Positions 1 through 64,000 of a stretch of DNA of 64,000 nucleotides are shown here, piece after piece. The DNA lies in the NCBI GenBank assembly GCA_036830315.1, contig DAISOU010000003.1, positions 30,064 through 94,063 of the forward strand. The letters run 5' to 3'. Below the pieces are notes generated by a model. That model saw only the letters and a list, made by a program, of their open reading frames with translations, was not told where the DNA came from and searched no databases. The translations under genes and the position numbers were made by a program. This DNA comes from Bacillota bacterium (GTDB lineage: Bacteria; Bacillota_I; Bacilli_A; RFN20; CAG-288). Each line of letters begins with the position of its first letter. Position 1 is the stretch's first letter.

Positions 1-2
1 TT

Positions 3-188
3 TCTTATGGTGTCTTCCGCTTTGTGATTGAATTCTTCCGAGGAGACGAAAGAGGAAGCTTCATCCCCGGCATCTCGCCTTCTCAGTTCTGGGCCATCAT
101 TCTCTTTATCGGCGGTATTGCCTATCTCATATTGGAAATACTACTGATCAACCGAAAAAGAAAAGAAGAAATAAAGAACGGAAACTGA
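3..188 (+). CDS. lgt: Prolipoprotein diacylglyceryl transferase, 3' end (partial, open at left edge)
   Basis: The frame-3 translation is SYGVFRFVIEFFRGDERGSFIPGISPSQFWAIILFIGG...KNGN*. It matches the conserved C-terminal YGxxRFxIEFxRxD region of Lgt. The TGA stop is at 186-188. Confidence 0.75.
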   Translation, partial: SYGVFRFVIEFFRGDERGSFIPGISPSQFWAIILFIGGIAYLILEILLINRKRKEEIKNGN

Positions 189-255
189 TATACAATATTG
201 ATAGTCATTAACTATCTTTCAACTTAAATAATAAAAGACAGGAGGATAAGAAAAG

Positions 256-2463
256 ATGAAAAATAAAACAGCTGCTTTATTTTCTTTATCGCTGATCTCA
301 TCTTTGGTATTGATGGGATGCAATAGTTCATCCTCAGTTTCAAATGGCTCTTCTGACCAGACTCTTTCAACCAGTCAGGGAAGTTCTTCAGTAAACAGCA
401 AACCTGATAAAGAAGAAACACTTAAGGTGATGAACATCTCCAATCCTCAAGTCTATGCTCCTTCTCTTATTTCAGACACTGAAGAATACAATACTCTTGC
501 TGATTCATCCTTGAGTCTGATAACTGAGTCTTCCTATGTTTTCGACAGCAAACTAAAAGAAGCGGTAACAGAGAAGCCTGATGTTCTCATCATCAACGGA
601 AGCCTGACTCTTCTTGGGGATGACATATCCCATAACTATGTAGCTGAAAAATTGCTTTCTCTGAAAAACACTCTCAGAGCAGACAATCCTGACTTTACTA
701 TCCTTCTCTCTCCCGGAGCCAATGATATCGATAGCAAGATCACTCACTCCTATTCGACAAAAGCTGTCAATCCAGTTTCCCGTGATGAATTCCACACGAT
801 TTATAACTCCGTCTGTTATTCAGATTCCACTTTGGTCTATCGTTCTCTCGATTCGACAGATACCGATCTTTCAGGCAGTCTTGCCTACAGCGTCAATCTG
901 GGCGAGAACTTTACTTTTATTGTCATCGATGACGCCAACTACAATCTTCCAGAAGACACCAAAGTCTCCTCTCTTGAAGGGACTATCGGTGTAAAACAGT
1001 TAAATTGGATCAAAAACCGAGCCTCAGAATCTAGAAAAAAAGGCAATGCCGTTATTGCCGTTTCCAACCATTCTTTAGTTCCTCACTTCAAAGACGAGGA
1101 GAAGATTAAATATTCTTTAGTCGACGACTATAATGACTTACAGAAAGCATTGGCATTAAACGGTGTGACAGCTGTCTATACTGCTACTTCTAACGCCAAT
1201 GATATCTCTTCCTATTCATATGATAATTCCTATTACCTGATTGATATCTCAACTTCCAGTTCCGTTTCCTATCCTGCTTCCACTAGAACTGTGGATTTCA
1301 CCCATACTTATAGCTATAAGAACAAAAAAGAAAACTTTTCATTGCAGTCAAAAACCAACAGCACAACTGATATCACTTATAAGAAAGCAAACGGAGAAAC
1401 AGCCTCCATCTCAGATCTTACTGCTTATACCAAGACCAAGACGATTGATACTGATAGACTGAATAAGACCTGCAAAGAATATCCTTATGAGATTCTTCAT
1501 TCGTCTTATCCCAATTATAATGACAAAGACTTTTTAAAGAACACTTTAGCCGATAAAGGAATTACGGCAGATTCTATAAACACCGCCTTGAAGACTTATG
1601 TCGGAACACCTGGAGAACCTCTGTATTTCAATTCCGGTTCTATCAAGAAAATCGAAGCCTATTCCACCGAAGATTACAGCAAAGACAAAACTGGTGAAAA
1701 GATTCCATACAATATGGTCATCGATTACGGAATTCATGAAAATTCTGCCAAAGACTATCGTATTGTCTTATCTAACTCCATCTTCAACAAGATTTTCCAA
1801 ACCACCACTATACCGGTTGTCTCAACTGATGTGGTTTTATATGTAACCGATGCCGTATTGATAAATCAGATAAATGATATCATCACTCAAGTAGATACCA
1901 ACTTGATAAAGTCAGATACAAATTGGACAACGCTCTGCGATGCTGTTATCATAGCCTTTGGTAACTATAAAGTAGATTCCACTCACACGGTCAGTGATCT
2001 TATCAATGAGTTGCGTTTCATCTATTCGGCCGGTTCAGAAACACAGCCTTCTTGGATCAAGGGAGTCAGAGACAATTTCAGTCAGGGGAAAGACTCCGCT
2101 CTTCTTGACGGTCTGGTCAGCATCTTCTCCGAAAACTCAACCGTCATTCTTAATTCTCTCTTCGGTTATCTTGATTTTTCCACTTTGATAAATGGTGCCA
2201 CTAGCCCCAATATCATCACTTGGGGAATTGCTAAGAAGATCCTTCTTGATAAAGCCTGCCCCTTAAGCAAGATGTTCAGTTCTTCTAGCTTCTCTTCCGT
2301 ATACAAATCCATGATCAATGCCTATTTTGACGATGACAGACAAGGTAAAATCGGATCTGATATCGCTTCATATATCGATGAATTCTCAACTGACTCAGAT
2401 ATACCGAATGATAATAACCCCTCATTAGGTTTTGATTATCCGACTCCCAGAGAGCCAAAATAA
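256..2463 (+). CDS. Surface lipoprotein with a calcineurin/metallophosphoesterase-like region whose metal-ligand motifs look degenerate
   Basis: 735-aa ORF with RBS AGGAGG upstream and signal peptide plus lipobox LVLMG-C. Segments VLIINGSLTLLGDD, SPGANDID and AVSNHSLVPH resemble phosphoesterase motifs II, III and V but carry substitutions. Confidence 0.6.
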   Translation: MKNKTAALFSLSLISSLVLMGCNSSSSVSNGSSDQTLSTSQGSSSVNSKPDKEETLKVMNISNPQVYAPSLISDTEEYNTLADSSLSLITESSYVFDSKLKEAVTEKPDVLIINGSLTLLGDDISHNYVAEKLLSLKNTLRADNPDFTILLSPGANDIDSKITHSYSTKAVNPVSRDEFHTIYNSVCYSDSTLVYRSLDSTDTDLSGSLAYSVNLGENFTFIVIDDANYNLPEDTKVSSLEGTIGVKQLNWIKNRASESRKKGNAVIAVSNHSLVPHFKDEEKIKYSLVDDYNDLQKALALNGVTAVYTATSNANDISSYSYDNSYYLIDISTSSSVSYPASTRTVDFTHTYSYKNKKENFSLQSKTNSTTDITYKKANGETASISDLTAYTKTKTIDTDRLNKTCKEYPYEILHSSYPNYNDKDFLKNTLADKGITADSINTALKTYVGTPGEPLYFNSGSIKKIEAYSTEDYSKDKTGEKIPYNMVIDYGIHENSAKDYRIVLSNSIFNKIFQTTTIPVVSTDVVLYVTDAVLINQINDIITQVDTNLIKSDTNWTTLCDAVIIAFGNYKVDSTHTVSDLINELRFIYSAGSETQPSWIKGVRDNFSQGKDSALLDGLVSIFSENSTVILNSLFGYLDFSTLINGATSPNIITWGIAKKILLDKACPLSKMFSSSSFSSVYKSMINAYFDDDRQGKIGSDIASYIDEFSTDSDIPNDNNPSLGFDYPTPREPK

Positions 2464-2567
2464 AAGAATACCGATAGATAGTGCTTATTAATAAAATTAC
2501 TTACAGGGAAAAGCATCTTTTTCATTTCAAAAAAGCAACAAGTCCTGTCTGATATAAATCTGCCGAA

Positions 2568-3374
2568 TTATAAACTTATAATCTTGGCTATTTCTATTAC
2601 TTCTTCAGGCTCTAGCTGTCTAGCTCTTAAGGCTAGGCAATCGTTTTTCTTTTCCTTCAGAACTTGAATTTTTGAAGAATAATCTTTAGCCTGTCTCAGA
2701 CAATTAGATATGGTCTTATTAGGATCCTTAAACAAAGCTTTGACTGCAGGATATAAAGAAAAATCGACATCTTTATCAAGATCAATTTTCAAAAACACCG
2801 AGTCTACTTTAGGAGAAGGATTAAAAGAAGAACGATCTACTTGGGTGACAACTGACAAAGAACCATAATAGGAAATCATACAGCCTAAAGGATTGTTTTC
2901 CTTCTTGCCGGCTTTATAGTCTAATTTTTCTCCCACTTCTTTCTGAACCATGATTCCTGCACTTTCAAACCCGACTCTTAATAGATATTCAATCAATTCA
3001 GAAGTGATGTTATATGGTAGATTTCCCACAAAAAGTCTGTTCTTCCTATCGCTGTATTCGTCAGGATCAAAGCGAAGGAAGTCTGATTGAACCAAAGTGA
3101 CGTTCTTCTTTTCCTTAGTGATGTCTTTGAGAATAGTAATCATATCTCGGTCAGCATCAACGGCAATAAGTTTTTTAGCTTTTTCTGACAAAGGCAAAGT
3201 AAGAGAGCCTAATCCGGGTCCTATCTCAATGACTGTTTCATATTCCTGAGGTTTCATATTGGAAATGATTCTATTTATGATACCTTCATTTACAAGAAAG
3301 TTCTGACCAAAGGATTTTTTGGCTGCAAATCCATAGTCTTTAAGAAGTGTGTCTATTCTCTGTTTTTCAGTCAT
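2568..3374 (-). CDS. rsmA: 16S rRNA (adenine1518/1519-N6)-dimethyltransferase
   Basis: 268 aa. It has the N-terminal FGQNFL motif, the SAM-binding site VIEIGPGLGSLT and GNLPYNI. It sits in the usual tatD-rnmV-rsmA context. Confidence 0.9.
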   Translation of the reverse strand: MTEKQRIDTLLKDYGFAAKKSFGQNFLVNEGIINRIISNMKPQEYETVIEIGPGLGSLTLPLSEKAKKLIAVDADRDMITILKDITKEKKNVTLVQSDFLRFDPDEYSDRKNRLFVGNLPYNITSELIEYLLRVGFESAGIMVQKEVGEKLDYKAGKKENNPLGCMISYYGSLSVVTQVDRSSFNPSPKVDSVFLKIDLDKDVDFSLYPAVKALFKDPNKTISNCLRQAKDYSSKIQVLKEKKNDCLALRARQLEPEEVIEIAKIISL

Positions 3375-3951
3375 TGTTTAAATCCGCCTTTATATCTTCT
3401 TTGCTTCTGCCTAACATCATCAGGCAGTCTTCGACATTTTTGGAAGAAAGATAAGGGATGTCATATTTTCTGATAAGCTTATCTCTTTTCTCTCTTGATC
3501 CTGCTCCGCAAAGGCCAAGATCAAAAAAATCTTCATCTTCAAGAGACAGGTTCTCATCGACAGTCAGATCATGTCGGATAAAAGGACGGAGCAGTTCTTT
3601 AACATCTTTAAGCTCCATTTCGGCAATGCCTACTTTATCGTTTTTTATAGCCTTTTTCTTATCAGCATGGACAACAAGAAGATTAGAAAGGCTTTTTGTC
3701 AGTTTCTCTTCAATTAATCTTCCCGGACCGTCTGGATCTAAGACCAGGACAACCGTTCTGACTTCATTTGCCCGTTTAAGGAACTTGATGATTTCAGATC
3801 TGATATACTTGCCGCCTGTTTTAATCACAAAAAGACAGCCGGTTTTTTTCAGCTTGTCTTCATCGGTATTGCCTTCGCAGACATAAAGATAACGGCGGTC
3901 CATACTGATGCCGTTTTCTTTGTTCTCAATTTCAATTTCACTTAATTCCAT
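3367..3951 (-). CDS. rnmV: Ribonuclease M5 (Toprim domain)
   Basis: Toprim motifs are present (VCEGNTDE, VLVLDPDGPGRLI). I chose the ATG at 3951 (MELSEIE...) because a GGAG sits 9 nt upstream. The ORF-track start at 4017 lies inside tatD. The ATG at 3903 is an alternative. Confidence 0.8.
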   Translation of the reverse strand: MELSEIEIENKENGISMDRRYLYVCEGNTDEDKLKKTGCLFVIKTGGKYIRSEIIKFLKRANEVRTVVLVLDPDGPGRLIEEKLTKSLSNLLVVHADKKKAIKNDKVGIAEMELKDVKELLRPFIRHDLTVDENLSLEDEDFFDLGLCGAGSREKRDKLIRKYDIPYLSSKNVEDCLMMLGRSKEDIKADLNND

Positions 3952-4720
3952 AAAACTTGACTCCGTTATTATATAAGATACTGGCACATTCTTCTTCATC
4001 TTTTTCAACAAGTTCACTGATCACCTTAATAATATAAGGAATATAGGCAGGTTCGTTTAGAGTTCCTCTAAAGGGAACCGGTGCCAGATAAGGGGCATCT
4101 GTCTCAGTCAGCATGATGTCAAGAGGTGCTTTCTGAATCACTTCCTTAATCACTCGGGCATTTTTGAAAGTACATACTCCACCTATTCCAATATGAATAT
4201 CGATAGGAAGTTTCAGATACTCCTTTAAAGTCTCATAAGAACCAGAATAACAATGAAGATCAAGCTTGTCGGGAAGCTCCTCTTTGATGATATCTAAAGT
4301 ATCTTTGTCGGCATCTCTGCTATGTATGACAATAGGAAGAGAAAGAGACTTTGCCAACCTGATCTGTTCGATAAATCTTCTCTTCTGTTTCTGAACATAT
4401 TCCGGTTCTTTATGAAAATGATAATCTAGACCGATTTCACCGATAGCTTTTACCATTGAAGAATGTTCTTTGATAAATTTATATGTTTCATCAAAGTAAT
4501 CATCAGATTCATCAGCGAACTCAGGATGGATTCCAAGAACGGCATAACAAAAGCCGGGGAATGTCTTCTGAAGCTCCAAAATTCTATCGAAGGACTTGAA
4601 AGAATCAGCGTTGTTGAAAACAGCTTCAACTCCGTTATTACGGGCTTTTTTAACAACATCTTCTACTTGGCTGAATAACTTGTCATCATTAAGATGAGAA
4701 TGGGTATCTACAATTTTCAT
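3938..4720 (-). CDS. tatD: TatD-family metal-dependent hydrolase/DNase
   Basis: 260 aa. It has the N-terminal DTHSHL motif, an internal GEIGLDYH and a later TETDAPYL, the typical TatD/YabD signature. Confidence 0.85.
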   Translation of the reverse strand: MKIVDTHSHLNDDKLFSQVEDVVKKARNNGVEAVFNNADSFKSFDRILELQKTFPGFCYAVLGIHPEFADESDDYFDETYKFIKEHSSMVKAIGEIGLDYHFHKEPEYVQKQKRRFIEQIRLAKSLSLPIVIHSRDADKDTLDIIKEELPDKLDLHCYSGSYETLKEYLKLPIDIHIGIGGVCTFKNARVIKEVIQKAPLDIMLTETDAPYLAPVPFRGTLNEPAYIPYIIKVISELVEKDEEECASILYNNGVKFYGIK

Positions 4721-4721
4721 A

Positions 4722-6077
4722 TCATTTACCTAAACAGAATTTTGAAAATAACGTTTGATAGATATCTTCCATGGTCTGCCCTTCGCTATTTCCGATAAGT
4801 TCGTTTATAAAAGCTACGGCAACTCTCAGAGTATCAGAGGAAATATCAATCTGACCGGTCTCAGAAATTGCCTCCGAGGCTTTTTTCATCTGAGAAGAAA
4901 TCTTTTCCAGATACTCTTCTTCTCTTTTTCCTAAGAAAGCAGACTCTTCTTTTTTATCGAGACTCAAAGCCGAAAGTATCTTATCAGTCAAAGCGGAAAT
5001 ATCATCTTTGAGAGAACAGATACTGATATCGGCATCAGCTATATGAGTATTGATATCTCTTTTTGTAGCTACTTTGATTATCTTCTTGTCTTTGAGAACA
5101 GACTTCAGTTCTTCGTCTTTATAGATATCCTCAAATCCGCAGTCACTAGTCAGTAAAACCAAGTCTGCGTCCTTTACTGTCTTATAGGATCTTTCTATTC
5201 CCAGATTCTCAACGAAATCGGAAGTCTTTCTTAAGCCGGCAGTGTCTTTGAATCTAAACAGAAGACCGTTGATTTCTTTTTCTCCTTCGACAACATCTCT
5301 GGTTGTTCCGGGAATCGGAGAGACAATTGCCTTGTCCTCTCCTAATATCGCATTGAGCAAAGTCGATTTGCCGACATTGGGTTCACCGGCAATGGCAATA
5401 TTGAAACCCTGATATTCTCTATTGGCTCTCTTGGTCTTTTCAATGATCTTATCAAGATCAAGAATATCTTTGTCTAAGCTTTTCTTTACCTTTAAAAGCT
5501 CTTCGTCATAATCGTCTTTCTCCTGTGAATACTGATCTTCGACATAATATTCAAGCTCAGAAAGATAATCGAGAAGTTTCTTTTTCAGATCCAAGACAAT
5601 CTCGGAATTTTTTCCACTAAGAGTATCAGTCGCTATTGTCTTAGCTCTTTTGGAAGTGGCGTTGATAAGATCGTTGATGCCTTCCGCCTTCAAAAGATCC
5701 ATCTTGCCGTTATAGTAGGACTGAGCAGAAAACTCGCCTTTCATGGCTCTTCTTGCTCCCCACTTGACTAAGGCGTCTAGAAGTTCGTCTGCGATCAGAA
5801 GAGAACCGTGAATATAAAACTCCGCCATATCAAAGCCGGTATATGACTTTGGTCCTTCATAGAAGACAACAACGGCTTCATCGATGACTTTGAAAGGATG
5901 ATCCTTATCTTCGTAAAGATGAAAGAAATAAGCGTGATTGGGCTCTAATTTATCAGTGTCTTTCTTTATGACATGAGAAAGAACATCTCTGGTCTTAGGA
6001 CCGGAGAGTCTGATGATGGCTAAGGCGCTTTTATATGGTGCTGTCGCTAAAGCACAGATGGTGTCAAAAACTAGCAT
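4722..6077 (-). CDS. mnmE: tRNA modification GTPase MnmE
   Basis: 451 aa. It has the G1 motif GEPNVGKSTLLN, then DTAG, and the diagnostic C-terminal CLGK. Only 1 nt separates its stop from the tatD start. Confidence 0.92.
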   Translation of the reverse strand: MLVFDTICALATAPYKSALAIIRLSGPKTRDVLSHVIKKDTDKLEPNHAYFFHLYEDKDHPFKVIDEAVVVFYEGPKSYTGFDMAEFYIHGSLLIADELLDALVKWGARRAMKGEFSAQSYYNGKMDLLKAEGINDLINATSKRAKTIATDTLSGKNSEIVLDLKKKLLDYLSELEYYVEDQYSQEKDDYDEELLKVKKSLDKDILDLDKIIEKTKRANREYQGFNIAIAGEPNVGKSTLLNAILGEDKAIVSPIPGTTRDVVEGEKEINGLLFRFKDTAGLRKTSDFVENLGIERSYKTVKDADLVLLTSDCGFEDIYKDEELKSVLKDKKIIKVATKRDINTHIADADISICSLKDDISALTDKILSALSLDKKEESAFLGKREEEYLEKISSQMKKASEAISETGQIDISSDTLRVAVAFINELIGNSEGQTMEDIYQTLFSKFCLGK

Positions 6078-6132
6078 AATAAAATTATATCATCTATTGA
6101 TAAACATACGAGTTTATAGATAACAAGAATAA

Positions 6133-6897
6133 TCAGGCATTGATAAACTCAACCTTTGACTTATTGATGAGCTTTTCATCTTCTTTTGTCAACACATAAT
6201 CAGAAATAATAGTGTCTACATCACCTAAGTCGCAGCATTGATATAAAGATCTCTTATTGATTTTAGATTCATCGCATAAGACGACGGTCTTATCAGAATT
6301 GCTGATTAAGACTTTCTTCAATTCTGATGACTCGATTGTCAGTTCATAGAAACCGGACTGGAAATCTAAAGCGGCAGTTGATATCAACGATAAATCAGTA
6401 TGGAACTTTCTAAGAGAGGCAAAAGCCAAGGCTCCTAACATCGAGTTGGTATTAGGCTGAACCTGTCCCCCGCAGATAATGACAGAATGTTTTGTCTGAT
6501 TGATAAGTTCGTTGGCAATGACCAAACCATTAGTGATAATGGTCAGATTGGAAAAAGAGTTGAGATAAGGGACAATGTGCAGGAGAGTAGAAGAAGAGTC
6601 GATGAAAATAGAGGAGTTGTCTCTGATAAGATCAACTGCTCTTTGACATAGAGACCGCTTCTGGACAATGTTGCTTTTCTCTCTTAATTCAAAAGCCTTT
6701 TCAGTATTGGAGGGATTTGCGTTTATCATGACGGCACCGAAAGTACGAGTGACTAATCCTTTCTGTTCCATCTTCGTCAAATCTCTTCTGATAGTAGCGC
6801 TGGATGCGTAAAGAAGCTGCGCCAGCTTATTGACACTGACCGCTTTATTGTTCTTCAACAGCTCAAGAATTTTGTTTTGTCTTTCTAGGTCGTACAT
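6133..6897 (-). CDS. DeoR-family transcriptional regulator, probable regulator of the adjacent rhamnose genes
   Basis: 254 aa with an N-terminal wHTH (VSVNKLAQLLYASSATIRRDLTKMEQKGLV) and a C-terminal DeoR sugar-phosphate-binding domain. It is divergent from rhaBAD. A DeoR-type RhaR controls rhamnose genes in Bacillus subtilis. Confidence 0.85.
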   Translation of the reverse strand: MYDLERQNKILELLKNNKAVSVNKLAQLLYASSATIRRDLTKMEQKGLVTRTFGAVMINANPSNTEKAFELREKSNIVQKRSLCQRAVDLIRDNSSIFIDSSSTLLHIVPYLNSFSNLTIITNGLVIANELINQTKHSVIICGGQVQPNTNSMLGALAFASLRKFHTDLSLISTAALDFQSGFYELTIESSELKKVLISNSDKTVVLCDESKINKRSLYQCCDLGDVDTIISDYVLTKEDEKLINKSKVEFINA

Positions 6898-6946
6898 GTT
6901 TTGCTCACTTGTGATTGAATATGATTTAATTCTATGACAAAAAATA

Positions 6947-6962
6947 AATTATTGCAATAATT
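6947..6962. promoter_or_regulatory. Perfect 16-nt palindrome AATTATTGCAATAATT in the DeoR/rhaB divergent intergenic region (candidate operator)
   Basis: Read directly from the sequence. It is immediately followed by TGTTCAAA (6962-6969), an 8-mer that recurs upstream of the GH3 gene. Confidence 0.35.
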
Positions 6963-7023
6963 GTTCAAACCCACTCATAGAAAGGGCTTTCCTGTTATCA
7001 TTATTTAAGGAATAATATCCATT

Positions 7024-8487
7024 ATGAGAACTTTATCAATAGACATCGGAGCATCCAGCGGAAGAATATATGTTACTGATTTTGACGGTAACTCCTTTTT
7101 TTCCGTGGAAACCTATCGTTTTCAAAACGAAATGGTGAACCATGAAGGTCATCTTTGCTGGGACTTTGAGTCGATGATGGCAAATATATTACAGGGAATA
7201 TCGGTTTCTTTCTCAAAATACAAAGACATTCGAACAATTGGAATCGACAGTTTCGCGGTCGATTATGGTCTGTTAGATAAAAGAGACAATCTCATATCCT
7301 GGCCTTTAGGCTATCGTGATTATCGAAACCAGGACAGTATGGCAAAGGTTCTTTCAAAAGTTGATTATAGAGATATCTACCAGGAATCAGGAATTCAGAA
7401 ATTGGATTTCAACACTATCTTTCAACTGGCAGATGATATCAGCAAAAAGAAATACTTCTCTTCTTTTCTTCTGATACCGGATCTTATAGCCTTCTATCTG
7501 ACCGGAATCAAGAGAATGGAGCTGACTAATCTATCTACGACAGCCTTATATAATCCTCTCACTCGGTCACTTTCTCATAAGAATATGAATCTTATCGGAC
7601 TGAAAGAAGAAAACTTCTCTCCGATTATTTATCCTTCTTCTTTGATCGGTCATCTCAAACAGAACCTACTTGATCAATATCATCTCTATGACTGTGAAGT
7701 AGTAGCCGTCGGTTCACACGATACAGCAAGCGCAGTCGCCAGTGCGCCTATAGACTCTAAAACTGCCTTTTTAGCAAGCGGAACCTGGTCTCTTCTAGGC
7801 ATAGAACTTGATTCACCTTTGATTAACGATGAAACATACAGTAACAATTTCACTAATGAAATAGGTCTTGACCATAGCGTGCGTTTTTTGAAAAACATAA
7901 TGGGTCTTTTTATCCTCCAGGAGATAAGACACGATTATGTCAGAAAAGAAAAAGAAATTTCTTTTCAGGAAATCGCTCAGATGGCTCAGGGAGTCACTGA
8001 TAACAACACCTATATCGATATTGAAGACGAGTGCTTCAAGAAACCTGGGAACATGATTGAAAAATATTATTCCTATCTTAAAAAAACCAACCAATACCAA
8101 GGCGAAATGGAGCTCAAACATATCGCCCGTTCCATCTATGAATCCATGGCCTTCAAATACGTCAGAGAATTCGATACCCTCAAGAAAATCACCGGCAAAG
8201 ATATCCAAAGACTTTGTGTAATCGGAGGTGGAGCATACGCCAAGCTCCTTAATCAATTGATTGCAGACAGTCTCAATGTCGAAGTCATCACCGGAGAAGG
8301 AGAGGCAACTGTCTACGGAAACACATTGGCTCAGCTTATCTACTTAGGATTATTCAAAAATCATATTGAAGCCAGAAAGGTTCTTTCAAAATCAACAATA
8401 AGAGAAAGCTATCTTCCAAAAGACACAGAAAGAACAGCTGATAAATACAAAGATTATCTGAATACCATATCAATAGGAGGAAAATAA
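7024..8487 (+). CDS. rhaB: Rhamnulokinase (FGGY carbohydrate kinase)
   Basis: 487 aa. It has the N-terminal SIDIGASSGR motif and the FGGY C-terminal GGGA motif (VIGGGAYAKLLNQ). It lies directly upstream of rhaA and rhaD. Confidence 0.85.
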   Translation: MRTLSIDIGASSGRIYVTDFDGNSFFSVETYRFQNEMVNHEGHLCWDFESMMANILQGISVSFSKYKDIRTIGIDSFAVDYGLLDKRDNLISWPLGYRDYRNQDSMAKVLSKVDYRDIYQESGIQKLDFNTIFQLADDISKKKYFSSFLLIPDLIAFYLTGIKRMELTNLSTTALYNPLTRSLSHKNMNLIGLKEENFSPIIYPSSLIGHLKQNLLDQYHLYDCEVVAVGSHDTASAVASAPIDSKTAFLASGTWSLLGIELDSPLINDETYSNNFTNEIGLDHSVRFLKNIMGLFILQEIRHDYVRKEKEISFQEIAQMAQGVTDNNTYIDIEDECFKKPGNMIEKYYSYLKKTNQYQGEMELKHIARSIYESMAFKYVREFDTLKKITGKDIQRLCVIGGGAYAKLLNQLIADSLNVEVITGEGEATVYGNTLAQLIYLGLFKNHIEARKVLSKSTIRESYLPKDTERTADKYKDYLNTISIGGK

Positions 8488-8488
8488 A

Positions 8489-9742
8489 ATGTCCATTGAA
8501 AACGAATATCTTCTCGCAAAAGAAGAGTACAGAAAGATCGGTGTAGATACTGATAAAGCCTTAGAAGAGATGCAAAAAGTATCCATCTCTCTCCAATGCT
8601 GGCAGGGAGACGATGTACGGGGATTTATGAATCCCGGGGATTTATCAGGTGGCATTCAGGCAACCGGAAATTATCCAGGAAAAGCCTCGACTCCTGAAGA
8701 GCTTAGAGAAGACCTTGAAGAAGTGATGTCTCTTCTTCCTGGCAGACACAAAGTCAATCTTCATGCCATCTATGCTGAACCAACTGAAAAGAAAGACATC
8801 GATGAACTGGAGCCTGAAGATTTCAAAAAATGGGTTTCTTGGGCAAAGAAAAACAAAATCGGATTAGATTTTAATCCCACCTGTTTTTCTCACCCGATGG
8901 CAAAAACCGGATTTACCCTATCTTCTCCCGATAAGGAAATCCGAGATTTCTGGATCAGGCATTGTCAGAAATCGAGAAAGATTTCTCAATATTTTGGAAA
9001 AGAATTAGGTGAACCCTGTGTCACCAATTTCTGGATACCTGATGGTTTCAAAGACATTCCTTATGATCGCCTGTCTCCCAGAGAAAGACTAGAAGACTCT
9101 CTTGATCAGATTTTCAAAGAGAAAAGCGACAGCAGATATGAAATCGATGCCTTGGAATCCAAACTCTTTGGTATCGGTGTCGAATCATATACGACCGGCT
9201 CTAACGAATTCTATTTAGGTTATGCGGTCAAAAACCAATTGGCTCTCTGTCTGGATTCCGGACATTTCCATCCGACTGAATACGTATCAGACAAGATCTC
9301 CGCTGTTTCTCTCTTTGTTCCTCATATTCTTCTCCATGTCTCCAGACCAGTAAGATGGGATTCCGATCACGTAGTTATTTTTGACGACGAACTTAATGAG
9401 ATTGCAAGGTCTCTAGTCAGAAACAACATCATTGAAAAGACCTCTATCGGATTGGATTTCTTTGATGCCTCAATCAATAGAATTGCCGCCTGGGTAATCG
9501 GAACCAGATCAACTCTCAAGGCTTTGCTCAAGGCTTATCTTGAACCTACTATGAAGTTAAAGAAGATTGAAGAAGAAGGAAATTATACCGATAGGATGTT
9601 TATTACAGAAAGAATGAAAACCATGCCTTTTGGCATAGTATTCGATTATTTCTGTCATAAAAACGGAATTTTAGTCGGTATGGATGTCTTAGATGAAATA
9701 CATCGTTACGAAAAAGAAATCTTAGCTAAAAGAGGTAAGTGA
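8489..9742 (+). CDS. rhaA: L-rhamnose isomerase
   Basis: 417 aa with a CWQGDDVRGF motif and the typical length. RBS GGAGG is upstream. It ends at TGA (9740-9742). Confidence 0.9.
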   Translation: MSIENEYLLAKEEYRKIGVDTDKALEEMQKVSISLQCWQGDDVRGFMNPGDLSGGIQATGNYPGKASTPEELREDLEEVMSLLPGRHKVNLHAIYAEPTEKKDIDELEPEDFKKWVSWAKKNKIGLDFNPTCFSHPMAKTGFTLSSPDKEIRDFWIRHCQKSRKISQYFGKELGEPCVTNFWIPDGFKDIPYDRLSPRERLEDSLDQIFKEKSDSRYEIDALESKLFGIGVESYTTGSNEFYLGYAVKNQLALCLDSGHFHPTEYVSDKISAVSLFVPHILLHVSRPVRWDSDHVVIFDDELNEIARSLVRNNIIEKTSIGLDFFDASINRIAAWVIGTRSTLKALLKAYLEPTMKLKKIEEEGNYTDRMFITERMKTMPFGIVFDYFCHKNGILVGMDVLDEIHRYEKEILAKRGK

Positions 9743-9744
9743 AA

Positions 9745-10563
9745 ATGAAAGTAATCGACACAGTCTTTACCAGACAGGCGATACGTTTATGTGACGAAGG
9801 CTATAAAAAAGGATGGCATGAACGTAACGGAGGCAATCTCTCTTACCGTTTAAAAGAAGAAGAAGTCCAATCTATTCAAGATGACTTGAAGACTGGCGTC
9901 TGGCAGGAAATCGGAGCTACTGTAAAAACACTGGCCAACGAATATTTCTTAGTAACCGGTTCTGGTAAATTCATGATGAATGTCAAATTATATCCTGAAG
10001 AATCACTCTGTGTTATCAAAGTTGATGAAACTGGTTCTAAATATATGATTGTCTGGGGCCTTACAAAAGGCGGAAGACCGACAAGCGAACTTCCTTCCCA
10101 TCTCATGAACTTGGAAGTCCTAAAGAAAAGAAATCCGGATTATCGTGTCGTCTATCATTGCCATGCCACCAACGTCATTGCCCTAACATTTGTTCTTCCT
10201 CTTGATTCTGATACTTTCTCAAGAGAATTGTGGGAGATGGCAACTGAATGTCCAATCGTCTTCCCCTCTGGAGTCGGTGTCGTTCCCTGGATGGTGCCAG
10301 GAGGAGAAGAGATAGCAATAGCCACCTCCAAGCTGATGACCAAATACGATGCCGTCATCTGGGCTCACCACGGAATATTTGGAGCCGGATATGACTTCCA
10401 GACCACCTTCGGACTGATTGACACGATTGAAAAATCAGCTGAGATCTTAGTGAAAGTCCTTTCTATGACTGATCACAAAAGGCAGACTATATCAACTGAG
10501 CAATTCAGAGCCTTAGCCAAAGCCTTCCACGTCACTTTGAACGAAGATGTGCTGAATAAGTAG
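9745..10563 (+). CDS. rhaD: Rhamnulose-1-phosphate aldolase (class II aldolase)
   Basis: It has GWHERNGGNLS and the HCHATNVIAL zinc-ligand region. I chose the ATG at 9745, which has AGAGGT 8 nt upstream. The ORF-track start at 9739 is a GTG that overlaps the rhaA stop. Confidence 0.85.
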   Translation: MKVIDTVFTRQAIRLCDEGYKKGWHERNGGNLSYRLKEEEVQSIQDDLKTGVWQEIGATVKTLANEYFLVTGSGKFMMNVKLYPEESLCVIKVDETGSKYMIVWGLTKGGRPTSELPSHLMNLEVLKKRNPDYRVVYHCHATNVIALTFVLPLDSDTFSRELWEMATECPIVFPSGVGVVPWMVPGGEEIAIATSKLMTKYDAVIWAHHGIFGAGYDFQTTFGLIDTIEKSAEILVKVLSMTDHKRQTISTEQFRALAKAFHVTLNEDVLNK

Positions 10564-10572
10564 AAAAACACC

Positions 10573-10603
10573 AGCGTTGAGCTAAAAACTCAACGCTTTT
10601 CTT
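10573..10603 (+). terminator. Rho-independent terminator after rhaD
   Basis: The stem AGCGTTGAG / CTCAACGCT has a 7-nt loop and is followed by TTTCTT. Confidence 0.7.
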
Positions 10604-10870
10604 ATATCCTTATATATTGTTTAGACTTGTTCAATTGTGTTCAAAATGAGCATAATTAAAAATTAAATATCAATATTCAATCACAATATAACGCTGAAAG
10701 CTCTTCCATGATAAACTTTGTGTATCAGCGCTGTTCCTATATGATTATGAATGGATATTTCTGAAAAAAAGCATGCAAACAGAAACATCTGAAATGATCA
10801 AAAAAGAAACGGTGTTAATGAAAAAAGATAATCAAAAGAATTATCAAGAGAAGGACAAACGGAGGAAAAG

Positions 10871-13800
10871 ATGAACAAAAAGAAACTTGGAACTGCTCTC
10901 TTAGGCACATCTTCAATTTTGTTATCTATCGCCATGATTGCAGCGGTAGGTTATTCGATTGCCGACACTTGGAGAAGCTCGATTGACAATGCCTTAGGCA
11001 CTCAGAGCTATGTCACCAATACCGAAGATCCTAAATACGTTTCCGAATACAAGACCGGTGAAGAGATGATGAACGCCGCTAAAGAGCTATCCGTAAGAGA
11101 AGGTGCTGAAGGCACGGTCATCATGAAGAACGAGAATTCTGTTCTTCCTTTAGCTAAGACTAGCAAGATCGCCCTCTTCGGCGGTGCCTCCTATGACGTC
11201 TATCACTGCGATAACACTGCCAATAACACTGATCAGGTCAACATCGTCGATGCTTTCGAAGATGCTGGCATGACAGTAGATCCGACTCTCAAGGATTTCT
11301 ATATCAACAAGGTCTTAGGAGACAAGTACACTGAGACCACTAATCCCTGGGCCGGAACCAAGAGAACCTATACTTGGGGTCCTAACAAGACGGCTGGCGA
11401 TTATACCGGATTCAAGATCACTGAACTCAACCCTAGCAAGTTCACTGAAGCTGAATTCGGCTTAGAATCAGGCTGGGAAAGCAAAGTCAACGCCGATGTC
11501 GGTATTGTCACCTTTGCCCGTCCTGGCGGAGAAGGAACAACCTATAAGCCCGGAAGTGCCTTAGACACAAACGGAGAAGCAACCGGCAAGAATCCTTTAG
11601 CTTTATCAGATGATGAATTGGCAGTAGTCGACAAGGCCAAATCAATCTGTTCAAAGGTCATCGTCTTATTAGATACCTCTTGCACAATCGAAGTCGGTCC
11701 TTTAGTCAAGGGCGAACACGCCGTTGACGGTATTGCCTATATCGGAATTCCTAATGATTATCAGCTGACTGGTGTCGTCAAAGCCCTGACGGGAGATGTC
11801 AATCCTACCGGTGCTTTAGCTGATACCTATGCCGTCGATTCTGCTTCCTCTCCTGCCATGATGAATTTCGGAGGCGATTATTATTCAGATTACACCACTG
11901 TTTCTGATTTCACTGATTCCAGATGGCCTGGAGTTGAAATCGGTAATGAAATGGCTGGATCCTTTGGCGGTGCCGCTACCTATAACGGCGGTTCCTACCT
12001 AGTTGAAGCCGAAGGCATCTATACCGGTTACAACTATTATGAGACCAGATACTATGACAGCATTGCCAATCCGTCTTATAAGGCCACAGCCGCAAAGGGC
12101 GCCTCTAATGGAGCAACTTCCTGGGATTATGCCAATGAAGTTTCTTATCCTTTCGGATTCGGTCTTTCATATCTCGACTATGAAGAAAAACTCCTCAATG
12201 TCGAAGTCGAAGACAAAGCCGGCGGAAATATCACTGCCACTATCGCTATCACCAACAAGAGCGATAAGGACGGAGACTTCTTAGCTCAGCTCTATGTTCA
12301 GACTCCTTACACTGATTACGACAAGACCAACAAAGTCGAAAAGAGCGCAATTCAGTTCTTAAAGTCTGGAAAGACCAATGTAAAAGCCGGTGCCACTGCA
12401 AATGTCAAAATCACCGTTCCCACCAAATACATGGCTTCTTATGACTACACCAAGGCCAAGACCTACATCATGGATAGCGGAACATATTACTTTGCAACTG
12501 GAAATGGATCCCATGCCGCTGTCAACAATGTCCTCACCGCTCAGGGAAAGACAAGCTCAGTCGGCGGAGACACCGCCGCTGTCAAGACCTGGGAGAATAC
12601 CGGAGAAACCGATATCACCACTTATTCCATCTCTGACAGTGGTGCCAAGATTACCAATTCTTCCGAAAACATCGATATGAATTACTATCTCCCTGGAACA
12701 GTCACCTACTTAAGCCGTTCCGATTGGGATACTACCTATCCGAAGAACTACAACACTTCTAATGACGGCAAAGGTCTCACTATCGCCGACAGTTCTAAGA
12801 AGGAAGAATGGTTAAAGGAACTCAGAAACCAGCAGTATACTATCAATACCACTGGAACTGTTGAAAACTCCGCCGGTACTAAAGGAACTACCTTCGATGC
12901 TGCCTCTATCGGTTATGAACAGCAGACTGATATCAATAATGACTACTGGGATAAGTTAGTCGATGCCATCCCTGCCGAAGATGCTATCGGAGCTGTTGCC
13001 CATGGCGGCAACCAGTCTGATACTCTCACCAATATCGAAAACCCGATCGTCAAACAGTATGACGGACCCTGCGGATTCAACAACCAGACCTTATCTGCCA
13101 ACAATGGTGCTTCTGCTGCTGAAGATCCCTACTTCGTCGATCCTACTTCTGAAGCCGGCAAGTTCAAGGTCAACATCAATGCTCCTTCCTTAGTGGGTTC
13201 GGCCTTCAATCCCGATCTCGCTTATGATTGGGGTAAGATCTTAGGCAACACCGGTCTCTGGACTGGCTGCTATCAGATCTGGGGTGCTGCTCTTAACTAT
13301 CATCGTTCTCCCTACAACGGAAGAAACACTGAATATCCTTCCGAAGATCCGATGCTCTGCAACTTCGTCGGAACTGAAATCACTAAGGGAACCCGTGAGT
13401 TAGGCATTCTCTCCGGTCCTAAGCACATCGGATTCAACGATCAGGAACACAACCGTGCCGGTATCAGTGTCTACATGAACGAACAGAAGATGCGTGAAAC
13501 TGACTTACGTGGATTCCAAGGCTCAGTCGAAGAAGCCGGTGCCTTAGGACTCATGATCGCCTTCAACCGTTTAGGTGCTGTCAACGCTTCTCATCACACT
13601 GGAATGATCAACACTATCATCCGCAGCGAGTGGAACTTCAAGGGTCTCATCTCAACCGATATGATGTCTAACAAGTATTACTTCAACCCCGAAGCCAGCA
13701 TCATGGCCACTATCACTCAGATGGCTGATTTCGCCGGCAATGATTCTAACCTCCATGGCTCTAAAGACGGAACTACTGATAAGACCTGGACCTACATCAC

Positions 13801-14053
13801 TCCCGCTGTCGCTTCCACTGATCAGACCTTAGTCGATGCCGCCAGACTCTGCATGAAGTACCAGCTTTATGCCTTTGCCAATTCCGCCATCCTCAATATC
13901 TCCACCGTCGCTGTCACTCCCTGGTGGGATACTGCTATCAGAGTAGTCGAATACGGCAGTATCGCTCTTGGTGTCGGAGCCTTAGTCGGATACGGTGCCG
14001 TCTACTTCACTGGCAAGAAGAAAAAGCCTGAAACAACAGGGGAGGGTAAATAA
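10871..14053 (+). CDS. Glycoside hydrolase family 3 with reversed domain order, an N-terminal signal-anchor and a C-terminal TM anchor
   Basis: 1060 aa. The alpha/beta-sandwich domain motif (VIMKNENSVLPL...KIALFGG) is near the N-terminus. PFGFGLSY plus an FnIII-like segment (GDFLAQLYVQ) are central. The barrel-domain motifs (DGPCG, RSPYNGRNTEYPSEDP, KHIGFNDQEHNR, GLISTDMM with the nucleophile Asp) are C-terminal. Hydrophobic helices lie at both ends, and the C-terminal helix is followed by KKKK. Confidence 0.85.
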   Translation: MNKKKLGTALLGTSSILLSIAMIAAVGYSIADTWRSSIDNALGTQSYVTNTEDPKYVSEYKTGEEMMNAAKELSVREGAEGTVIMKNENSVLPLAKTSKIALFGGASYDVYHCDNTANNTDQVNIVDAFEDAGMTVDPTLKDFYINKVLGDKYTETTNPWAGTKRTYTWGPNKTAGDYTGFKITELNPSKFTEAEFGLESGWESKVNADVGIVTFARPGGEGTTYKPGSALDTNGEATGKNPLALSDDELAVVDKAKSICSKVIVLLDTSCTIEVGPLVKGEHAVDGIAYIGIPNDYQLTGVVKALTGDVNPTGALADTYAVDSASSPAMMNFGGDYYSDYTTVSDFTDSRWPGVEIGNEMAGSFGGAATYNGGSYLVEAEGIYTGYNYYETRYYDSIANPSYKATAAKGASNGATSWDYANEVSYPFGFGLSYLDYEEKLLNVEVEDKAGGNITATIAITNKSDKDGDFLAQLYVQTPYTDYDKTNKVEKSAIQFLKSGKTNVKAGATANVKITVPTKYMASYDYTKAKTYIMDSGTYYFATGNGSHAAVNNVLTAQGKTSSVGGDTAAVKTWENTGETDITTYSISDSGAKITNSSENIDMNYYLPGTVTYLSRSDWDTTYPKNYNTSNDGKGLTIADSSKKEEWLKELRNQQYTINTTGTVENSAGTKGTTFDAASIGYEQQTDINNDYWDKLVDAIPAEDAIGAVAHGGNQSDTLTNIENPIVKQYDGPCGFNNQTLSANNGASAAEDPYFVDPTSEAGKFKVNINAPSLVGSAFNPDLAYDWGKILGNTGLWTGCYQIWGAALNYHRSPYNGRNTEYPSEDPMLCNFVGTEITKGTRELGILSGPKHIGFNDQEHNRAGISVYMNEQKMRETDLRGFQGSVEEAGALGLMIAFNRLGAVNASHHTGMINTIIRSEWNFKGLISTDMMSNKYYFNPEASIMATITQMADFAGNDSNLHGSKDGTTDKTWTYITPAVASTDQTLVDAARLCMKYQLYAFANSAILNISTVAVTPWWDTAIRVVEYGSIALGVGALVGYGAVYFTGKKKKPETTGEGK

Positions 14054-14055
14054 CC

Positions 14056-14532
14056 ATGTCTAACATCATCAAAAAGATGTCAGTCGGCGCTTGGATCTAT
14101 CTAGGTGTCTTCCTCTTCGGATTCGTCGCCTTGATAATCTATGCCGCTAACGGAGCTATCGAAGGTTACTTCAAAGGCTCAAATAACGGAGTAGTAGTCG
14201 CTTTGACTATCATCGCTCTTCTCTGCGTAGCCGGAGCCATCATCCTTCCCTTCTTCACTTTCAAGGATCCAGTCAACGACGTCATCAAGATGGTCGTCGC
14301 TCTTCTCAAGATCGCCGGCCCGATGCTCTTAGTCGTTTCCTTCATGATGTTCATCGCCTCCAGAGCTGAAGGCTTAGCCTATATCTTCTTCTCCGAAGCC
14401 AACGTCTTAGCTGAAATCCAGACTCCTGCCAATATGGCCTCTGCCAGAGGAACCATATTCGGAATCATCTTCTACGTCATCGCCTGGTTAGCTTCCGTTG
14501 TCGCTCCATTCTTTGCTATCGTCAAAGAATAA
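14056..14532 (+). CDS. Small integral membrane protein (about 4 TM), unknown function, translationally coupled to the GH3 gene
   Basis: 158 aa and strongly hydrophobic. The ATG lies 2 nt after the GH3 stop, with GGGGAGGG upstream. A strong terminator follows. Confidence 0.6.
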   Translation: MSNIIKKMSVGAWIYLGVFLFGFVALIIYAANGAIEGYFKGSNNGVVVALTIIALLCVAGAIILPFFTFKDPVNDVIKMVVALLKIAGPMLLVVSFMMFIASRAEGLAYIFFSEANVLAEIQTPANMASARGTIFGIIFYVIAWLASVVAPFFAIVKE

Positions 14533-14553
14533 TCTAGCCCCCTAATAGACGAC

Positions 14554-14598
14554 AGGAACTATAGGTATCAAAAAATTGTTTACCTATAGTTCCTTTTA
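14554..14598 (+). terminator. Rho-independent terminator after the GH3/4-TM pair
   Basis: A 14-bp stem AGGAACTATAGGTA / TACCTATAGTTCCT with a 13-nt loop, followed by TTTT. Confidence 0.8.
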
Positions 14599-14641
14599 TT
14601 TAAATCAAATAATCCAATAGATTAAAATAGAAGGAGAAAAC

Positions 14642-17200
14642 ATGATAAAGATTACAAAATTCACCTGTGAAGGCTTAGAAAAAGACATTGTAACGGATGA
14701 AAAGCATCCTCTTTTCTCCTATTCCATCAGTGAAGACCACGATGACGCTACTATCGTCGTTGCCACTTTGTCTATCGGAAACTGGACCAAAGAATTCAAT
14801 GATTTCAATAGTGTAAAATATGACGGAAAAGAACTTGACCTGCGTTCTTCCTATGAAGCGATCCTCACCGTCAAAGACGATAAAGGACAGGAAGCAAAAA
14901 AAGTCCTGTCTTTCTCAACGGGGCTTGGTGAGAATGGACTCAAAGGGGATTTCATCACCGATCCTTCCTATCGTTTCACTGAGAAGAGAATTTCGCCAAA
15001 GGTTTTGATATTCAGAAAGAAACTGCAGTTATCTGGAAAGAAAATCAAAAAAGCGGTCGTCTATTCTACGGCTTTAGGAGTCTATGATTTTCTTCTCGAT
15101 GGCAAGAAAGTCGGAAACAGATATTTCGCTCCTGGTTTCACGTCTTATAAGTCTCATCTGATGTATCAGACCTATGACATCACCTCTTCGTTAAAGAAAG
15201 ACAGCATTCTCTATTTTGTTGTTTCCGGAGGCTGGGCAGTCGGTTCATTTGTCTTCACCAGAAAGAACAGAATCACTGCTAAAAGACAGGCTCTTCTCGC
15301 GAACATCTTCATCACTTATGAAGACGGAAGCGAAGAGCTTATCAAGACAGACTCTTCCTTTGACGTAGGAAGAGAAGGTCCTTATAAAGAAGCTGATTTC
15401 TATGATGGCGAAACTTATGACAGCAGGATAGGAATTGAAAACATCTCTTATCATAAAGCAGGTGTTGAACATGTTAAAATAAATCCTCTTATTACAGCTG
15501 ATTATGGATCTGATGTCATCAAAATCGCAACTTTAAAACCGGTATCCTCTACCACTCTTTCAAAGGGGAAAACTATTTATGACTTCAGGCAGAACTTTGC
15601 CGGTGTCATCAATCTGAAGATCAAGAATGCAAAAGAAGGAACACAGATTATCATCCGCCACGGAGAAATACTAAAAGAAGACGGTGATCTCAATCTATCG
15701 TTTTTAAGATCAGCCAAAGCTACCTTGACTTATATCTGCAAAGAAGGAAAACAGGAGTTTGCTCCGACTCTGACCTATATGGGTTTCAGATATATCAGTC
15801 TTGAGGGAATCGAGCCTGATAATGTTGAAATCGAGGCCTTTGTTCTTTCTTCAGACATCAAAGAAACTGGTTCTTTTGAATGTTCTGACAAGAACATCAA
15901 TCGTCTTTATCAGAACATCATTTGGAGTTCGAGATCTAATTTCATGGATATCCCGACCGATTGTCCTCAAAGAGATGAGAGGATGGGATGGACGGGTGAT
16001 ATCTCGGTCTTTTCTCCTACTGCCCTCTACTGCTTTGATATGGATAGATTCCTTGTCAAATGGCTTAAAGACATGAAAGCCGAACAGCATTTAGGAGGCG
16101 GCATTCCTAACACGATACCAGTTCAAGGCTATGGTTTTCCGGCAACGATGCCCGTTATGGCTGTTGATTTCTGGGGTGATGCCTGTCTGACTGTTCCTTA
16201 TAATATGTATCTTAAAGACGGAAACAGAGACGTCCTTTCTTTAATGTATCCGACAATGAAAAAATATGTGAATGCCTGTCTTTTCTGGGCTAATCTCTTC
16301 AGTCTTGGCAAAGACCGTTATATTTGGAACACGCTTTCCTTACTGCATTTTGGTGATTGGGTGGCTCCTGATATCGATGAGATGTCTAAATGGCAGAAGA
16401 GATCAAAATGGACCGCTACGGCTTCTCTCAGACATACCTCCGATATTCTTTCCAAAGTAGCCTCTGTCTTAGGAAAACATGACGATGAGATAAAATACCG
16501 CAAGATATCTGATAATGTCGCCGACGCCTATCAATCAAAACTCATTGATAAAGATGGACGACTTGAAAACGAATTCCAAACCGGTTATGTCTTGCCTTTG
16601 GCTTTCGATATGTTAGATGACAAGATGAAAAAGAAGGTCGCTTTGAACTTAGTCTCGCTGATAAAAAAGAATGATTATCGTATCGGTACAGGATTCCCCG
16701 GTACTCCATATATCCTCTTTGCCTTAGCTGACAGCGGATACAAAGAAGAAGCGTTCAAAATGCTCTTCAATGACAAGTGTCCCTCCTGGCTCTATGAAGT
16801 AAAAACAGGCGGAACAACTATCTGGGAAAGATGGGATGGCTTAGACGAAGACGGGTCCTGTTCAATTGGAAAAGACGGAACCGGAGGAATGATATCCTAT
16901 AACCATTATGCAAGCGGAGCGGTAGGTGCCTTCTTCTATCAGAGAATCTGTGGTATTGAACCTATAGTTCCCGGATATAAGAGATTCAAAATCCAGCCCT
17001 TGATTCCGACTCAGCTTTCTTATGCCAAAGCGATGACAGATACTCCCTTTGGAACCATAAGAAGCGAATGGGAGAAAATCAACGGAACAATTCAGTTTTT
17101 AATCGAAGTTCCCGTCAATACCATCTGTGAATTGGCTCTGCCTGACGGAACACATAAAGAACTGAAGAACGGACGTTATTCTTTCACAGTTGACTGCTGA
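14642..17200 (+). CDS. Alpha-L-rhamnosidase (GH78), no signal peptide
   Basis: 852 aa. It has the hallmark DIPTDCPQRDERMGWTGD and a C-terminal (alpha/alpha)6 region (TIWERWDG). RBS AGGAG is upstream. It ends at TGA. Confidence 0.9.
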   Translation: MIKITKFTCEGLEKDIVTDEKHPLFSYSISEDHDDATIVVATLSIGNWTKEFNDFNSVKYDGKELDLRSSYEAILTVKDDKGQEAKKVLSFSTGLGENGLKGDFITDPSYRFTEKRISPKVLIFRKKLQLSGKKIKKAVVYSTALGVYDFLLDGKKVGNRYFAPGFTSYKSHLMYQTYDITSSLKKDSILYFVVSGGWAVGSFVFTRKNRITAKRQALLANIFITYEDGSEELIKTDSSFDVGREGPYKEADFYDGETYDSRIGIENISYHKAGVEHVKINPLITADYGSDVIKIATLKPVSSTTLSKGKTIYDFRQNFAGVINLKIKNAKEGTQIIIRHGEILKEDGDLNLSFLRSAKATLTYICKEGKQEFAPTLTYMGFRYISLEGIEPDNVEIEAFVLSSDIKETGSFECSDKNINRLYQNIIWSSRSNFMDIPTDCPQRDERMGWTGDISVFSPTALYCFDMDRFLVKWLKDMKAEQHLGGGIPNTIPVQGYGFPATMPVMAVDFWGDACLTVPYNMYLKDGNRDVLSLMYPTMKKYVNACLFWANLFSLGKDRYIWNTLSLLHFGDWVAPDIDEMSKWQKRSKWTATASLRHTSDILSKVASVLGKHDDEIKYRKISDNVADAYQSKLIDKDGRLENEFQTGYVLPLAFDMLDDKMKKKVALNLVSLIKKNDYRIGTGFPGTPYILFALADSGYKEEAFKMLFNDKCPSWLYEVKTGGTTIWERWDGLDEDGSCSIGKDGTGGMISYNHYASGAVGAFFYQRICGIEPIVPGYKRFKIQPLIPTQLSYAKAMTDTPFGTIRSEWEKINGTIQFLIEVPVNTICELALPDGTHKELKNGRYSFTVDC

Positions 17201-17246
17201 CAGACTTCAAGAAATTCAAGGGAGATCGACTCTTGTTAATTCTAAG

Positions 17247-17286
17247 AAACTATCGGAGAGTGTTCCCCCTCCGATAGTTTTTTCTT
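17247..17286 (+). terminator. Rho-independent terminator after the GH78 gene
   Basis: The stem AAACTATCGGAG / CTCCGATAGTTT is followed by a T-run. Confidence 0.7.
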
Positions 17287-17333
17287 GCTGGATTCCAGCA
17301 GAAAAGTTAGACAAACAGGAATTCAAGCACTAA

Positions 17334-17359
17334 AAAAGGCCATCTCAGAATGGCCTTTT
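17334..17359. terminator. Bidirectional hairpin between the convergent GH78 and jag genes
   Basis: AAAAGGCCAT-CTCAGA-ATGGCCTTTT, with an A-tract on one side and a T-tract on the other. Confidence 0.6.
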
Positions 17360-17362
17360 AAT

Positions 17363-18010
17363 TTACTTATTTTCTTCTTTTTCAGCATCGACTGGAACAA
17401 CTGTCGGACCCGGTACATACTGAATAGTAACGTGTCTCTTATGTCCTGTTCCCAAAGACTGAGTCTTGATATTAGGACAGCCAGTGAGAGTCTGATGAAT
17501 GATTCTTCTTTCATCAGAAGTCATAGCGTCAAGAACCGCAGTGATATGTGTTCTCTGAACTTCAGCGGCATAATGTTTGGCCATGTAGGCAAACTTGCTG
17601 TACTTGTCTTCTTTATAGCCATCGCAATTAAGAAGAATACGATAGTGTCCGCCGAAACGATTGAAGCAGGCAGAACGAGTGAGTTCATTGATAGAGCGAA
17701 GAGTATCACCGTTTCTTCCGATGACGTTCTTGTTTCTGGCAGTGACGATATTGAGCTTGATTACGCCTTCTTCATATTTAGCTTCTGTCGATCCCTCAAT
17801 ACCGAGAGAATGAAGACAGCGCTTGATGTAATCGTCAGCGAAGACGATGACATCATTGATGGAGTAGATACCGATAGTGACGGTCTTGGAGAAAAGTGTC
17901 TTCTTGACTGAGATTACTTGATAGTTGACAGTCTTAGGATCAGCGATACCTAAGTCGAGGCAAGCCTTCTTTAAAGCCTCTTCTTCGGTTTTTCCTTCAT
18001 ACTTGTTCAT
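17363..18010 (-). CDS. jag: Jag/KhpB RNA-binding protein (Jag-N, KH and R3H domains)
   Basis: 215 aa. It has a KH-like GRNGDTLRSINEL segment and an R3H region (ERRIIHQTL). It lies immediately downstream of yidC, as in most Firmicutes. Confidence 0.85.
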   Translation of the reverse strand: MNKYEGKTEEEALKKACLDLGIADPKTVNYQVISVKKTLFSKTVTIGIYSINDVIVFADDYIKRCLHSLGIEGSTEAKYEEGVIKLNIVTARNKNVIGRNGDTLRSINELTRSACFNRFGGHYRILLNCDGYKEDKYSKFAYMAKHYAAEVQRTHITAVLDAMTSDERRIIHQTLTGCPNIKTQSLGTGHKRHVTIQYVPGPTVVPVDAEKEENK

Positions 18011-18036
18011 AATATATCTTCCTCCGATTATCTATT

Positions 18037-19566
18037 CTAACGTTTTTTGCCGTTATGGTGGGAGCTTCTTCTCAAAGCGGCTAAATCACTGCCGTCACCG
18101 GTATTAGCGGTTTTCTTATGACGGGATCTAGTCTGGATGCCTTCAGTAAGCAAGGTCTGGCAGATAGAGATAACCGAACCGAAGAACCAGTAGATACCCA
18201 TAGCGACAGGTAAGCTCCAGCCCATGAAGACAACGAATGCCATCATGATGTAAGTCATCCACTTCATAGTCTTATTAGGATCGACGATATTGCCGTTAGC
18301 ATCCTTTTGAGTGACAGTGGCAGCACCAAAATTATCAGTTCTCCACTTGTTCATCCAAAGACCAGTAAGAGAAGTGAGGATATTGGCAATAGTCATCATG
18401 ATAAAGACTAAGATACCGACAAGAGCACCAGGAGTAGTCGCATAGCTAGTGACACAGGTAGAAACCAAAGTAGTAAGCGATAATCCAAATAAGGAACCGC
18501 TAGCTAAGGCAGCACTTCCCTGTAAGGCTGACCAGACACAGATAAAGAGCGGGAACTGAATGATCATGAAGAGCATCGGCAGGAGAGGATGGACTTTGGC
18601 TTTCTTCATCAGCTGAGCCTGCTCCATAGCCATCGCCTGTTTCTGATCTCTGTCATAGGAAGAATTAGGATACTTTCTTGAAAGAGCATCTAGCTGAGGC
18701 TTTAAGGCATTTTGCTTAGACTGGGTTCGTCCCTGAACCAAAGTAGAAATAACAGTGATGATACGAGCTAAGAGAGTGACGACGAGAATTGCAAGAATCT
18801 GAGCCCAACCCTGATCTCCGAAGCTTTCAGAGATGACGTGGACAATATAAGCAAAAGGATAAACAAATAAACCTTCTAAGAATCCGAATTGCTGGAAAGC
18901 CTGTCCCCAGGTCTTGCCTTCGATATAAATGGTCGAACCGTTCTGTTTGAAATCTTCAGTGACAGGAGTGATACAGGCATCGTTGTTATTGACTGTTGTC
19001 TCAAGAGTAGACTTGAAAACAGAAACAAAACCGGCAGATGGCGCATAAAGGACACCAACTGAAGAATCAGCTAAAGCATCTTGATACCAAGCATCATAAT
19101 TGGTCCAGAGCTTTGCAACCTTAGGATTACCGGCAGTATCATTTTCAATACCGGCAAACATGCCGACATTTCTAGCGACTCTCTTAGCTTCGGTTTCAGT
19201 CAGTGATCCTAAGCTTCCCTGACCATCAAGCCATAAAGTATATTTAGCATCGACAAAAGCATCGACTTTATCGCTCATATAGGCCTGAAACTTCTTATCA
19301 GGCAAAGAGTATCCATAAGAAGTGCTCAGCGTATTGTATAAAGTAGTGCGGTTAGTATTCTGAAGAGTCTCATTTTCGTTTTCGGAATCCACCTCATCAA
19401 CTTTAGTGGAGTTGTTGAAAACATCACCATAATAAGCATATAGCTGATTGGCTTTATCCTGATTGGTGCAGAAAGAATTAGTGCAGCCGCTTAAACCAAA
19501 AAGAGCAATGATCGCTCCAAAAGCAACCATTATTCTTTTAAACCACTTATGAGAATTTTGTTTCAT
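18037..19566 (-). CDS. yidC: YidC/Oxa1-family membrane insertase, lipoprotein type, with a long extracytoplasmic N-terminal region
   Basis: 509 aa with lipobox LFGLSG-C. The conserved insertase core is present (PLLPMLFMIIQFPLFI..., GMGIYWFFGS) with a basic C-terminal tail. It sits in the rnpA-yidC-jag context. Confidence 0.9.
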   Translation of the reverse strand: MKQNSHKWFKRIMVAFGAIIALFGLSGCTNSFCTNQDKANQLYAYYGDVFNNSTKVDEVDSENENETLQNTNRTTLYNTLSTSYGYSLPDKKFQAYMSDKVDAFVDAKYTLWLDGQGSLGSLTETEAKRVARNVGMFAGIENDTAGNPKVAKLWTNYDAWYQDALADSSVGVLYAPSAGFVSVFKSTLETTVNNNDACITPVTEDFKQNGSTIYIEGKTWGQAFQQFGFLEGLFVYPFAYIVHVISESFGDQGWAQILAILVVTLLARIITVISTLVQGRTQSKQNALKPQLDALSRKYPNSSYDRDQKQAMAMEQAQLMKKAKVHPLLPMLFMIIQFPLFICVWSALQGSAALASGSLFGLSLTTLVSTCVTSYATTPGALVGILVFIMMTIANILTSLTGLWMNKWRTDNFGAATVTQKDANGNIVDPNKTMKWMTYIMMAFVVFMGWSLPVAMGIYWFFGSVISICQTLLTEGIQTRSRHKKTANTGDGSDLAALRRSSHHNGKKR

Positions 19567-19913
19567 GCTTTCTCCTCTTTGGATGGCACACCCAGACGAC
19601 TAAACACTTTTCCAAGCACCGCTGTGTTTTCCTGGAAGGTCTTCGAAAGATAACCAGAATGAGCAATGATGACGACATCAATTGGTGATTCTAGAATATC
19701 CAAGAGGTTGATCTGAGCCCGAAGCTGTCTTCTGACTCTTGCCCTAACTACGGCATTTCCGATTTTGGTTGAAACAGATAGTCCTATCCGGGCATGATCG
19801 ACCTGATTAGGAGCGTAGAAGACGGAAAAGGATTGGTTTTTGCCAGCGCAGTGTCTTTGATCTAATACCTTCTTAAAATCTTGAGATTTAGTCAGTCGGT
19901 AAACTTTTTTCAT
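19563..19913 (-). CDS. rnpA: Ribonuclease P protein component
   Basis: 116 aa and basic, with the RNR-like region NAVVRARVRRQLR. It lies directly downstream of rpmH. Confidence 0.9.
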   Translation of the reverse strand: MKKVYRLTKSQDFKKVLDQRHCAGKNQSFSVFYAPNQVDHARIGLSVSTKIGNAVVRARVRRQLRAQINLLDILESPIDVVIIAHSGYLSKTFQENTAVLGKVFSRLGVPSKEEKA

Positions 19914-19937
19914 TGATACTGCCGAAAATTGGGCTGT

Positions 19938-20075
19938 TTAAGCCTGAGTAAGACGGGCTCTGCCCTTAGCTCTTCTTCTGTTGAGAACATTTCTTCCACC
20001 CTTAGTTGCCATTCTGGCTCTGAATCCACAGGTGTGAGCTCTCTTGATTTTGCTAGGCTGATAAGTACGTTTCAT
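19938..20075 (-). CDS. rpmH: 50S ribosomal protein L34
   Basis: [45 protein letters not shown] is a canonical L34. The ATG at 20075 has GGAGG upstream. The ORF-track start at 20141 is an artefactual extension. Confidence 0.95.
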
Positions 20076-20493
20076 TTTGGTCTTCCTCCATTGTATTAAT
20101 GCGCACAAAAAAACGCATGTAGGGATATTATATGCTGACAAGAACCCTAAATCAACGATTAATATATTAATATTAAATATATTAATAGAGCAAAAAGCCT
20201 ATTCTTTTCATTAACCGCTGATATGTTTTTCTTTCTTTTATTTTACCCTGTTAGTCGAGTAATTGGAAGTCATAATAAATATTCCCATATATGCAAAACT
20301 AATATTTTCTAAATATGTAAGCATTTAAGGCGGTTTATAGCTGACTTAAAAAATAATTTTTCTTTTTAACCACGTTTAGCAATGATAATGATAAAAGAGT
20401 TTTTTTATCATTTACAAGAGTAAAAATTCATATTAAAGTATATTTGTTAATCTGCAATAAAACAGGTGATTTATCATAAAGAGGGAGGGATCT

Positions 20494-20967
20494 ATGGCCT
20501 TTACAAAACAAGTTCAACGCATACATGGACACCATTCCGGAACCTACTATGAAGATAAAGACGGAACTCCAAAATATAAAAGACTGTCATTCGATGAAAA
20601 AGCCGAATCTCTGAAAAAAACAAAGCCTGAATTTTTTGATGCCTTAAATACTTTTGATGTTCTTCTTAAAGGCTATGGACTTAAAGTAAGATCATCAAGC
20701 AGCGGGTTAAACTATCGTCTTCACTGCAAAAGATATGCAAAGCTGACAATCGCCAACAATTATCTGAAGATTTATCTTCGTCTTGAATCTTCGGACTTAG
20801 AAAACACAAAGATTCCATTTCGTGATTTTTCATCCAAAAGTTCTTTTGAGGATATACCGTTAGGATTCAAAATCAAATCTTCTCTGGCTATCAAAAGAAC
20901 TATTAATTTGATTCATCTGACAATGAAAAAAGGCGGATTCACAATCAAAGATGGGGAACAGGATTAA
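20494..20967 (+). CDS. Hypothetical protein (possibly DUF5655-like; not confidently recognised)
   Basis: 157-aa ORF with RBS GAGGGAGGG upstream, set in a very AT-rich intergenic context. No catalytic motif was recognised. Confidence 0.5.
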   Translation: MAFTKQVQRIHGHHSGTYYEDKDGTPKYKRLSFDEKAESLKKTKPEFFDALNTFDVLLKGYGLKVRSSSSGLNYRLHCKRYAKLTIANNYLKIYLRLESSDLENTKIPFRDFSSKSSFEDIPLGFKIKSSLAIKRTINLIHLTMKKGGFTIKDGEQD

Positions 20968-20981
20968 TCCTGTTTCTTTTT

Positions 20982-21902
20982 TTAATTCTTTTTAAAGAAT
21001 TCGTCTATCCGTCTATTGATATCAATGCTTCTTTCATCAGTCGGATCAGTGACGTTATAGACATGAGTGAAGGTAGGGTCATCTAAAGAATAGAACTCAC
21101 AGTTAAAACCTTTACTGCTAAGTTCATCGGATAGTCTTTTTGCCTGTCCGTAAAATGCAGTATCACCTTTTGAAGTCGTAATCATGAGCGGAGGAAGAAT
21201 ACCAACTTCTTTGACAACGTCTGTAAAATCGGTGTGCGAAAAAATAGTATTTCTTTCTTTCTTATAGTCATTTCCGCAGAGAAGAGCTAAGAAGGTATCC
21301 TTGCATCCGTTATTAAGATGCTTATGCCCATCTAAGAAGTCTAAATCCTTGATATAGACAACAGGATTGCAAAGGCAGGCCGCTTTTATATCAAAGGGAA
21401 GAACACCTATTTTATATATTTTTCTAAGTTCTTCGCTTTGAAGAATTGATAGAATCAGCAAAGACAGCTGACCCCCGGCACTGTCACCGGTAAGATAGAT
21501 TCGGTTTTTGTCTATTCCATAGTCTTCCGCTTTGGAATAGATATAAATCAAAGCCTGATACAGTTCCTGGATCATGACGTCGATCTTGGCTTCAAAGACC
21601 AGAGAATAAGATGGTGTAGCCACTACGTATCCTTTCATGGCCATATAATTTGCAAAATGACCGTTCAAGTTGCAGTCTCCGTACATCCAGCCTCCACCGT
21701 GGATATCAAACAAAAGAGGACGTTTTTCTTCATCCTTCTTTCGATAGATATTCATCAAATGACTTTTTTTGTCATCTTGAAAATAGTTCACCTGAGAAAC
21801 TTCTATATCGGCAGGGTCTTTGATGCGTTCCATCGTCTTTTTGTCGTGTTTGCCAATACTTTTCCATACCATCTTGAATATCTGCCTGTATATGAATCTC
21901 AT
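20982..21902 (-). CDS. Alpha/beta-hydrolase fold esterase/lipase (HSL-like family)
   Basis: 306 aa with the oxyanion motif HGGGW and the nucleophile elbow GDSAGG. Its ATG overlaps the ispE stop by 1 nt (TAATG). Confidence 0.8.
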   Translation of the reverse strand: MRFIYRQIFKMVWKSIGKHDKKTMERIKDPADIEVSQVNYFQDDKKSHLMNIYRKKDEEKRPLLFDIHGGGWMYGDCNLNGHFANYMAMKGYVVATPSYSLVFEAKIDVMIQELYQALIYIYSKAEDYGIDKNRIYLTGDSAGGQLSLLILSILQSEELRKIYKIGVLPFDIKAACLCNPVVYIKDLDFLDGHKHLNNGCKDTFLALLCGNDYKKERNTIFSHTDFTDVVKEVGILPPLMITTSKGDTAFYGQAKRLSDELSSKGFNCEFYSLDDPTFTHVYNVTDPTDERSIDINRRIDEFFKKN

Positions 21903-22771
21903 TATCTTACGACGAACTGGGTAAGTTCAGTCTGATATCCTTCTTTTTCAAAAAGATGAGCGGCTTTTTCCAATTGACGACGGTCTTTGGATAAGGCAAA
22001 ACAGGCAGAACCTGTTCCCGACATTCCGCAAAGACTGAGGTTCATCATCTCCATCTCTTCTAAAAGCTCACCGATTAGAGGCAAAGCCTTGATAGCCGGG
22101 ACTGATAAAACATTGATCATGTTTTTCTTGATGCCATCGGTATCATCGACTTCCAGAGCATGAATGAGAGCCTCAATATTAGGATGGTGGATGCCTTCCT
22201 TGATATTGTCATAGGCTTCATAGACAGACTTGGTCGAGAGACCGAAGTCAGGTTTGACAATCAAAACGAAATAAGGATAAGCGACTTTGATGAAATCGAG
22301 TCTTTCGCCTTTTCCACCGACTCTGGCTGGGCGGTCATAGAAACAGAAAGGAACATCCGAGCCGATATTCATAGCCAGCTCATTGATCTTGTCTAGGTTA
22401 TCTCCGCTTTTGATGACGTGAGATTCCAAAGCTCTGATAACAGCGGCTGCATCTGCGCTTCCACCGCCTAATCCAGCCTGAACAGGAATCTTCTTATATA
22501 TGAAAATACGATAGTGTCCGTCAAACTTAAAGGAATTCCTCATAGCGTCAAGGGCTTTGAAGGCCAAGTTGGATTCGTCGCAGACAATGCTGGGATCATC
22601 GCAATAAAGATATGTTTCAAATGAGCCGGGAAGAGGGGTGATTTCTACCGAATCATGCAACATCAAAGGAACAGTCACCATATCAATATCATGATAACCA
22701 TCTTCTCTCTTATCCAGCACATCGATTGCCAAGTTGATCTTAGCCAAAGCTCTAATTACTATTGTGTTCAT
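21902..22771 (-). CDS. ispE: 4-diphosphocytidyl-2-C-methyl-D-erythritol kinase
   Basis: 289 aa with AKINLAIDV...REDGYH and the GHMP kinase motif PVQAGLGGGSADAAA. Confidence 0.9.
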   Translation of the reverse strand: MNTIVIRALAKINLAIDVLDKREDGYHDIDMVTVPLMLHDSVEITPLPGSFETYLYCDDPSIVCDESNLAFKALDAMRNSFKFDGHYRIFIYKKIPVQAGLGGGSADAAAVIRALESHVIKSGDNLDKINELAMNIGSDVPFCFYDRPARVGGKGERLDFIKVAYPYFVLIVKPDFGLSTKSVYEAYDNIKEGIHHPNIEALIHALEVDDTDGIKKNMINVLSVPAIKALPLIGELLEEMEMMNLSLCGMSGTGSACFALSKDRRQLEKAAHLFEKEGYQTELTQFVVR

Positions 22772-22854
22772 TTGTTTTTGTGGTTGATTATATCTTACCG
22801 ATATTATTATACCTTATCAAGAAAAGTATTGTGGTGGTGTTATGATATTCTTGT

Positions 22855-23418
22855 ATGGAAAAGACATTAACAAAGAAAGAATTGCTATACAATCTGATAA
22901 AAGGCGTTCAAGATCCTTTTTCAACTGCTGAAAAGCAAAGAGACATCAGAAGAATTCTCTCTTCTTCTTCTAACTTTGGAGGTCTTAATCACCTCTATCT
23001 CGCCCGCTGTCACTTCTCCAATAGAAAAGAACCTTTGATCGTCTCTTTAGAGGAAGCAAAAGAGCAGGCTCTTTTGGCAATCAAAGAAAAAAACAATGTC
23101 GGGTATTACTTTCTCTACAAAGTAAAACTTGAAAAAAAAGAATACCAGAAAGCCATCACTTACCTAAAATACATGATCAGCATCGGCTATCCTGATGCCT
23201 ATATGGATATGGCTAACCTTTTATATAAAGGTGTAGCTATAGAAAAAGATGACAGAGAAGCTTACAGGTATTATGAAAAAGCAACCGAAAAGGGCATTGA
23301 CAAGGGCTTTTTCGGTATGCTTTTAATCGCCTCTTCCTATCACGATGTCAAACTGGAAAAGAAGATCATCGAAAAAGCAGCTCAATGCGGATTGGTTCTT
23401 CCAGGTTTTATCGAATGA
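22855..23418 (+). CDS. Sel1/TPR-like repeat protein
   Basis: 187 aa with Sel1-type repeats (AYMDMANLLYKGVAIEKDDREAYRYYEKATEKG). No clear RBS, so the start is uncertain. Confidence 0.6.
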   Translation: MEKTLTKKELLYNLIKGVQDPFSTAEKQRDIRRILSSSSNFGGLNHLYLARCHFSNRKEPLIVSLEEAKEQALLAIKEKNNVGYYFLYKVKLEKKEYQKAITYLKYMISIGYPDAYMDMANLLYKGVAIEKDDREAYRYYEKATEKGIDKGFFGMLLIASSYHDVKLEKKIIEKAAQCGLVLPGFIE

Positions 23419-24068
23419 AAAGCAAAAACAAGGCAATCATTGTCGGAGCATCATCATTGAACGACACTTCAATCTTAAAGAAACTCAATGAAGACTATTA
23501 TTCAATAGCCTGTGATGGCGGGTATTATCATTTCTTAAAAGAAAAGATCGAACCTGACGTTCTAGTCGGTGATTTTGATACTCTAGACGAAAAAGAAATC
23601 AAAAATCCTGGAAGAGTTTTTCGTCTTAATCCGGTAAAAGATGACACCGATGTCTTCTGGTCGATCAAATACCTGTTAGAACAAGGATTTAAATCGATTG
23701 ATTTTTATGGATGCCTCGGTCTTAAGATTGAGCATACGATAGGAAACATCCAGCTTTTGTCTTATCTCTGCGATAAGGGAATAAAAGCCAGGATGTTTAC
23801 TCCTGAGCTTGATAATTATCTTTTGATGCTAAAAGACAGTCAGCTGACATTAGATAAATCCTGCAAAGGAAAACTTTCTGTCTTCAGCTATTCTGAAAAA
23901 TGTGAAGCTGTCTCCCTGATCAATCTCAAATATCCTTTAGACAAGGTGGTTCTGACTGACAATGTCCCATTAGGAGTATCCAATGAATTCATCGGCAGAG
24001 AGTCTATCATCAAAGTAGAAAAAGGAAAACTTCTTTTAGTTCTTCCCGTTAATACCATCAGCATATGA
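23415..24068 (+). CDS. thiN: Thiamine pyrophosphokinase
   Basis: It has ACDGG...VGDFDT and KDDTD motifs. I chose the ATG at 23415, which overlaps the upstream stop as ATGA. The ORF-track start at 23385 lies inside the previous gene. Confidence 0.8.
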   Translation: MKSKNKAIIVGASSLNDTSILKKLNEDYYSIACDGGYYHFLKEKIEPDVLVGDFDTLDEKEIKNPGRVFRLNPVKDDTDVFWSIKYLLEQGFKSIDFYGCLGLKIEHTIGNIQLLSYLCDKGIKARMFTPELDNYLLMLKDSQLTLDKSCKGKLSVFSYSEKCEAVSLINLKYPLDKVVLTDNVPLGVSNEFIGRESIIKVEKGKLLLVLPVNTISI

Positions 24069-24463
24069 AAACTATCGAAACAAGACTGGAAAAAGGAGAT
24101 GATCTTTATGATTCTATCCTTAGAATTGCAAAGAAAAACCATATCAGGGCCGGTGTTATCTTAAGCGGTGTTGGCTGTGTAAGCAAAGCCAGAATCAGAG
24201 ACAGCCAAGGCGTTGACGTCCATGAAATAGTCGAAAACATGGAGATAGTCTCCCTTACCGGAACTATTAGTGAAGAAGGTCTTCATCTTCATATTTCTCT
24301 CTCGAGAAAAGACTTATCCGTAATCGGCGGCCACTTAAAAGAGGGAACTATCATCAGTCTGACCTGTGAACTTGTCATAGGTATTCTAAAAGACTGTGAA
24401 CTCGAGCGGATCTTGGATGAGAAGACCGGCTATAAAGAACTGAAAATAAAGAAAACTGACTGA
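24065..24463 (+). CDS. PPC (DUF296) domain protein
   Basis: 132 aa with a pattern typical of PPC/DUF296 (ILSGVGCVSKARI...LTGTIS...HLHISLS...VIGGHL). Its start overlaps the thiN stop as ATGA. Confidence 0.7.
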   Translation: MKTIETRLEKGDDLYDSILRIAKKNHIRAGVILSGVGCVSKARIRDSQGVDVHEIVENMEIVSLTGTISEEGLHLHISLSRKDLSVIGGHLKEGTIISLTCELVIGILKDCELERILDEKTGYKELKIKKTD

Positions 24464-24467
24464 TTGT

Positions 24468-26198
24468 CTATCCGACAACGTGTCCGTTTTCAACTTTGAT
24501 CACGCGATTAAAGCCCAATTGATCAGAAAGACGATGCGATATGGAAACAACGGTTCTTGAAGAAGTGGCATTTGATAAGACTTCAACCACTTCTTTTTCA
24601 GTTTTGGAATCTAAGTTGGCCGAAATCTCATCTAAGAGAAGCAAAGAGGGATTAGTTACTAATGCCCTGGCTAGACCTAGAAGCTGTATCTGTCCCCGGG
24701 AAAAATCTTCTTCCCTATAAGGGGCATCATAACCTCCTTTTATTTCCTTCATGACATAGTCATCAAGGAAAGTATCCTTCATGGCCTTTCTGACATCTGA
24801 CAAAGAAATCGAAGGATCACGAAGAGTAATCTGTTCTTTGACAGTTCCTCTGATAGCCGTAAATCCCTGTTCGACATATCCGAAGATCTTTCTTTTTTCT
24901 CTGTCGGGAATCTTTGTCACATCGATACCATTGACGGTGATATTTCCCTCAGTAGGTTCCAATATTCCCAGTATCAGTCGGAACAAGGTAGTCTTTCCGA
25001 CTCCGGTTCTTCCGACTAACGAAATCTTATCCAGTCGATTGACTTCTAGGTTCATGTGATTGAAGATGAGTTCTTCGCCGTCTTCATAATGGAAAGTGAG
25101 ATCATTAAAGGAAAGAAGAGAAGAAGAAGTTTTGCTCAATACATATTCAGACGTAAACTCTTCGTTCTTTTCACAGATTTCGGGTTCATTCATGTAGCTC
25201 TCGACTCTCTTGATTCCTGAGGCGCCTTCCTGCATGCTCTGAAGTTCCTGTCCTATCTCTTCAATAGGAGAGAAGACATTGGAGATCAAGGATAAGGCAG
25301 CCGCAAAAGTTCCGATTGAAATACCGATGATGTTATCTAGGGAATCAGTTGAATAACAGACAAGAATAGTGACAGCGCTGATAGTGACAGCCTTGATCAT
25401 TTCAATAATAGGAGAATAGATGCTGTCAAAGAATCCAGTTCTATCTAAGGCCACGTAACCTTTATCTAAAAGACCCTGAAACTGCTTTTCCCTGTAATCC
25501 TGCTTAGAAAGGTTCTGGACAGTAAAAGAAGAATCGATTGTCTCAGAGAGATTATTAGTTTCCTGATTGAGGATCTTTCTGTTTGCCAATTGATTCTTGA
25601 GCATTCTTTTTCGGAAGAACTGAGTGATGAAGAAAATGATGGGAATCAAAGCCAGTAAAATCAAACCTAAGGCCCAGCTGAAAACAAAGACTGAGACCAG
25701 AATACCGACGATTTTAAAGAGATTAACAACCATAGATACGAGACCTTCGGCAAATAACATCTCAATTGCATAGACGTCATCGGTAACCTTGCTAGTCATC
25801 TCTCCTGAACCATGATGAGTGAAATATCCGCTTTTTAGACGATGAGACTTCTCAATCATCTGATACCTTAAGGCGTGAATAAGTTTCTGACCGAAGTCAT
25901 CGATCATATAGTTCTGGAAAACTGTAAATAATCCCACTAAAAGGAAAGAAGAAAAATAAGCCAAAGACAAGAGGATAAGCTGTGAAGTCTCTAAGACAAT
26001 GACGCCGGACAAAGAAGGAGTGATATAAGAGTCAATCATGAACTTCAGAGTAAAAGAAGGAAGAAGTCCTGAAAGAGCCGAACCTAAAATTGTAAAGGCC
26101 AGAAGAATAGTCCTGACTTTATGCTCCCTGATGAAAGAAAGAATGAAAGAGACTGTCTTAAAGCTCTTTGTATTCAAATTGTTATTGTTAGTCTTCAT
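24468..26198 (-). CDS. ABC exporter subunit (TMD-NBD fusion) with canonical Walker A/B and a non-canonical signature motif
   Basis: 576 aa. Walker A is GRTGVGKTT, Walker B is LLLLDE, and the H-loop is SISHR. The signature is FSRGQ rather than LSGGQ. Confidence 0.85.
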   Translation of the reverse strand: MKTNNNNLNTKSFKTVSFILSFIREHKVRTILLAFTILGSALSGLLPSFTLKFMIDSYITPSLSGVIVLETSQLILLSLAYFSSFLLVGLFTVFQNYMIDDFGQKLIHALRYQMIEKSHRLKSGYFTHHGSGEMTSKVTDDVYAIEMLFAEGLVSMVVNLFKIVGILVSVFVFSWALGLILLALIPIIFFITQFFRKRMLKNQLANRKILNQETNNLSETIDSSFTVQNLSKQDYREKQFQGLLDKGYVALDRTGFFDSIYSPIIEMIKAVTISAVTILVCYSTDSLDNIIGISIGTFAAALSLISNVFSPIEEIGQELQSMQEGASGIKRVESYMNEPEICEKNEEFTSEYVLSKTSSSLLSFNDLTFHYEDGEELIFNHMNLEVNRLDKISLVGRTGVGKTTLFRLILGILEPTEGNITVNGIDVTKIPDREKRKIFGYVEQGFTAIRGTVKEQITLRDPSISLSDVRKAMKDTFLDDYVMKEIKGGYDAPYREEDFSRGQIQLLGLARALVTNPSLLLLDEISANLDSKTEKEVVEVLSNATSSRTVVSISHRLSDQLGFNRVIKVENGHVVG

Positions 26199-27984
26199 GT
26201 TTGTCGTTAACCTCCCCAGCTACTTTCTGCAGAGAATAAAGATACTGATAAGTCTTGCAGCCTCCTAGAAGTTCATCGTGAGAACCCGAGCAGACTGTCT
26301 CATCTCCGTTGATGACTAAAACATCATCGAGATCTTTAAATGAAGTCAGGCGATGAGAAATCAAAAGAACTATCGAGCCTTCCATTTCCTTACGGAGATT
26401 CTTGAGGATTTCTCTTTCAGTAACCGGGTCGACTGAAGCAAAGGGATCATCTAATATGACGAGACCTTTTTTGTGATAGATGGTTCTGGCCAAAGCGATT
26501 CTTTCCTGCTGACCGCCTGATAGCTTGACTCCTTCATTTCCAACTATCGTCTCTTCTTTAAGAGGCATATTCTCGAAGTCTTTATTGAAGCTTACTTCTT
26601 TAAGACTAGGTAAAACGTCTTTTTCGTCTCCTAATGATATGTTCTCTTTTATAGTATCGGTTATCAAATCTGCTTCATGTCCCATATAAGAGATGGTTCC
26701 GGCTATTTCTCCTTTGGAATAAGAAGAGATATCTTTGCCGAAAAGCTTGATTTCTCCCTCATAGGGAAGAATCTTCACAAAGGCTTTGCACAAGGCCGAT
26801 TTTCCCGAAGCTATAGGTCCTGTTATCCCAATAATCTGATTTCGCTTGGCTTTAAAAGACAAGTCTTTGAAGAGGATCTTGCCGTCGACTGTCATCTTCA
26901 TGTTGCTGACAGTCAGTGTATCTCCCTCAACTTCCACAGGTTCAACATATCGCTCATAAGGCTTGACATAAGGTTTGATTCTCTTCCAGGAAGCTAAGCC
27001 GCTTTCAATAGAGCCAAACAGTTTAGCAGTCTTGGCTGACTTAGAAGCCATCAGGACAAAGGTAGTGAGATAAGTGGAGAACTGTCCGATAGTCCAGTTG
27101 TTTTTCATCAGCACTGGTATCGGAGCAAAGAGACTGTCTTTGTTAGCGACATGGTAGACACCAAAATATATGACAGGAATCAAGCCGAGCATGGCGATGA
27201 CTCTGGCTATCGGAATCATCACATCGGTAAGGACCGTGGCCTTAACGGTCTTCTCCTCATATTCTTTAAGTGTGCCGTCATAATCACTGATGTTGTCTTG
27301 ATCACGTCCATAGATTCTATAAGTGATGGCATTATTAAAAAGATCAAAGGTCTTTGATGACATCAGAGAATTGGCTTTTCTCGACTGAGAAGAAGCATTG
27401 TAGATAGCTTTTCTCATAATGAAAGCCACCAGTATTGCACCAAAGACAGGTATTAATCCATATAGTGTCATCTGATAATCAAACAGAACCAGATAGATAA
27501 TATAGAAAGCAAACATAAAGCAGGTATCAAAGATCTCTGTCGTCAGTTTTCGCATGCCTTCGACAGTGCTGTTGACATCGGATATGGCTCGGCTTAAAAG
27601 CTTTCCCATATCAGAATTCTTAAGCTCGGTGGAATCCATGTGAAGAAGATTGTTATAGACAGTCAGTCTCATCGTATAAGTGGCGTTATTGGCAAACCTC
27701 CTGACAAAATATCTCTTTAGGGTTCTCATTATCTGCACTACTAAAATAGTCAGACAGAATATTCCTAACAGGATCCATACTTTCTGTGGCTCTTCCTTAT
27801 TTTCGATGACATCGATGAGATTGCCTTCAAAATAAGGAGAAGCCAACATACCGAAGTTATAGATAATACCGGTAACTGCAATCAAAATCAGCATCAAAGG
27901 CTGATAGGACCAATAAGAAAGAAGCTTCTCTGGTCTTTTTATTCTTTTATCTCTATGATTTGACATATAAGTATTGTAATACAC
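26188..27984 (-). CDS. ABC exporter subunit (TMD-NBD fusion) with a canonical signature but Walker B lacking the catalytic Glu
   Basis: 598 aa. Walker A is GPIASGKSA and the signature is LSGGQQERIALAR. Walker B is LVILDD, with Asp in place of the catalytic Glu. It overlaps the downstream subunit by 11 nt. Confidence 0.85.
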   Translation of the reverse strand: MYYNTYMSNHRDKRIKRPEKLLSYWSYQPLMLILIAVTGIIYNFGMLASPYFEGNLIDVIENKEEPQKVWILLGIFCLTILVVQIMRTLKRYFVRRFANNATYTMRLTVYNNLLHMDSTELKNSDMGKLLSRAISDVNSTVEGMRKLTTEIFDTCFMFAFYIIYLVLFDYQMTLYGLIPVFGAILVAFIMRKAIYNASSQSRKANSLMSSKTFDLFNNAITYRIYGRDQDNISDYDGTLKEYEEKTVKATVLTDVMIPIARVIAMLGLIPVIYFGVYHVANKDSLFAPIPVLMKNNWTIGQFSTYLTTFVLMASKSAKTAKLFGSIESGLASWKRIKPYVKPYERYVEPVEVEGDTLTVSNMKMTVDGKILFKDLSFKAKRNQIIGITGPIASGKSALCKAFVKILPYEGEIKLFGKDISSYSKGEIAGTISYMGHEADLITDTIKENISLGDEKDVLPSLKEVSFNKDFENMPLKEETIVGNEGVKLSGGQQERIALARTIYHKKGLVILDDPFASVDPVTEREILKNLRKEMEGSIVLLISHRLTSFKDLDDVLVINGDETVCSGSHDELLGGCKTYQYLYSLQKVAGEVNDKHED

Positions 27985-28093
27985 ATCAGCAAAGGAAATG
28001 TGAATAATACAACCTGAAGACTTTAAAAAGATGTAACAGATAAATATGTTATTTATTGTATAGTATAGTTGATATTAAAAGGAGCTTTCAGCA

Positions 28094-30262
28094 ATGAAAT
28101 ACAACAGGCTTATTCTTCTTTTATCTTCGCTCTCACTAGTAGCAGTATCTTCCTGCAATTCTCAGAGCTCAGACAATAGCTCTTCCTCGGTCGTAGCAAC
28201 GACAAAGAAACTGTCGATTTCCTATTATCCGACTAACATGTATAACCAATATGATTCTCTTGATCTCTCTGACTTAGCTGTAAGCGCTCAGTTATTTGAA
28301 GGAGACACTCAGACTGGCCTAGAAGCTACAGTCTCCGATTATTCTTTAGTCTGGGCTGATAGCGGACAGAGAGCCTATGACGGAGAAATATTACTGACTT
28401 CTGCCGATTCTATGAGTGTTTTGGTTACTAAAGAGGGCTATGTCTCCACATCATTTACAATTTCCGTCAATCCCTCCTCGTCTTTCACTCAGACTCTGAA
28501 AGTGACTTCCGGAATCGTCAATTCCTATAAGCCTAATTCATCGTTTGATCCAACTGGATTAGTAGTTTTGATGAAAACTAGTTATGTCGATGAAGATCAA
28601 ATCGTTCATAATAGCAGCAAAACCTTATCAAAAGATGAATATTCAATTTCGATAACCACGCCCTCAGATGAAACCGAAGCCGTTTTTTCTTCGTATGCTC
28701 TGACTGAAAGCGGCGCTTATAAAATCACCATCAGGGCCGACGGATACAATGATGTCAAACTATCTGTTTCTTATAGTATCTATGTCTATAAAGATATTGA
28801 TATGTCACCCAAGACCTATACTGATAGCACTATCAGCTGGGATAGCGATGATACGACAATGACCGTCAACATCAAAAATCCCAATAAAGAATCTACTTCC
28901 GACAAAGGATATTATTCTCCCGAAGAAGTAGACTGTGACTACAATATCTTTTCTTATGGCAAAAATTCTGCCACAGGCTGGGTTACAACACCGACAACGG
29001 GAAAAGTCCCCCTGCTGGTGATTCCGATAAAGGTTCCGGGAACAACTACTGCAACCGAAGAAAACTGGTCTTTGATCAACAAGGCCTTCTTTGGTGATTC
29101 TCAAGATCTTGACTTTGAATCCCTCCACTCCTATTACTACAAATCAAGTTTTGGTCAGCTTGATTTCACCGGTGCCATCACTGAATGGTTCGATACTGAA
29201 AAAGAAACCACTGATTTGAAAAAGCAATCAGATTTTGATTATTATTCAGTCGGAAATTTAGCAAGTGAGGCTGTGACCTGGGCACAGAAGACCTACAATC
29301 TCGATCTTTCAAAATACGATTACAATAAGGATGGAATAATCGACGGCGTATGGTTGGTCTACTCAAAGCCGGCTATCTCAGGAGATGATGTCTGGTGGGG
29401 TTATACTAGCAGCACTTCAAAGTCAGGAACCGTCAACAATCCTGTCGTCAACACTTATGGCTGGGTGTCAGTCAACTTCCTCGATGGCACTGTATATAAC
29501 AAACCTACTGAATGTGATGCCCATGTTCTGATTCACGAAAGCGGACATTTCCTAGGCTTAAACGACTATTACTCATACAATTCCACAACTTATTCTCCTT
29601 TAGGAACAGTCGATATGATGGATCTCAATATCGGTGACCACAACCCTTATTCAAAACTCCTCTATGGCTGGGTCAAACCATATATCGTCTATGGAAACGA
29701 CGTGACTATCACCTTAAAATCATCGCAGTTAAAGGACAATCTGATAATCATCCCCTATGATTCAAAGACCTATTCCGACACCGACGGAGACGTCCTTATC
29801 AACTTCAATATGTTTGATGAATACTTAGTTGTCGACTATTACACCGATCAGAATCTAAATGGCTCTGATTATAATATGTATTCTGCTTTGCATGTAAGGG
29901 GAAAAGGAATCCGTCTCTATCACGTCGATAGCCGCCTGATGATTTACGCTAAATCCAGTTACACTTTGCCTTCTGATCCGGATTCGGCCTTGACTAGCAA
30001 CAGTCTCTATCATGTGATTTCCAATTCTGAAGCCGGAAGCCGAGGCGAAGAACACTACAATTCTCAATTCAATAATGCCTGGGATGAGATCAGATGGATT
30101 GATTCTGATCCTACTAGTTATATGAGCGGCAGTCATAAAGCAACTAATTCAAGCCTCTTTAAAACCGGAGACAGTTTTACCCTAGATTCTTATTCTTCAC
30201 AGTTCGTCAATGGAAAATTTGACAACGAAAAAGACTGTTCCTATATAATATCTGTTCGATAA
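28094..30262 (+). CDS. Surface lipoprotein zinc metalloprotease (M6/immune-inhibitor-A-like HExxHxxGxxD) with two N-terminal Ig-like repeats
   Basis: 722 aa with lipobox AVSS-C and two roughly 100-aa repeats of Ig-like pattern. The motif HESGHFLGLNDYY resembles the M6 family HExGHxLGLxDxY. Confidence 0.7.
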   Translation: MKYNRLILLLSSLSLVAVSSCNSQSSDNSSSSVVATTKKLSISYYPTNMYNQYDSLDLSDLAVSAQLFEGDTQTGLEATVSDYSLVWADSGQRAYDGEILLTSADSMSVLVTKEGYVSTSFTISVNPSSSFTQTLKVTSGIVNSYKPNSSFDPTGLVVLMKTSYVDEDQIVHNSSKTLSKDEYSISITTPSDETEAVFSSYALTESGAYKITIRADGYNDVKLSVSYSIYVYKDIDMSPKTYTDSTISWDSDDTTMTVNIKNPNKESTSDKGYYSPEEVDCDYNIFSYGKNSATGWVTTPTTGKVPLLVIPIKVPGTTTATEENWSLINKAFFGDSQDLDFESLHSYYYKSSFGQLDFTGAITEWFDTEKETTDLKKQSDFDYYSVGNLASEAVTWAQKTYNLDLSKYDYNKDGIIDGVWLVYSKPAISGDDVWWGYTSSTSKSGTVNNPVVNTYGWVSVNFLDGTVYNKPTECDAHVLIHESGHFLGLNDYYSYNSTTYSPLGTVDMMDLNIGDHNPYSKLLYGWVKPYIVYGNDVTITLKSSQLKDNLIIIPYDSKTYSDTDGDVLINFNMFDEYLVVDYYTDQNLNGSDYNMYSALHVRGKGIRLYHVDSRLMIYAKSSYTLPSDPDSALTSNSLYHVISNSEAGSRGEEHYNSQFNNAWDEIRWIDSDPTSYMSGSHKATNSSLFKTGDSFTLDSYSSQFVNGKFDNEKDCSYIISVR

Positions 30263-30282
30263 AACAGAAAAGAAGACATAAA

Positions 30283-30330
30283 AAAAGAACGCGGACTCAG
30301 GTACATTTCTACCTAGATCCGCGTTCTTTT
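30283..30330. terminator. Bidirectional terminator between convergent genes
   Basis: The stem AAAAGAACGCGGA / TCCGCGTTCTTTT has A- and T-tracts on the two sides. Confidence 0.7.
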
Positions 30331-30332
30331 TA

Positions 30333-31379
30333 TTAATCAGTTATATGACTTTCGTGCTTTCTCTGATATCGGACCAGAGAATAAGATCCAAAGAAGCCAG
30401 CTACCATCAAAGGAAGAGAAATAGCAAGATCAATGATGCTCTTTTGAGTAAGACCGTTAGCCCAGGCGACATAGATGGCGACAGAATCCGTATTGAGGAA
30501 GATGGCGATTATCGAACCTAAGGACAATCCGACAATCAGATGATAGACAAAGTCTCGATTCCAGGAGAACAGTTTATCGATGACCTTCGAGGTCAAGACA
30601 AATCCTAAGATGACTCCAACCGCCATAAGAAGATAGAAAGCGAAGATCTGCGGATACAATTTGAAGTATTCCATACTGACTGAGGAAACCAAGGCTTTGA
30701 AGTAACCGATCATCATCAAGAAGGCAGTAGCACTAAGTCCCGGGACGACCTGAGTGAGACCTAAGACAAAGCCTATCGGAACGGCGATGACATATAACCA
30801 CCAGGGGAAGTCTTTGAAGGTATCGATTGCCAGCTGATAGTCTTTAGTGTCTTCTCCCTGAGTCAATGACAGATATGGATCTTCAAACGATCCTTTTGAT
30901 AACAAGACGGCAATTCCGCCGATAAGAAGAGGAACTAAGATTCCGGAAAGGAAGACCAGAGACTTTCCAGTGGTTTTAGAAGAGCCTTTGATTTCCTGGA
31001 AGACAACAGGGAAGGAGCCTATCATCAAACCGGCAAAGCAGCAGATCATGGCGAAAGGCACTATACCCAAAAGCCATTTGATAGCAAAGAAACCGGCTGG
31101 GAATCCGACGATGAATCCGATGCCTATCGGAAGAAGGAAGAAAAAGCATTTAGAGAATTTCTTAAATAGATTTCCGAAGGCGAATATCATCTTGTCATAT
31201 AGTTTAAAGATAATGGCGATAGCGGCTCCCGATATTCCTGGAACGACTACGGCAATACCTAAGATGATGCCAAACAGAAAGCTTAGCCACCATTTCTTCG
31301 TATTGTATTTTCCTAATACGTCTTCATATTCAATTGCCTTTTCAGGTTCTTTGTTTTCGTTTTTATTTTCTTCTGACAT
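30333..31379 (-). CDS. DUF368-family membrane protein (candidate polyprenyl-phosphate translocase)
   Basis: Polytopic membrane protein with duplicated VPG(I/L)S(G/A) motifs (VVVPGISGAAIA and QVVPGLSATAF), as in DUF368. I chose the ATG at 31379, which has GGGAGA upstream. The ORF-track start at 31445 has no RBS. Confidence 0.75.
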   Translation of the reverse strand: MSEENKNENKEPEKAIEYEDVLGKYNTKKWWLSFLFGIILGIAVVVPGISGAAIAIIFKLYDKMIFAFGNLFKKFSKCFFFLLPIGIGFIVGFPAGFFAIKWLLGIVPFAMICCFAGLMIGSFPVVFQEIKGSSKTTGKSLVFLSGILVPLLIGGIAVLLSKGSFEDPYLSLTQGEDTKDYQLAIDTFKDFPWWLYVIAVPIGFVLGLTQVVPGLSATAFLMMIGYFKALVSSVSMEYFKLYPQIFAFYLLMAVGVILGFVLTSKVIDKLFSWNRDFVYHLIVGLSLGSIIAIFLNTDSVAIYVAWANGLTQKSIIDLAISLPLMVAGFFGSYSLVRYQRKHESHITD

Positions 31380-31498
31380 GGTTCTTTCTCCCGTATGGTA
31401 AAGATTATACAAGTCTAAAGAAGAAGAAGAAATCAAAATTGACATGAAAAGGTTTTTAAGCAGTCAGAAAAACAGTTCTTCCTGACACTTCAGTAAAG

Positions 31499-31896
31499 TT
31501 ATCCACAATTATTTTTACCATGGCGAAAGTCTTTATACTAGCCTGTTTTTTATGTTGCTTTTTCATTGTGCTTTTCAGTAGATAACTATTGTTGATAATT
31601 TGCTGTCAAAGTGGATAAGTACTTAGACTTATCAACAGGTTATCAACAGAAAAAGCGGTTATCAACAGGGTGTTGATAAGTGTTTTAAATCATTGTTAGT
31701 TTAGACAAAACACCTTATTTTATCGTATTTTTTAGTTGTGGATAACCTAGATAATTGTTAGTAGTTATCAACTTATCAACAACGAAGTTATCAACATCCG
31801 ATTTATCAACAGGTTATCCACAATAGCTCTTGTGTGGATAAGTTGTTTTAAGTAAATTTTCTAAGTAAATAAAAATTGTACTAAAATTGTGGATAA
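31499..31896. promoter_or_regulatory. oriC part 1: dense DnaA-box cluster upstream of dnaA
   Basis: Perfect TTATCCACA occurs at 31499(+), 31737(-), 31814(+), 31833(-) and 31888(-). TTATCAACA occurs at 31590(-), 31629(+), 31640(+), 31659(+), 31671(-), 31773(+), 31788(+) and 31803(+). TTATCCACT is at 31610(-) and TTATCAACT at 31765(+). Confidence 0.9.
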
Positions 31897-31976
31897 CTAT
31901 TTTTAAGTTAGAAAACTCTTAACTTATCAGTGCCGTTACCTTATAATTTTACTTGCAATTGTAAAGAGATATTAAA

Positions 31977-33344
31977 ATGCACGAAACCACTAAAGACCGC
32001 CAGGTCCAAAACATATACAGCCAATTGTTAGAAGAGCTTAGAATTCAGATTAAGCCCAAGCTTTTTGACAATTTCTTTTCTGCTGATTCTTTTGACCTTA
32101 AATCCTTAGATGGAGGCAAGGCTGTCTTTGTCGCTGATTCCGAGTCTAATGCGACAATGATCAAAGCTGCTTTCCTTCCTCTTATATCTGAATCTCTGAG
32201 TAAAATCACTGAGACAAAATACTTAGTTGAGATAACAGATCGTATTTCCTATCTCAAGAGAAAGAATGCGGTCGAACAGGCCGATACGAAGTTCTTCCAG
32301 AACTGTCATATCTCTTCCTTATATACCTTTGATAACTTTGTCATCGGTCCTTCCAATAAAAATGCATATCTAGCTGCCTTATATGCGATTGAAAACCCGG
32401 GTAAAAGCAATCCTATCTTCCTTTATTCCAATTCCGGCATGGGTAAGACTCACCTGCTTCAGGCTATCGGAAACGCCTATAAACTCAAGAAACCTGAAAG
32501 CAAAGTCCTTTATATAACAACTGATGACTTCGTTTCGGAATTTGTCCGTTTCATCAAAGGAAACAAAGGGAGCGAAAATCTTAAAGATTTCTTCTCCACT
32601 GTCGATTTCCTTCTCGTTGACGATATTCAGTTTTTAGCCGGAAAAGAAGATACTCAGGTCATGTTCTTCAATGTCTTCAACCTGATGGTATCTCAGGGAA
32701 AGCAGATTGTCCTGACTTCCGATAGAAGTCCGTCAGAATTAAAAGGTCTTCAGGATCGTTTGGTATCTAGATTCTCAGGCGGTCTTTCAATCGGAATATC
32801 GAATCCGGAAAAAGAGACTCTGATTGAGATTCTCAAGATGAAAATAAAAGCCAACGGACTGTCAGTCGATCTCTTTGATACTGATGTCCTGACATACTTA
32901 GCCTATAACTATTCCAAAAACGTCCGTGAATTAGAAGGAGCCTTTACTAAACTCCTCTTCGCTCTCACCATTCACAAAGATATCAAGCAGGTGACCTTGG
33001 ACTTCACTAAGACAATCTTTGAAGACGATGAAGTTAGGAGAGCGAAGACTGGTAAAGTCGATATCTCTTCTATCATCCAGGCCACAGCTGAATACTATTC
33101 CCTGACTGAGACTCAGCTAAAATCAAAAGTCCGAACCAGCCAGATTGCCTTAGCAAGACAGATAGCGATGTACTTGTCCAGAAATCTACTTGATCTTCCC
33201 TATCAGGAAATAGGCCGACAGTTTGGCAAAGATCACTCGACTGTCTTAGCTAACGTATCGAAGATTCAGAAGACTTTAGATAACGATCCTTCTCTTCGCA
33301 AAGCCGTAAATGACTTGTCTTCTCAAGTCAGAAAAGCAATATAA
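31977..33344 (+). CDS. dnaA: Chromosomal replication initiator protein DnaA
   Basis: 455 aa. It has the AAA+ Walker A site (SNSGMGKTHLLQAIGN), the Walker B site (LLVDDIQFL) and the C-terminal DNA-binding helix region (DHSTVLANVSKI). Confidence 0.97.
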   Translation: MHETTKDRQVQNIYSQLLEELRIQIKPKLFDNFFSADSFDLKSLDGGKAVFVADSESNATMIKAAFLPLISESLSKITETKYLVEITDRISYLKRKNAVEQADTKFFQNCHISSLYTFDNFVIGPSNKNAYLAALYAIENPGKSNPIFLYSNSGMGKTHLLQAIGNAYKLKKPESKVLYITTDDFVSEFVRFIKGNKGSENLKDFFSTVDFLLVDDIQFLAGKEDTQVMFFNVFNLMVSQGKQIVLTSDRSPSELKGLQDRLVSRFSGGLSIGISNPEKETLIEILKMKIKANGLSVDLFDTDVLTYLAYNYSKNVRELEGAFTKLLFALTIHKDIKQVTLDFTKTIFEDDEVRRAKTGKVDISSIIQATAEYYSLTETQLKSKVRTSQIALARQIAMYLSRNLLDLPYQEIGRQFGKDHSTVLANVSKIQKTLDNDPSLRKAVNDLSSQVRKAI

Positions 33345-33352
33345 AAGCATAT

Positions 33353-33377
33353 AAAAAGGCTCTTTCGAGCCTTTTTT
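33353..33377. terminator. Bidirectional terminator after dnaA
   Basis: AAAAAGGCTC-TTTC-GAGCCTTTTTT lies between convergent genes. Confidence 0.7.
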
Positions 33378-33395
33378 GATGAAATAAGCTTAATT

Positions 33396-34442
33396 CTACT
33401 CTTTTCTCATGTGCCCTTTTCTGGAATGAATTCTGATAGATCCACCTTGAGTCTTCACCAATGACTTAGCATAGTCGATAGCCTGAGCCTGCGTGTCGAA
33501 GAGCTTGATAGCTTTCTGTCCGGTAGCTAATTTGACCTGCCAGACACCAGAAGGCTGTCTTCCGATATGATAAACACGAGGTCCGTCTCCATAGCCTTTT
33601 GCCTTAGCTTCCTTCTCAGCTTTGATCTCGTTCTTCTCTTCCTCTTCTTCACTTCCCTCATCTACTTCTTCAATTTTGATATCTTCTTTTTTCTTCATAT
33701 TATCGTCTCCTTTTTCACTATCATCGTTCTTCTCTTCTTTCACATCGTCAACAGACTCTTCTTTGACTTCTTTTTCATCATTATCAGTGCAAGGCAGAGC
33801 TTCTGCCGTTTTCTTTTCTTTGTTCAACACGTTTGTGCCAAGAACTAAAAGGAAAGAGATTATCTCTGTTCCTATGACCATTCCTAACACCCAGAGAAGA
33901 GAAACCCACCATTGCTGATTGTTGATGTCCATGAAGAAGTAAGGAGGTTCAATAGTATTTACGGCAACAAGAGGAATGATTATAGCCGCATAAAGAACCA
34001 TAGGTATGACTCCGTAGAGGGAATCAAAGAACGAGAATCTTTCTCCTTTGTCTATATCTATAAAGAGGAAGGAGATAATTCCGATAAGCGGGAAGACCGT
34101 ATGTACCCAGAGAGAATAAGATGGCTCATATGCCATACTCCATCTGCCGGTAATTGGACAAAGACAGCAATAGACAGTAATCAGAGTCAGAGTTACACCG
34201 ACTGTACCAGCAAGTTTAAAAATCAGAGCGGCTTTAGGCACTTTTGTTCCCTTTATAATACTTATTGTCTGGAAAAGAGCAAAGACTAAGGCGGAAAGAG
34301 CAAAGAGAATGTTGCTGTCATTAGTGAACATGACAAATGTATTCGTTCCGTTCTTTAGATAGTGAAGGCAAAGGACGACAGCTTCTCCCAGAAATACCAA
34401 ATATGACAGAACAGCGGAAACAAGCTTTCGATTTCTATTCAT
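33396..34442 (-). CDS. Fusion protein: about 6-TM membrane domain, acidic Lys/Glu/Asp linker and C-terminal DUF2188 domain
   Basis: 348 aa. The N-terminal ~200 aa are hydrophobic helices, with an FTNDSNILFA motif. A low-complexity linker follows (EEKNDDSEKGDD...EEEEEKNE). The C-terminus YHIGRQPSGVWQVKLATGQKAIKLFDTQAQAIDYAKSLVKTQGGSIRIHSRKG fits the DUF2188 pattern. Confidence 0.7.
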   Translation of the reverse strand: MNRNRKLVSAVLSYLVFLGEAVVLCLHYLKNGTNTFVMFTNDSNILFALSALVFALFQTISIIKGTKVPKAALIFKLAGTVGVTLTLITVYCCLCPITGRWSMAYEPSYSLWVHTVFPLIGIISFLFIDIDKGERFSFFDSLYGVIPMVLYAAIIIPLVAVNTIEPPYFFMDINNQQWWVSLLWVLGMVIGTEIISFLLVLGTNVLNKEKKTAEALPCTDNDEKEVKEESVDDVKEEKNDDSEKGDDNMKKKEDIKIEEVDEGSEEEEEKNEIKAEKEAKAKGYGDGPRVYHIGRQPSGVWQVKLATGQKAIKLFDTQAQAIDYAKSLVKTQGGSIRIHSRKGHMRKE

Positions 34443-34672
34443 GGCGGGATTATTCCTTTCTTACCATTTCAATTTTAATTCATATAAAAGAAAAAAGATA
34501 ATTATTTATCTGCAAATACCTTTTTATTTGCTCTTTCTTCTAAAATTTATTCTCAATATCATCAGAACATAATAGATTGAGTGTAAATCCCATTTTTTAT
34601 AAAATGCGTTCTAATTGTGAATGTTCTTAATAAATGCTATTCTTATCGTGATATAAAGAGATCAGTAAATTT

Positions 34673-36889
34673 ATGAAAAAAATCAAATTCAAATTTCTCT
34701 TGTTGCCTCTTTCGTTCGCTTTGTCAGTCTCCTCCTGTGATCAGGTCACTTTTGCAAGTTCGATAACTGATAATTCTTCTGTTTCTTCTTCCGTTACAGC
34801 TGGAGTCACTTCTGATAGCGGCAATAAAACAGATTCTTCTAAAACAGATTCTTCTGCCCCTTCTTTTCCTGACAGCTCGATTTCAGCCGGTGCTTCAACA
34901 ACGGGTTCCAATTCTAAAGATGACGAAGACAATGATAAACATAACAATCTTGATAAGCTGATTGATAAAATCACTCTTTCTATCGATAATATCAGTGAAA
35001 AATACCTTTCTGACATCACTGCGACTGATATAAAAGTCTCCGTTTTTGATACAAAGCTATATAAAATCACTCTGGAATTAGACAAAGATTCCAAGGAAAA
35101 CTCCTTAGAGGTCGAATATTATCTGACTGAGATAAAAACCGACAAAAAATCAAAAAAGAAAGAAAAAGAATTCACAGGTTTCAAGCTTCCTGAATACGAA
35201 ATTGAAAAGAATCTGAATATCACTGGATTCGATGCTGACAAAAGCATAGATGAAGGATCTTCTTTTTCTTTCTCCGTCTCTCTTGCTTCTAAGCCCAGAA
35301 ACAACATCGATATCTCGTTGTCTCTTTCAAATGAAAACGGAACTCTTTCTTCTTCTCTTTTAACCTTTACTCCTCTTGATTTCAGCACTTATAAGAATGT
35401 TTCCTTATCAACCATAAAAGACACTTCTTTTGATGACAAAGACGTCTATGTTTCTTTTTCTCATTCAGGAAAAGAAATCAAAAAACGCCATTTAATCATT
35501 AAAAACATCGATATTATAGAAAAACCAACTATTATTTTTCCTTCTTCTTTGACTATCAAAAAGAATAAAAGAAGCAGTTTCTCAATATCTTTAGACAAAG
35601 CACCGAATGAAAGCACTGAAATATCTATTTCGTCTTCCAGTGACAAAGTGACCTTCGACAATAAGATTCTTGTCTTTGATAAGAACAACTACAAGACAGA
35701 ACAGGCCTTCTTCTTTACGATAGAAGAAGCCGAGACTGCTTCTTCTATCACTTTCACCTTGTCTTCTAAAGGTCTTGTCTCCAAGCAGATTCAAGTAGAC
35801 ATAGAAGAAACCGAAAAGGAAAACTTTGAATACTTAATTCCCTTTGAATCAGGCTTTATAACTGATCCCGTCTATTATTACACCGCCTATTATGACGTCG
35901 ATTTCAAAATAGAAAAACTGTCTGTATCCTTTAACAGTTCAGATGTGTTTACCGATATCACAGAGATCATGGACTCGACTTTCACAAACAACGCCTGCAT
36001 GATCTATCTCAAGACTTTCAATTTCTCTTCTAATCCTACAGTCAGATTAAAAGCCGATTATTCAAAAAAGACTGAAAAACTTGTCGGAAACCCCACTTTT
36101 GAATTAGAAGGATACCGGATAAAAGCCACTTTAGGTTCTTATACTGAGTATTTTCTTCCTTCTGCCGTCAGTCCTTATGCCCTGATCAATATTTCGACTG
36201 AAGTGAAACTTGAAAACTTCCTTCATTTCACAAGGGAATCGGCTTCCGGTGTCGTCGAAGAATTCTATCTGGCTTTACGTCCTAAATCTGGAAGCCGCTT
36301 AGCAGTAGATGGTTTATCTCCGACCAGCTTTGCCAAAGTGATAGAAGTCAGTAGTTATAGAAACAAAAGATTTTACGAACGGAACTTCCTTAACTACTAT
36401 AGTTACAACAATGACTTGAAAGTCATTACTTTTAACGACAATACTTCAAAAGACTTAGATAACTATTCTGATTGGAAAATGACTTTAAACGAATCTGTCA
36501 ATGTCTTCAATAAGACCATGGTATCCTTTGGATTAGATATCAGTTTAAAAGAAGATTCAGAAAGCAGAAACTCAGTTCATTACGGAGAACTGGATTTTGA
36601 AAGCCCTATGGGAGGAACCACGGCCGGTCTTTGTAAATTCAGCGCAACAAATAACCGCTTTGAAATTTTCCTCAACAACGGTCCTTATGTACTCCCCACT
36701 AAGGAAAAAATGAGATCAGCTATCACTCATGAGATAGGACATCTTCTGGGATTGGCCGATTTTCCTTATGCCTCATCCGATTCACTTTATTCTTATGGAC
36801 GGGATTCAGAAGTTATATATTTCCAGCCTAACGACATCGTAACTTTCAGAAGCTGGATCGATAAAGAAAACACCTCCACTTTCTTCTAG
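34673..36889 (+). CDS. Surface lipoprotein with a C-terminal metzincin-like zinc protease motif (HExxHxxGxxD)
   Basis: 738 aa with lipobox SVSS-C and a Ser/Thr/Asp-rich linker. It contains a tandem 15-nt duplication encoding KTDSS at 34826-34855. The C-terminal motif is AITHEIGHLLGLADFPY. Confidence 0.7.
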   Translation: MKKIKFKFLLLPLSFALSVSSCDQVTFASSITDNSSVSSSVTAGVTSDSGNKTDSSKTDSSAPSFPDSSISAGASTTGSNSKDDEDNDKHNNLDKLIDKITLSIDNISEKYLSDITATDIKVSVFDTKLYKITLELDKDSKENSLEVEYYLTEIKTDKKSKKKEKEFTGFKLPEYEIEKNLNITGFDADKSIDEGSSFSFSVSLASKPRNNIDISLSLSNENGTLSSSLLTFTPLDFSTYKNVSLSTIKDTSFDDKDVYVSFSHSGKEIKKRHLIIKNIDIIEKPTIIFPSSLTIKKNKRSSFSISLDKAPNESTEISISSSSDKVTFDNKILVFDKNNYKTEQAFFFTIEEAETASSITFTLSSKGLVSKQIQVDIEETEKENFEYLIPFESGFITDPVYYYTAYYDVDFKIEKLSVSFNSSDVFTDITEIMDSTFTNNACMIYLKTFNFSSNPTVRLKADYSKKTEKLVGNPTFELEGYRIKATLGSYTEYFLPSAVSPYALINISTEVKLENFLHFTRESASGVVEEFYLALRPKSGSRLAVDGLSPTSFAKVIEVSSYRNKRFYERNFLNYYSYNNDLKVITFNDNTSKDLDNYSDWKMTLNESVNVFNKTMVSFGLDISLKEDSESRNSVHYGELDFESPMGGTTAGLCKFSATNNRFEIFLNNGPYVLPTKEKMRSAITHEIGHLLGLADFPYASSDSLYSYGRDSEVIYFQPNDIVTFRSWIDKENTSTFF

Positions 36890-36987
36890 TTTTATAGGTT
36901 TTACTGCACAAGATAATGACTAGTTTTCTGATTTAGAATCTTTTGAAATCACTCTGGTTTCCTGGGGTTTTTAAGTTATATCCGGAT

Positions 36988-37190
36988 TTATCCACAATCG
37001 TTGTGGATAAATCCTTTTTTATCAACAGAGAATGTGGATAGATTTCGTTCAACAACACATAAATAAAATAAAAAGAAATCTATGAAAAGCTTCGTGTTTC
37101 ACGATAGTTTTCACACTTATCGCAACTTAGACAAAACAAAAGATTTTTCAGTTATCCACCAATCCACAGCCCCTTATTATTATCATTATC
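36988..37190. promoter_or_regulatory. oriC part 2: DnaA boxes plus a candidate unwinding module upstream of dnaN
   Basis: TTATCCACA at 36988(+) faces TGTGGATAA at 37002. TTATCAACA is at 37019(+) and CTATCCACA at 37033(-). Tandem boxes TTATCCACC and AATCCACAG lie at 37152-37169. They are followed by GCCCC (37169-37173) and the 3-nt-periodic run TTATTATTATCATTATC (37174-37190). AT-rich DNA then runs up to dnaN. Confidence 0.75.
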
Positions 37191-37381
37191 TGTAGTATTC
37201 TTTAGATTACTATATTAAGCCTTGAGGCTTGACTGACTTAATCGAAGAAAAGACGAAACGGAGCAAGGAACGAAAAAGATAAAAAATGTTGATGGATATT
37301 GAGGTTTTGTCTTTTAAATAAAGGTCTTATAGACTATAATATTATTAATATATTTATTTAATATAGAGAGGATTTTTAAAA

Positions 37382-38542
37382 ATGAAGTTAACTATAAAAA
37401 GACAGGAATTTTTAAGACTTCTTACCTTTGTCAGTCAGGCTATCCCAGCCAAATCAGCTGAGAGTCAGTTTATGAATTTCCTTTTAGACTGCAAAGAAGA
37501 CAGCCTTTCAATCATTGCCAGTGATGGCACTATCTCTGCCAAGATTGCAACTAAGGCCAAAGATGAAAAGGGCAATGATGTGATCATCAATGCCGAACCT
37601 GGTCTTATTCAGACTCCTGCCAAATATCTTCTTGATATCGTAAGCAAGATGGGCGGTGATGTCGTCACTCTCAACATGGTTGACACCAACTATCTCAATA
37701 TCTCCGATGATTCCACTAATTTCAATCTCATCACCAAAGCGGGTGAAGAATATCCCAATGTCGATTTGAATGTTCCTGAAGACAACCAGGGATTTAAAGT
37801 GTCTTTAGGTGATTTAAAGAAACTCTTTGATACCACCTCTTATGCAGTTGCAACCAAAGGTCCCAAAGATCTTTATTACGGAATCAATGTTTCGGTGAGA
37901 TCTGGAAAACTGTATTTTATGACTACTGATTCTTATCGTATGGCCAGAATGGCCGTCAATGAGAAGGATAACGATGCCGCTTTCTCTTTCACCTGCCCTG
38001 TCAAAGCCTTATCGATGGTAACTAATATTGTCACTAACGGCGAATGTGTCATCTACTTCGATGAACAGAGAGCTCTCTTTGTCGCTGACGGTGTGACTCT
38101 GTCCACTCGTCTTATCAGAGGAGACTTCCCTTCAATCGATAGAATAATTCCTTCTTCTTTCCCCTATTCTGTCAGCGTCGAAAAGGACGAATTCTTAGCA
38201 GCTGCTGACCGTGTGAGAATCATCTCTTCCGCTGAAGACAAGAATTCTCAGGTCAAGTTTACAATCTCCCGTGACACCGGTGTCACTATCTCTGCCCGTT
38301 CCACCAATTATGGAAACTCGCAGGAAATCCTCAGAAGAGCTTCCTATGTCCTTCCTGACGGAGAAGATATCTTCGAGATCGGCTTCAATGTCGATTTTGC
38401 TGTTGCGGCTGTCAGAGCTCTGGCTTCTGAAAAGGTCACATTCGTCTTCGCCGCTCCTACTAGAATGTTCATGGTCAAGAATGATGATCCTGAAAATATT
38501 CAGATTGTCACTCCGATCAGAATGAACACCTTTAACGATTAG
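37382..38542 (+). CDS. dnaN: DNA polymerase III beta sliding clamp
   Basis: 386 aa with the typical beta-clamp N-terminus (MKLTIKRQEFL) and three-domain length. It lies downstream of the DnaA-box cluster. Confidence 0.95.
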   Translation: MKLTIKRQEFLRLLTFVSQAIPAKSAESQFMNFLLDCKEDSLSIIASDGTISAKIATKAKDEKGNDVIINAEPGLIQTPAKYLLDIVSKMGGDVVTLNMVDTNYLNISDDSTNFNLITKAGEEYPNVDLNVPEDNQGFKVSLGDLKKLFDTTSYAVATKGPKDLYYGINVSVRSGKLYFMTTDSYRMARMAVNEKDNDAAFSFTCPVKALSMVTNIVTNGECVIYFDEQRALFVADGVTLSTRLIRGDFPSIDRIIPSSFPYSVSVEKDEFLAAADRVRIISSAEDKNSQVKFTISRDTGVTISARSTNYGNSQEILRRASYVLPDGEDIFEIGFNVDFAVAAVRALASEKVTFVFAAPTRMFMVKNDDPENIQIVTPIRMNTFND

Positions 38543-38548
38543 TATCTC

Positions 38549-38591
38549 AAAGCACAGAAAGACAGTCTGATTCTTCTTTCTGTGCTTTTTT
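38549..38591 (+). terminator. Rho-independent terminator after dnaN
   Basis: A 13-bp stem AAAGCACAGAAAG / CTTTCTGTGCTTT followed by a T-run. Confidence 0.75.
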
Positions 38592-38785
38592 ATGTCTTTT
38601 TTACCGCCTTTGAAGTAGAAGGCCTCCAATATTTTAGAAACGAGAAATAACAAGAGAAGAAAAAAGAGCAATATAAAAGAATCATAAAGACCCTTAATCC
38701 AAGATTATTACCCTGTTTTTGTCTTCTTTTACTGATATAATCTAAGCAATAGAGAAACTTTTTATAGTTTGCGGGAAGGTAAAAG

Positions 38786-41700
38786 ATGGATAAAGAAACA
38801 GCGCTTCAAATCTGGCAGGAGCTATACGGAGACAAAGAAGAAGCCTATGATTACGCTTCTCATAAGATGAGAAGAGACGATTTTGACAATGTTGATTCTG
38901 AATTCGGCTGGAAAATCGATCATAAGCAGCCTCTCTATAACGGCGGTCTGGATTTCGGATTCAATCTCGTTCCGGCCAGTATCGATACGATAGATCTTCG
39001 CGGAGGTCGAACCTCGTTTAAAGTCGGTCATCTGCGGTTAGAAGTCCGCAAAGGACCTAAATATGGAACTTTCTCAGTCTATGATGTGACTGATTCCAAT
39101 CATCCTATTTCTATGGAGCCTAACGAGGACAATCAAGACCCTGCTTATAACAAGAACAGGACTGATTTCAGTTTAGGCATCAATCAGGAAGCACCTGTTG
39201 ATTTTTCGGCTCAGTTTTCTTCACCATTGGTTTCTGATACTTTGATTCACGAAGTGATCAAAGCAGACGAAAATGAGGCCTTTGACGCTGTTAACAGCAA
39301 GGAAGAGACTGAAAACAAAGAAGAGACTGACGAAGATCAGAACAAGACTGAAGAAACAAATGGTGACATCATAGAAGAAGATAAAACGGATGTAACTGCT
39401 TCTGATTTATCAGAGGAGACAAAAGAAGAAAAGCCTTCTTTGGAAGAACAGGTTATTGAAGAAAATGCTGTCGAGAACAATAATGATGACGACAGCACTG
39501 AAATAACCAAAGACACTGAGGAAACTGAAGAAGAGACGGCAGATGAAGAACAGGAAAACAAGCAAAATGAAGTAGACGAATTGAGAGAGATGATAAAGGC
39601 GAAAGATACAGAGATTGAAAGACTTAACACTGAGCTTTCTTCCTTGAAAGAAGAAAACCAGGAAGAAAATCATTCCGAAGAAGAGAAGAAAGAACTGAAT
39701 GATAGAATTGATGCTCTGACTAAAGAGCTTTTAGATATCAAGAACGAAAACCTACGCAAAGAAGAAGAAAACAAAGCCTATTTATCTGAAAAAGAACAAT
39801 TATCAATTCAAAGAGACCAATTGATATCTGAAAAAGAAGAACATACGCGAAAAGAAGCTGATGACAAAGCCAAAATCGATTCTTTTGAAAACGAAAAGAA
39901 AACTCTCAACGACGACATCGATATTCTCAGAAATCAGATCTATGGCCTTAAAACTGAGATTGTCAGGCTTAATTCTTCCTTAGATCAGACTTTGGAAGAA
40001 AAGAACAGCATAATCACCGACTCTTCTTCTGTCAAAGCTGAAAATGAGACTGTCAGACAAAAGAACCAGGCTTTGGAAAAAGAGATTGCCCTTCTTAAAG
40101 AACAAGACGGAAAACTGGCAGATGAAAATGAAAACTATAAAAACAGTCAGGAGTCTTTTGACGAGAATCTAAAAGAACAGCTCTCCTCTTTGAAAGCAGA
40201 TAAAGAAAAGCTCTTATCTGAAAAAGAAAAGCAGGAAGAAGTCCTCAACAGTCTGGCTTTTGAGATAACAAATCTCAAGAGTGACAACCAGAGAAAAGAT
40301 CAGATCATCTCTTCTTTCTCTTCTGTCAAAGCTCAAGAAGAGAATACCAGGGTTTCTGAAAATGATGAACGTGTCGAAGAAATCAAAAGTCTGAAGTCTA
40401 AGATTGAGAATATAGAAGCAGAAAAGAACGAAGAAAAAGAAAAACTGTCTGCTCTTTTGAATGATAAAGACAATGCCGATAAAGAAAACATCAAACTGAA
40501 AGAACAGATTGAAAATATCCAAAAAGAACTTATTTCCTTACAGGACAAAGAAGCATTAGAATCTATGGCTTCTGACGAGAATAAGAAAGCTCTCGATGAA
40601 GAAAACAGAGTTATCAAAGGACAGAACTCCTTCTTTAAGGCATCAGGAAAAGAAGACAAGTATGAAGAAGCTTCTTCTTCTCTTAAAGAGCAGGAACTTC
40701 CTGAAACCGTTGAAAACTATCAAAGTCTTATTCCTCTTCATCCTGAATGGTTCTATTCTTCCTCAGACTATCTAGGACCGGTTCCTGAAGCTTTTGATAG
40801 CACCAGTGAACAGATTGCAGAGAAAGAACTCGATGTCAGAGAATACCCAGAAGAGGATGTCTCCTATCTCAAAAAAGAAATTGAGAAGAGGAACAGGGCC
40901 ATTCTGGCTTTTGAAGAAGTCTATACGGATGAATGCGATACAGCCACTGATTTTGCCGGACGGGAAATCAAAAAAGACCACTATCTGGATGAAGAACAAT
41001 ATGGTTTTGATTATCGGATCATCAAAGACCGGGAAACCCAGAAAGAAACCTATATTGTCGCCAGTTTGAAATCCTTGGCTGATTTTAGAGAAGAAGAGAC
41101 GTTTACCACTAACGGACATAGCTATCGTTTGGTTTCGAAAAGTGGCAGCTATAAGGTTGTTTCTGATGACTATATCAGTGATCCCTATGACTTTGATGAG
41201 GCCATCAAAGTCACATCCGACACTGCCAAAGAACAGACGCCGATGGTCTATCTCTTTGTCAAGACTATGGGAGCAACTATCTCTGACCCTGATCTGACAC
41301 TTCAGAACAAGTTCTTTGCCATCATCGATAAGACAGTAAAAAGATGCTGTCCTTCTTCCTTTATGGAAATGCAGACAGCTATCGGTACTAATCAGAATTA
41401 CGCCTTCCTGACTTTTGACGGTTCTTCCGATTCCTGTTATCGGGAAGTCTATAATTATGCTATCCTTCTTAATTCCTATCGAAAAGAAATCAAGAAGGAA
41501 GGAGAACTCAATGCCGTGATTGTCATGGATCAGATTGAAGTTGAACCGGCTTTAAGACATCTTTCATTCGACAGGCTTTTCAACAAGACCAAGAATATCG
41601 GCTTAAGAGCTATCTTATATGAACTCAATATGACACCGGTGATCAACTCTACTATAAGAAGAACCATCCACATAGGACCTGAAGTACTTCCCTATCTCAA

Positions 41701-41833
41701 CATCGACAAAAATAAGATCACGGAATCTTTGCTCGGAAAGGGAAACTTCACATCTCTTTACAATTTCCACGATTCTTATTACGAGTGCCACTTTGTCTAT
41801 GGATTGAAGAGACGGACTAAAGAAGAAGATTAA
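38786..41833 (+). CDS. Large cytoplasmic protein of unknown function: N-terminal HNH-like module, acidic region, long coiled coil, degenerate second HNH-like module and a C-terminal globular domain
   Basis: 1015 aa with no signal peptide. The N-terminus FGWKIDHKQPLYNGG...FNLV resembles small Firmicute HNH proteins. Roughly residues 260-640 are heptad-rich and E/K/L/N-rich. A second copy starts near nt 40880 (AILAFEEVYTDECDTATDFAGREIKKDHY...YGFDYRII...TNGHSYRLV). It aligns with the N-terminus but lacks the Asp-His. Confidence 0.8.
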   Translation: MDKETALQIWQELYGDKEEAYDYASHKMRRDDFDNVDSEFGWKIDHKQPLYNGGLDFGFNLVPASIDTIDLRGGRTSFKVGHLRLEVRKGPKYGTFSVYDVTDSNHPISMEPNEDNQDPAYNKNRTDFSLGINQEAPVDFSAQFSSPLVSDTLIHEVIKADENEAFDAVNSKEETENKEETDEDQNKTEETNGDIIEEDKTDVTASDLSEETKEEKPSLEEQVIEENAVENNNDDDSTEITKDTEETEEETADEEQENKQNEVDELREMIKAKDTEIERLNTELSSLKEENQEENHSEEEKKELNDRIDALTKELLDIKNENLRKEEENKAYLSEKEQLSIQRDQLISEKEEHTRKEADDKAKIDSFENEKKTLNDDIDILRNQIYGLKTEIVRLNSSLDQTLEEKNSIITDSSSVKAENETVRQKNQALEKEIALLKEQDGKLADENENYKNSQESFDENLKEQLSSLKADKEKLLSEKEKQEEVLNSLAFEITNLKSDNQRKDQIISSFSSVKAQEENTRVSENDERVEEIKSLKSKIENIEAEKNEEKEKLSALLNDKDNADKENIKLKEQIENIQKELISLQDKEALESMASDENKKALDEENRVIKGQNSFFKASGKEDKYEEASSSLKEQELPETVENYQSLIPLHPEWFYSSSDYLGPVPEAFDSTSEQIAEKELDVREYPEEDVSYLKKEIEKRNRAILAFEEVYTDECDTATDFAGREIKKDHYLDEEQYGFDYRIIKDRETQKETYIVASLKSLADFREEETFTTNGHSYRLVSKSGSYKVVSDDYISDPYDFDEAIKVTSDTAKEQTPMVYLFVKTMGATISDPDLTLQNKFFAIIDKTVKRCCPSSFMEMQTAIGTNQNYAFLTFDGSSDSCYREVYNYAILLNSYRKEIKKEGELNAVIVMDQIEVEPALRHLSFDRLFNKTKNIGLRAILYELNMTPVINSTIRRTIHIGPEVLPYLNIDKNKITESLLGKGNFTSLYNFHDSYYECHFVYGLKRRTKEED

Positions 41834-41850
41834 TTTCACGTGAAATTAAT
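41829..41850. promoter_or_regulatory. Perfect 22-nt palindrome ATTAATTTCACGTGAAATTAAT just upstream of pepT (candidate operator)
   Basis: Read directly. It overlaps the stop codon of the upstream gene and ends 19 nt before the pepT ATG. Confidence 0.4.
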
Positions 41851-41869
41851 ATATAAAGAGGATAACAAC

Positions 41870-43060
41870 ATGACAGTATTAGAAAGTTTTCTGAAGTATG
41901 TTTCTTATGAGACTACCGCTCAAGACGAAAGAAGCAACAGCTGTTCCAATGATAAGATGCTTGTACTTGCAGACGAAATGCTTGAAGAACTTCAGGCCTT
42001 GAAGCCTGATGAAATCAGCATCAACAGATTTGGAGTCATCGACTGCAAATTCCATGGAGACGAAAGCAAAGACTCGGTAGCCTTTTTAGCTCATATGGAT
42101 ACTTCTCCTTCTGCATCTGATAAAGATGTTAAAGCCAGAATTATCGATTATAAGGGCGGAGACATCGAACTAAAGCCTGGTCTTATTCTCTCTGAAAAAG
42201 AATTCACATCCTTAAAGCAGGGCGTCGGTCATAAGTTAGTCGTCACCGACGGCAACACACTATTAGGAGGTGACGACAAAGCCGGTATGGCTATCATCAT
42301 GACTTCTCTAAGAGAAGCTCTGAAGAAGAAAGACCATCGTCCCTTAGAGATTATCTTCACTACCGATGAAGAGATCGGAGCTGATGCCAAACACATCTCG
42401 ATGGAGATCGTCAATTCCAAATACGGATATACCATCGACGGCGGTGACTATCGGGGCTTATCGATTGAATCCTTTACGGCTTATGGAATGGATATTCATA
42501 CCATGGGCAAGTCTATTCATCCAGGCTATGCCAAAGACAAATTGGTAAATGCCTCCACCGTCTTAATCGAATTCATCGATTCTCTTCCGAAGTTCTTAAG
42601 ACCGGAACACACCGATAAAAGAGAACCCTTCTATCATCTGTGCGGAATTAAAGGCAATGAGGATGAGAGCGAAGCCAATATGATCATCAGAAGCTTTGAC
42701 GAAGTGGAATGCAAAGAACTGATTTCCATCGCCGAGCTTTCGGCTAGGAGAATCAATGATCGCTTAGGCTATGAAGCTCTCACTCTTGATGTCTATGAGC
42801 AGTATCACAATATGAAACAGGTTCTCGATAAGCATCCGGAGATTCTCAAAGAAGCCGAGGAAGTCTACAAAGAAGTCGGTATCCCCTATGGCTATGAGGC
42901 AATCAGAGGCGGAACCACCGGCAGTCAGTTATCCTTTATGGGTCTTCCCACTCCCAATCTTGGAACCGGAGACTATAACTGTCACGGCCGTTTTGAATAC
43001 GTCGATGTCTATGAGATGGAGAAAATGTGTGAAGTAGTTACCAGACTGATGACTAGGTAA
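41870..43060 (+). CDS. pepT: Peptidase T (M20B tripeptide aminopeptidase)
   Basis: It has the N-terminus MTVLESFLKYVSYETTA, then AHMDTSP, GGDDKAG and TTDEEIG motifs. I chose the ATG at 41870, which has AAGAGGA upstream. The ORF-track GTG at 41840 lies inside the palindrome. Confidence 0.9.
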   Translation: MTVLESFLKYVSYETTAQDERSNSCSNDKMLVLADEMLEELQALKPDEISINRFGVIDCKFHGDESKDSVAFLAHMDTSPSASDKDVKARIIDYKGGDIELKPGLILSEKEFTSLKQGVGHKLVVTDGNTLLGGDDKAGMAIIMTSLREALKKKDHRPLEIIFTTDEEIGADAKHISMEIVNSKYGYTIDGGDYRGLSIESFTAYGMDIHTMGKSIHPGYAKDKLVNASTVLIEFIDSLPKFLRPEHTDKREPFYHLCGIKGNEDESEANMIIRSFDEVECKELISIAELSARRINDRLGYEALTLDVYEQYHNMKQVLDKHPEILKEAEEVYKEVGIPYGYEAIRGGTTGSQLSFMGLPTPNLGTGDYNCHGRFEYVDVYEMEKMCEVVTRLMTR

Positions 43061-43137
43061 CAGAAATCAGTCAAAAAGCAAACAAAAAACGAATTTTATA
43101 TCCCGCCTATATATACCTATATATTATGTTCTTTTTC

Positions 43138-43151
43138 TGTAAGCGTTTACA
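43138..43151. promoter_or_regulatory. cre-like palindrome TGTAAGCGTTTACA
   Basis: It matches the Firmicute cre consensus TGWAANCGNTNWCA at all specified positions. It lies 209 nt upstream of the S8 protease start codon. Confidence 0.5.
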
Positions 43152-43271
43152 TTTTAATCGATTGTTTTGATGATTAATTAAGAAAAGTACTTGAAAAGCT
43201 TAAAAAACGGGGATAAACACGACATTTTTCATTGCTTATCCTCTTTTTTATGCTTTTGTTGCTTTTCTTTT

Positions 43272-43300
43272 TTGTTTCACTTTTTTGGAAATGAGATATT
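43272..43300 (+). promoter_or_regulatory. Candidate sigma-A promoter of the S8 protease gene
   Basis: The -35 is TTGTTT (43272-43277). A 17-nt spacer leads to an extended -10, TGAGATATT (43292-43300). Confidence 0.4.
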
Positions 43301-43346
43301 AAGCCGTTAAAATTAACAATGCTTTATTTTTAAGGAGGAGTCCCAC

Positions 43347-46300
43347 ATGAAAAAGTTATTATCAGTACTTTCATTGGCCACTATCGTCGGAGTAGGAGCA
43401 TTATCTGCTCAATCTAATGAGGTAGTTATTCCTGGCACAGAGAAGAACAGCCAGAAATCCTATCTTGTCACACTCGATGGAGAGGCTAACGAAGAAAACA
43501 AAGAAAGAAACGAAGTTCAACTCAACGAGGTTCTTAATGAACTCGCCTATAAACTTCCTAAGGATAGCTATACCATTGACTATACTTATGACACAGTCAT
43601 GAATGGTTTTGCCGTCAAGACATATTCGGGTCTTGAGAATGTAATCAAATCCATTTCTCATGTGGCTTCTGTCGAAGAATCTCATTCTTATTCTGCTCCG
43701 GCTGAGAATCTCACTACCACTACCTATCAGGGTGGCGTGAGAACATCGATGACCCCTGAAGAGGTTCAGGCCGCTAAGTTAGTCAACTATTCAGCTGAAA
43801 CCATGCATGCCACTGGCACTGATATCACAGCTGCCATCAAAGATGTGACCGGTACAGAATCGGCGTCACAGGGTGGCAAAAATGTTTCAGTCGGTATCAT
43901 CGATACTGGTCTTTTCCTTAACCAGGTTGAGGGAACTGCTGCCAGAACTGCAGCTTTAGCTACTGCTGAAAAGGGTAATTACACTTTGACAGCTCCGGCT
44001 TTCAAAGATTTCACCGATACATCTTTTAACAAGCTCACTGCTGAGAAGGTTGCTGCTGTTGCTGGACTCAAGGGCTCAAACTACACCAGAATCAACAATA
44101 AGATTCCTTTCTCCTTTGATTATGCTGACAATGACGGCAATGTCGATCCTACTGGCGGACAGGAAGCCAGCGAACATGGTACCCATGTCGCTTCTATGGC
44201 TTCAGCTAACGGTACTGCCTTCCAGGGTATTGCCCCTAATGCCCAGGTTGCTGTTTTGAAGGTCTTCGGAAACAACGCTGCCGGAGCCGGTGATACAGCT
44301 ATCATCGCCGCTTTAGAGGATTCTGCCAAATTAGGTCTTGATGTCGTCAACCTTTCATTAGGTTCTGATCTTATCGATTATGATGACACTCCAACTAATG
44401 GTGTTTATCAGGCTTTGGAGAAGTGCTCTGAAGCTGGCGTCATCGTCAACTTTGCTGCTGGAAACTCTGGCAAGTCTTCATATTCAGGATCTAAAGGTTA
44501 TTCCGATTGGACAACTGATACTGTTGAAACTTCTATTACCGGAAGTGAAGCTCATATGGATGAAGGAGCTAACATCGTCGCAGCCTCTAACCCTAACAGA
44601 GCTTTCTATTCTTCTATTATGACTATCGGTGATACTGCTGTTTCTTATGATGATCAGGTCATCAACAAGACTGGCAGCACCATTCATTATGAAAAACCTC
44701 TTCCGTTTTCAACCCTTATTCCTGAAGGACAGGATGAAGTTGCTCTCAAATACGTGAGAATCGGCGGCTTAGGTGCTGCTTCTGATTACACCGATGATAT
44801 CAAGGCTTCTATCAGTGCCGGTAACAATGTCGCTGTTGTCGACCGTGGTTCTATCTCCTTCACTGAAAAGATCAGAAACGCCACTTCTTCTGGCGCCAAG
44901 GCTGTCATCGTTGTCAATAACGATCCTTCTCTGACTTTCAACTTCAGCTTTGACTTCAATGGCTATGAACCTACTATTCCTGTCGTCTTAGTTTACAAGA
45001 GCATGTCTTCTATCTTCGGTGCTGCCGGAAATACCGGTGACATCAAGTTGGCGACTAACACTGTTCAGGAATCTCCTGACGGAAACGTCATTGCCTCCTT
45101 CTCCTCTGATGGTCCTTCCTATAACCTCGATATCTCTCCTACAATCGCCGGACCTGGAAAACAGACAATGGGTGCTGTAGTCGCAACTAACAATGCCACT
45201 AATTCCGGTATTGTCGGTTATGACAACTTCGATGGCACTTCCATGGCTACTCCTAATGTCACTGGAGCTATGGCTCTTACTTTAGGAGAGAAGAATCCTG
45301 ATAACAATGGTGATCTGGCTTCTGCTTCTGCTGAAAAATATGCTACTTTCAAGTCTTATCTATCCAGCATTGCCATGTCGACAGCTGATCAGCTTGTCGA
45401 CACCACCAAAGAGACTCTTACTTCTCCTCGTATGCAGGGTGCCGGTGTCATCAATCCGAGAAATATCTTGGCCACTAACTCATATGTCAGCTATCACAAT
45501 CAAGATGTCGGCGAATACAGCAACACTTTTGAATCCAAGGTTGAACTCAAGAACACTGGATCACTTAAGGTCTCTGATTTCACCGCCACTACTCCTAACT
45601 ATGTCGAATTTGAATACACCATTCACAATGAGTCTGCAAATACCAGAACCTATAAGCCTGCTCTTTCTTTGATGATTCCCAGTCTCAGAGTTCAGCAGAC
45701 TCAGGCTGAATATGATGAATCTGATGCTACTTCCAAAGTTGATGTACCTGTTAACCTTCCTTCCACCATCACTATGTCTGTCAACGATGATGAAGTCGCT
45801 ATTCCTGAAGATCATCAGCTTACCGGAACTGTCGTTGTTCCTGCCATGGGATCTGTCACAGCTACTGCTAAGGTCAGAATTGATGATCTGGCTTTCTCCA
45901 AGAAGTGGAATGATGTCAAGAATGCTGATTTCACCGGTACTTTAAAAGAATACATTGCCAAATACTTCAAGGATGCCGGCGGAACATATGTTGAAGGCTA
46001 CCTCAATCTCAATGAAGTCGGAAAGAGCGAAGATACCACTAAGGTTTCTCATAAGCTTTCTGTTCCTTACATGGGATTCTATGGTGACTATACAGTCGGC
46101 AAGGCTGTCGAAGATTTCGACTTTGAAAAAGAAGACGGACGTCTCTACAATTCTGAGATGATCGATTCTTATGTCCAGAACCTCTCTAATGCCGAGTACC
46201 GAAAGAGCAATGCCTACACTGGTTCTACCTTAACTGCTGTTGCCAGCAACTTTAGTTCAACCAATATCGAAAATATTGCCAAGCTCAATACTTCCGGTAA

Positions 46301-47444
46301 AGCTGATGGCGCCACTAAGCTTTCTCTCAACTATGATATTGATTCTAAGCTTCACGCTGGTTCTGCTTCGGCCAATACTCTCTTAGCTGTCTTCTTTGTC
46401 AATCGTTCTATATCTGATGCTTCCTGGTCTATCAAGAAGGGTTCAACTTCTGTATCCACTGGAAAGATTGCTGATTATGGTTATGCCTCAGGCGGTATTA
46501 CTTCTAGCGGCAGTCTGACTAAGTCCTGGTTATATACCGGTGACGGCATCATGATGCATCACGGCATCGCTCAGATTCCATTAAGTGCTGTCAATGAAGG
46601 CGAATATACTCTTGAATTCTCCTTTGCCTTAAAGGGTGTCTCCACTACTCAGAAAAAGACCTATACTCTGGTTGTCGACAAGACTGATCCTGTCTATGAG
46701 GGCGTCGCTACTTCTACTAGCAACAATAAGAACTACATGACTCTTACCACTAACGGCGGCAATGCAGCTTACTATGCTAATTCTATCGGTTACAACACAG
46801 CTAAGGTCGCCGGAAGCAGCAACTCCTATTCTGCCAAGATCGCCTTGAGAGATACCAACATCGAGAATGAATCTGTTCTTGTCAGCGCTCAGGATATCAA
46901 TCACAACGAATCTAAATACCTTATCAATCCTCTTGATACCTCTATCGTTGCCAAATCTAGTCAGTTCACTAATAAGATGAAGATCTCTGCTGCTTTGCTT
47001 AACTCCAGCGGCGGTCAGTATCAGTATGATTTCGCTATCGCCGACTTCAACGACAACCCCATCACTCTCAAGGCCGATTATGAAATCTATGTCCAATTGG
47101 CTACTGGTCTTACGGCCTCTGACCTCGATGTCAGTGTCGATTCCGAAGATCAGTCATTCACCTATGATGCCACTACCGGTATTCTCACCATCAAGATGCC
47201 TCGTAGCGCAGCCGGTTTCACCATCAACTCCAAGCTCATCAACAAATCTACTTTAGGAGAACAGACTTCTTCTGGTTCTTCCTCAAGTTCTTCTTCTTCG
47301 TCTTCTTCCACTTCCGATAACACTTCTTCCTCTACTAGTGGCGGCGGATGCGGCGGAAGCATCATCGCTGTCTCCTCAATCGTCGGTGCAGCTGCTTTAG
47401 TCGGTGTCGGACTTCTCATCAAAAAGAAGAGAGAAGATAAGTAA
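43347..47444 (+). CDS. Cell-envelope subtilisin-like serine protease (S8, lactocepin/C5a-peptidase type) with I9 propeptide, PA-domain insert and a C-terminal Ser-rich linker plus TM anchor
   Basis: 1365 aa with a signal peptide. The catalytic residues are Asp (VGIIDTGL), His (HGTHVASMA) and Ser (DGTSMATPNVTGA). The PA insert is VAVVDRGSISFTEKIRNATSSGAKAVIVVNN. The C-terminus reads ...SSSSSSSSSSS...TSGGGCGGSIIAVSSIVGAAALVGVGLLIKKKREDK. Confidence 0.9.
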   Translation: MKKLLSVLSLATIVGVGALSAQSNEVVIPGTEKNSQKSYLVTLDGEANEENKERNEVQLNEVLNELAYKLPKDSYTIDYTYDTVMNGFAVKTYSGLENVIKSISHVASVEESHSYSAPAENLTTTTYQGGVRTSMTPEEVQAAKLVNYSAETMHATGTDITAAIKDVTGTESASQGGKNVSVGIIDTGLFLNQVEGTAARTAALATAEKGNYTLTAPAFKDFTDTSFNKLTAEKVAAVAGLKGSNYTRINNKIPFSFDYADNDGNVDPTGGQEASEHGTHVASMASANGTAFQGIAPNAQVAVLKVFGNNAAGAGDTAIIAALEDSAKLGLDVVNLSLGSDLIDYDDTPTNGVYQALEKCSEAGVIVNFAAGNSGKSSYSGSKGYSDWTTDTVETSITGSEAHMDEGANIVAASNPNRAFYSSIMTIGDTAVSYDDQVINKTGSTIHYEKPLPFSTLIPEGQDEVALKYVRIGGLGAASDYTDDIKASISAGNNVAVVDRGSISFTEKIRNATSSGAKAVIVVNNDPSLTFNFSFDFNGYEPTIPVVLVYKSMSSIFGAAGNTGDIKLATNTVQESPDGNVIASFSSDGPSYNLDISPTIAGPGKQTMGAVVATNNATNSGIVGYDNFDGTSMATPNVTGAMALTLGEKNPDNNGDLASASAEKYATFKSYLSSIAMSTADQLVDTTKETLTSPRMQGAGVINPRNILATNSYVSYHNQDVGEYSNTFESKVELKNTGSLKVSDFTATTPNYVEFEYTIHNESANTRTYKPALSLMIPSLRVQQTQAEYDESDATSKVDVPVNLPSTITMSVNDDEVAIPEDHQLTGTVVVPAMGSVTATAKVRIDDLAFSKKWNDVKNADFTGTLKEYIAKYFKDAGGTYVEGYLNLNEVGKSEDTTKVSHKLSVPYMGFYGDYTVGKAVEDFDFEKEDGRLYNSEMIDSYVQNLSNAEYRKSNAYTGSTLTAVASNFSSTNIENIAKLNTSGKADGATKLSLNYDIDSKLHAGSASANTLLAVFFVNRSISDASWSIKKGSTSVSTGKIADYGYASGGITSSGSLTKSWLYTGDGIMMHHGIAQIPLSAVNEGEYTLEFSFALKGVSTTQKKTYTLVVDKTDPVYEGVATSTSNNKNYMTLTTNGGNAAYYANSIGYNTAKVAGSSNSYSAKIALRDTNIENESVLVSAQDINHNESKYLINPLDTSIVAKSSQFTNKMKISAALLNSSGGQYQYDFAIADFNDNPITLKADYEIYVQLATGLTASDLDVSVDSEDQSFTYDATTGILTIKMPRSAAGFTINSKLINKSTLGEQTSSGSSSSSSSSSSSTSDNTSSSTSGGGCGGSIIAVSSIVGAAALVGVGLLIKKKREDK

Positions 47445-47462
47445 GCTTTAAGTCAACTCAGT

Positions 47463-47501
47463 GCAAAAGCCCCGGAGAAATGCCGAGGCTTTTGCTTTCT
47501 T
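47463..47501 (+). terminator. Rho-independent terminator after the S8 protease gene
   Basis: The stem GCAAAAGCC / GGCTTTTGC is followed by TTTCTT. Confidence 0.7.
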
Positions 47502-47535
47502 AAGAGACTATCAACCTAAAGAAAAGAAATAAAAG

Positions 47536-47919
47536 ATGTTTATTGATTCTGAAACAAAAAAGAAGATTATCTGCTGGGCTATCGCTATCGCCATTCCTTT
47601 GATAGTGATCATCCCTTTAAGGTTCTTCTCAAACTTCGGTCTGAGTAATTCCTGCCTGATTCCAGGTGTTCTTTATCTGGGCTTTGTTTCTCTCTATTAT
47701 GTCGTCAGATGGGGTACCTTTGATCTATTCCGCTTCCAGCTGTCAAATTGGGCCAGCACTCTCAAATATCACGGAAAGAAGAAATATCGTGATTATGAAG
47801 ATTATCAGAACATCATGCAGGACAAGAGAAAACAGAAGCACTTCATCTGGCTTCCTTGGACGTCTTTAGGAATACTACTTGTAGTATTGTCTATCGTTTT
47901 TGCTTTCTATCCTGTATAA
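47536..47919 (+). CDS. Small membrane protein (DUF3899-like)
   Basis: 127 aa with three hydrophobic helices and a basic loop (YHGKKKYRDYEDYQ). Confidence 0.6.
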   Translation: MFIDSETKKKIICWAIAIAIPLIVIIPLRFFSNFGLSNSCLIPGVLYLGFVSLYYVVRWGTFDLFRFQLSNWASTLKYHGKKKYRDYEDYQNIMQDKRKQKHFIWLPWTSLGILLVVLSIVFAFYPV

Positions 47920-47978
47920 TAAGTAAGCGCTTTTAGAGATTTCTTTACGTTGGTTAGGGACTTTGAAAAAATACGTTA

Positions 47979-48006
47979 TTGACTATGTTTTATTAAATAA
48001 TAAAAT
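47979..48006 (+). promoter_or_regulatory. Candidate sigma-A promoter of the opp operon
   Basis: TTGACT (47979-47984), a 16-nt spacer, then TAAAAT (48001-48006). It lies 58 nt upstream of the oppA start. Confidence 0.5.
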
Positions 48007-48063
48007 ATTATTATCTATCTTTGCGTCAACTTACGACAAAAAATAAACGGAGGATATACACTC

Positions 48064-51018
48064 ATGAAGAAATTACAGAGAATTTTAGGGCTCGCAATCA
48101 TCGCATCTATTGCGGTTTTGGGATCTTGCAGTCCAGCAACCAGCAGCACCACTTCCGGAGGCGGACAGTCAACGTCGACTGGCACTTCCGATTATGACTT
48201 CTTTGTCAATTACAAAGGCGAAGAAGTTAAAAACAACGGCAGCTATAGCATCTCCGTCGGTGAGAAAGCTACTAGCGTCGCTGCTACCGCTTTAGGTTCC
48301 ACAGGCGTCAAGTTTGCCTATTCCTCCAGCGCCGCTGATGTTTTAAGCGTCAGCGATAAAGGCCTTCTTTCTCCTAAGGCTGTCGGAACTGCTGTCATCA
48401 CCGTCAAAGTAGACGGAACTACTGGCAGTGACATCGTCATGAACTTCACGGTTGAAAAGACTTCTTCAGCCGCTGGCGCTCAGTCTTATGCCAGTGTCTC
48501 CTATGATGAAAAGAGCAGACTGTTAGCCACGCTTGAAGATTATGCTGTCGATAACTATCTCACCGGTATCACCATGTTCTCAAATGGCGGATACGCGGTT
48601 TACAATGAACGTTATGTTCCGGCTCCCCGTGAATATGTTGTCGGTTATGGCTGGGGCACATCCCGTGAAGGATCTCTTAAAAAAGAGCTTCCCGGCGCTA
48701 TCGGAAAACATCCTACTTATTACACTATCGGAACTACCGGCTTAGCTCAGAAGGCCAATGCTCTTGATGCCTCTGGATCAGATGTATCAAGTCTTTATGG
48801 ATATATTTCCAACTCTTATTATTCGACTCGTCTGAATCAAAACGGCGATGGATACGAATGGTATCCTAATTTGGCTGTTGATAGTGAAAAGCGTCCTATC
48901 GCCATGAATGACGATGGAACTGTCGCTTCCAATCAGACTGGTGCTACTCATTCCAGATGGAGAATCCACCTGAGAAGCGGTGTCAAGTATGCCACCTCTT
49001 CATCGAAGACCGTCAACGGCGTCAACCTTTCTTCATATAACGGAAAAACTGTTGAATTAGCCGATTATCTAACTCCTATCAAACTTATGCTGACTAACTG
49101 GAACGGTCAGTATCGTGGTGCTGAAATGACCAAAGGCGTTTCCGGTTTTGCCGGTGCCGCCGATTATTTCGCTGATACTGGTTCCAATAAGACCGGAAAC
49201 AGCAGTGCCCTTTGGGATGATACCCTTTGGAATCAGCATATGGGTGACAATATAAAAACCGGAACAGATGATACCGGTAATTATATCGAATTTAACCTTT
49301 TACTTCCCTGCACTCAGTTCTATGCCATGTATTATATTTCCAGCAACCTCTATTCTCCGCTCCCTGAAAGCTTCATCAAGACTATCGGAGTAGGATCGTT
49401 TGGTGTCAATGACAGCACCAGATCGCTTACTCCTGTCGATACCATGCTTTCAAGCGGACCTTATTTTATCGATCAGTTTGATGATGGCACAATTTCTCTT
49501 AAGAAGAATCCTAACTACTATTACACTAAGGATACTTTTGCCGACGGCAATACCAGAGATGTCTATCAGCTTCCCGGTATCGATATGGTATATATCTCCA
49601 GCGATCAGCTTAAGAACCAGTTTGAAAATGGAGCCATCGATAACTATTCCCCAGATAAAGACGCTCTAAAGACAGTTTATAATACTGATTCCGGTGTTTC
49701 TTCTAATGGTGTCAAATGGAACAGATACCTTACTAAAGGCGACGCTAACTTTAAGCTCAATGTCAATGCCACTACTCAGGAGCAGTGGAACAATATGTTT
49801 GGAACCACTGGTTCTGTTTATCCGCATACTTCTGCTCAGATTCAAACCAGCGAATGGGGAACCAGAAAGAAATACCTTTCCGATCACGATTTCCTCAACT
49901 TCCTTTCCTTTGGCTTAGACAGAGCTGCTATTTCTTCTGCCCACGGCAGTCAGGCTACTCAGGAATATTTCTCAGACAACTATCTTATCGATCCTGAATC
50001 CGGTGTTTCCTATAATTCCACCGACGCACACAAGGCTGTTTTACTTGATCGTTATAATGAAACTTATGGTTTCAACGAAGCTGCCGCTAAGGAAGCTTTG
50101 ACTAACGCCTTCGAAAACACTATTCTTCCGATGGCTGAAAACAAAGAGCTTACTGCTTCCGGTACTTCCGGTACCGCTGGCACTGCTGCTAATCCCTGGG
50201 CTGTCAAGATTACGATGAATTGGATGAATCCTTCTGATGTTACTGACTATAGCGATGTCTTTGTCTCTCTCAATAGAATCTTCTCGGAAGTTTCCACTGA
50301 AGATTATGGCGGCTGCTATAAACTTGTAATAACTGAAAAGCCTGGTACTGCTGATTTCAATCAGGTCTATGACACGATGAAGCACGGCGAATATGACTTA
50401 GGATTCGGAGCTATTTCCGGAAACGATCTTAACCCGCTCAACTTCTTTGAAGTCCTGAAGTCTGATAACTCTTCTGATTTCACTCTCAACTGGGGTGTTG
50501 ACACCAGCAAGACCAGCCCTGATATCGTCTACGATGGCAAGACCTGGTCCTTTGATGGCTTATGGAAAGCCGGCGATACCGGTGTTGCCTTAGCTAACGA
50601 TGGTTCTATCGCCAACATTTCCAACGTCTCCACTGCTCATACTTCTGCTGACGGCAAGACTAAGTATGATTCAGCTTCCACTTCTGATTTGACTATCACC
50701 TATAAGATTTCCTTCAAGGCCTTAATCGAAGGCGGAGCCACTAATCTCAATGTCAAGATCTATGGTCTGAGCAATGCCTCTGGCGGTGCTTTCACCTTAG
50801 CTCAGCTTGGAGCCACTGAAGCCAATAACTATGTTGGAAACGTCACTATCATCAACGCTCTCAACCACTATATCGATGAAGCTTCCGGCAAGACTTTACT
50901 TGCTTCCACTGCTTCCATCAACGTCAACTATGACCTTGTCATCAACAACGTCAGGACTCCTGTCACTGTCATCCTCAAGGTACCTACCTATGCCGGTGTC
51001 TTCGGGCTTCCTGAATAA
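48064..51018 (+). CDS. oppA: Oversized oligopeptide-binding lipoprotein (family 5 SBP-like) with an N-terminal Ig-like (Big_2-type) domain
   Basis: 984 aa with lipobox VLGS-C. It has an Ig-like segment (AADVLSVSDKGLLSPKAVGTAVITVKV). It is the first gene of an oppBCDF operon and has RBS GGAGG. The SBP assignment rests mainly on context and general sequence character. Confidence 0.75.
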   Translation: MKKLQRILGLAIIASIAVLGSCSPATSSTTSGGGQSTSTGTSDYDFFVNYKGEEVKNNGSYSISVGEKATSVAATALGSTGVKFAYSSSAADVLSVSDKGLLSPKAVGTAVITVKVDGTTGSDIVMNFTVEKTSSAAGAQSYASVSYDEKSRLLATLEDYAVDNYLTGITMFSNGGYAVYNERYVPAPREYVVGYGWGTSREGSLKKELPGAIGKHPTYYTIGTTGLAQKANALDASGSDVSSLYGYISNSYYSTRLNQNGDGYEWYPNLAVDSEKRPIAMNDDGTVASNQTGATHSRWRIHLRSGVKYATSSSKTVNGVNLSSYNGKTVELADYLTPIKLMLTNWNGQYRGAEMTKGVSGFAGAADYFADTGSNKTGNSSALWDDTLWNQHMGDNIKTGTDDTGNYIEFNLLLPCTQFYAMYYISSNLYSPLPESFIKTIGVGSFGVNDSTRSLTPVDTMLSSGPYFIDQFDDGTISLKKNPNYYYTKDTFADGNTRDVYQLPGIDMVYISSDQLKNQFENGAIDNYSPDKDALKTVYNTDSGVSSNGVKWNRYLTKGDANFKLNVNATTQEQWNNMFGTTGSVYPHTSAQIQTSEWGTRKKYLSDHDFLNFLSFGLDRAAISSAHGSQATQEYFSDNYLIDPESGVSYNSTDAHKAVLLDRYNETYGFNEAAAKEALTNAFENTILPMAENKELTASGTSGTAGTAANPWAVKITMNWMNPSDVTDYSDVFVSLNRIFSEVSTEDYGGCYKLVITEKPGTADFNQVYDTMKHGEYDLGFGAISGNDLNPLNFFEVLKSDNSSDFTLNWGVDTSKTSPDIVYDGKTWSFDGLWKAGDTGVALANDGSIANISNVSTAHTSADGKTKYDSASTSDLTITYKISFKALIEGGATNLNVKIYGLSNASGGAFTLAQLGATEANNYVGNVTIINALNHYIDEASGKTLLASTASINVNYDLVINNVRTPVTVILKVPTYAGVFGLPE

Positions 51019-51029
51019 TATCAACTAAA

Positions 51030-52079
51030 ATGCCTTATATAGTAAAATATAGCTTAAAAAGACTGGGATTGCTTTTAGTAACAACTTTCATTATTCTCAC
51101 AATCACCTTTTTCCTTGTCAAGATGCTTCCTGATGCTGCCATGCCTTCCACTTCTTCCCAGCTCTTCGCTTACTGTGAAGACCAGGTTACTCTTGGCAAC
51201 TACATCAGAAGTCTTGAGGACGACCCGACTATCGGAGAGTTCATCACGACTGTTGATACTGGAAACGTCACTTACTACTACTATCGTTCTCCCCTTGTCA
51301 TTCAGTATGGAAACTGGCTGACTGGAATCTTCACCAGATGGGATTGGGGTACTTCAACTGCCATTCAGGTCGGCAACTCTGCCATGTATATCATCGGCCA
51401 GAAGCTTAAGCCGACTATCCTTATCAATATCATCACCATCATCATCGCTGTTCCTCTCGGTTTCCTCTTTGGTATCATCGCTGCCTTAAAGAAGAACAAA
51501 GCTGCCGATAACGTCATCTCTACCTTGGTCATGGTCTTGATTTCTGTTCCTTCCTTTGTCATCATCTCTCTTCTGATGCTGGTCTTATGCTTCAACAATC
51601 ATCTTCTTCCTTCTCATTGGCCAGTCAGCAACGATGCCACAGTCGGTGAATACGCCCTAGCTCTTGTAATACCCGTTATCGCCGGCACCTTCTCAACAGT
51701 TGCCGTCTTTACCCGTTACACCAGAGCTGAACTTTGCGAAGTCATGTCTTCTGAGTTCTTGCTTTTAGCCAGAACCAAAGGTTTGTCGAAGAGACAGTGC
51801 ATTGTAAGACACGCTCTTAGAAACTCTTTAGTACCTATTGTTCCGATGATCATCGGACAGTTTATCGGTATTTTGAGCGGTTCGATGATCTTGGAACAGA
51901 TCTACGGAATCGCCGGTATCGGACGTCTCTTTGTCGACTGCATCACCTACAAGGATTACAACGTTCTCTTAGTCGATATGGCCGTATTTACGATGATTGG
52001 CTTAGCTGCCAACCTTCTTGTCGACTTAAGTTATGGTATTGTCGATCCTCGTATCAGAATGGGAGCTAAGAACGCATGA
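51030..52079 (+). CDS. oppB: Oligopeptide ABC transporter permease
   Basis: 349 aa. It has the N-terminal YIVKYSLKRLG..., typical of OppB/DppB. It also has an EAA-loop region (FLLLARTKGLSKRQCIVRHALRNSLVP). Confidence 0.9.
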   Translation: MPYIVKYSLKRLGLLLVTTFIILTITFFLVKMLPDAAMPSTSSQLFAYCEDQVTLGNYIRSLEDDPTIGEFITTVDTGNVTYYYYRSPLVIQYGNWLTGIFTRWDWGTSTAIQVGNSAMYIIGQKLKPTILINIITIIIAVPLGFLFGIIAALKKNKAADNVISTLVMVLISVPSFVIISLLMLVLCFNNHLLPSHWPVSNDATVGEYALALVIPVIAGTFSTVAVFTRYTRAELCEVMSSEFLLLARTKGLSKRQCIVRHALRNSLVPIVPMIIGQFIGILSGSMILEQIYGIAGIGRLFVDCITYKDYNVLLVDMAVFTMIGLAANLLVDLSYGIVDPRIRMGAKNA

Positions 52080-54202
52080 ACGATCAAGATAAAAAGCCCC
52101 AGAACAGCGAAGAAGAATTTGAATTCCGACCTATCGACATCAAATATCAGGCCGGTCAGGAAGGAAGAGGCGAAGACGATGAGCCTATTTCCAATGATGA
52201 ATTCAAGTTTGTTCAGGAAGACAAGAGTCTTCACGATACTAAGTTCACCACTAAGCCGACTACTTTTTTCAAAGATGCTATGCATCGTTTTTCCAAGAAC
52301 CACTCCTCCGTTGTCGGAGGCGTGATTTTAGGAGTTCTTTTCCTTTTGGCTATCATTCTTCCTATTGATGGCGTTGTTCCTTATGATTTGAAACTTACTC
52401 CTAGCGGTGTTGCTGTCTCTTCTTATGAGCAGCATCTTCCGTCTAAGATCACTAATGCCGGAAGCGGATTCTGGGATGGAACTCAGACTTTCAAGAACCA
52501 GCCTTATCCGTATGACGAAAACAATAACTACATCGGAACTGATCCTGATGATTCAGCTATTGTCTCAATCACTGACAAGAAATCGGGCTATGCCTCATCC
52601 AATATCTCTTTGGCCAATGCCAAAGGCGGATATATGGTTTTGTCTTCTGAAATAACTGAAGCTGTTCAGACCAGAAGCACCTATGCCTATGCCTATAATT
52701 TTGTTCTTTCCAGCGATTATGACTTCACTCTTTCTTATTCTTTAGGCTGGAACAAAGATGCTGGCTATGAGATGCCTTCTTACTCTGTTTTCATGAAGTA
52801 TAACGACGAGTATCATAACATCACTGAGAGAACTACTGCTTTAGGCACTATGAGCACTGATCCTTTAGCAGACGGACAGGAAGTCACAGGTTATTCTACT
52901 CAGACTGTCAATTTCTCTGAGTATCTCAGAACTACCTTCCCCTCAACTACAACCTTCAATCAGGTCAACATCGGAATCATCTTCGATACCTCCACTACCT
53001 CTAGCACTGCTTTATATGTGAAAGACTTCGTTTTTTCTGCTGACCACACTGATAAACTCACCAGCCGTGTCAAACGTGATCTGAAATTGAGAAGCTTCGG
53101 TGACGCCAAAACTTTTGGTGATGACAGTGTATTTGGTGATGCAAATACCTGTGTCGGCCAGACTAAGAACAATTCCGATGCATCCGCAAACCTCAGTTAT
53201 TGGGCAACTAATACTAAGCCTTCTTTAGCTGACTTAAAGACTGACACCTGCACTATCTTAAAGGATATGTATCAGCTGACTTATGGCCCTCGCAAGAATA
53301 TCAATATTCCTAAGAAGACTTTCGATAACTGGATTTCCAAAGGCTATATCAACTGGGATTACGCTAACCCCACTTTGAATAAGTCAATTATGACTGAGGC
53401 GGGCGAAAAGAGCGGAGAAGTCTATGTTCTCTCTGTTCAGAACGTCAATACCTCATCAGACGCTGATAAGACCAACATGGTCTGCACAGTCCTCACTTAT
53501 AAATGGTTAGGATATGATACGATGCCGATGCATGTCTTTGGCACTGACAACTTAGGCAAGGACATTCTCAAATATACCTTCTCAGGTCTGAGAACTTCTC
53601 TGTTATTGGGAATCATCGTCTCAGCTATCAACATCTTAATCGGTGTCATCTGGGGTTCCATCACCGGATATTTCGGCGGTCTTCTCGATATTTCCATGGA
53701 ACGTATCGTCGATGTCTTAAGCGGTATTCCCTGGATTGTCTTAATGACAGTCTTAGCTGTTAAATTCGGTTCTAACTTCTGGGTCTTTGCCCTTGCTCTC
53801 TGTCTCACCGGATGGATAGGAACCGAATCCATTACGAGATCTCAGTTCTATCGATACCGAGACCGAGAATATGTTCTGGCAGCAAGAACTTTAGGTGCCA
53901 AGGCTCCTCGTCTTATCTTCAAGCACATTCTGCCTAATGCAATTGGTACTATCATCACTTCTTCTGTTTTGATGATTCCGTCCGTCATCTTCTCTGAAGC
54001 TACTATCTCTTACTTGAACTTAGGTCTTCAGGGAGTAGATTCCTTAGGTGTCATTCTTTCCACGAACCAGAAATACTTAGGATCCTATCCTGTGGAGCTT
54101 TTGATTCCTTCTATCATCATCTCATTATTGATGATCTGCTTTAACCTCTTTGGCAACGGCTTAAGAGACGCCTTTAACCCGTCTTTGAAGGGAGATGAAT
54201 AA
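52076..54202 (+). CDS. oppC: Oligopeptide ABC transporter permease with a roughly 400-aa extracytoplasmic insertion after TM1
   Basis: 708 aa. The conserved core begins at VFGTDNLGKDILKYTFSGLRTSLLLG, and an EAA-type loop is present (YVLAARTLGAKAPRLIFKHILPN). Residues ~100-495 have no counterpart in ordinary ~300-aa OppC proteins. Confidence 0.85.
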   Translation: MNDQDKKPQNSEEEFEFRPIDIKYQAGQEGRGEDDEPISNDEFKFVQEDKSLHDTKFTTKPTTFFKDAMHRFSKNHSSVVGGVILGVLFLLAIILPIDGVVPYDLKLTPSGVAVSSYEQHLPSKITNAGSGFWDGTQTFKNQPYPYDENNNYIGTDPDDSAIVSITDKKSGYASSNISLANAKGGYMVLSSEITEAVQTRSTYAYAYNFVLSSDYDFTLSYSLGWNKDAGYEMPSYSVFMKYNDEYHNITERTTALGTMSTDPLADGQEVTGYSTQTVNFSEYLRTTFPSTTTFNQVNIGIIFDTSTTSSTALYVKDFVFSADHTDKLTSRVKRDLKLRSFGDAKTFGDDSVFGDANTCVGQTKNNSDASANLSYWATNTKPSLADLKTDTCTILKDMYQLTYGPRKNINIPKKTFDNWISKGYINWDYANPTLNKSIMTEAGEKSGEVYVLSVQNVNTSSDADKTNMVCTVLTYKWLGYDTMPMHVFGTDNLGKDILKYTFSGLRTSLLLGIIVSAINILIGVIWGSITGYFGGLLDISMERIVDVLSGIPWIVLMTVLAVKFGSNFWVFALALCLTGWIGTESITRSQFYRYRDREYVLAARTLGAKAPRLIFKHILPNAIGTIITSSVLMIPSVIFSEATISYLNLGLQGVDSLGVILSTNQKYLGSYPVELLIPSIIISLLMICFNLFGNGLRDAFNPSLKGDE

Positions 54203-54204
54203 AC

Positions 54205-55941
54205 ATGTCTGACAACAATAACAAAAAATTAATTCTCTCAGTCAGAGACTTGAAGATTTCCTTCAAGACTGACGAAGGCTTAGTCCACGCCGTTCGCGGA
54301 GTCTCTTTTGATTTGTTCAAAGGCGAGACTTTATGCATCGTCGGAGAATCCGGTTCCGGAAAATCCGTCACTTCCAAGACCATCATGGGTATTCTTCCTG
54401 CTTCGGCTGTTATCGAAGAAGGAGAAATCATCTATCAGGGCGAAGACCTGACTAAGATCGACGAAACTGAATTCCATCGTATCCGCGGTCATAAGATCGG
54501 CATGATCTTCCAAGATCCTCTTTCTTCCCTTAACCCGATCATGAAGGTCGGAAAACAGATCACAGAGGCCATGCTCGTCAATAAGAACCGTTTAGCCAGA
54601 ATGAAAGATCAGATCATCTCTCAGGAAGAGGCTAACTACAAGAACAACAAGGTCAGACGTGACTCTAAGATCGAACAGGCTTTTGGAAAAGTTCAGGAAT
54701 CTGACGGTGAATTTGATTCTAAGATCAGTATGCTTGACAGAAATCTCAAGGATATCTCCTTTAAGATGTCTACCTGTGCAAAAGGGTCGAAAGAATATGA
54801 TGAATTAGCTTTAGAATATAAGAACATGTCTGCTTCCAACAAGAAAACCAAAGTCCAGCTTATCGCTGAAAAGAAACAGGAGCATAAGAAACTCCTCGTT
54901 CTTGCCAAAGGTATCAAGAAAGAAGCCGAACGTGACTATAAGAAGGAACAGCCTTTACTTAAAGCAGCTTTGAAAAAGAAAGAAAAAGAAGCTGTCGTTG
55001 AGATCAAAGCCTATCAAGAAGAAAAAGAAAAAGAATATAAGAACAACATCCTTCTTGTCGACAAAGAGATTGCCGATATCAAAAACAACTACGAGAAAAC
55101 CATCAGTCAGATGAAAAACGGTCTTTCTTCTGCTGCTTCCCGCCTTTTAGCCAAGCAGGAACTTGAGAAGAAAGTCCAAGAATACGAAGATAAGCTCAAA
55201 GCAGCCGAAGAAAAGAAAATAGGAATTGCCGATGCTTATCGTCAGTGCTTTAAGATCACTAAGAAAGAAGCCCGTGAAGAAGCTCTCAAGGTTATGGCTG
55301 AAGTCGGTATTCCGCAGCCGGAAATCAGATTCAACCAATATCCTTTTGAATTCTCAGGCGGTATGCGTCAGCGTATTGTCATCGCCATCGCTTTGACTGC
55401 CAATCCGGAAGTCCTTATCTGCGATGAGCCGACTACTGCTCTTGACGTCACCATTCAGGCTCAGATTCTTGAGCTTATCAACAAACTCAAACGTGAACGA
55501 AATATGTCCATCATCTTTATCACCCACGATTTAGGCGTTGTTGCCAATATGGCTGACAGAGTAGCTGTCATGTATGCCGGCAAGATTGTCGAAGTAGGTA
55601 CTGCAAACGAGATCTTCTATGATCCCCGTCATCCTTATACCTGGGCTTTGCTTTCTTCCATTCCTGATATCGACTCTCATGAAAAACTTGAAGCAATTCC
55701 CGGCACTCCTCCTTATCTTCTCTATCCTCCTAAAGGTGATGCCTTTGCAGCCAGAAACAAATATGCACTGGCGGTGGACTTCAAAGAAGACCCGCCGTTC
55801 TTCAAGATCACGGATACCCATTATGCTGCCACTTGGCTTTTGGATAAACGTGCTCCTAAGACTGAGAAACCTAAGATAGTCTCTCAGAGAATCAAAGCAT
55901 CTTTAGAAAGGGCAGGTGTTAAAAATGAGTCAGAACTCTAA
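54205..55941 (+). CDS. oppD: Oligopeptide ABC transporter ATPase with a roughly 200-aa Lys/Glu-rich insertion
   Basis: 578 aa. Motifs present are Walker A GESGSGKS, Q-loop IFQDP, signature FSGGMRQR, Walker B LICDEPTTALD and H-loop ITHDL. The insertion lies between the Q-loop and the signature. Confidence 0.9.
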   Translation: MSDNNNKKLILSVRDLKISFKTDEGLVHAVRGVSFDLFKGETLCIVGESGSGKSVTSKTIMGILPASAVIEEGEIIYQGEDLTKIDETEFHRIRGHKIGMIFQDPLSSLNPIMKVGKQITEAMLVNKNRLARMKDQIISQEEANYKNNKVRRDSKIEQAFGKVQESDGEFDSKISMLDRNLKDISFKMSTCAKGSKEYDELALEYKNMSASNKKTKVQLIAEKKQEHKKLLVLAKGIKKEAERDYKKEQPLLKAALKKKEKEAVVEIKAYQEEKEKEYKNNILLVDKEIADIKNNYEKTISQMKNGLSSAASRLLAKQELEKKVQEYEDKLKAAEEKKIGIADAYRQCFKITKKEAREEALKVMAEVGIPQPEIRFNQYPFEFSGGMRQRIVIAIALTANPEVLICDEPTTALDVTIQAQILELINKLKRERNMSIIFITHDLGVVANMADRVAVMYAGKIVEVGTANEIFYDPRHPYTWALLSSIPDIDSHEKLEAIPGTPPYLLYPPKGDAFAARNKYALAVDFKEDPPFFKITDTHYAATWLLDKRAPKTEKPKIVSQRIKASLERAGVKNESEL

Positions 55942-57253
55942 AACTAATAACCCTTTGGAAAACATCATCGAAAACAAGCTTGAGACTCAGATGGATACCC
56001 ATGGTGTCTCCTTCAAGAAGGACTTGGCTCTTTCAGACACTATTCTTTCCGTCCGTCATCTGAAGATGTTCTTCCCGATGAGTCAGAGCAAGAAACTGAA
56101 GGCCGTCCACGATATCTCCTTTGATATCAAAAGAGGCGAATGTTTCGGATTAGTCGGTGAATCAGGATGTGGAAAGACCACAACCGGACGTTCTTTAATC
56201 CGTCTTTACAGCATCACTTCCGGCTCGGTCTATTTCAAGGGTTATCGAGTCAATGCCGGCTCCCGCTGGAACGAGAAAGAAATCAAATGGTCGAAGATCA
56301 AAGGCCAGAATAAGATCAAAGAGCTTGAACAGAACGAACATTCTGAAATCAGCGAGATGGATTCCTCCACTCCTGAAAACCGTCAGATGATCGAAGACGT
56401 CAAGAACCGCTATGAGAGTCAGATCAAAGAAGTAAAAGATCATATCAGACAGACTCAGACTGAACAGAGAAATCAGATCAAGAAGATCAAGTATGACAAC
56501 ACTCATGTCGACCGTAAGCTCATGAGCAAGATGCAGATGATCTTCCAGGATCCTATCGACTCTCTCGATCCCCGTATGACTGTCGAAGAGATCATCGCCG
56601 AAGGTCTTACGATTCAGGGACATACAAATCGTGCTGAAAACCGCAAGAAGATCTACGATGTCTTAGAGGAAGTCGGCCTGAGAGCTGATTATGCTTCCCG
56701 TTATCCGAATGAATTCTCCGGTGGTCAGAGACAACGTATCGGCATTGCCAGAGCCGTTGTCATGAATCCGGAATTCTTAATCTGCGACGAACCTATCTCC
56801 GCTCTGGATGTCTCCATCAGAGCTCAGATCATCAATCTTCTCAACAACCTCAAGGAAGAACACGGATTGACTTTGATGTTCATCGCTCACGACTTATCAG
56901 TCGTCAAATATTTCTGTGATCGTATCGCTGTCATGTATTTCGGCGAGATGGTTGAATTGGCTACTTCCGATGAACTATTCGCCCATCCTCTTCATCCGTA
57001 CACCAGAGCCCTTCTCTCGGCTATTCCTAAACCTGACCCTATCAGTGAGAAGAAACGTCAGCGTATCATCTACAATCCGGCCAAAGAACATGACTATTCC
57101 AAAGACAAACCGGAATTCCAGGAAATCCTTCCTGGTCACTTTGTCTTAGCCAATGATGCTGAAATAGTGAAATATCGTCAGATGATCAAGGAAGACGACA
57201 TCGCTAACGCCAAAAAGGAAGAAGAACGTCAGAAGAAGGGAATCGAATATTAA
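55925..57253 (+). CDS. oppF: Oligopeptide ABC transporter ATPase with a roughly 75-aa insertion
   Basis: Motifs present are Walker A GESGCGKTT, IFQDP, FSGGQRQR, LICDEPISALD and IAHDL. I chose the ATG at 55925 (MSQNSK). The ORF-track start at 55916 is a GTG. It overlaps oppD by 17 nt. Confidence 0.9.
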   Translation: MSQNSKTNNPLENIIENKLETQMDTHGVSFKKDLALSDTILSVRHLKMFFPMSQSKKLKAVHDISFDIKRGECFGLVGESGCGKTTTGRSLIRLYSITSGSVYFKGYRVNAGSRWNEKEIKWSKIKGQNKIKELEQNEHSEISEMDSSTPENRQMIEDVKNRYESQIKEVKDHIRQTQTEQRNQIKKIKYDNTHVDRKLMSKMQMIFQDPIDSLDPRMTVEEIIAEGLTIQGHTNRAENRKKIYDVLEEVGLRADYASRYPNEFSGGQRQRIGIARAVVMNPEFLICDEPISALDVSIRAQIINLLNNLKEEHGLTLMFIAHDLSVVKYFCDRIAVMYFGEMVELATSDELFAHPLHPYTRALLSAIPKPDPISEKKRQRIIYNPAKEHDYSKDKPEFQEILPGHFVLANDAEIVKYRQMIKEDDIANAKKEEERQKKGIEY

Positions 57254-57258
57254 GCAGA

Positions 57259-57308
57259 AAATACCTTTCCAGGTTTCTCAAAAGAGACAGGAAAGGTATT
57301 TATTTTAT
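57259..57308 (+). terminator. Rho-independent terminator after oppF
   Basis: A 12-bp stem AAATACCTTTCC / GGAAAGGTATTT with an internally pairing loop, followed by a T-rich tail. Confidence 0.65.
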
Positions 57309-57314
57309 CCTTTC

Positions 57315-57328
57315 TGTTAGCGCTTACA
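57315..57328. promoter_or_regulatory. cre-like palindrome TGTTAGCGCTTACA (one mismatch)
   Basis: It differs at one position from TGWAANCGNTNWCA. It lies 198 nt upstream of the lipoprotein start at 57513. Confidence 0.4.
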
Positions 57329-57512
57329 AAGAAATAACTATCTTGTAAATCTTTCTTCTATAGAGCCTAAAAATAAAGAAAATACGTAAGTTTTAAGTCG
57401 GATGTCTTTTGTGTTTGAAGTTTTATCGATATAATTAATTCCGATAATTGAAGTATTGCTAACCGAATGTGGGTTATAATCTACTTTACTTATCTAACGA
57501 GGGGATTTTTGA

Positions 57513-59384
57513 ATGAAAAACAACAGAATCAAATTAAGTATCTTGTCTTTGGCCTTAGTCTTAGGCGGCATGACTTCCTGCGGCAAAACCGAAACTTCCA
57601 GTTCAGTTGATGCCGGGTCTTCTTCTTCTTCAGTCACCGACAACGGAACCATGGTTCAGATCGTTCTTTCGACTGCCAATAAGGAAATCGAAATCGGCAA
57701 TGAATTCACCGTCAAAGCCAAGATCGGCACCACTGCCGATAACAAGACTGCTGATTTCACAGTCGATGATCCTACTATTTTAAAGCTTCCTGATAATTCC
57801 AAAGGACAGGGATCAATCAGAGTCACGGCTTTGAAAATAGGAACAGCAGTCATCAAGGCAACAGCTGTCGCTAATCCTTTCTATACTGATACGATAACTA
57901 TCAATGTCATTGCCCTTAAGCCTACTTTGAGAGAAGCTTTCGCTGGTCTTGGCAAACTTAAAAACTATACTGTCTTTGGACACGACTTTGAAAACGATGA
58001 TATCGCCGATGCTCTCACTATCACCAAAATCACTGAAAAAGCACTCACTCAGACTGACAAAGACGGCAGTGCCTTCTTCACCAATGAAAACGGCGCTGTC
58101 AAGAAGTTCAGACGTATCGGAGAAGCCATCTCCAATGATGATGGCGGAAAAGCCGTCTATCTCGATAAGAACGAAAGCGGTAATTTTGTGACTGAAGACG
58201 CCGTCTTGGTCAAATCATCCAAAGGCTTTTTGACTTCCGATAATTTCCTCGGTTTCAGTGAAGGAGCTTATACTCCGAATGATTCAGGATATTTTTTTGG
58301 ATTCGCCGGAATCAATCCCACTTGGGCTACTAATACCAAGAATGCCGACAACACCTATGAGATTACCGGAACTACCCTTGATCAGGATTCCTCCTTTATC
58401 GAATGCATGCTCTGGCAGTTAGTTGACTGCAAGAGCTATCTTTCCTCAATCACTGCCAATAACGGTATCTTTTCTACCGTAGCCTCCAATATCAATACCA
58501 CCGTCATTGTAAATGGCGTCAATGACATTACCATTCAGCTCACTGACAATAACGAGAATGTTTACATCGGTGAAATCACCGATGTCGGAACTACTGCTTT
58601 TTCTGATGATGTCAACACTGCTATTACAAGTATCGTCGGTGCCGCTCCGGCTTTGACTGCTGATATGCAGGCCGGACGTACAGCTATTCTGGCCAACAAC
58701 TACATTCAGACGAACCTCAATTATCCTGATCACACTACTCAGTTAACCTATTATTCTTATGTCACTGAAAAATATGTCTTTAATTATCTCGATAACGAGT
58801 TTGTCACCAAGTATAATTCTCTGACGACTGTCGGACCTCTGACGAAGTCATCAGGCGGATATTACAAAGGCACTGACGGCATCTATAAATTTGAAGTCAC
58901 TAATCCGACTTCTACTTCTGAGGCCTCTTTGAAGAGCTATACCAAGGTAGAAGGAACTGATGCTTCTAGCAGTCTGACCAAAGTCGCTTCCTATATGAGT
59001 GAGTTAAAGTCTATCTCAACTGATATGATCTATTCTTTCAGCGATGAGACAGCTTCTAACTGGGACGGAGATTCTAACGCATATCATTCAACTTCCTCTG
59101 TTGATGTCTTCTGGGAATTTGCCAATTACTACGCTATCGAAGATTACAGCGACACTGATAACTATAAGTTCCACTTTGAAAAGGCCCAGAGCGGTATTGC
59201 CGTCAAGATGAACAGCGATAATACCAAGGCTGAGGAAATCAATTTCTCCGTTGCTTCTTATCCTTTCATCAATGATGACGGAACTGATGGCACCAGCTGG
59301 GGTGTCAATCGTTTCAGCATCGGATCATTTGGTAACGGCAAGAGCACCTTGGCTGAAACTCTGTTATCCGGTAAATTAGCATAA
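57513..59384 (+). CDS. Surface lipoprotein, unknown function, N-terminal Ig-like (Big_2-type) domain; paralog of 59651..61465
   Basis: 623 aa with lipobox GGMTS-C. It has an Ig-like segment (IRVTALKIGTAVIKATAVANP). Colinear similarity to the next gene is visible by eye in several blocks. Confidence 0.75.
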   Translation: MKNNRIKLSILSLALVLGGMTSCGKTETSSSVDAGSSSSSVTDNGTMVQIVLSTANKEIEIGNEFTVKAKIGTTADNKTADFTVDDPTILKLPDNSKGQGSIRVTALKIGTAVIKATAVANPFYTDTITINVIALKPTLREAFAGLGKLKNYTVFGHDFENDDIADALTITKITEKALTQTDKDGSAFFTNENGAVKKFRRIGEAISNDDGGKAVYLDKNESGNFVTEDAVLVKSSKGFLTSDNFLGFSEGAYTPNDSGYFFGFAGINPTWATNTKNADNTYEITGTTLDQDSSFIECMLWQLVDCKSYLSSITANNGIFSTVASNINTTVIVNGVNDITIQLTDNNENVYIGEITDVGTTAFSDDVNTAITSIVGAAPALTADMQAGRTAILANNYIQTNLNYPDHTTQLTYYSYVTEKYVFNYLDNEFVTKYNSLTTVGPLTKSSGGYYKGTDGIYKFEVTNPTSTSEASLKSYTKVEGTDASSSLTKVASYMSELKSISTDMIYSFSDETASNWDGDSNAYHSTSSVDVFWEFANYYAIEDYSDTDNYKFHFEKAQSGIAVKMNSDNTKAEEINFSVASYPFINDDGTDGTSWGVNRFSIGSFGNGKSTLAETLLSGKLA

Positions 59385-59433
59385 AGAACGTTTTTATCTG
59401 TTATTTTGACGAAAACAAATCACCCAGCTCTGC

Positions 59434-59447
59434 TGTAAGCGTTTACA
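59434..59447. promoter_or_regulatory. cre-like palindrome TGTAAGCGTTTACA (identical to the 43138 copy)
   Basis: An exact 14-mer repeat, 217 nt upstream of the lipoprotein start at 59651. A candidate extended -10, TGAGATAAT, is at 59601-59609. Confidence 0.5.
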
Positions 59448-59650
59448 TCAATATCTGTTTTTGAGATTTAAAGAAGTTTTAATCATAGTTTTTAATAAAA
59501 ACTATTAGATTTTTGTTATTTTTCTTTGTTTTTAGCTTATTTTTCAATTTTATCTCAAAAGAATCAACTTCTTCAGATAATCAACTTTCTTTTTCTCTTT
59601 TGAGATAATAGTAAAACGTATAAACGTATTGTAAAGGAGATCACAATATA

Positions 59651-61465
59651 ATGAAAAAGAGATTATTATTAACTCTTGCTGCCTTATCCACTTTGACTAT
59701 TGGTTTGGCATCATGCGGAACCAACACTTCTACTTCTACTTCTACTTCTACTTCAGTAGCCCCTTCTTATGAAGATGCTACTATCAAGATCGGCACTGCC
59801 GATGGCACTCAGATTGAAAAAGGAAATTCCATCACTGTCAAAGCCACTGTCAACACTGCTGCTGAGAACAAGACCAGCAACTGGACTTTTTCTGAAGGCT
59901 ATGAATCTATCATCGAAACCCCGGATCTTACTTATGGTGTCGGCTCTATCAAGATTACCGGCAAGGCTGTCGGCACTGTTTCCATCACTGCCACTTCAGT
60001 TGCTAATCCCACAGTTACTAAGACTATCAGCGTTGAAGTCATCGCTGCCAAGCCTTCTTTAAGAGCGGCTTGGAAGAATATCGCTTCTTTGAAGAACTAC
60101 ACCTTGAAAGGCGTTGCCGATGAAACTGGAACTTCAACTGCTGCTGAGTCTGTTATCAAGGTAACTGACAAGGCTATTACTCAGACTTTGGGCGGAGAGT
60201 CTTTGTATTTCTCTGATAGCACTAAGACCGCTAACAGACTTGGTATCGGTCTCGACAAAGATGGATATGCCATGTATCTCGATCAGAACAAGACTGATAA
60301 GTCTTTTGTTTCCCCCGCTGTCCGTGCCACCTCTTCTTTAGGATTCCTGACCGCTGATACTTTTACAGGAGCCGGAACTGCTGCCACTTCTGTTAATGAT
60401 GTTTCTCTTTTCTATGGCTTAGCTGCCGTCAATCCTAATTGGCTTACTTCTACTAAGACTGATGACAATGTCTATGTCATTGAAGGAACTCAGACTGATC
60501 AGAATGCTGCCATGGTCGAATTTGCTCTCTGGCAGTTGATTGATCCTGCAAGCTGCAGCGCTTTCTTAAGCAGCATCTCTGGAGATGTTTACTTCTATGC
60601 TATTGCTGCTGCTGTCAATACAACTATCGAAGTAGTTGGAAAAACTGAAGTCAAAATCAATTTGTCTTTGGCTTCTTCTGAAACTGATAAGACCATTGGT
60701 ACCTTAACTGATATCGGTACTACTGCTCAGGCTGATGACGTCAATACTTTCCTCGGAGATACAACTAAGGCTGTTTCTGAGGCTCCTGCTCTTACTGGAA
60801 CTTTAGGAAGCATCAAAACTACTATGGATCAGTATGGCAAGATCAACTATGTTCAGAAGAATATTATCCAACTCAAGACTGGCTATATCTCCTATAACAG
60901 TTATTATTCAGAAAATTACTTCTTTGCCTTCCAGGATGAAGCCTTTGTTACTGCTTATAATGCGGCCTCAGGTAAGAGTTTGACAGTTGGCGGTTCGGGT
61001 GTCTACAATGTCGGTGGTCAGCTCTTTAAGTTCACTATTGACGCTGCTGGCAAAGTCACTAAGGCTGCAACCGCCTCTGCTACTCTTCCTACTGGTGAAA
61101 CATTTGGTCAGTACATTGGCTATATCGGATATACTGATATCTTTAATGGTGGAATGTATGCCTTAGGAAGCACCGCTGGAGAGATTTTCACCGGTATGGG
61201 TTCTTATTATTTCACCTCTTCTGCTGCAGTTGCTTTAGCCCATATGGATTACTATTGGGGAGAAACTGAGACCGCTGATTCTTATTACTCTGGTATGAAC
61301 GCTGTGTTCAATAGCACCGATCCTGCTAAGATCGATACAATCAAATGCTTCTTCGGCTATGGCGCTAATAATAGCTACCATGTCTCCCAATATGAGCTTT
61401 CTCAATTTGGAACTTCTACTACTAATGACTACAATGCCGCCATTGTTGCTGCCTTTGCTGCTTAG
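59651..61465 (+). CDS. Surface lipoprotein, unknown function, N-terminal Ig-like domain; paralog of 57513..59384
   Basis: 604 aa with lipobox IGLAS-C and RBS AAGGAG. Blocks shared with the upstream paralog include SVANPTVTKTISVEVIAAKPSLRAAW and EFALWQLID. Confidence 0.75.
   Translation: MKKRLLLTLAALSTLTIGLASCGTNTSTSTSTSTSVAPSYEDATIKIGTADGTQIEKGNSITVKATVNTAAENKTSNWTFSEGYESIIETPDLTYGVGSIKITGKAVGTVSITATSVANPTVTKTISVEVIAAKPSLRAAWKNIASLKNYTLKGVADETGTSTAAESVIKVTDKAITQTLGGESLYFSDSTKTANRLGIGLDKDGYAMYLDQNKTDKSFVSPAVRATSSLGFLTADTFTGAGTAATSVNDVSLFYGLAAVNPNWLTSTKTDDNVYVIEGTQTDQNAAMVEFALWQLIDPASCSAFLSSISGDVYFYAIAAAVNTTIEVVGKTEVKINLSLASSETDKTIGTLTDIGTTAQADDVNTFLGDTTKAVSEAPALTGTLGSIKTTMDQYGKINYVQKNIIQLKTGYISYNSYYSENYFFAFQDEAFVTAYNAASGKSLTVGGSGVYNVGGQLFKFTIDAAGKVTKAATASATLPTGETFGQYIGYIGYTDIFNGGMYALGSTAGEIFTGMGSYYFTSSAAVALAHMDYYWGETETADSYYSGMNAVFNSTDPAKIDTIKCFFGYGANNSYHVSQYELSQFGTSTTNDYNAAIVAAFAA
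59726..59755 (+). repeat. In-frame hexanucleotide tandem repeat (ACTTCT)x4 plus one imperfect unit, encoding (TS)n just after the lipobox Cys
   Basis: Read directly: ACTTCT ACTTCT ACTTCT ACTTCT ACTTCA. Confidence 0.8.
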
Positions 61466-61488
61466 TCTAATAAGATAAGAAAAGAAAT

Positions 61489-61525
61489 AAAGGCTACGCT
61501 GTTGTTTACGGCGTAGCCTTTTTCT
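61489..61525 (+). terminator. Rho-independent terminator after the second paralogous lipoprotein gene
   Basis: The stem AAAGGCTACGC / GCGTAGCCTTT is followed by TTTCT. Confidence 0.75.
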
Positions 61526-61555
61526 ATAATCTATACATATATTCGGAGGTATCCA

Positions 61556-61861
61556 ATGCATAAAGGCTTATATAATATTTTGCAGGCCCTGACGGCTTTC
61601 TTGACAGTCGGCGGATTAATCGGATTTATCCTGGAATTAAATCTAGTCGGAAAATTCGATGGCATGGTGACCGCTTTTCTCAGTGTCTTCATCATCGGCC
61701 TTATCGGTTATTTAGTAGTAAGAGTTGTCTATAATGTCACTAAAAACGATAACACCATCAAAGACAAGACTATTCGCTGTCCTTACTGCCAGAGCATCAA
61801 TGACGAAGATGCCGTCTACTGCAAAAAGTGCGGAAAGAAACTGAAAGAAGAACAAAAATAA
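61556..61861 (+). CDS. Small membrane protein with a C-terminal zinc-ribbon
   Basis: 101 aa with two hydrophobic helices followed by CPYCQS...YCKKCGKK (CxxC...CxxC). Confidence 0.6.
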   Translation: MHKGLYNILQALTAFLTVGGLIGFILELNLVGKFDGMVTAFLSVFIIGLIGYLVVRVVYNVTKNDNTIKDKTIRCPYCQSINDEDAVYCKKCGKKLKEEQK

Positions 61862-61888
61862 AATACACGCCCCCGGGCGTGTATTTTT
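61861..61888. terminator. Bidirectional GC-rich hairpin terminator
   Basis: ATACACGCC-CCCG-GGCGTGTAT is flanked by A- and T-runs and lies between convergent genes. Confidence 0.75.
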
Positions 61889-61914
61889 ACATTGCTGTTC
61901 TTAGATATAAGTTG

Positions 61915-62874
61915 TTATTTGTCTTCCTGACGATAAACCTTGTCTATTATGAATGTTGGCCGTCCTCTGGTATTAATCAAAATGTTGTGCTCATATAGAG
62001 CGAGGATTCCTAAAGTGAAGACGATGATTCCAACACCTAGGAAGATAAAACTGATGATCATGAAGACTGTCACTGCACTGTAGGGAAGAATGACGTTGCA
62101 TAAACCTAGAATATAGATGATAAGCAGGGCCAAAGAGGAAACGGAGAAGAATCCTGTCATCACACTGCCGGCGATAATAGGCGTATATAGAGGATGACTG
62201 GTTCCGCTTGAGATGTTATCAAAGGCGTAGTTTACCATCTTCTTTAAATTGTATTTTGATGTTCCTGCCTGTCTCTTTTCTCTCGAGAAATCAATATGAC
62301 AGGTCTTCATTCCTATCAGAGGAATCTCCGTTATGATGAGACGGTCTTTTTCAGGCAGGGAATTTAAGACATCGACAGCTCTTCTTGAGAGGCCACGGAA
62401 ACAATTGATGTTTTCCGGCAGAACCTTCTTGCCTTCTATCTTGTTGATGAACTTATAGAAGAAACCTGCTGACTTTCTTTTAAACAATGAATCTTCTTTT
62501 CTGCTTGTTCGATGAGGAGAGACGACATCAAAGCCATCGGTAAATTTGTCAGCGATCTCTTTCAAAAGAGTAACCGGATCCTGAAGGTCAGAATCCATCA
62601 TGATGACAAAATCGCCTTTTGCAGTCACGAGTCCGGCACTGAAGGCTGGATTCTGACCGAAGTTCTTGGCTAAGTTGACGATAGTGATGTCGTTTCTATA
62701 TGTATATAATTCATGCATCACTCTCAAAGTATTGTCATTGGAACCATCATTGACCAAGACAAAGTCGAATTGATAGTCTTTGATGTCTTTGATGACATCA
62801 TCGACCGCGTCAAAATAGAATGGCAAAGACTCTTCTTCGTTATAACAAGGTAAGATAACACTGATTCTTTTCAT
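61915..62874 (-). CDS. GT2 polyprenol-phosphate glycosyltransferase (GtrB/CsbB-like) with two C-terminal TM helices
   Basis: It has ISVILPCYNEEESL, VNDGSNDNT and MDSDLQDP motifs, plus a hydrophobic C-terminus. I chose the ATG at 62874, which has AGAGG upstream. The ORF-track start at 62880 is a GTG that abuts this RBS. Confidence 0.85.
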   Translation of the reverse strand: MKRISVILPCYNEEESLPFYFDAVDDVIKDIKDYQFDFVLVNDGSNDNTLRVMHELYTYRNDITIVNLAKNFGQNPAFSAGLVTAKGDFVIMMDSDLQDPVTLLKEIADKFTDGFDVVSPHRTSRKEDSLFKRKSAGFFYKFINKIEGKKVLPENINCFRGLSRRAVDVLNSLPEKDRLIITEIPLIGMKTCHIDFSREKRQAGTSKYNLKKMVNYAFDNISSGTSHPLYTPIIAGSVMTGFFSVSSLALLIIYILGLCNVILPYSAVTVFMIISFIFLGVGIIVFTLGILALYEHNILINTRGRPTFIIDKVYRQEDK

Positions 62875-62965
62875 TTGCACCTCTTTAGATAAGTCACATA
62901 ATTTATATTAATTATAAGACATTCGCTGGTGTTTTTGGTTAAAATACTAAAAGCGAGGTATTTGT

Positions 62966-64000
62966 ATGAATAAAGAGGAACAAGATAATAACGACCTGAC
63001 TTTAGAAGAAAAGGCCAGTTTTTTACGAGGAGTCGGTAATTGGAATACCTATTCAGTGGAAAGAAAGAACATCAAATCAGTCAGAATGAGCGATGGTCCT
63101 ATCGGTGTCAGAAAAGAAAAAGTCTCAGACGGAAAACCTCTTTCCGAGGCCAAAGTCTCTGTCTGCATGCCTAGCGGTGCTCTCCTTTGTTCTTCGTTTG
63201 ACAGAAAACTCGCTTATGAGTTTGGTAAGACTCTAGGAGAAGAAAGCAAAGCCTATGCTGTCAATATCCTTTTAGGGCCGGCCATCAACATCAAAAGATC
63301 TCCTTTGGGTGGAAGAGGATTTGAGTATTACAGCGAAGACCCACTTCTGGCCGGAACTATGGGGAGTTCATATATCAACGGACTTCAAAGCCAGGGTATC
63401 GGAGCCTCTTTGAAACATTATTGCTGCAACTCCCAGGAGACTGGTCGAATGAATATCGACGAGATTATCGATTATCGTGCTCTGCATGAAATCTATCTCA
63501 AGGCCTTTGAAATAGCCGTCAAGAAAAGTCAGCCATATACTGTCATGGTCAGCTATAACAAAGTGAATGGCTTCCATACGACTGAAAGCCAGGAGCTACT
63601 GACAGACATTCTCCGTACAGACTGGGGCTATAAAGGAGTCACTATCTCTGACTGGGGTGCTGTTTTTGATCCTATAGCATCTGTTAAAGCCGGCTTAGAT
63701 ATAGAGATGCCCTGTGATCATTATTATCACTATCAAAAAGTGCTTGAGGAAATAAGAAAAGACAAAGACTTTGAACATAAGGCCGATGAATCTGTTTCCA
63801 GAATCATCGAATTGAATAATCGCTGTTCTTCTCTTGAAGAGACTGGCTATGATTTTGAAAAAGACCATCAGTTTTCCAAAGAAGCAGCCTGTGATTCTAT
63901 CATCCTGTTAAAGAATGAAAAAGTCCTTCCTTTAAAGAAGAATGAAAGTCTTGCCATCATCGGACCTTTTGCCGCCAATCCTAGATATCAGGGCGGTGGA
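62966..64000 (+). CDS. Glycoside hydrolase family 3 (beta-glucosidase-like), canonical domain order, 5' part (runs off the right edge)
   Basis: It is not in the ORF track because no stop falls in the window. The ATG at 62966 has GAGG 7 nt upstream and the frame stays open to 64000. The translation contains MSDGPIGVR, RSPLGGRGFEYYSEDP, KHYCCNSQETGR, SYNKVNG and ISDWGA. No signal peptide is present. Confidence 0.85.
   Translation, partial: MNKEEQDNNDLTLEEKASFLRGVGNWNTYSVERKNIKSVRMSDGPIGVRKEKVSDGKPLSEAKVSVCMPSGALLCSSFDRKLAYEFGKTLGEESKAYAVNILLGPAINIKRSPLGGRGFEYYSEDPLLAGTMGSSYINGLQSQGIGASLKHYCCNSQETGRMNIDEIIDYRALHEIYLKAFEIAVKKSQPYTVMVSYNKVNGFHTTESQELLTDILRTDWGYKGVTISDWGAVFDPIASVKAGLDIEMPCDHYYHYQKVLEEIRKDKDFEHKADESVSRIIELNNRCSSLEETGYDFEKDHQFSKEAACDSIILLKNEKVLPLKKNESLAIIGPFAANPRYQGGG

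Follow-up and report, generated by a model that had tools for sequence, protein, structure and literature searches.

Two questions are raised by this locus: whether the halves of a two-part replication origin can still cooperate once genes have been inserted between them, and whether that insertion was recent. The cooperation of bipartite-origin halves is still debated, looping having been shown or proposed in Bacillus subtilis, Helicobacter pylori and an engineered Escherichia coli. The window, that is the whole stretch of 64,000 nucleotides analysed here, belongs to a 1.68-Mb metagenome-assembled genome of 60 contigs that is 89% complete, and in the explanation that we regard as likely overall the locus would be where chromosome replication starts in an uncultured gut bacterium, a Candidatus Enterosoma species (GTDB UBA7642, order RFN20). 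Pfam matches identified DnaA (Bac_DnaA, 4.6e-57, and Bac_DnaA_C) and DnaN, in which all three beta-clamp domains are present; genetic code table 4 was tried and gained nothing, table 11 being the right code. The dnaA and dnaN genes are separated by 4,037 bp that hold a DUF2188 membrane-protein gene and a gene for a 738-aa HEIGH lipoprotein, and a DUF368/VCA0040-like gene is the neighbour on the upstream side of the origin. An earlier sequence-only reading had placed dnaA and dnaN about 4 kb apart, with two genes between them and both DnaA-box clusters kept, and its coordinates proved exact (Table 1).

Table 1. Features of the dnaA-dnaN region, in positions of the window.
Feature	Position	Strand	Remarks
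Upstream cluster (oriC1 / incAB-like)	31499-31896		14 boxes (at most one mismatch), 5 perfect
dnaA promoter-like site TTAACT-17-TATAAT	31919-31947	+	consensus match; just 3' of the last box
dnaA	31977-33344	+	455 aa; the only copy in the assembly
Hairpin flanked on either side by T/A runs	33353-33376		terminator-like; common to the convergent dnaA and DUF2188 genes
Inserted gene 1, 348 aa	33396-34442	-	DUF2188 at residues 292-347 (Pfam, 9e-13)
Inserted gene 2, 738-aa lipoprotein	34673-36889	+	predicted C-terminal HEIGH (M57-like) zinc-peptidase motif
Terminator-like hairpin of inserted gene 2	36951-36968	+	20 bp 5' of the first box of the module
Distal sub-cluster	36988-37041		4 boxes forming 2 inverted pairs; distances to the proximal box -164, -150, -133, -119
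Proximal tandem box pair TTATCCACC-AATCCACAG	37152-37169	+	TTATCCACC at 37152-37160
GC cluster CCCC	37170-37173	+	with AATCCACAG, forms the 13-bp spacer from the first box to the trios
Six DnaA-trios	37174-37191	-	3'-AAT AAT AAT AGT AAT AGA-5'; middle base always A
AT-rich stretch	37192-37381	+	presumed unwinding zone
dnaN promoter-like site	37313-37340	+	
dnaN	37382-38542	+	386 aa

DnaA boxes were taken to be matches to TTATCCACA with no more than one mismatch. At the genome-wide background density of 0.223 boxes per kb, about 0.09 boxes are expected per 400 bp, and a scan of the whole assembly returned only two clusters with five or more members, those listed here. The commonest variant in the upstream cluster is TTATCAACA. 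The five perfect boxes of the earlier count were recovered there, while its total of 15 was lowered by one, and its description of the cluster as unusually dense did not survive comparison, as the array in related species has 10-16 boxes over a conserved span of ~387 bp and the window is typical of the genus. Genomes with a stretched spacer keep their upstream boxes (14 in the window, 12 in G035, 14 in G005 and 13 in L082), with no decay. The position of the promoter-like site next to these boxes suggests DnaA autoregulation. The stretch from 31896 to 36988 is free of boxes at this mismatch limit, and the last upstream box is 5,092 bp away from the first downstream one, in agreement with the ~5 kb proposed before.

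The cluster on the dnaN side is a complete predicted unwinding module, comprising distal boxes, a tandem pair, CCCC and DnaA-trios. Five boxes lie at 36988-37160, two of them perfect, and are followed by the two-mismatch box AATCCACAG at 37161-37169; on the + strand the trio region reads TTA TTA TTA TCA TTA TCT, and positions 37174-37220 are 81% AT compared with a window mean of 59%. The published sequence criteria for a basal unwinding system (BUS) are one or more boxes beside the trios, a spacer of at most 16 bp and at least three consecutive trios 3'-NAN-5' with a central A (PMC8287927), and the module displays all of these, with a 13-bp spacer, six trios and adjacent AT-rich DNA. Of the 24 Ca. 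Enterosoma species spacers scanned, 19 contain its core, with an information content per column of 1.75 bits for box 1, 1.16 for box 2, 1.27 for the GC cluster and 1.09 for the trios against 0.33-0.35 for the flanks, and 15 contain a distal box at -161 to -165. As in the BUS described by Richardson et al. 2019 and Pelliciari et al. 2021 (PMC6669920, PMC8287927), tandem boxes face the trios and distal boxes that could loop lie upstream; the 13-bp spacer is the commonest length reported (PMC8287927) and all six trios have a central A. [quoted passage not shown]

How far the two clusters have been separated becomes apparent from the spacers of related genomes. In the nearest insert-free species, L021 and L022, whose DnaA is 79% and 76% identical to that of the window, dnaA and dnaN are 486 bp and 497 bp apart, and a hairpin occurs at the equivalent position 3' of dnaA. 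Among 37 spacers of the genus, 24 measure 305-520 bp and 13 are at least 0.6 kb, and in co-oriented genomes of other genera of the same family (n=18) the spacer is 127-309 bp. These lengths bear out the earlier proposal of a Firmicute-type bipartite oriC stretched by a lineage-specific insertion; relatives do not universally carry the same two genes, an outcome that would have made the arrangement ancestral, and on this comparison of gene orders the insertion is lineage-specific. The long spacers are scattered over the tree, each with a short-spacer sister, and their inserts may lie to either side of the module; the same spot is seen to have taken up genes repeatedly in the genus. G035, G046/G011, G047 and G002 carry their insert between the module and dnaN, with the module adjoining dnaA; the second cluster does sit beside dnaN in the window, as the sequence-only reading stated, but it has no special attachment to that gene. 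In one species of the genus dnaA is inverted and the two clusters abut, 0.15 kb apart. Across the genus the two clusters lie 0.15-8.6 kb apart and neither part has been lost.

In light of these data, we think it probable that this is a modular two-part origin in which each part has a fixed internal geometry and the linker is stretched by lineage-specific gene gains. One part would be the ~390-bp DnaA-box array over the dnaA promoter; the other would be a self-contained ~230-bp unwinding module consisting of distal boxes, 164 bp, the tandem pair, CCCC, trios and AT-rich DNA, and the DNA from the dnaA terminator to the module would act as a permissive linker. DnaA bound to the proximal box pair would spread onto the trios and open the neighbouring AT-rich DNA, an opening that may be assisted by the distal boxes that the module itself carries at 164 bp, while the far upstream array would serve chiefly in the regulation of dnaA and as a reservoir of DnaA. 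Because inter-cluster distances in the genus vary so widely while both parts are kept, any role of the upstream array in firing has to cope with distance, for instance through looping.

The layout resembles that of B. subtilis (incAB-dnaA-incC) and C. difficile (oriC1-dnaA-oriC2), in which a cluster upstream of dnaA is likewise joined by a second one downstream and then by dnaN, and where the downstream cluster also has a box pair, a GC cluster, DnaA-trios and AT-rich DNA. In the window, however, the halves are parted by dnaA plus two unrelated genes (3.6 kb), and they therefore lie 5.1 kb apart compared with ~1.5 kb in those two species; the upstream neighbour in B. subtilis and C. difficile is rpmH-rnpA rather than the DUF368/VCA0040-like gene, and the origin of the window is a predicted one. 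In H. pylori (oriC1-dnaA-oriC2) two clusters are also parted by a gene and DnaA-mediated looping is thought to link them, with the DUE-proximal complex sufficient for opening. That origin is experimentally validated, and differs in belonging to another phylum and in having only dnaA between its halves. An engineered bipartite E. coli oriC works as well, a box cluster moved one gene's length from the DUE still supporting helicase loading (PMC13643167), although this construct is artificial, with a spacing of about one gene and lower efficiency in vivo, whereas the window has a natural spacing, three to six times that length.

It is quite possible, although we do not expect it, that the origin is functionally monopartite, with the dnaN-proximal module firing alone and the upstream array serving for dnaA autoregulation and DnaA titration, in which case the stretching would be inconsequential and looping between the halves unneeded. 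The module owns distal boxes at a fixed 164 bp, and the corresponding boxes in incC of B. subtilis exert their effect by looping, over variable distances (PMC6669920); in addition, the inter-cluster distance is unconstrained in the genus, inserts are found on either side of the module, and the upstream array overlaps the dnaA promoter-like site. Against this stand the reports that neither B. subtilis nor H. pylori can dispense with either origin half in vivo (PMC6669920) and that melting in vitro needs both halves in C. difficile (PMC7561715). The upstream array itself, with its 10-16 boxes and rigid span, exceeds the apparent needs of promoter control alone. Since both halves are reported to be needed in those three species, a separation of 5 kb might also carry a cost for the modular two-part origin that we favour.

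The two genes within the linker differ in their affinities. The 348-aa protein has 6-7 hydrophobic segments and then an acidic linker N-terminal to its DUF2188 domain, and its gene lies at the 34th percentile of the genome ORFs for GC, with both GC and GC3 within the normal range of the genome. Its closest relatives also sit inside a dnaA-dnaN spacer, in L082 and G035. In L082 dnaA and dnaN are 7.5 kb apart; this interval too contains a DUF2188 orthologue, oriented as in the window, and lacks the protease gene, and the DUF2188 proteins of the window and L082 fall within one well-supported subfamily. In G035 the related membrane gene is on the opposite side of the module, and one ancestral insertion therefore cannot account for all three occurrences. 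A general association of DUF2188 with origins was considered and rejected: among 30 relatives no DUF2188 match lay on the dnaA contig, the DUF2188 genes of P0005 and P0007 are in unrelated contexts, and the origin association is limited to one subfamily.

The 738-aa protein matches Peptidase_M57 (PF12388) with 26.1 bits against a cut-off of 21, over profile positions 36-149 of 212 only; its HEIGH motif is at residue 686 and its N-terminus is of the lipoprotein type, ending in ...SVSSC. The GC content of the gene is at the 6th percentile among the genome ORFs. No homologues were detected in 30 relatives, and a collection of 5.8 billion protein sequences returned a single match, 95% identical; by these searches the gene is an orphan outside the window species. 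Its origin as a duplicate of the gene for a 722-aa M6-like lipoprotein upstream of dnaA was rejected, the two proteins having only the HExxHxxGLxD motif region in common (E = 0.002, 32 residues). Pfam found no transposase or integrase domain in either inserted gene, and the surroundings of the insert contained no flanking direct or inverted repeats above noise, no tRNA and no Rfam family. The hallmarks of a mobile element or genomic island are thus absent from the insert of the window, in contrast to the spacer of G035, which holds an IS66 element.

From the gene contents of these spacers we infer that the insertion probably took place in two steps rather than in one event, and that some of it is not recent. 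The DUF2188 gene would have entered the linker in the common ancestor of the window species and L082, which form a clade with moderate support (SH-aLRT 96 / UFBoot 89). The putative lipoprotein metallopeptidase gene would have been gained later by the window species, between the DUF2188 gene and the module, and L082 would have independently gained four other genes on the dnaA side. The alternative, in which a single recent insertion brought the whole ~3.6-kb segment, is unlikely: although the two genes are adjacent and divergent, fill the space from the dnaA terminator to the module and are both missing from this site in L021 and L022, it has to contend with the DUF2188 orthologue that L082 carries without the protease gene, with the divergence of the DUF2188 proteins to 46-77% identity, comparable to that of core proteins (~70%), with the different GC percentiles of the two genes and with the failure to find a transposase, an integrase, a tRNA or flanking repeats. 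As to the question of a recent insertion posed by the sequence-only reading, the protease gene is specific to the window species, and the segment as a whole is probably not one recent event.

We consider it very improbable that the true origin lies elsewhere and that both clusters are merely regulatory boxes around dnaA and dnaN. Such a placement draws on the GC skew, which had been suggested as a check of the origin: neither the bulk GC skew of the window and contig C3 nor the skew at fourfold sites switches at dnaA, the cumulative minimum on C3 being near 90 kb and the GC4 change point near 92-97 kb. The check is undecisive, however, since the strand-corrected GC4 offset is ~0 on nearly all contigs and GC skew therefore holds no replication signal in this genome; fourfold-site GC skew follows gene orientation instead (coding-sense GC4 ~ -0.54). 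The strand-corrected AT4 skew appears to carry a signal and to flip at the locus, the best change point falling on C3 at 60-62.5 kb, the position of the upstream cluster (t = -4.9, permutation p = 0.002), but the control contig C2 also gives an AT-skew change point, with t = +4.5 though without a sign change. The leading-strand polarity was taken from a weak correlation (rho = -0.42, p = 0.03). In the relative with a 2.08-Mb single contig, G035 (= G031), twenty 20-kb stretches displayed the same AT-skew polarity with a sign change around dnaA; they had no GC-skew pattern, and the gene-orientation data were untidy. Gene orientation left of dnaA is mixed, with 68% of the coding sequence on the + strand, unlike a strong leading-strand gene bias, and this too would fit an origin elsewhere. 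Against it, the genome-wide scan found no further box cluster and no second BUS-like module in the 89%-complete assembly, and the module is conserved across the genus. A chimeric contig that fused dnaA and dnaN with foreign DNA is hardly credible even for a metagenome-assembled genome in 60 contigs, as the same gene order recurs with 96-99% nucleotide identity in two further assemblies of the species from other sources, ENA ERZ27249489, which spans dnaA through dnaN, and NCBI GCA_041667665.1, which spans dnaA into the protease gene.

A bolder extension of the modular two-part origin, to which we give little weight, would be that the parts work at essentially any separation between 0.15 and 8.6 kb and that the linker is favoured as an insertion site for new genes of surface and membrane proteins, at the position of highest dosage on the chromosome. 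The DUF2188 subfamily, present in three lineages and in two positions relative to the module, may be tied to the origin, for example as a membrane tether or an initiation regulator, rather than being a passenger.

For RFN20 and other Mollicutes-like Bacilli, origin finders that use dnaA-dnaN adjacency or GC skew can fail, and the usable signal here appears to be the coding-strand-corrected AT skew at fourfold sites. The genus itself forms a natural distance series, from 0.15 kb where dnaA is inverted through the canonical 1.5 kb to 2-8.6 kb in species with insertions, other species having their insert between the module and dnaN. This series provides ready-made constructs for the distance dependence of the two parts, either in assays using purified DnaA or in a laboratory strain that is independent of oriC.

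The sequence-only reading had placed two genes between dnaA and dnaN, and re-calling of the open reading frames, under the standard bacterial genetic code, returned its coordinates for dnaA, dnaN and both intervening genes exactly. The 348-aa protein consists of 6-7 hydrophobic segments followed by an acidic linker and the DUF2188 domain, and the 738-aa protein carries a HEIGH motif at residue 686 and a lipoprotein-type signal with an SVSSC end. DnaA boxes were counted as TTATCCACA with at most one mismatch; on this definition the cluster upstream of dnaA holds 14 boxes, 5 of them perfect, one fewer than the 15 first reported, and the cluster on the dnaN side holds 5, of which 2 are perfect, with none in the DNA separating the two. 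The genome-wide rate is 0.223 boxes per kb, and a scan of the whole 1.68-Mb, 89%-complete assembly found only these two clusters with at least 5 boxes. Where Firmicutes usually have rpmH-rnpA, the gene 5' of the origin is here DUF368/VCA0040-like (undecaprenyl-phosphate translocase-like); many species of the genus keep this neighbour, and in others an ABC-type 598-aa homologue stands in its position.

Features of the origin region, in window coordinates unless a locus is named
Feature	Position	Strand	Basis
722-aa M6-like lipoprotein gene	28094-30262		
DUF368/VCA0040-like gene	30333-31445		
Upstream box cluster	31499-31896		boxes with at most one mismatch
dnaA	31977-33344	+	ORF call, Pfam DnaA
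Hairpin 3' of dnaA	33353-33376		sequence
Insert, between hairpin and first dnaN-side box (36988)	~33380-36950		alignment
348-aa membrane-protein ORF	33396-34442	-	ORF call, Pfam DUF2188 at C-terminus
738-aa ORF	34673-36889	+	ORF call, Pfam Peptidase_M57 weak but above threshold
In-frame length polymorphism	35572-35604		conspecific assemblies
dnaN-side box cluster	36988-37160		boxes with at most one mismatch
Module core	37152-37191		sequence
dnaN	37382-38542	+	ORF call, Pfam three-domain beta clamp
Membrane-protein subfamily gene, L082	10001-11008		
Membrane-protein subfamily gene, L089	2883-3617		
Related membrane-protein gene, L080	6001-7050		

The core of the dnaN-side cluster reads TTATCCACC AATCCACAG CCCC TTA TTA TTA TCA TTA TCT, the opposite strand of the repeats being 3'-AAT AAT AAT AGT AAT AGA-5', and this order of elements is that of the B. 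subtilis basal unwinding system (BUS). Published BUS searches (PMC8287927) ask for a box, three or more trios with a central A and, between them, a spacer no longer than 16 bp (13 bp being commonest); here a box, a 13-bp spacer and at least three central-A trios are present, and AT content is 81% over the 47 bp that start at the first trio, compared with 59% in the window. Four more boxes lie at -164, -150, -133 and -119 relative to the proximal box. The core was found in 19 of the 24 species spacers scanned, in which it carries 1.1-1.75 bits per column compared with 0.33-0.35 in the flanks, and a distal box stands at -161 to -165 in 15 species, the DNA between distal and proximal boxes being unconserved. 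Distal boxes at incC of B. subtilis influence the proximal subregion over variable distances, probably by looping (PMC6669920). Based on the fixed distal box, the intact core and this precedent, the dnaN-side cluster looks like a complete and apparently self-contained unwinding module, of which a whole-genome scan found no second copy in the assembly. The upstream cluster, which ends just 5' of a promoter-like site of dnaA, had been thought unusually dense; that density proved to be a property of the group, as related species have 10-16 boxes 5' of dnaA, mostly spanning 382-392 bp, and stretched genomes have no fewer.

The spacing of the two genes was surveyed in 45 species genomes of the genus, with dnaA and dnaN on one contig in 37; the counts are descriptive and not independent samples, because the genomes share kinship. 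Spacers of 305-520 bp were found in 24 of the 37 and of 620-840 bp in 4, and the other 9 measure at least 1 kb (1066, 1068, 1129, 1418, 1504, 1891, 2661, 3964 and 4037 bp). The six remaining genera of the family have spacers of 127-309 bp in 18 co-oriented genomes, and other families of the order 132-175 bp in 11 genomes. The large spacers are scattered on the DnaA and DnaN tree, each with a short-spacer sister, which therefore indicates at least four or five separate expansions. Their cargo is heterogeneous and includes an ABC transporter pair (G005), an IS66 element and a membrane gene of the DUF2188-protein subfamily that lacks the DUF2188 domain (G035, a 2.08-Mb single-contig relative), a 187-aa lipoprotein (G046/G011) and a 276-aa membrane protein (G048).

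The insert lies on the dnaA side of the module in the window, in L082 (a sister-lineage metagenome contig) and in genomes G005, G048 and G036, with smaller expansions there in G039, G054 and G016, and on the dnaN side in G035, G046/G011, G047 and G002. Attachment to dnaN is thus not a constant feature of the module, and the earlier view that the second cluster had stayed with this gene does not hold across the genus. The IS66 of G035 (L089, G035:C1:804686-808849) is complete, with Orf2/TnpB and a DDE transposase, and sits between module and dnaN, so that dnaN is 3.7 kb from the unwinding site. In genome G037 (L087, G037:C82:660-3054), dnaA is inverted relative to dnaN with boxes at 1527-2151, so a 12-box array lies 150 bp from the module and the origin is effectively continuous. 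Within the genus the distance between clusters thus ranges from ~0.15 to 8.6 kb; in another genus of the family (g17; G066 and G067), dnaN and dnaA are divergent and 675-919 bp apart.

The nearest species that lack the insert, L021 (DnaA 79% identical) and L022 (76%), have spacers of 486 and 497 bp; universal presence in relatives, which would have made the two genes ancestral, is not seen. Searches for a transposase, integrase, flanking repeat, tRNA or known RNA family at the insert gave none. The 738-aa protein has no homologue among 30 relatives, its only match in a 5.8-billion-sequence protein collection is a 95%-identical conspecific, and its gene stands at the 6th percentile of GC among the genome's ORFs; the GC of the DUF2188 gene is ordinary. 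L082, a 334-kb contig with the same flanking genes as the window (DnaA 78% and DnaN 79% identical), has a 7.5-kb spacer, in the order dnaA, 131-aa gene (-), GH3 (-), LytTR response regulator (+), histidine kinase (+), DUF2188 gene (-), module, dnaN. In a tree built from DnaA, DnaN, PepT and S8 protease, the window and L082 form a group that excludes L021 and L022 (SH-aLRT 96, UFBoot 89). The DUF2188 proteins of the window and L082 belong to one well-supported subfamily and share 46% identity over the membrane part and 77% over the DUF2188 domain. The insert is lineage-specific and was probably gained in two steps. In the simplest history, the DUF2188 gene would have entered the linker in the common ancestor of the window and L082; the window species would later have acquired the protease gene on the module side of it, and L082 four genes between dnaA and it.

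Polytopic membrane proteins of one subfamily, two with C-terminal DUF2188, occupy the spacer in three Enterosoma lineages, on differing sides of the module. In another organism a more distant homologue (P0010, 38% identical) has jag and mnmE on either side of it, at 4 kb from dnaA, and none of the remaining DUF2188 genes in the 30 relatives is near dnaA. The 722-aa M6-like lipoprotein, which has a Shr-like heme-binding domain match, is kept near dnaA in several Enterosoma species (L022, L027, L040, L042, L082) and has only the HExxHxxGLxD zinc-binding motif in common with the inserted 738-aa lipoprotein.

The source is a 60-contig metagenome-assembled genome (window, C3:30064-94063) of Ca. Enterosoma, the name for GTDB genus UBA7642 of order RFN20, family CAG-288 (PMC8035907); its relatives are Bacilli that have not been cultured. 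The same gene order occurs in two further conspecific assemblies at 96-99% nucleotide identity, an ENA contig covering dnaA through dnaN and an NCBI contig (GCA_041667665.1) covering dnaA into the protease gene, and the arrangement is therefore not a chimera. The 738-aa gene is the most diverged part of the locus (96-97% identity from 35605 on, 98-99% up to 35571), with lengths of 738 or 724 aa among the assemblies.

Cumulative GC skew had been suggested as a check on the origin, and it shows no switch at dnaA; the bulk skew is weakly negative on either flank of the gene, and is unusable in this genome. Skew at fourfold sites tracks the coding strand, with a strong preference for C- and T-ending codons (GC4 about -0.54 and AT4 about -0.38 over contigs C1-C20). 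For each gene, we modelled the plus-strand skew from its coding strand together with a term for position. GC4 offsets were ~0 on nearly all large contigs, and AT4 offsets were ±0.09-0.19 (|t| up to 6.8) on most, which is what replication-strand asymmetry would give. The exception is C3, with a net AT4 offset near 0; its strongest AT4 change point, at 60-62.5 kb, coincides with the upstream box cluster (t = -4.6 to -4.9, permutation p = 0.002). A control contig, C2, also gives a change point (t = 4.5), without sign change; on C3, GC4 has a change point near 92-97 kb, and gene orientation is mixed left of dnaA. The AT4 polarity is origin-like if the leading strand is T-rich, an assumption weakly supported by the correlation with gene orientation (rho = -0.42, p = 0.03, 27 contigs); consistent with this polarity, bulk AT skew in the single-contig relative changes sign around dnaA. 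The AT4 evidence for a replication start at the locus is supportive but not decisive. Origin finders using GC skew would fail in this genome, where the asymmetry is visible as fourfold AT skew.

Taken together, the origin has two parts of fixed internal geometry, with intact BUS elements and a variable linker in which gene gain has been lineage-specific, repeated and stepwise. DnaA on the tandem boxes (37152-37169) would oligomerise onto the trios and open the adjoining AT-rich DNA, the module's distal boxes, 164 bp upstream, would raise the local DnaA concentration, and the far array, which would overlap the dnaA promoter, would function in autoregulation and store DnaA; if it assists firing, it would have to do so across a variable distance. 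That the two halves are functionally independent, rather than cooperating at a tolerated distance, strikes us as the less probable reading though one of real weight. In B. subtilis and H. pylori each half is reported as indispensable in vivo (PMC6669920), and melting in C. difficile needs both (PMC7561715). An engineered bipartite E. coli origin still works, less efficiently (PMC13643167), and the literature is divided on the weight of the distal half (PMC6669920, PMC7561715, PMC13643167).

The locus is like the Firmicute bipartite origin and BUS design in every sequence feature tested but the defining adjacency, which is broken since extra genes, and not dnaA alone, part the halves. Full-text term matches in the open-access literature returned no account of a bipartite origin in Bacilli into which several kilobases of genes had been inserted naturally, nor of such insertions as a series across a genus. 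Judged from sequence, ordinary gene gain in a permissive linker accounts for the locus, and the genus series, with distances of 0.15-8.6 kb, inserts on both sides and one inversion, is a useful natural experiment on how the two halves of such an origin may cooperate.
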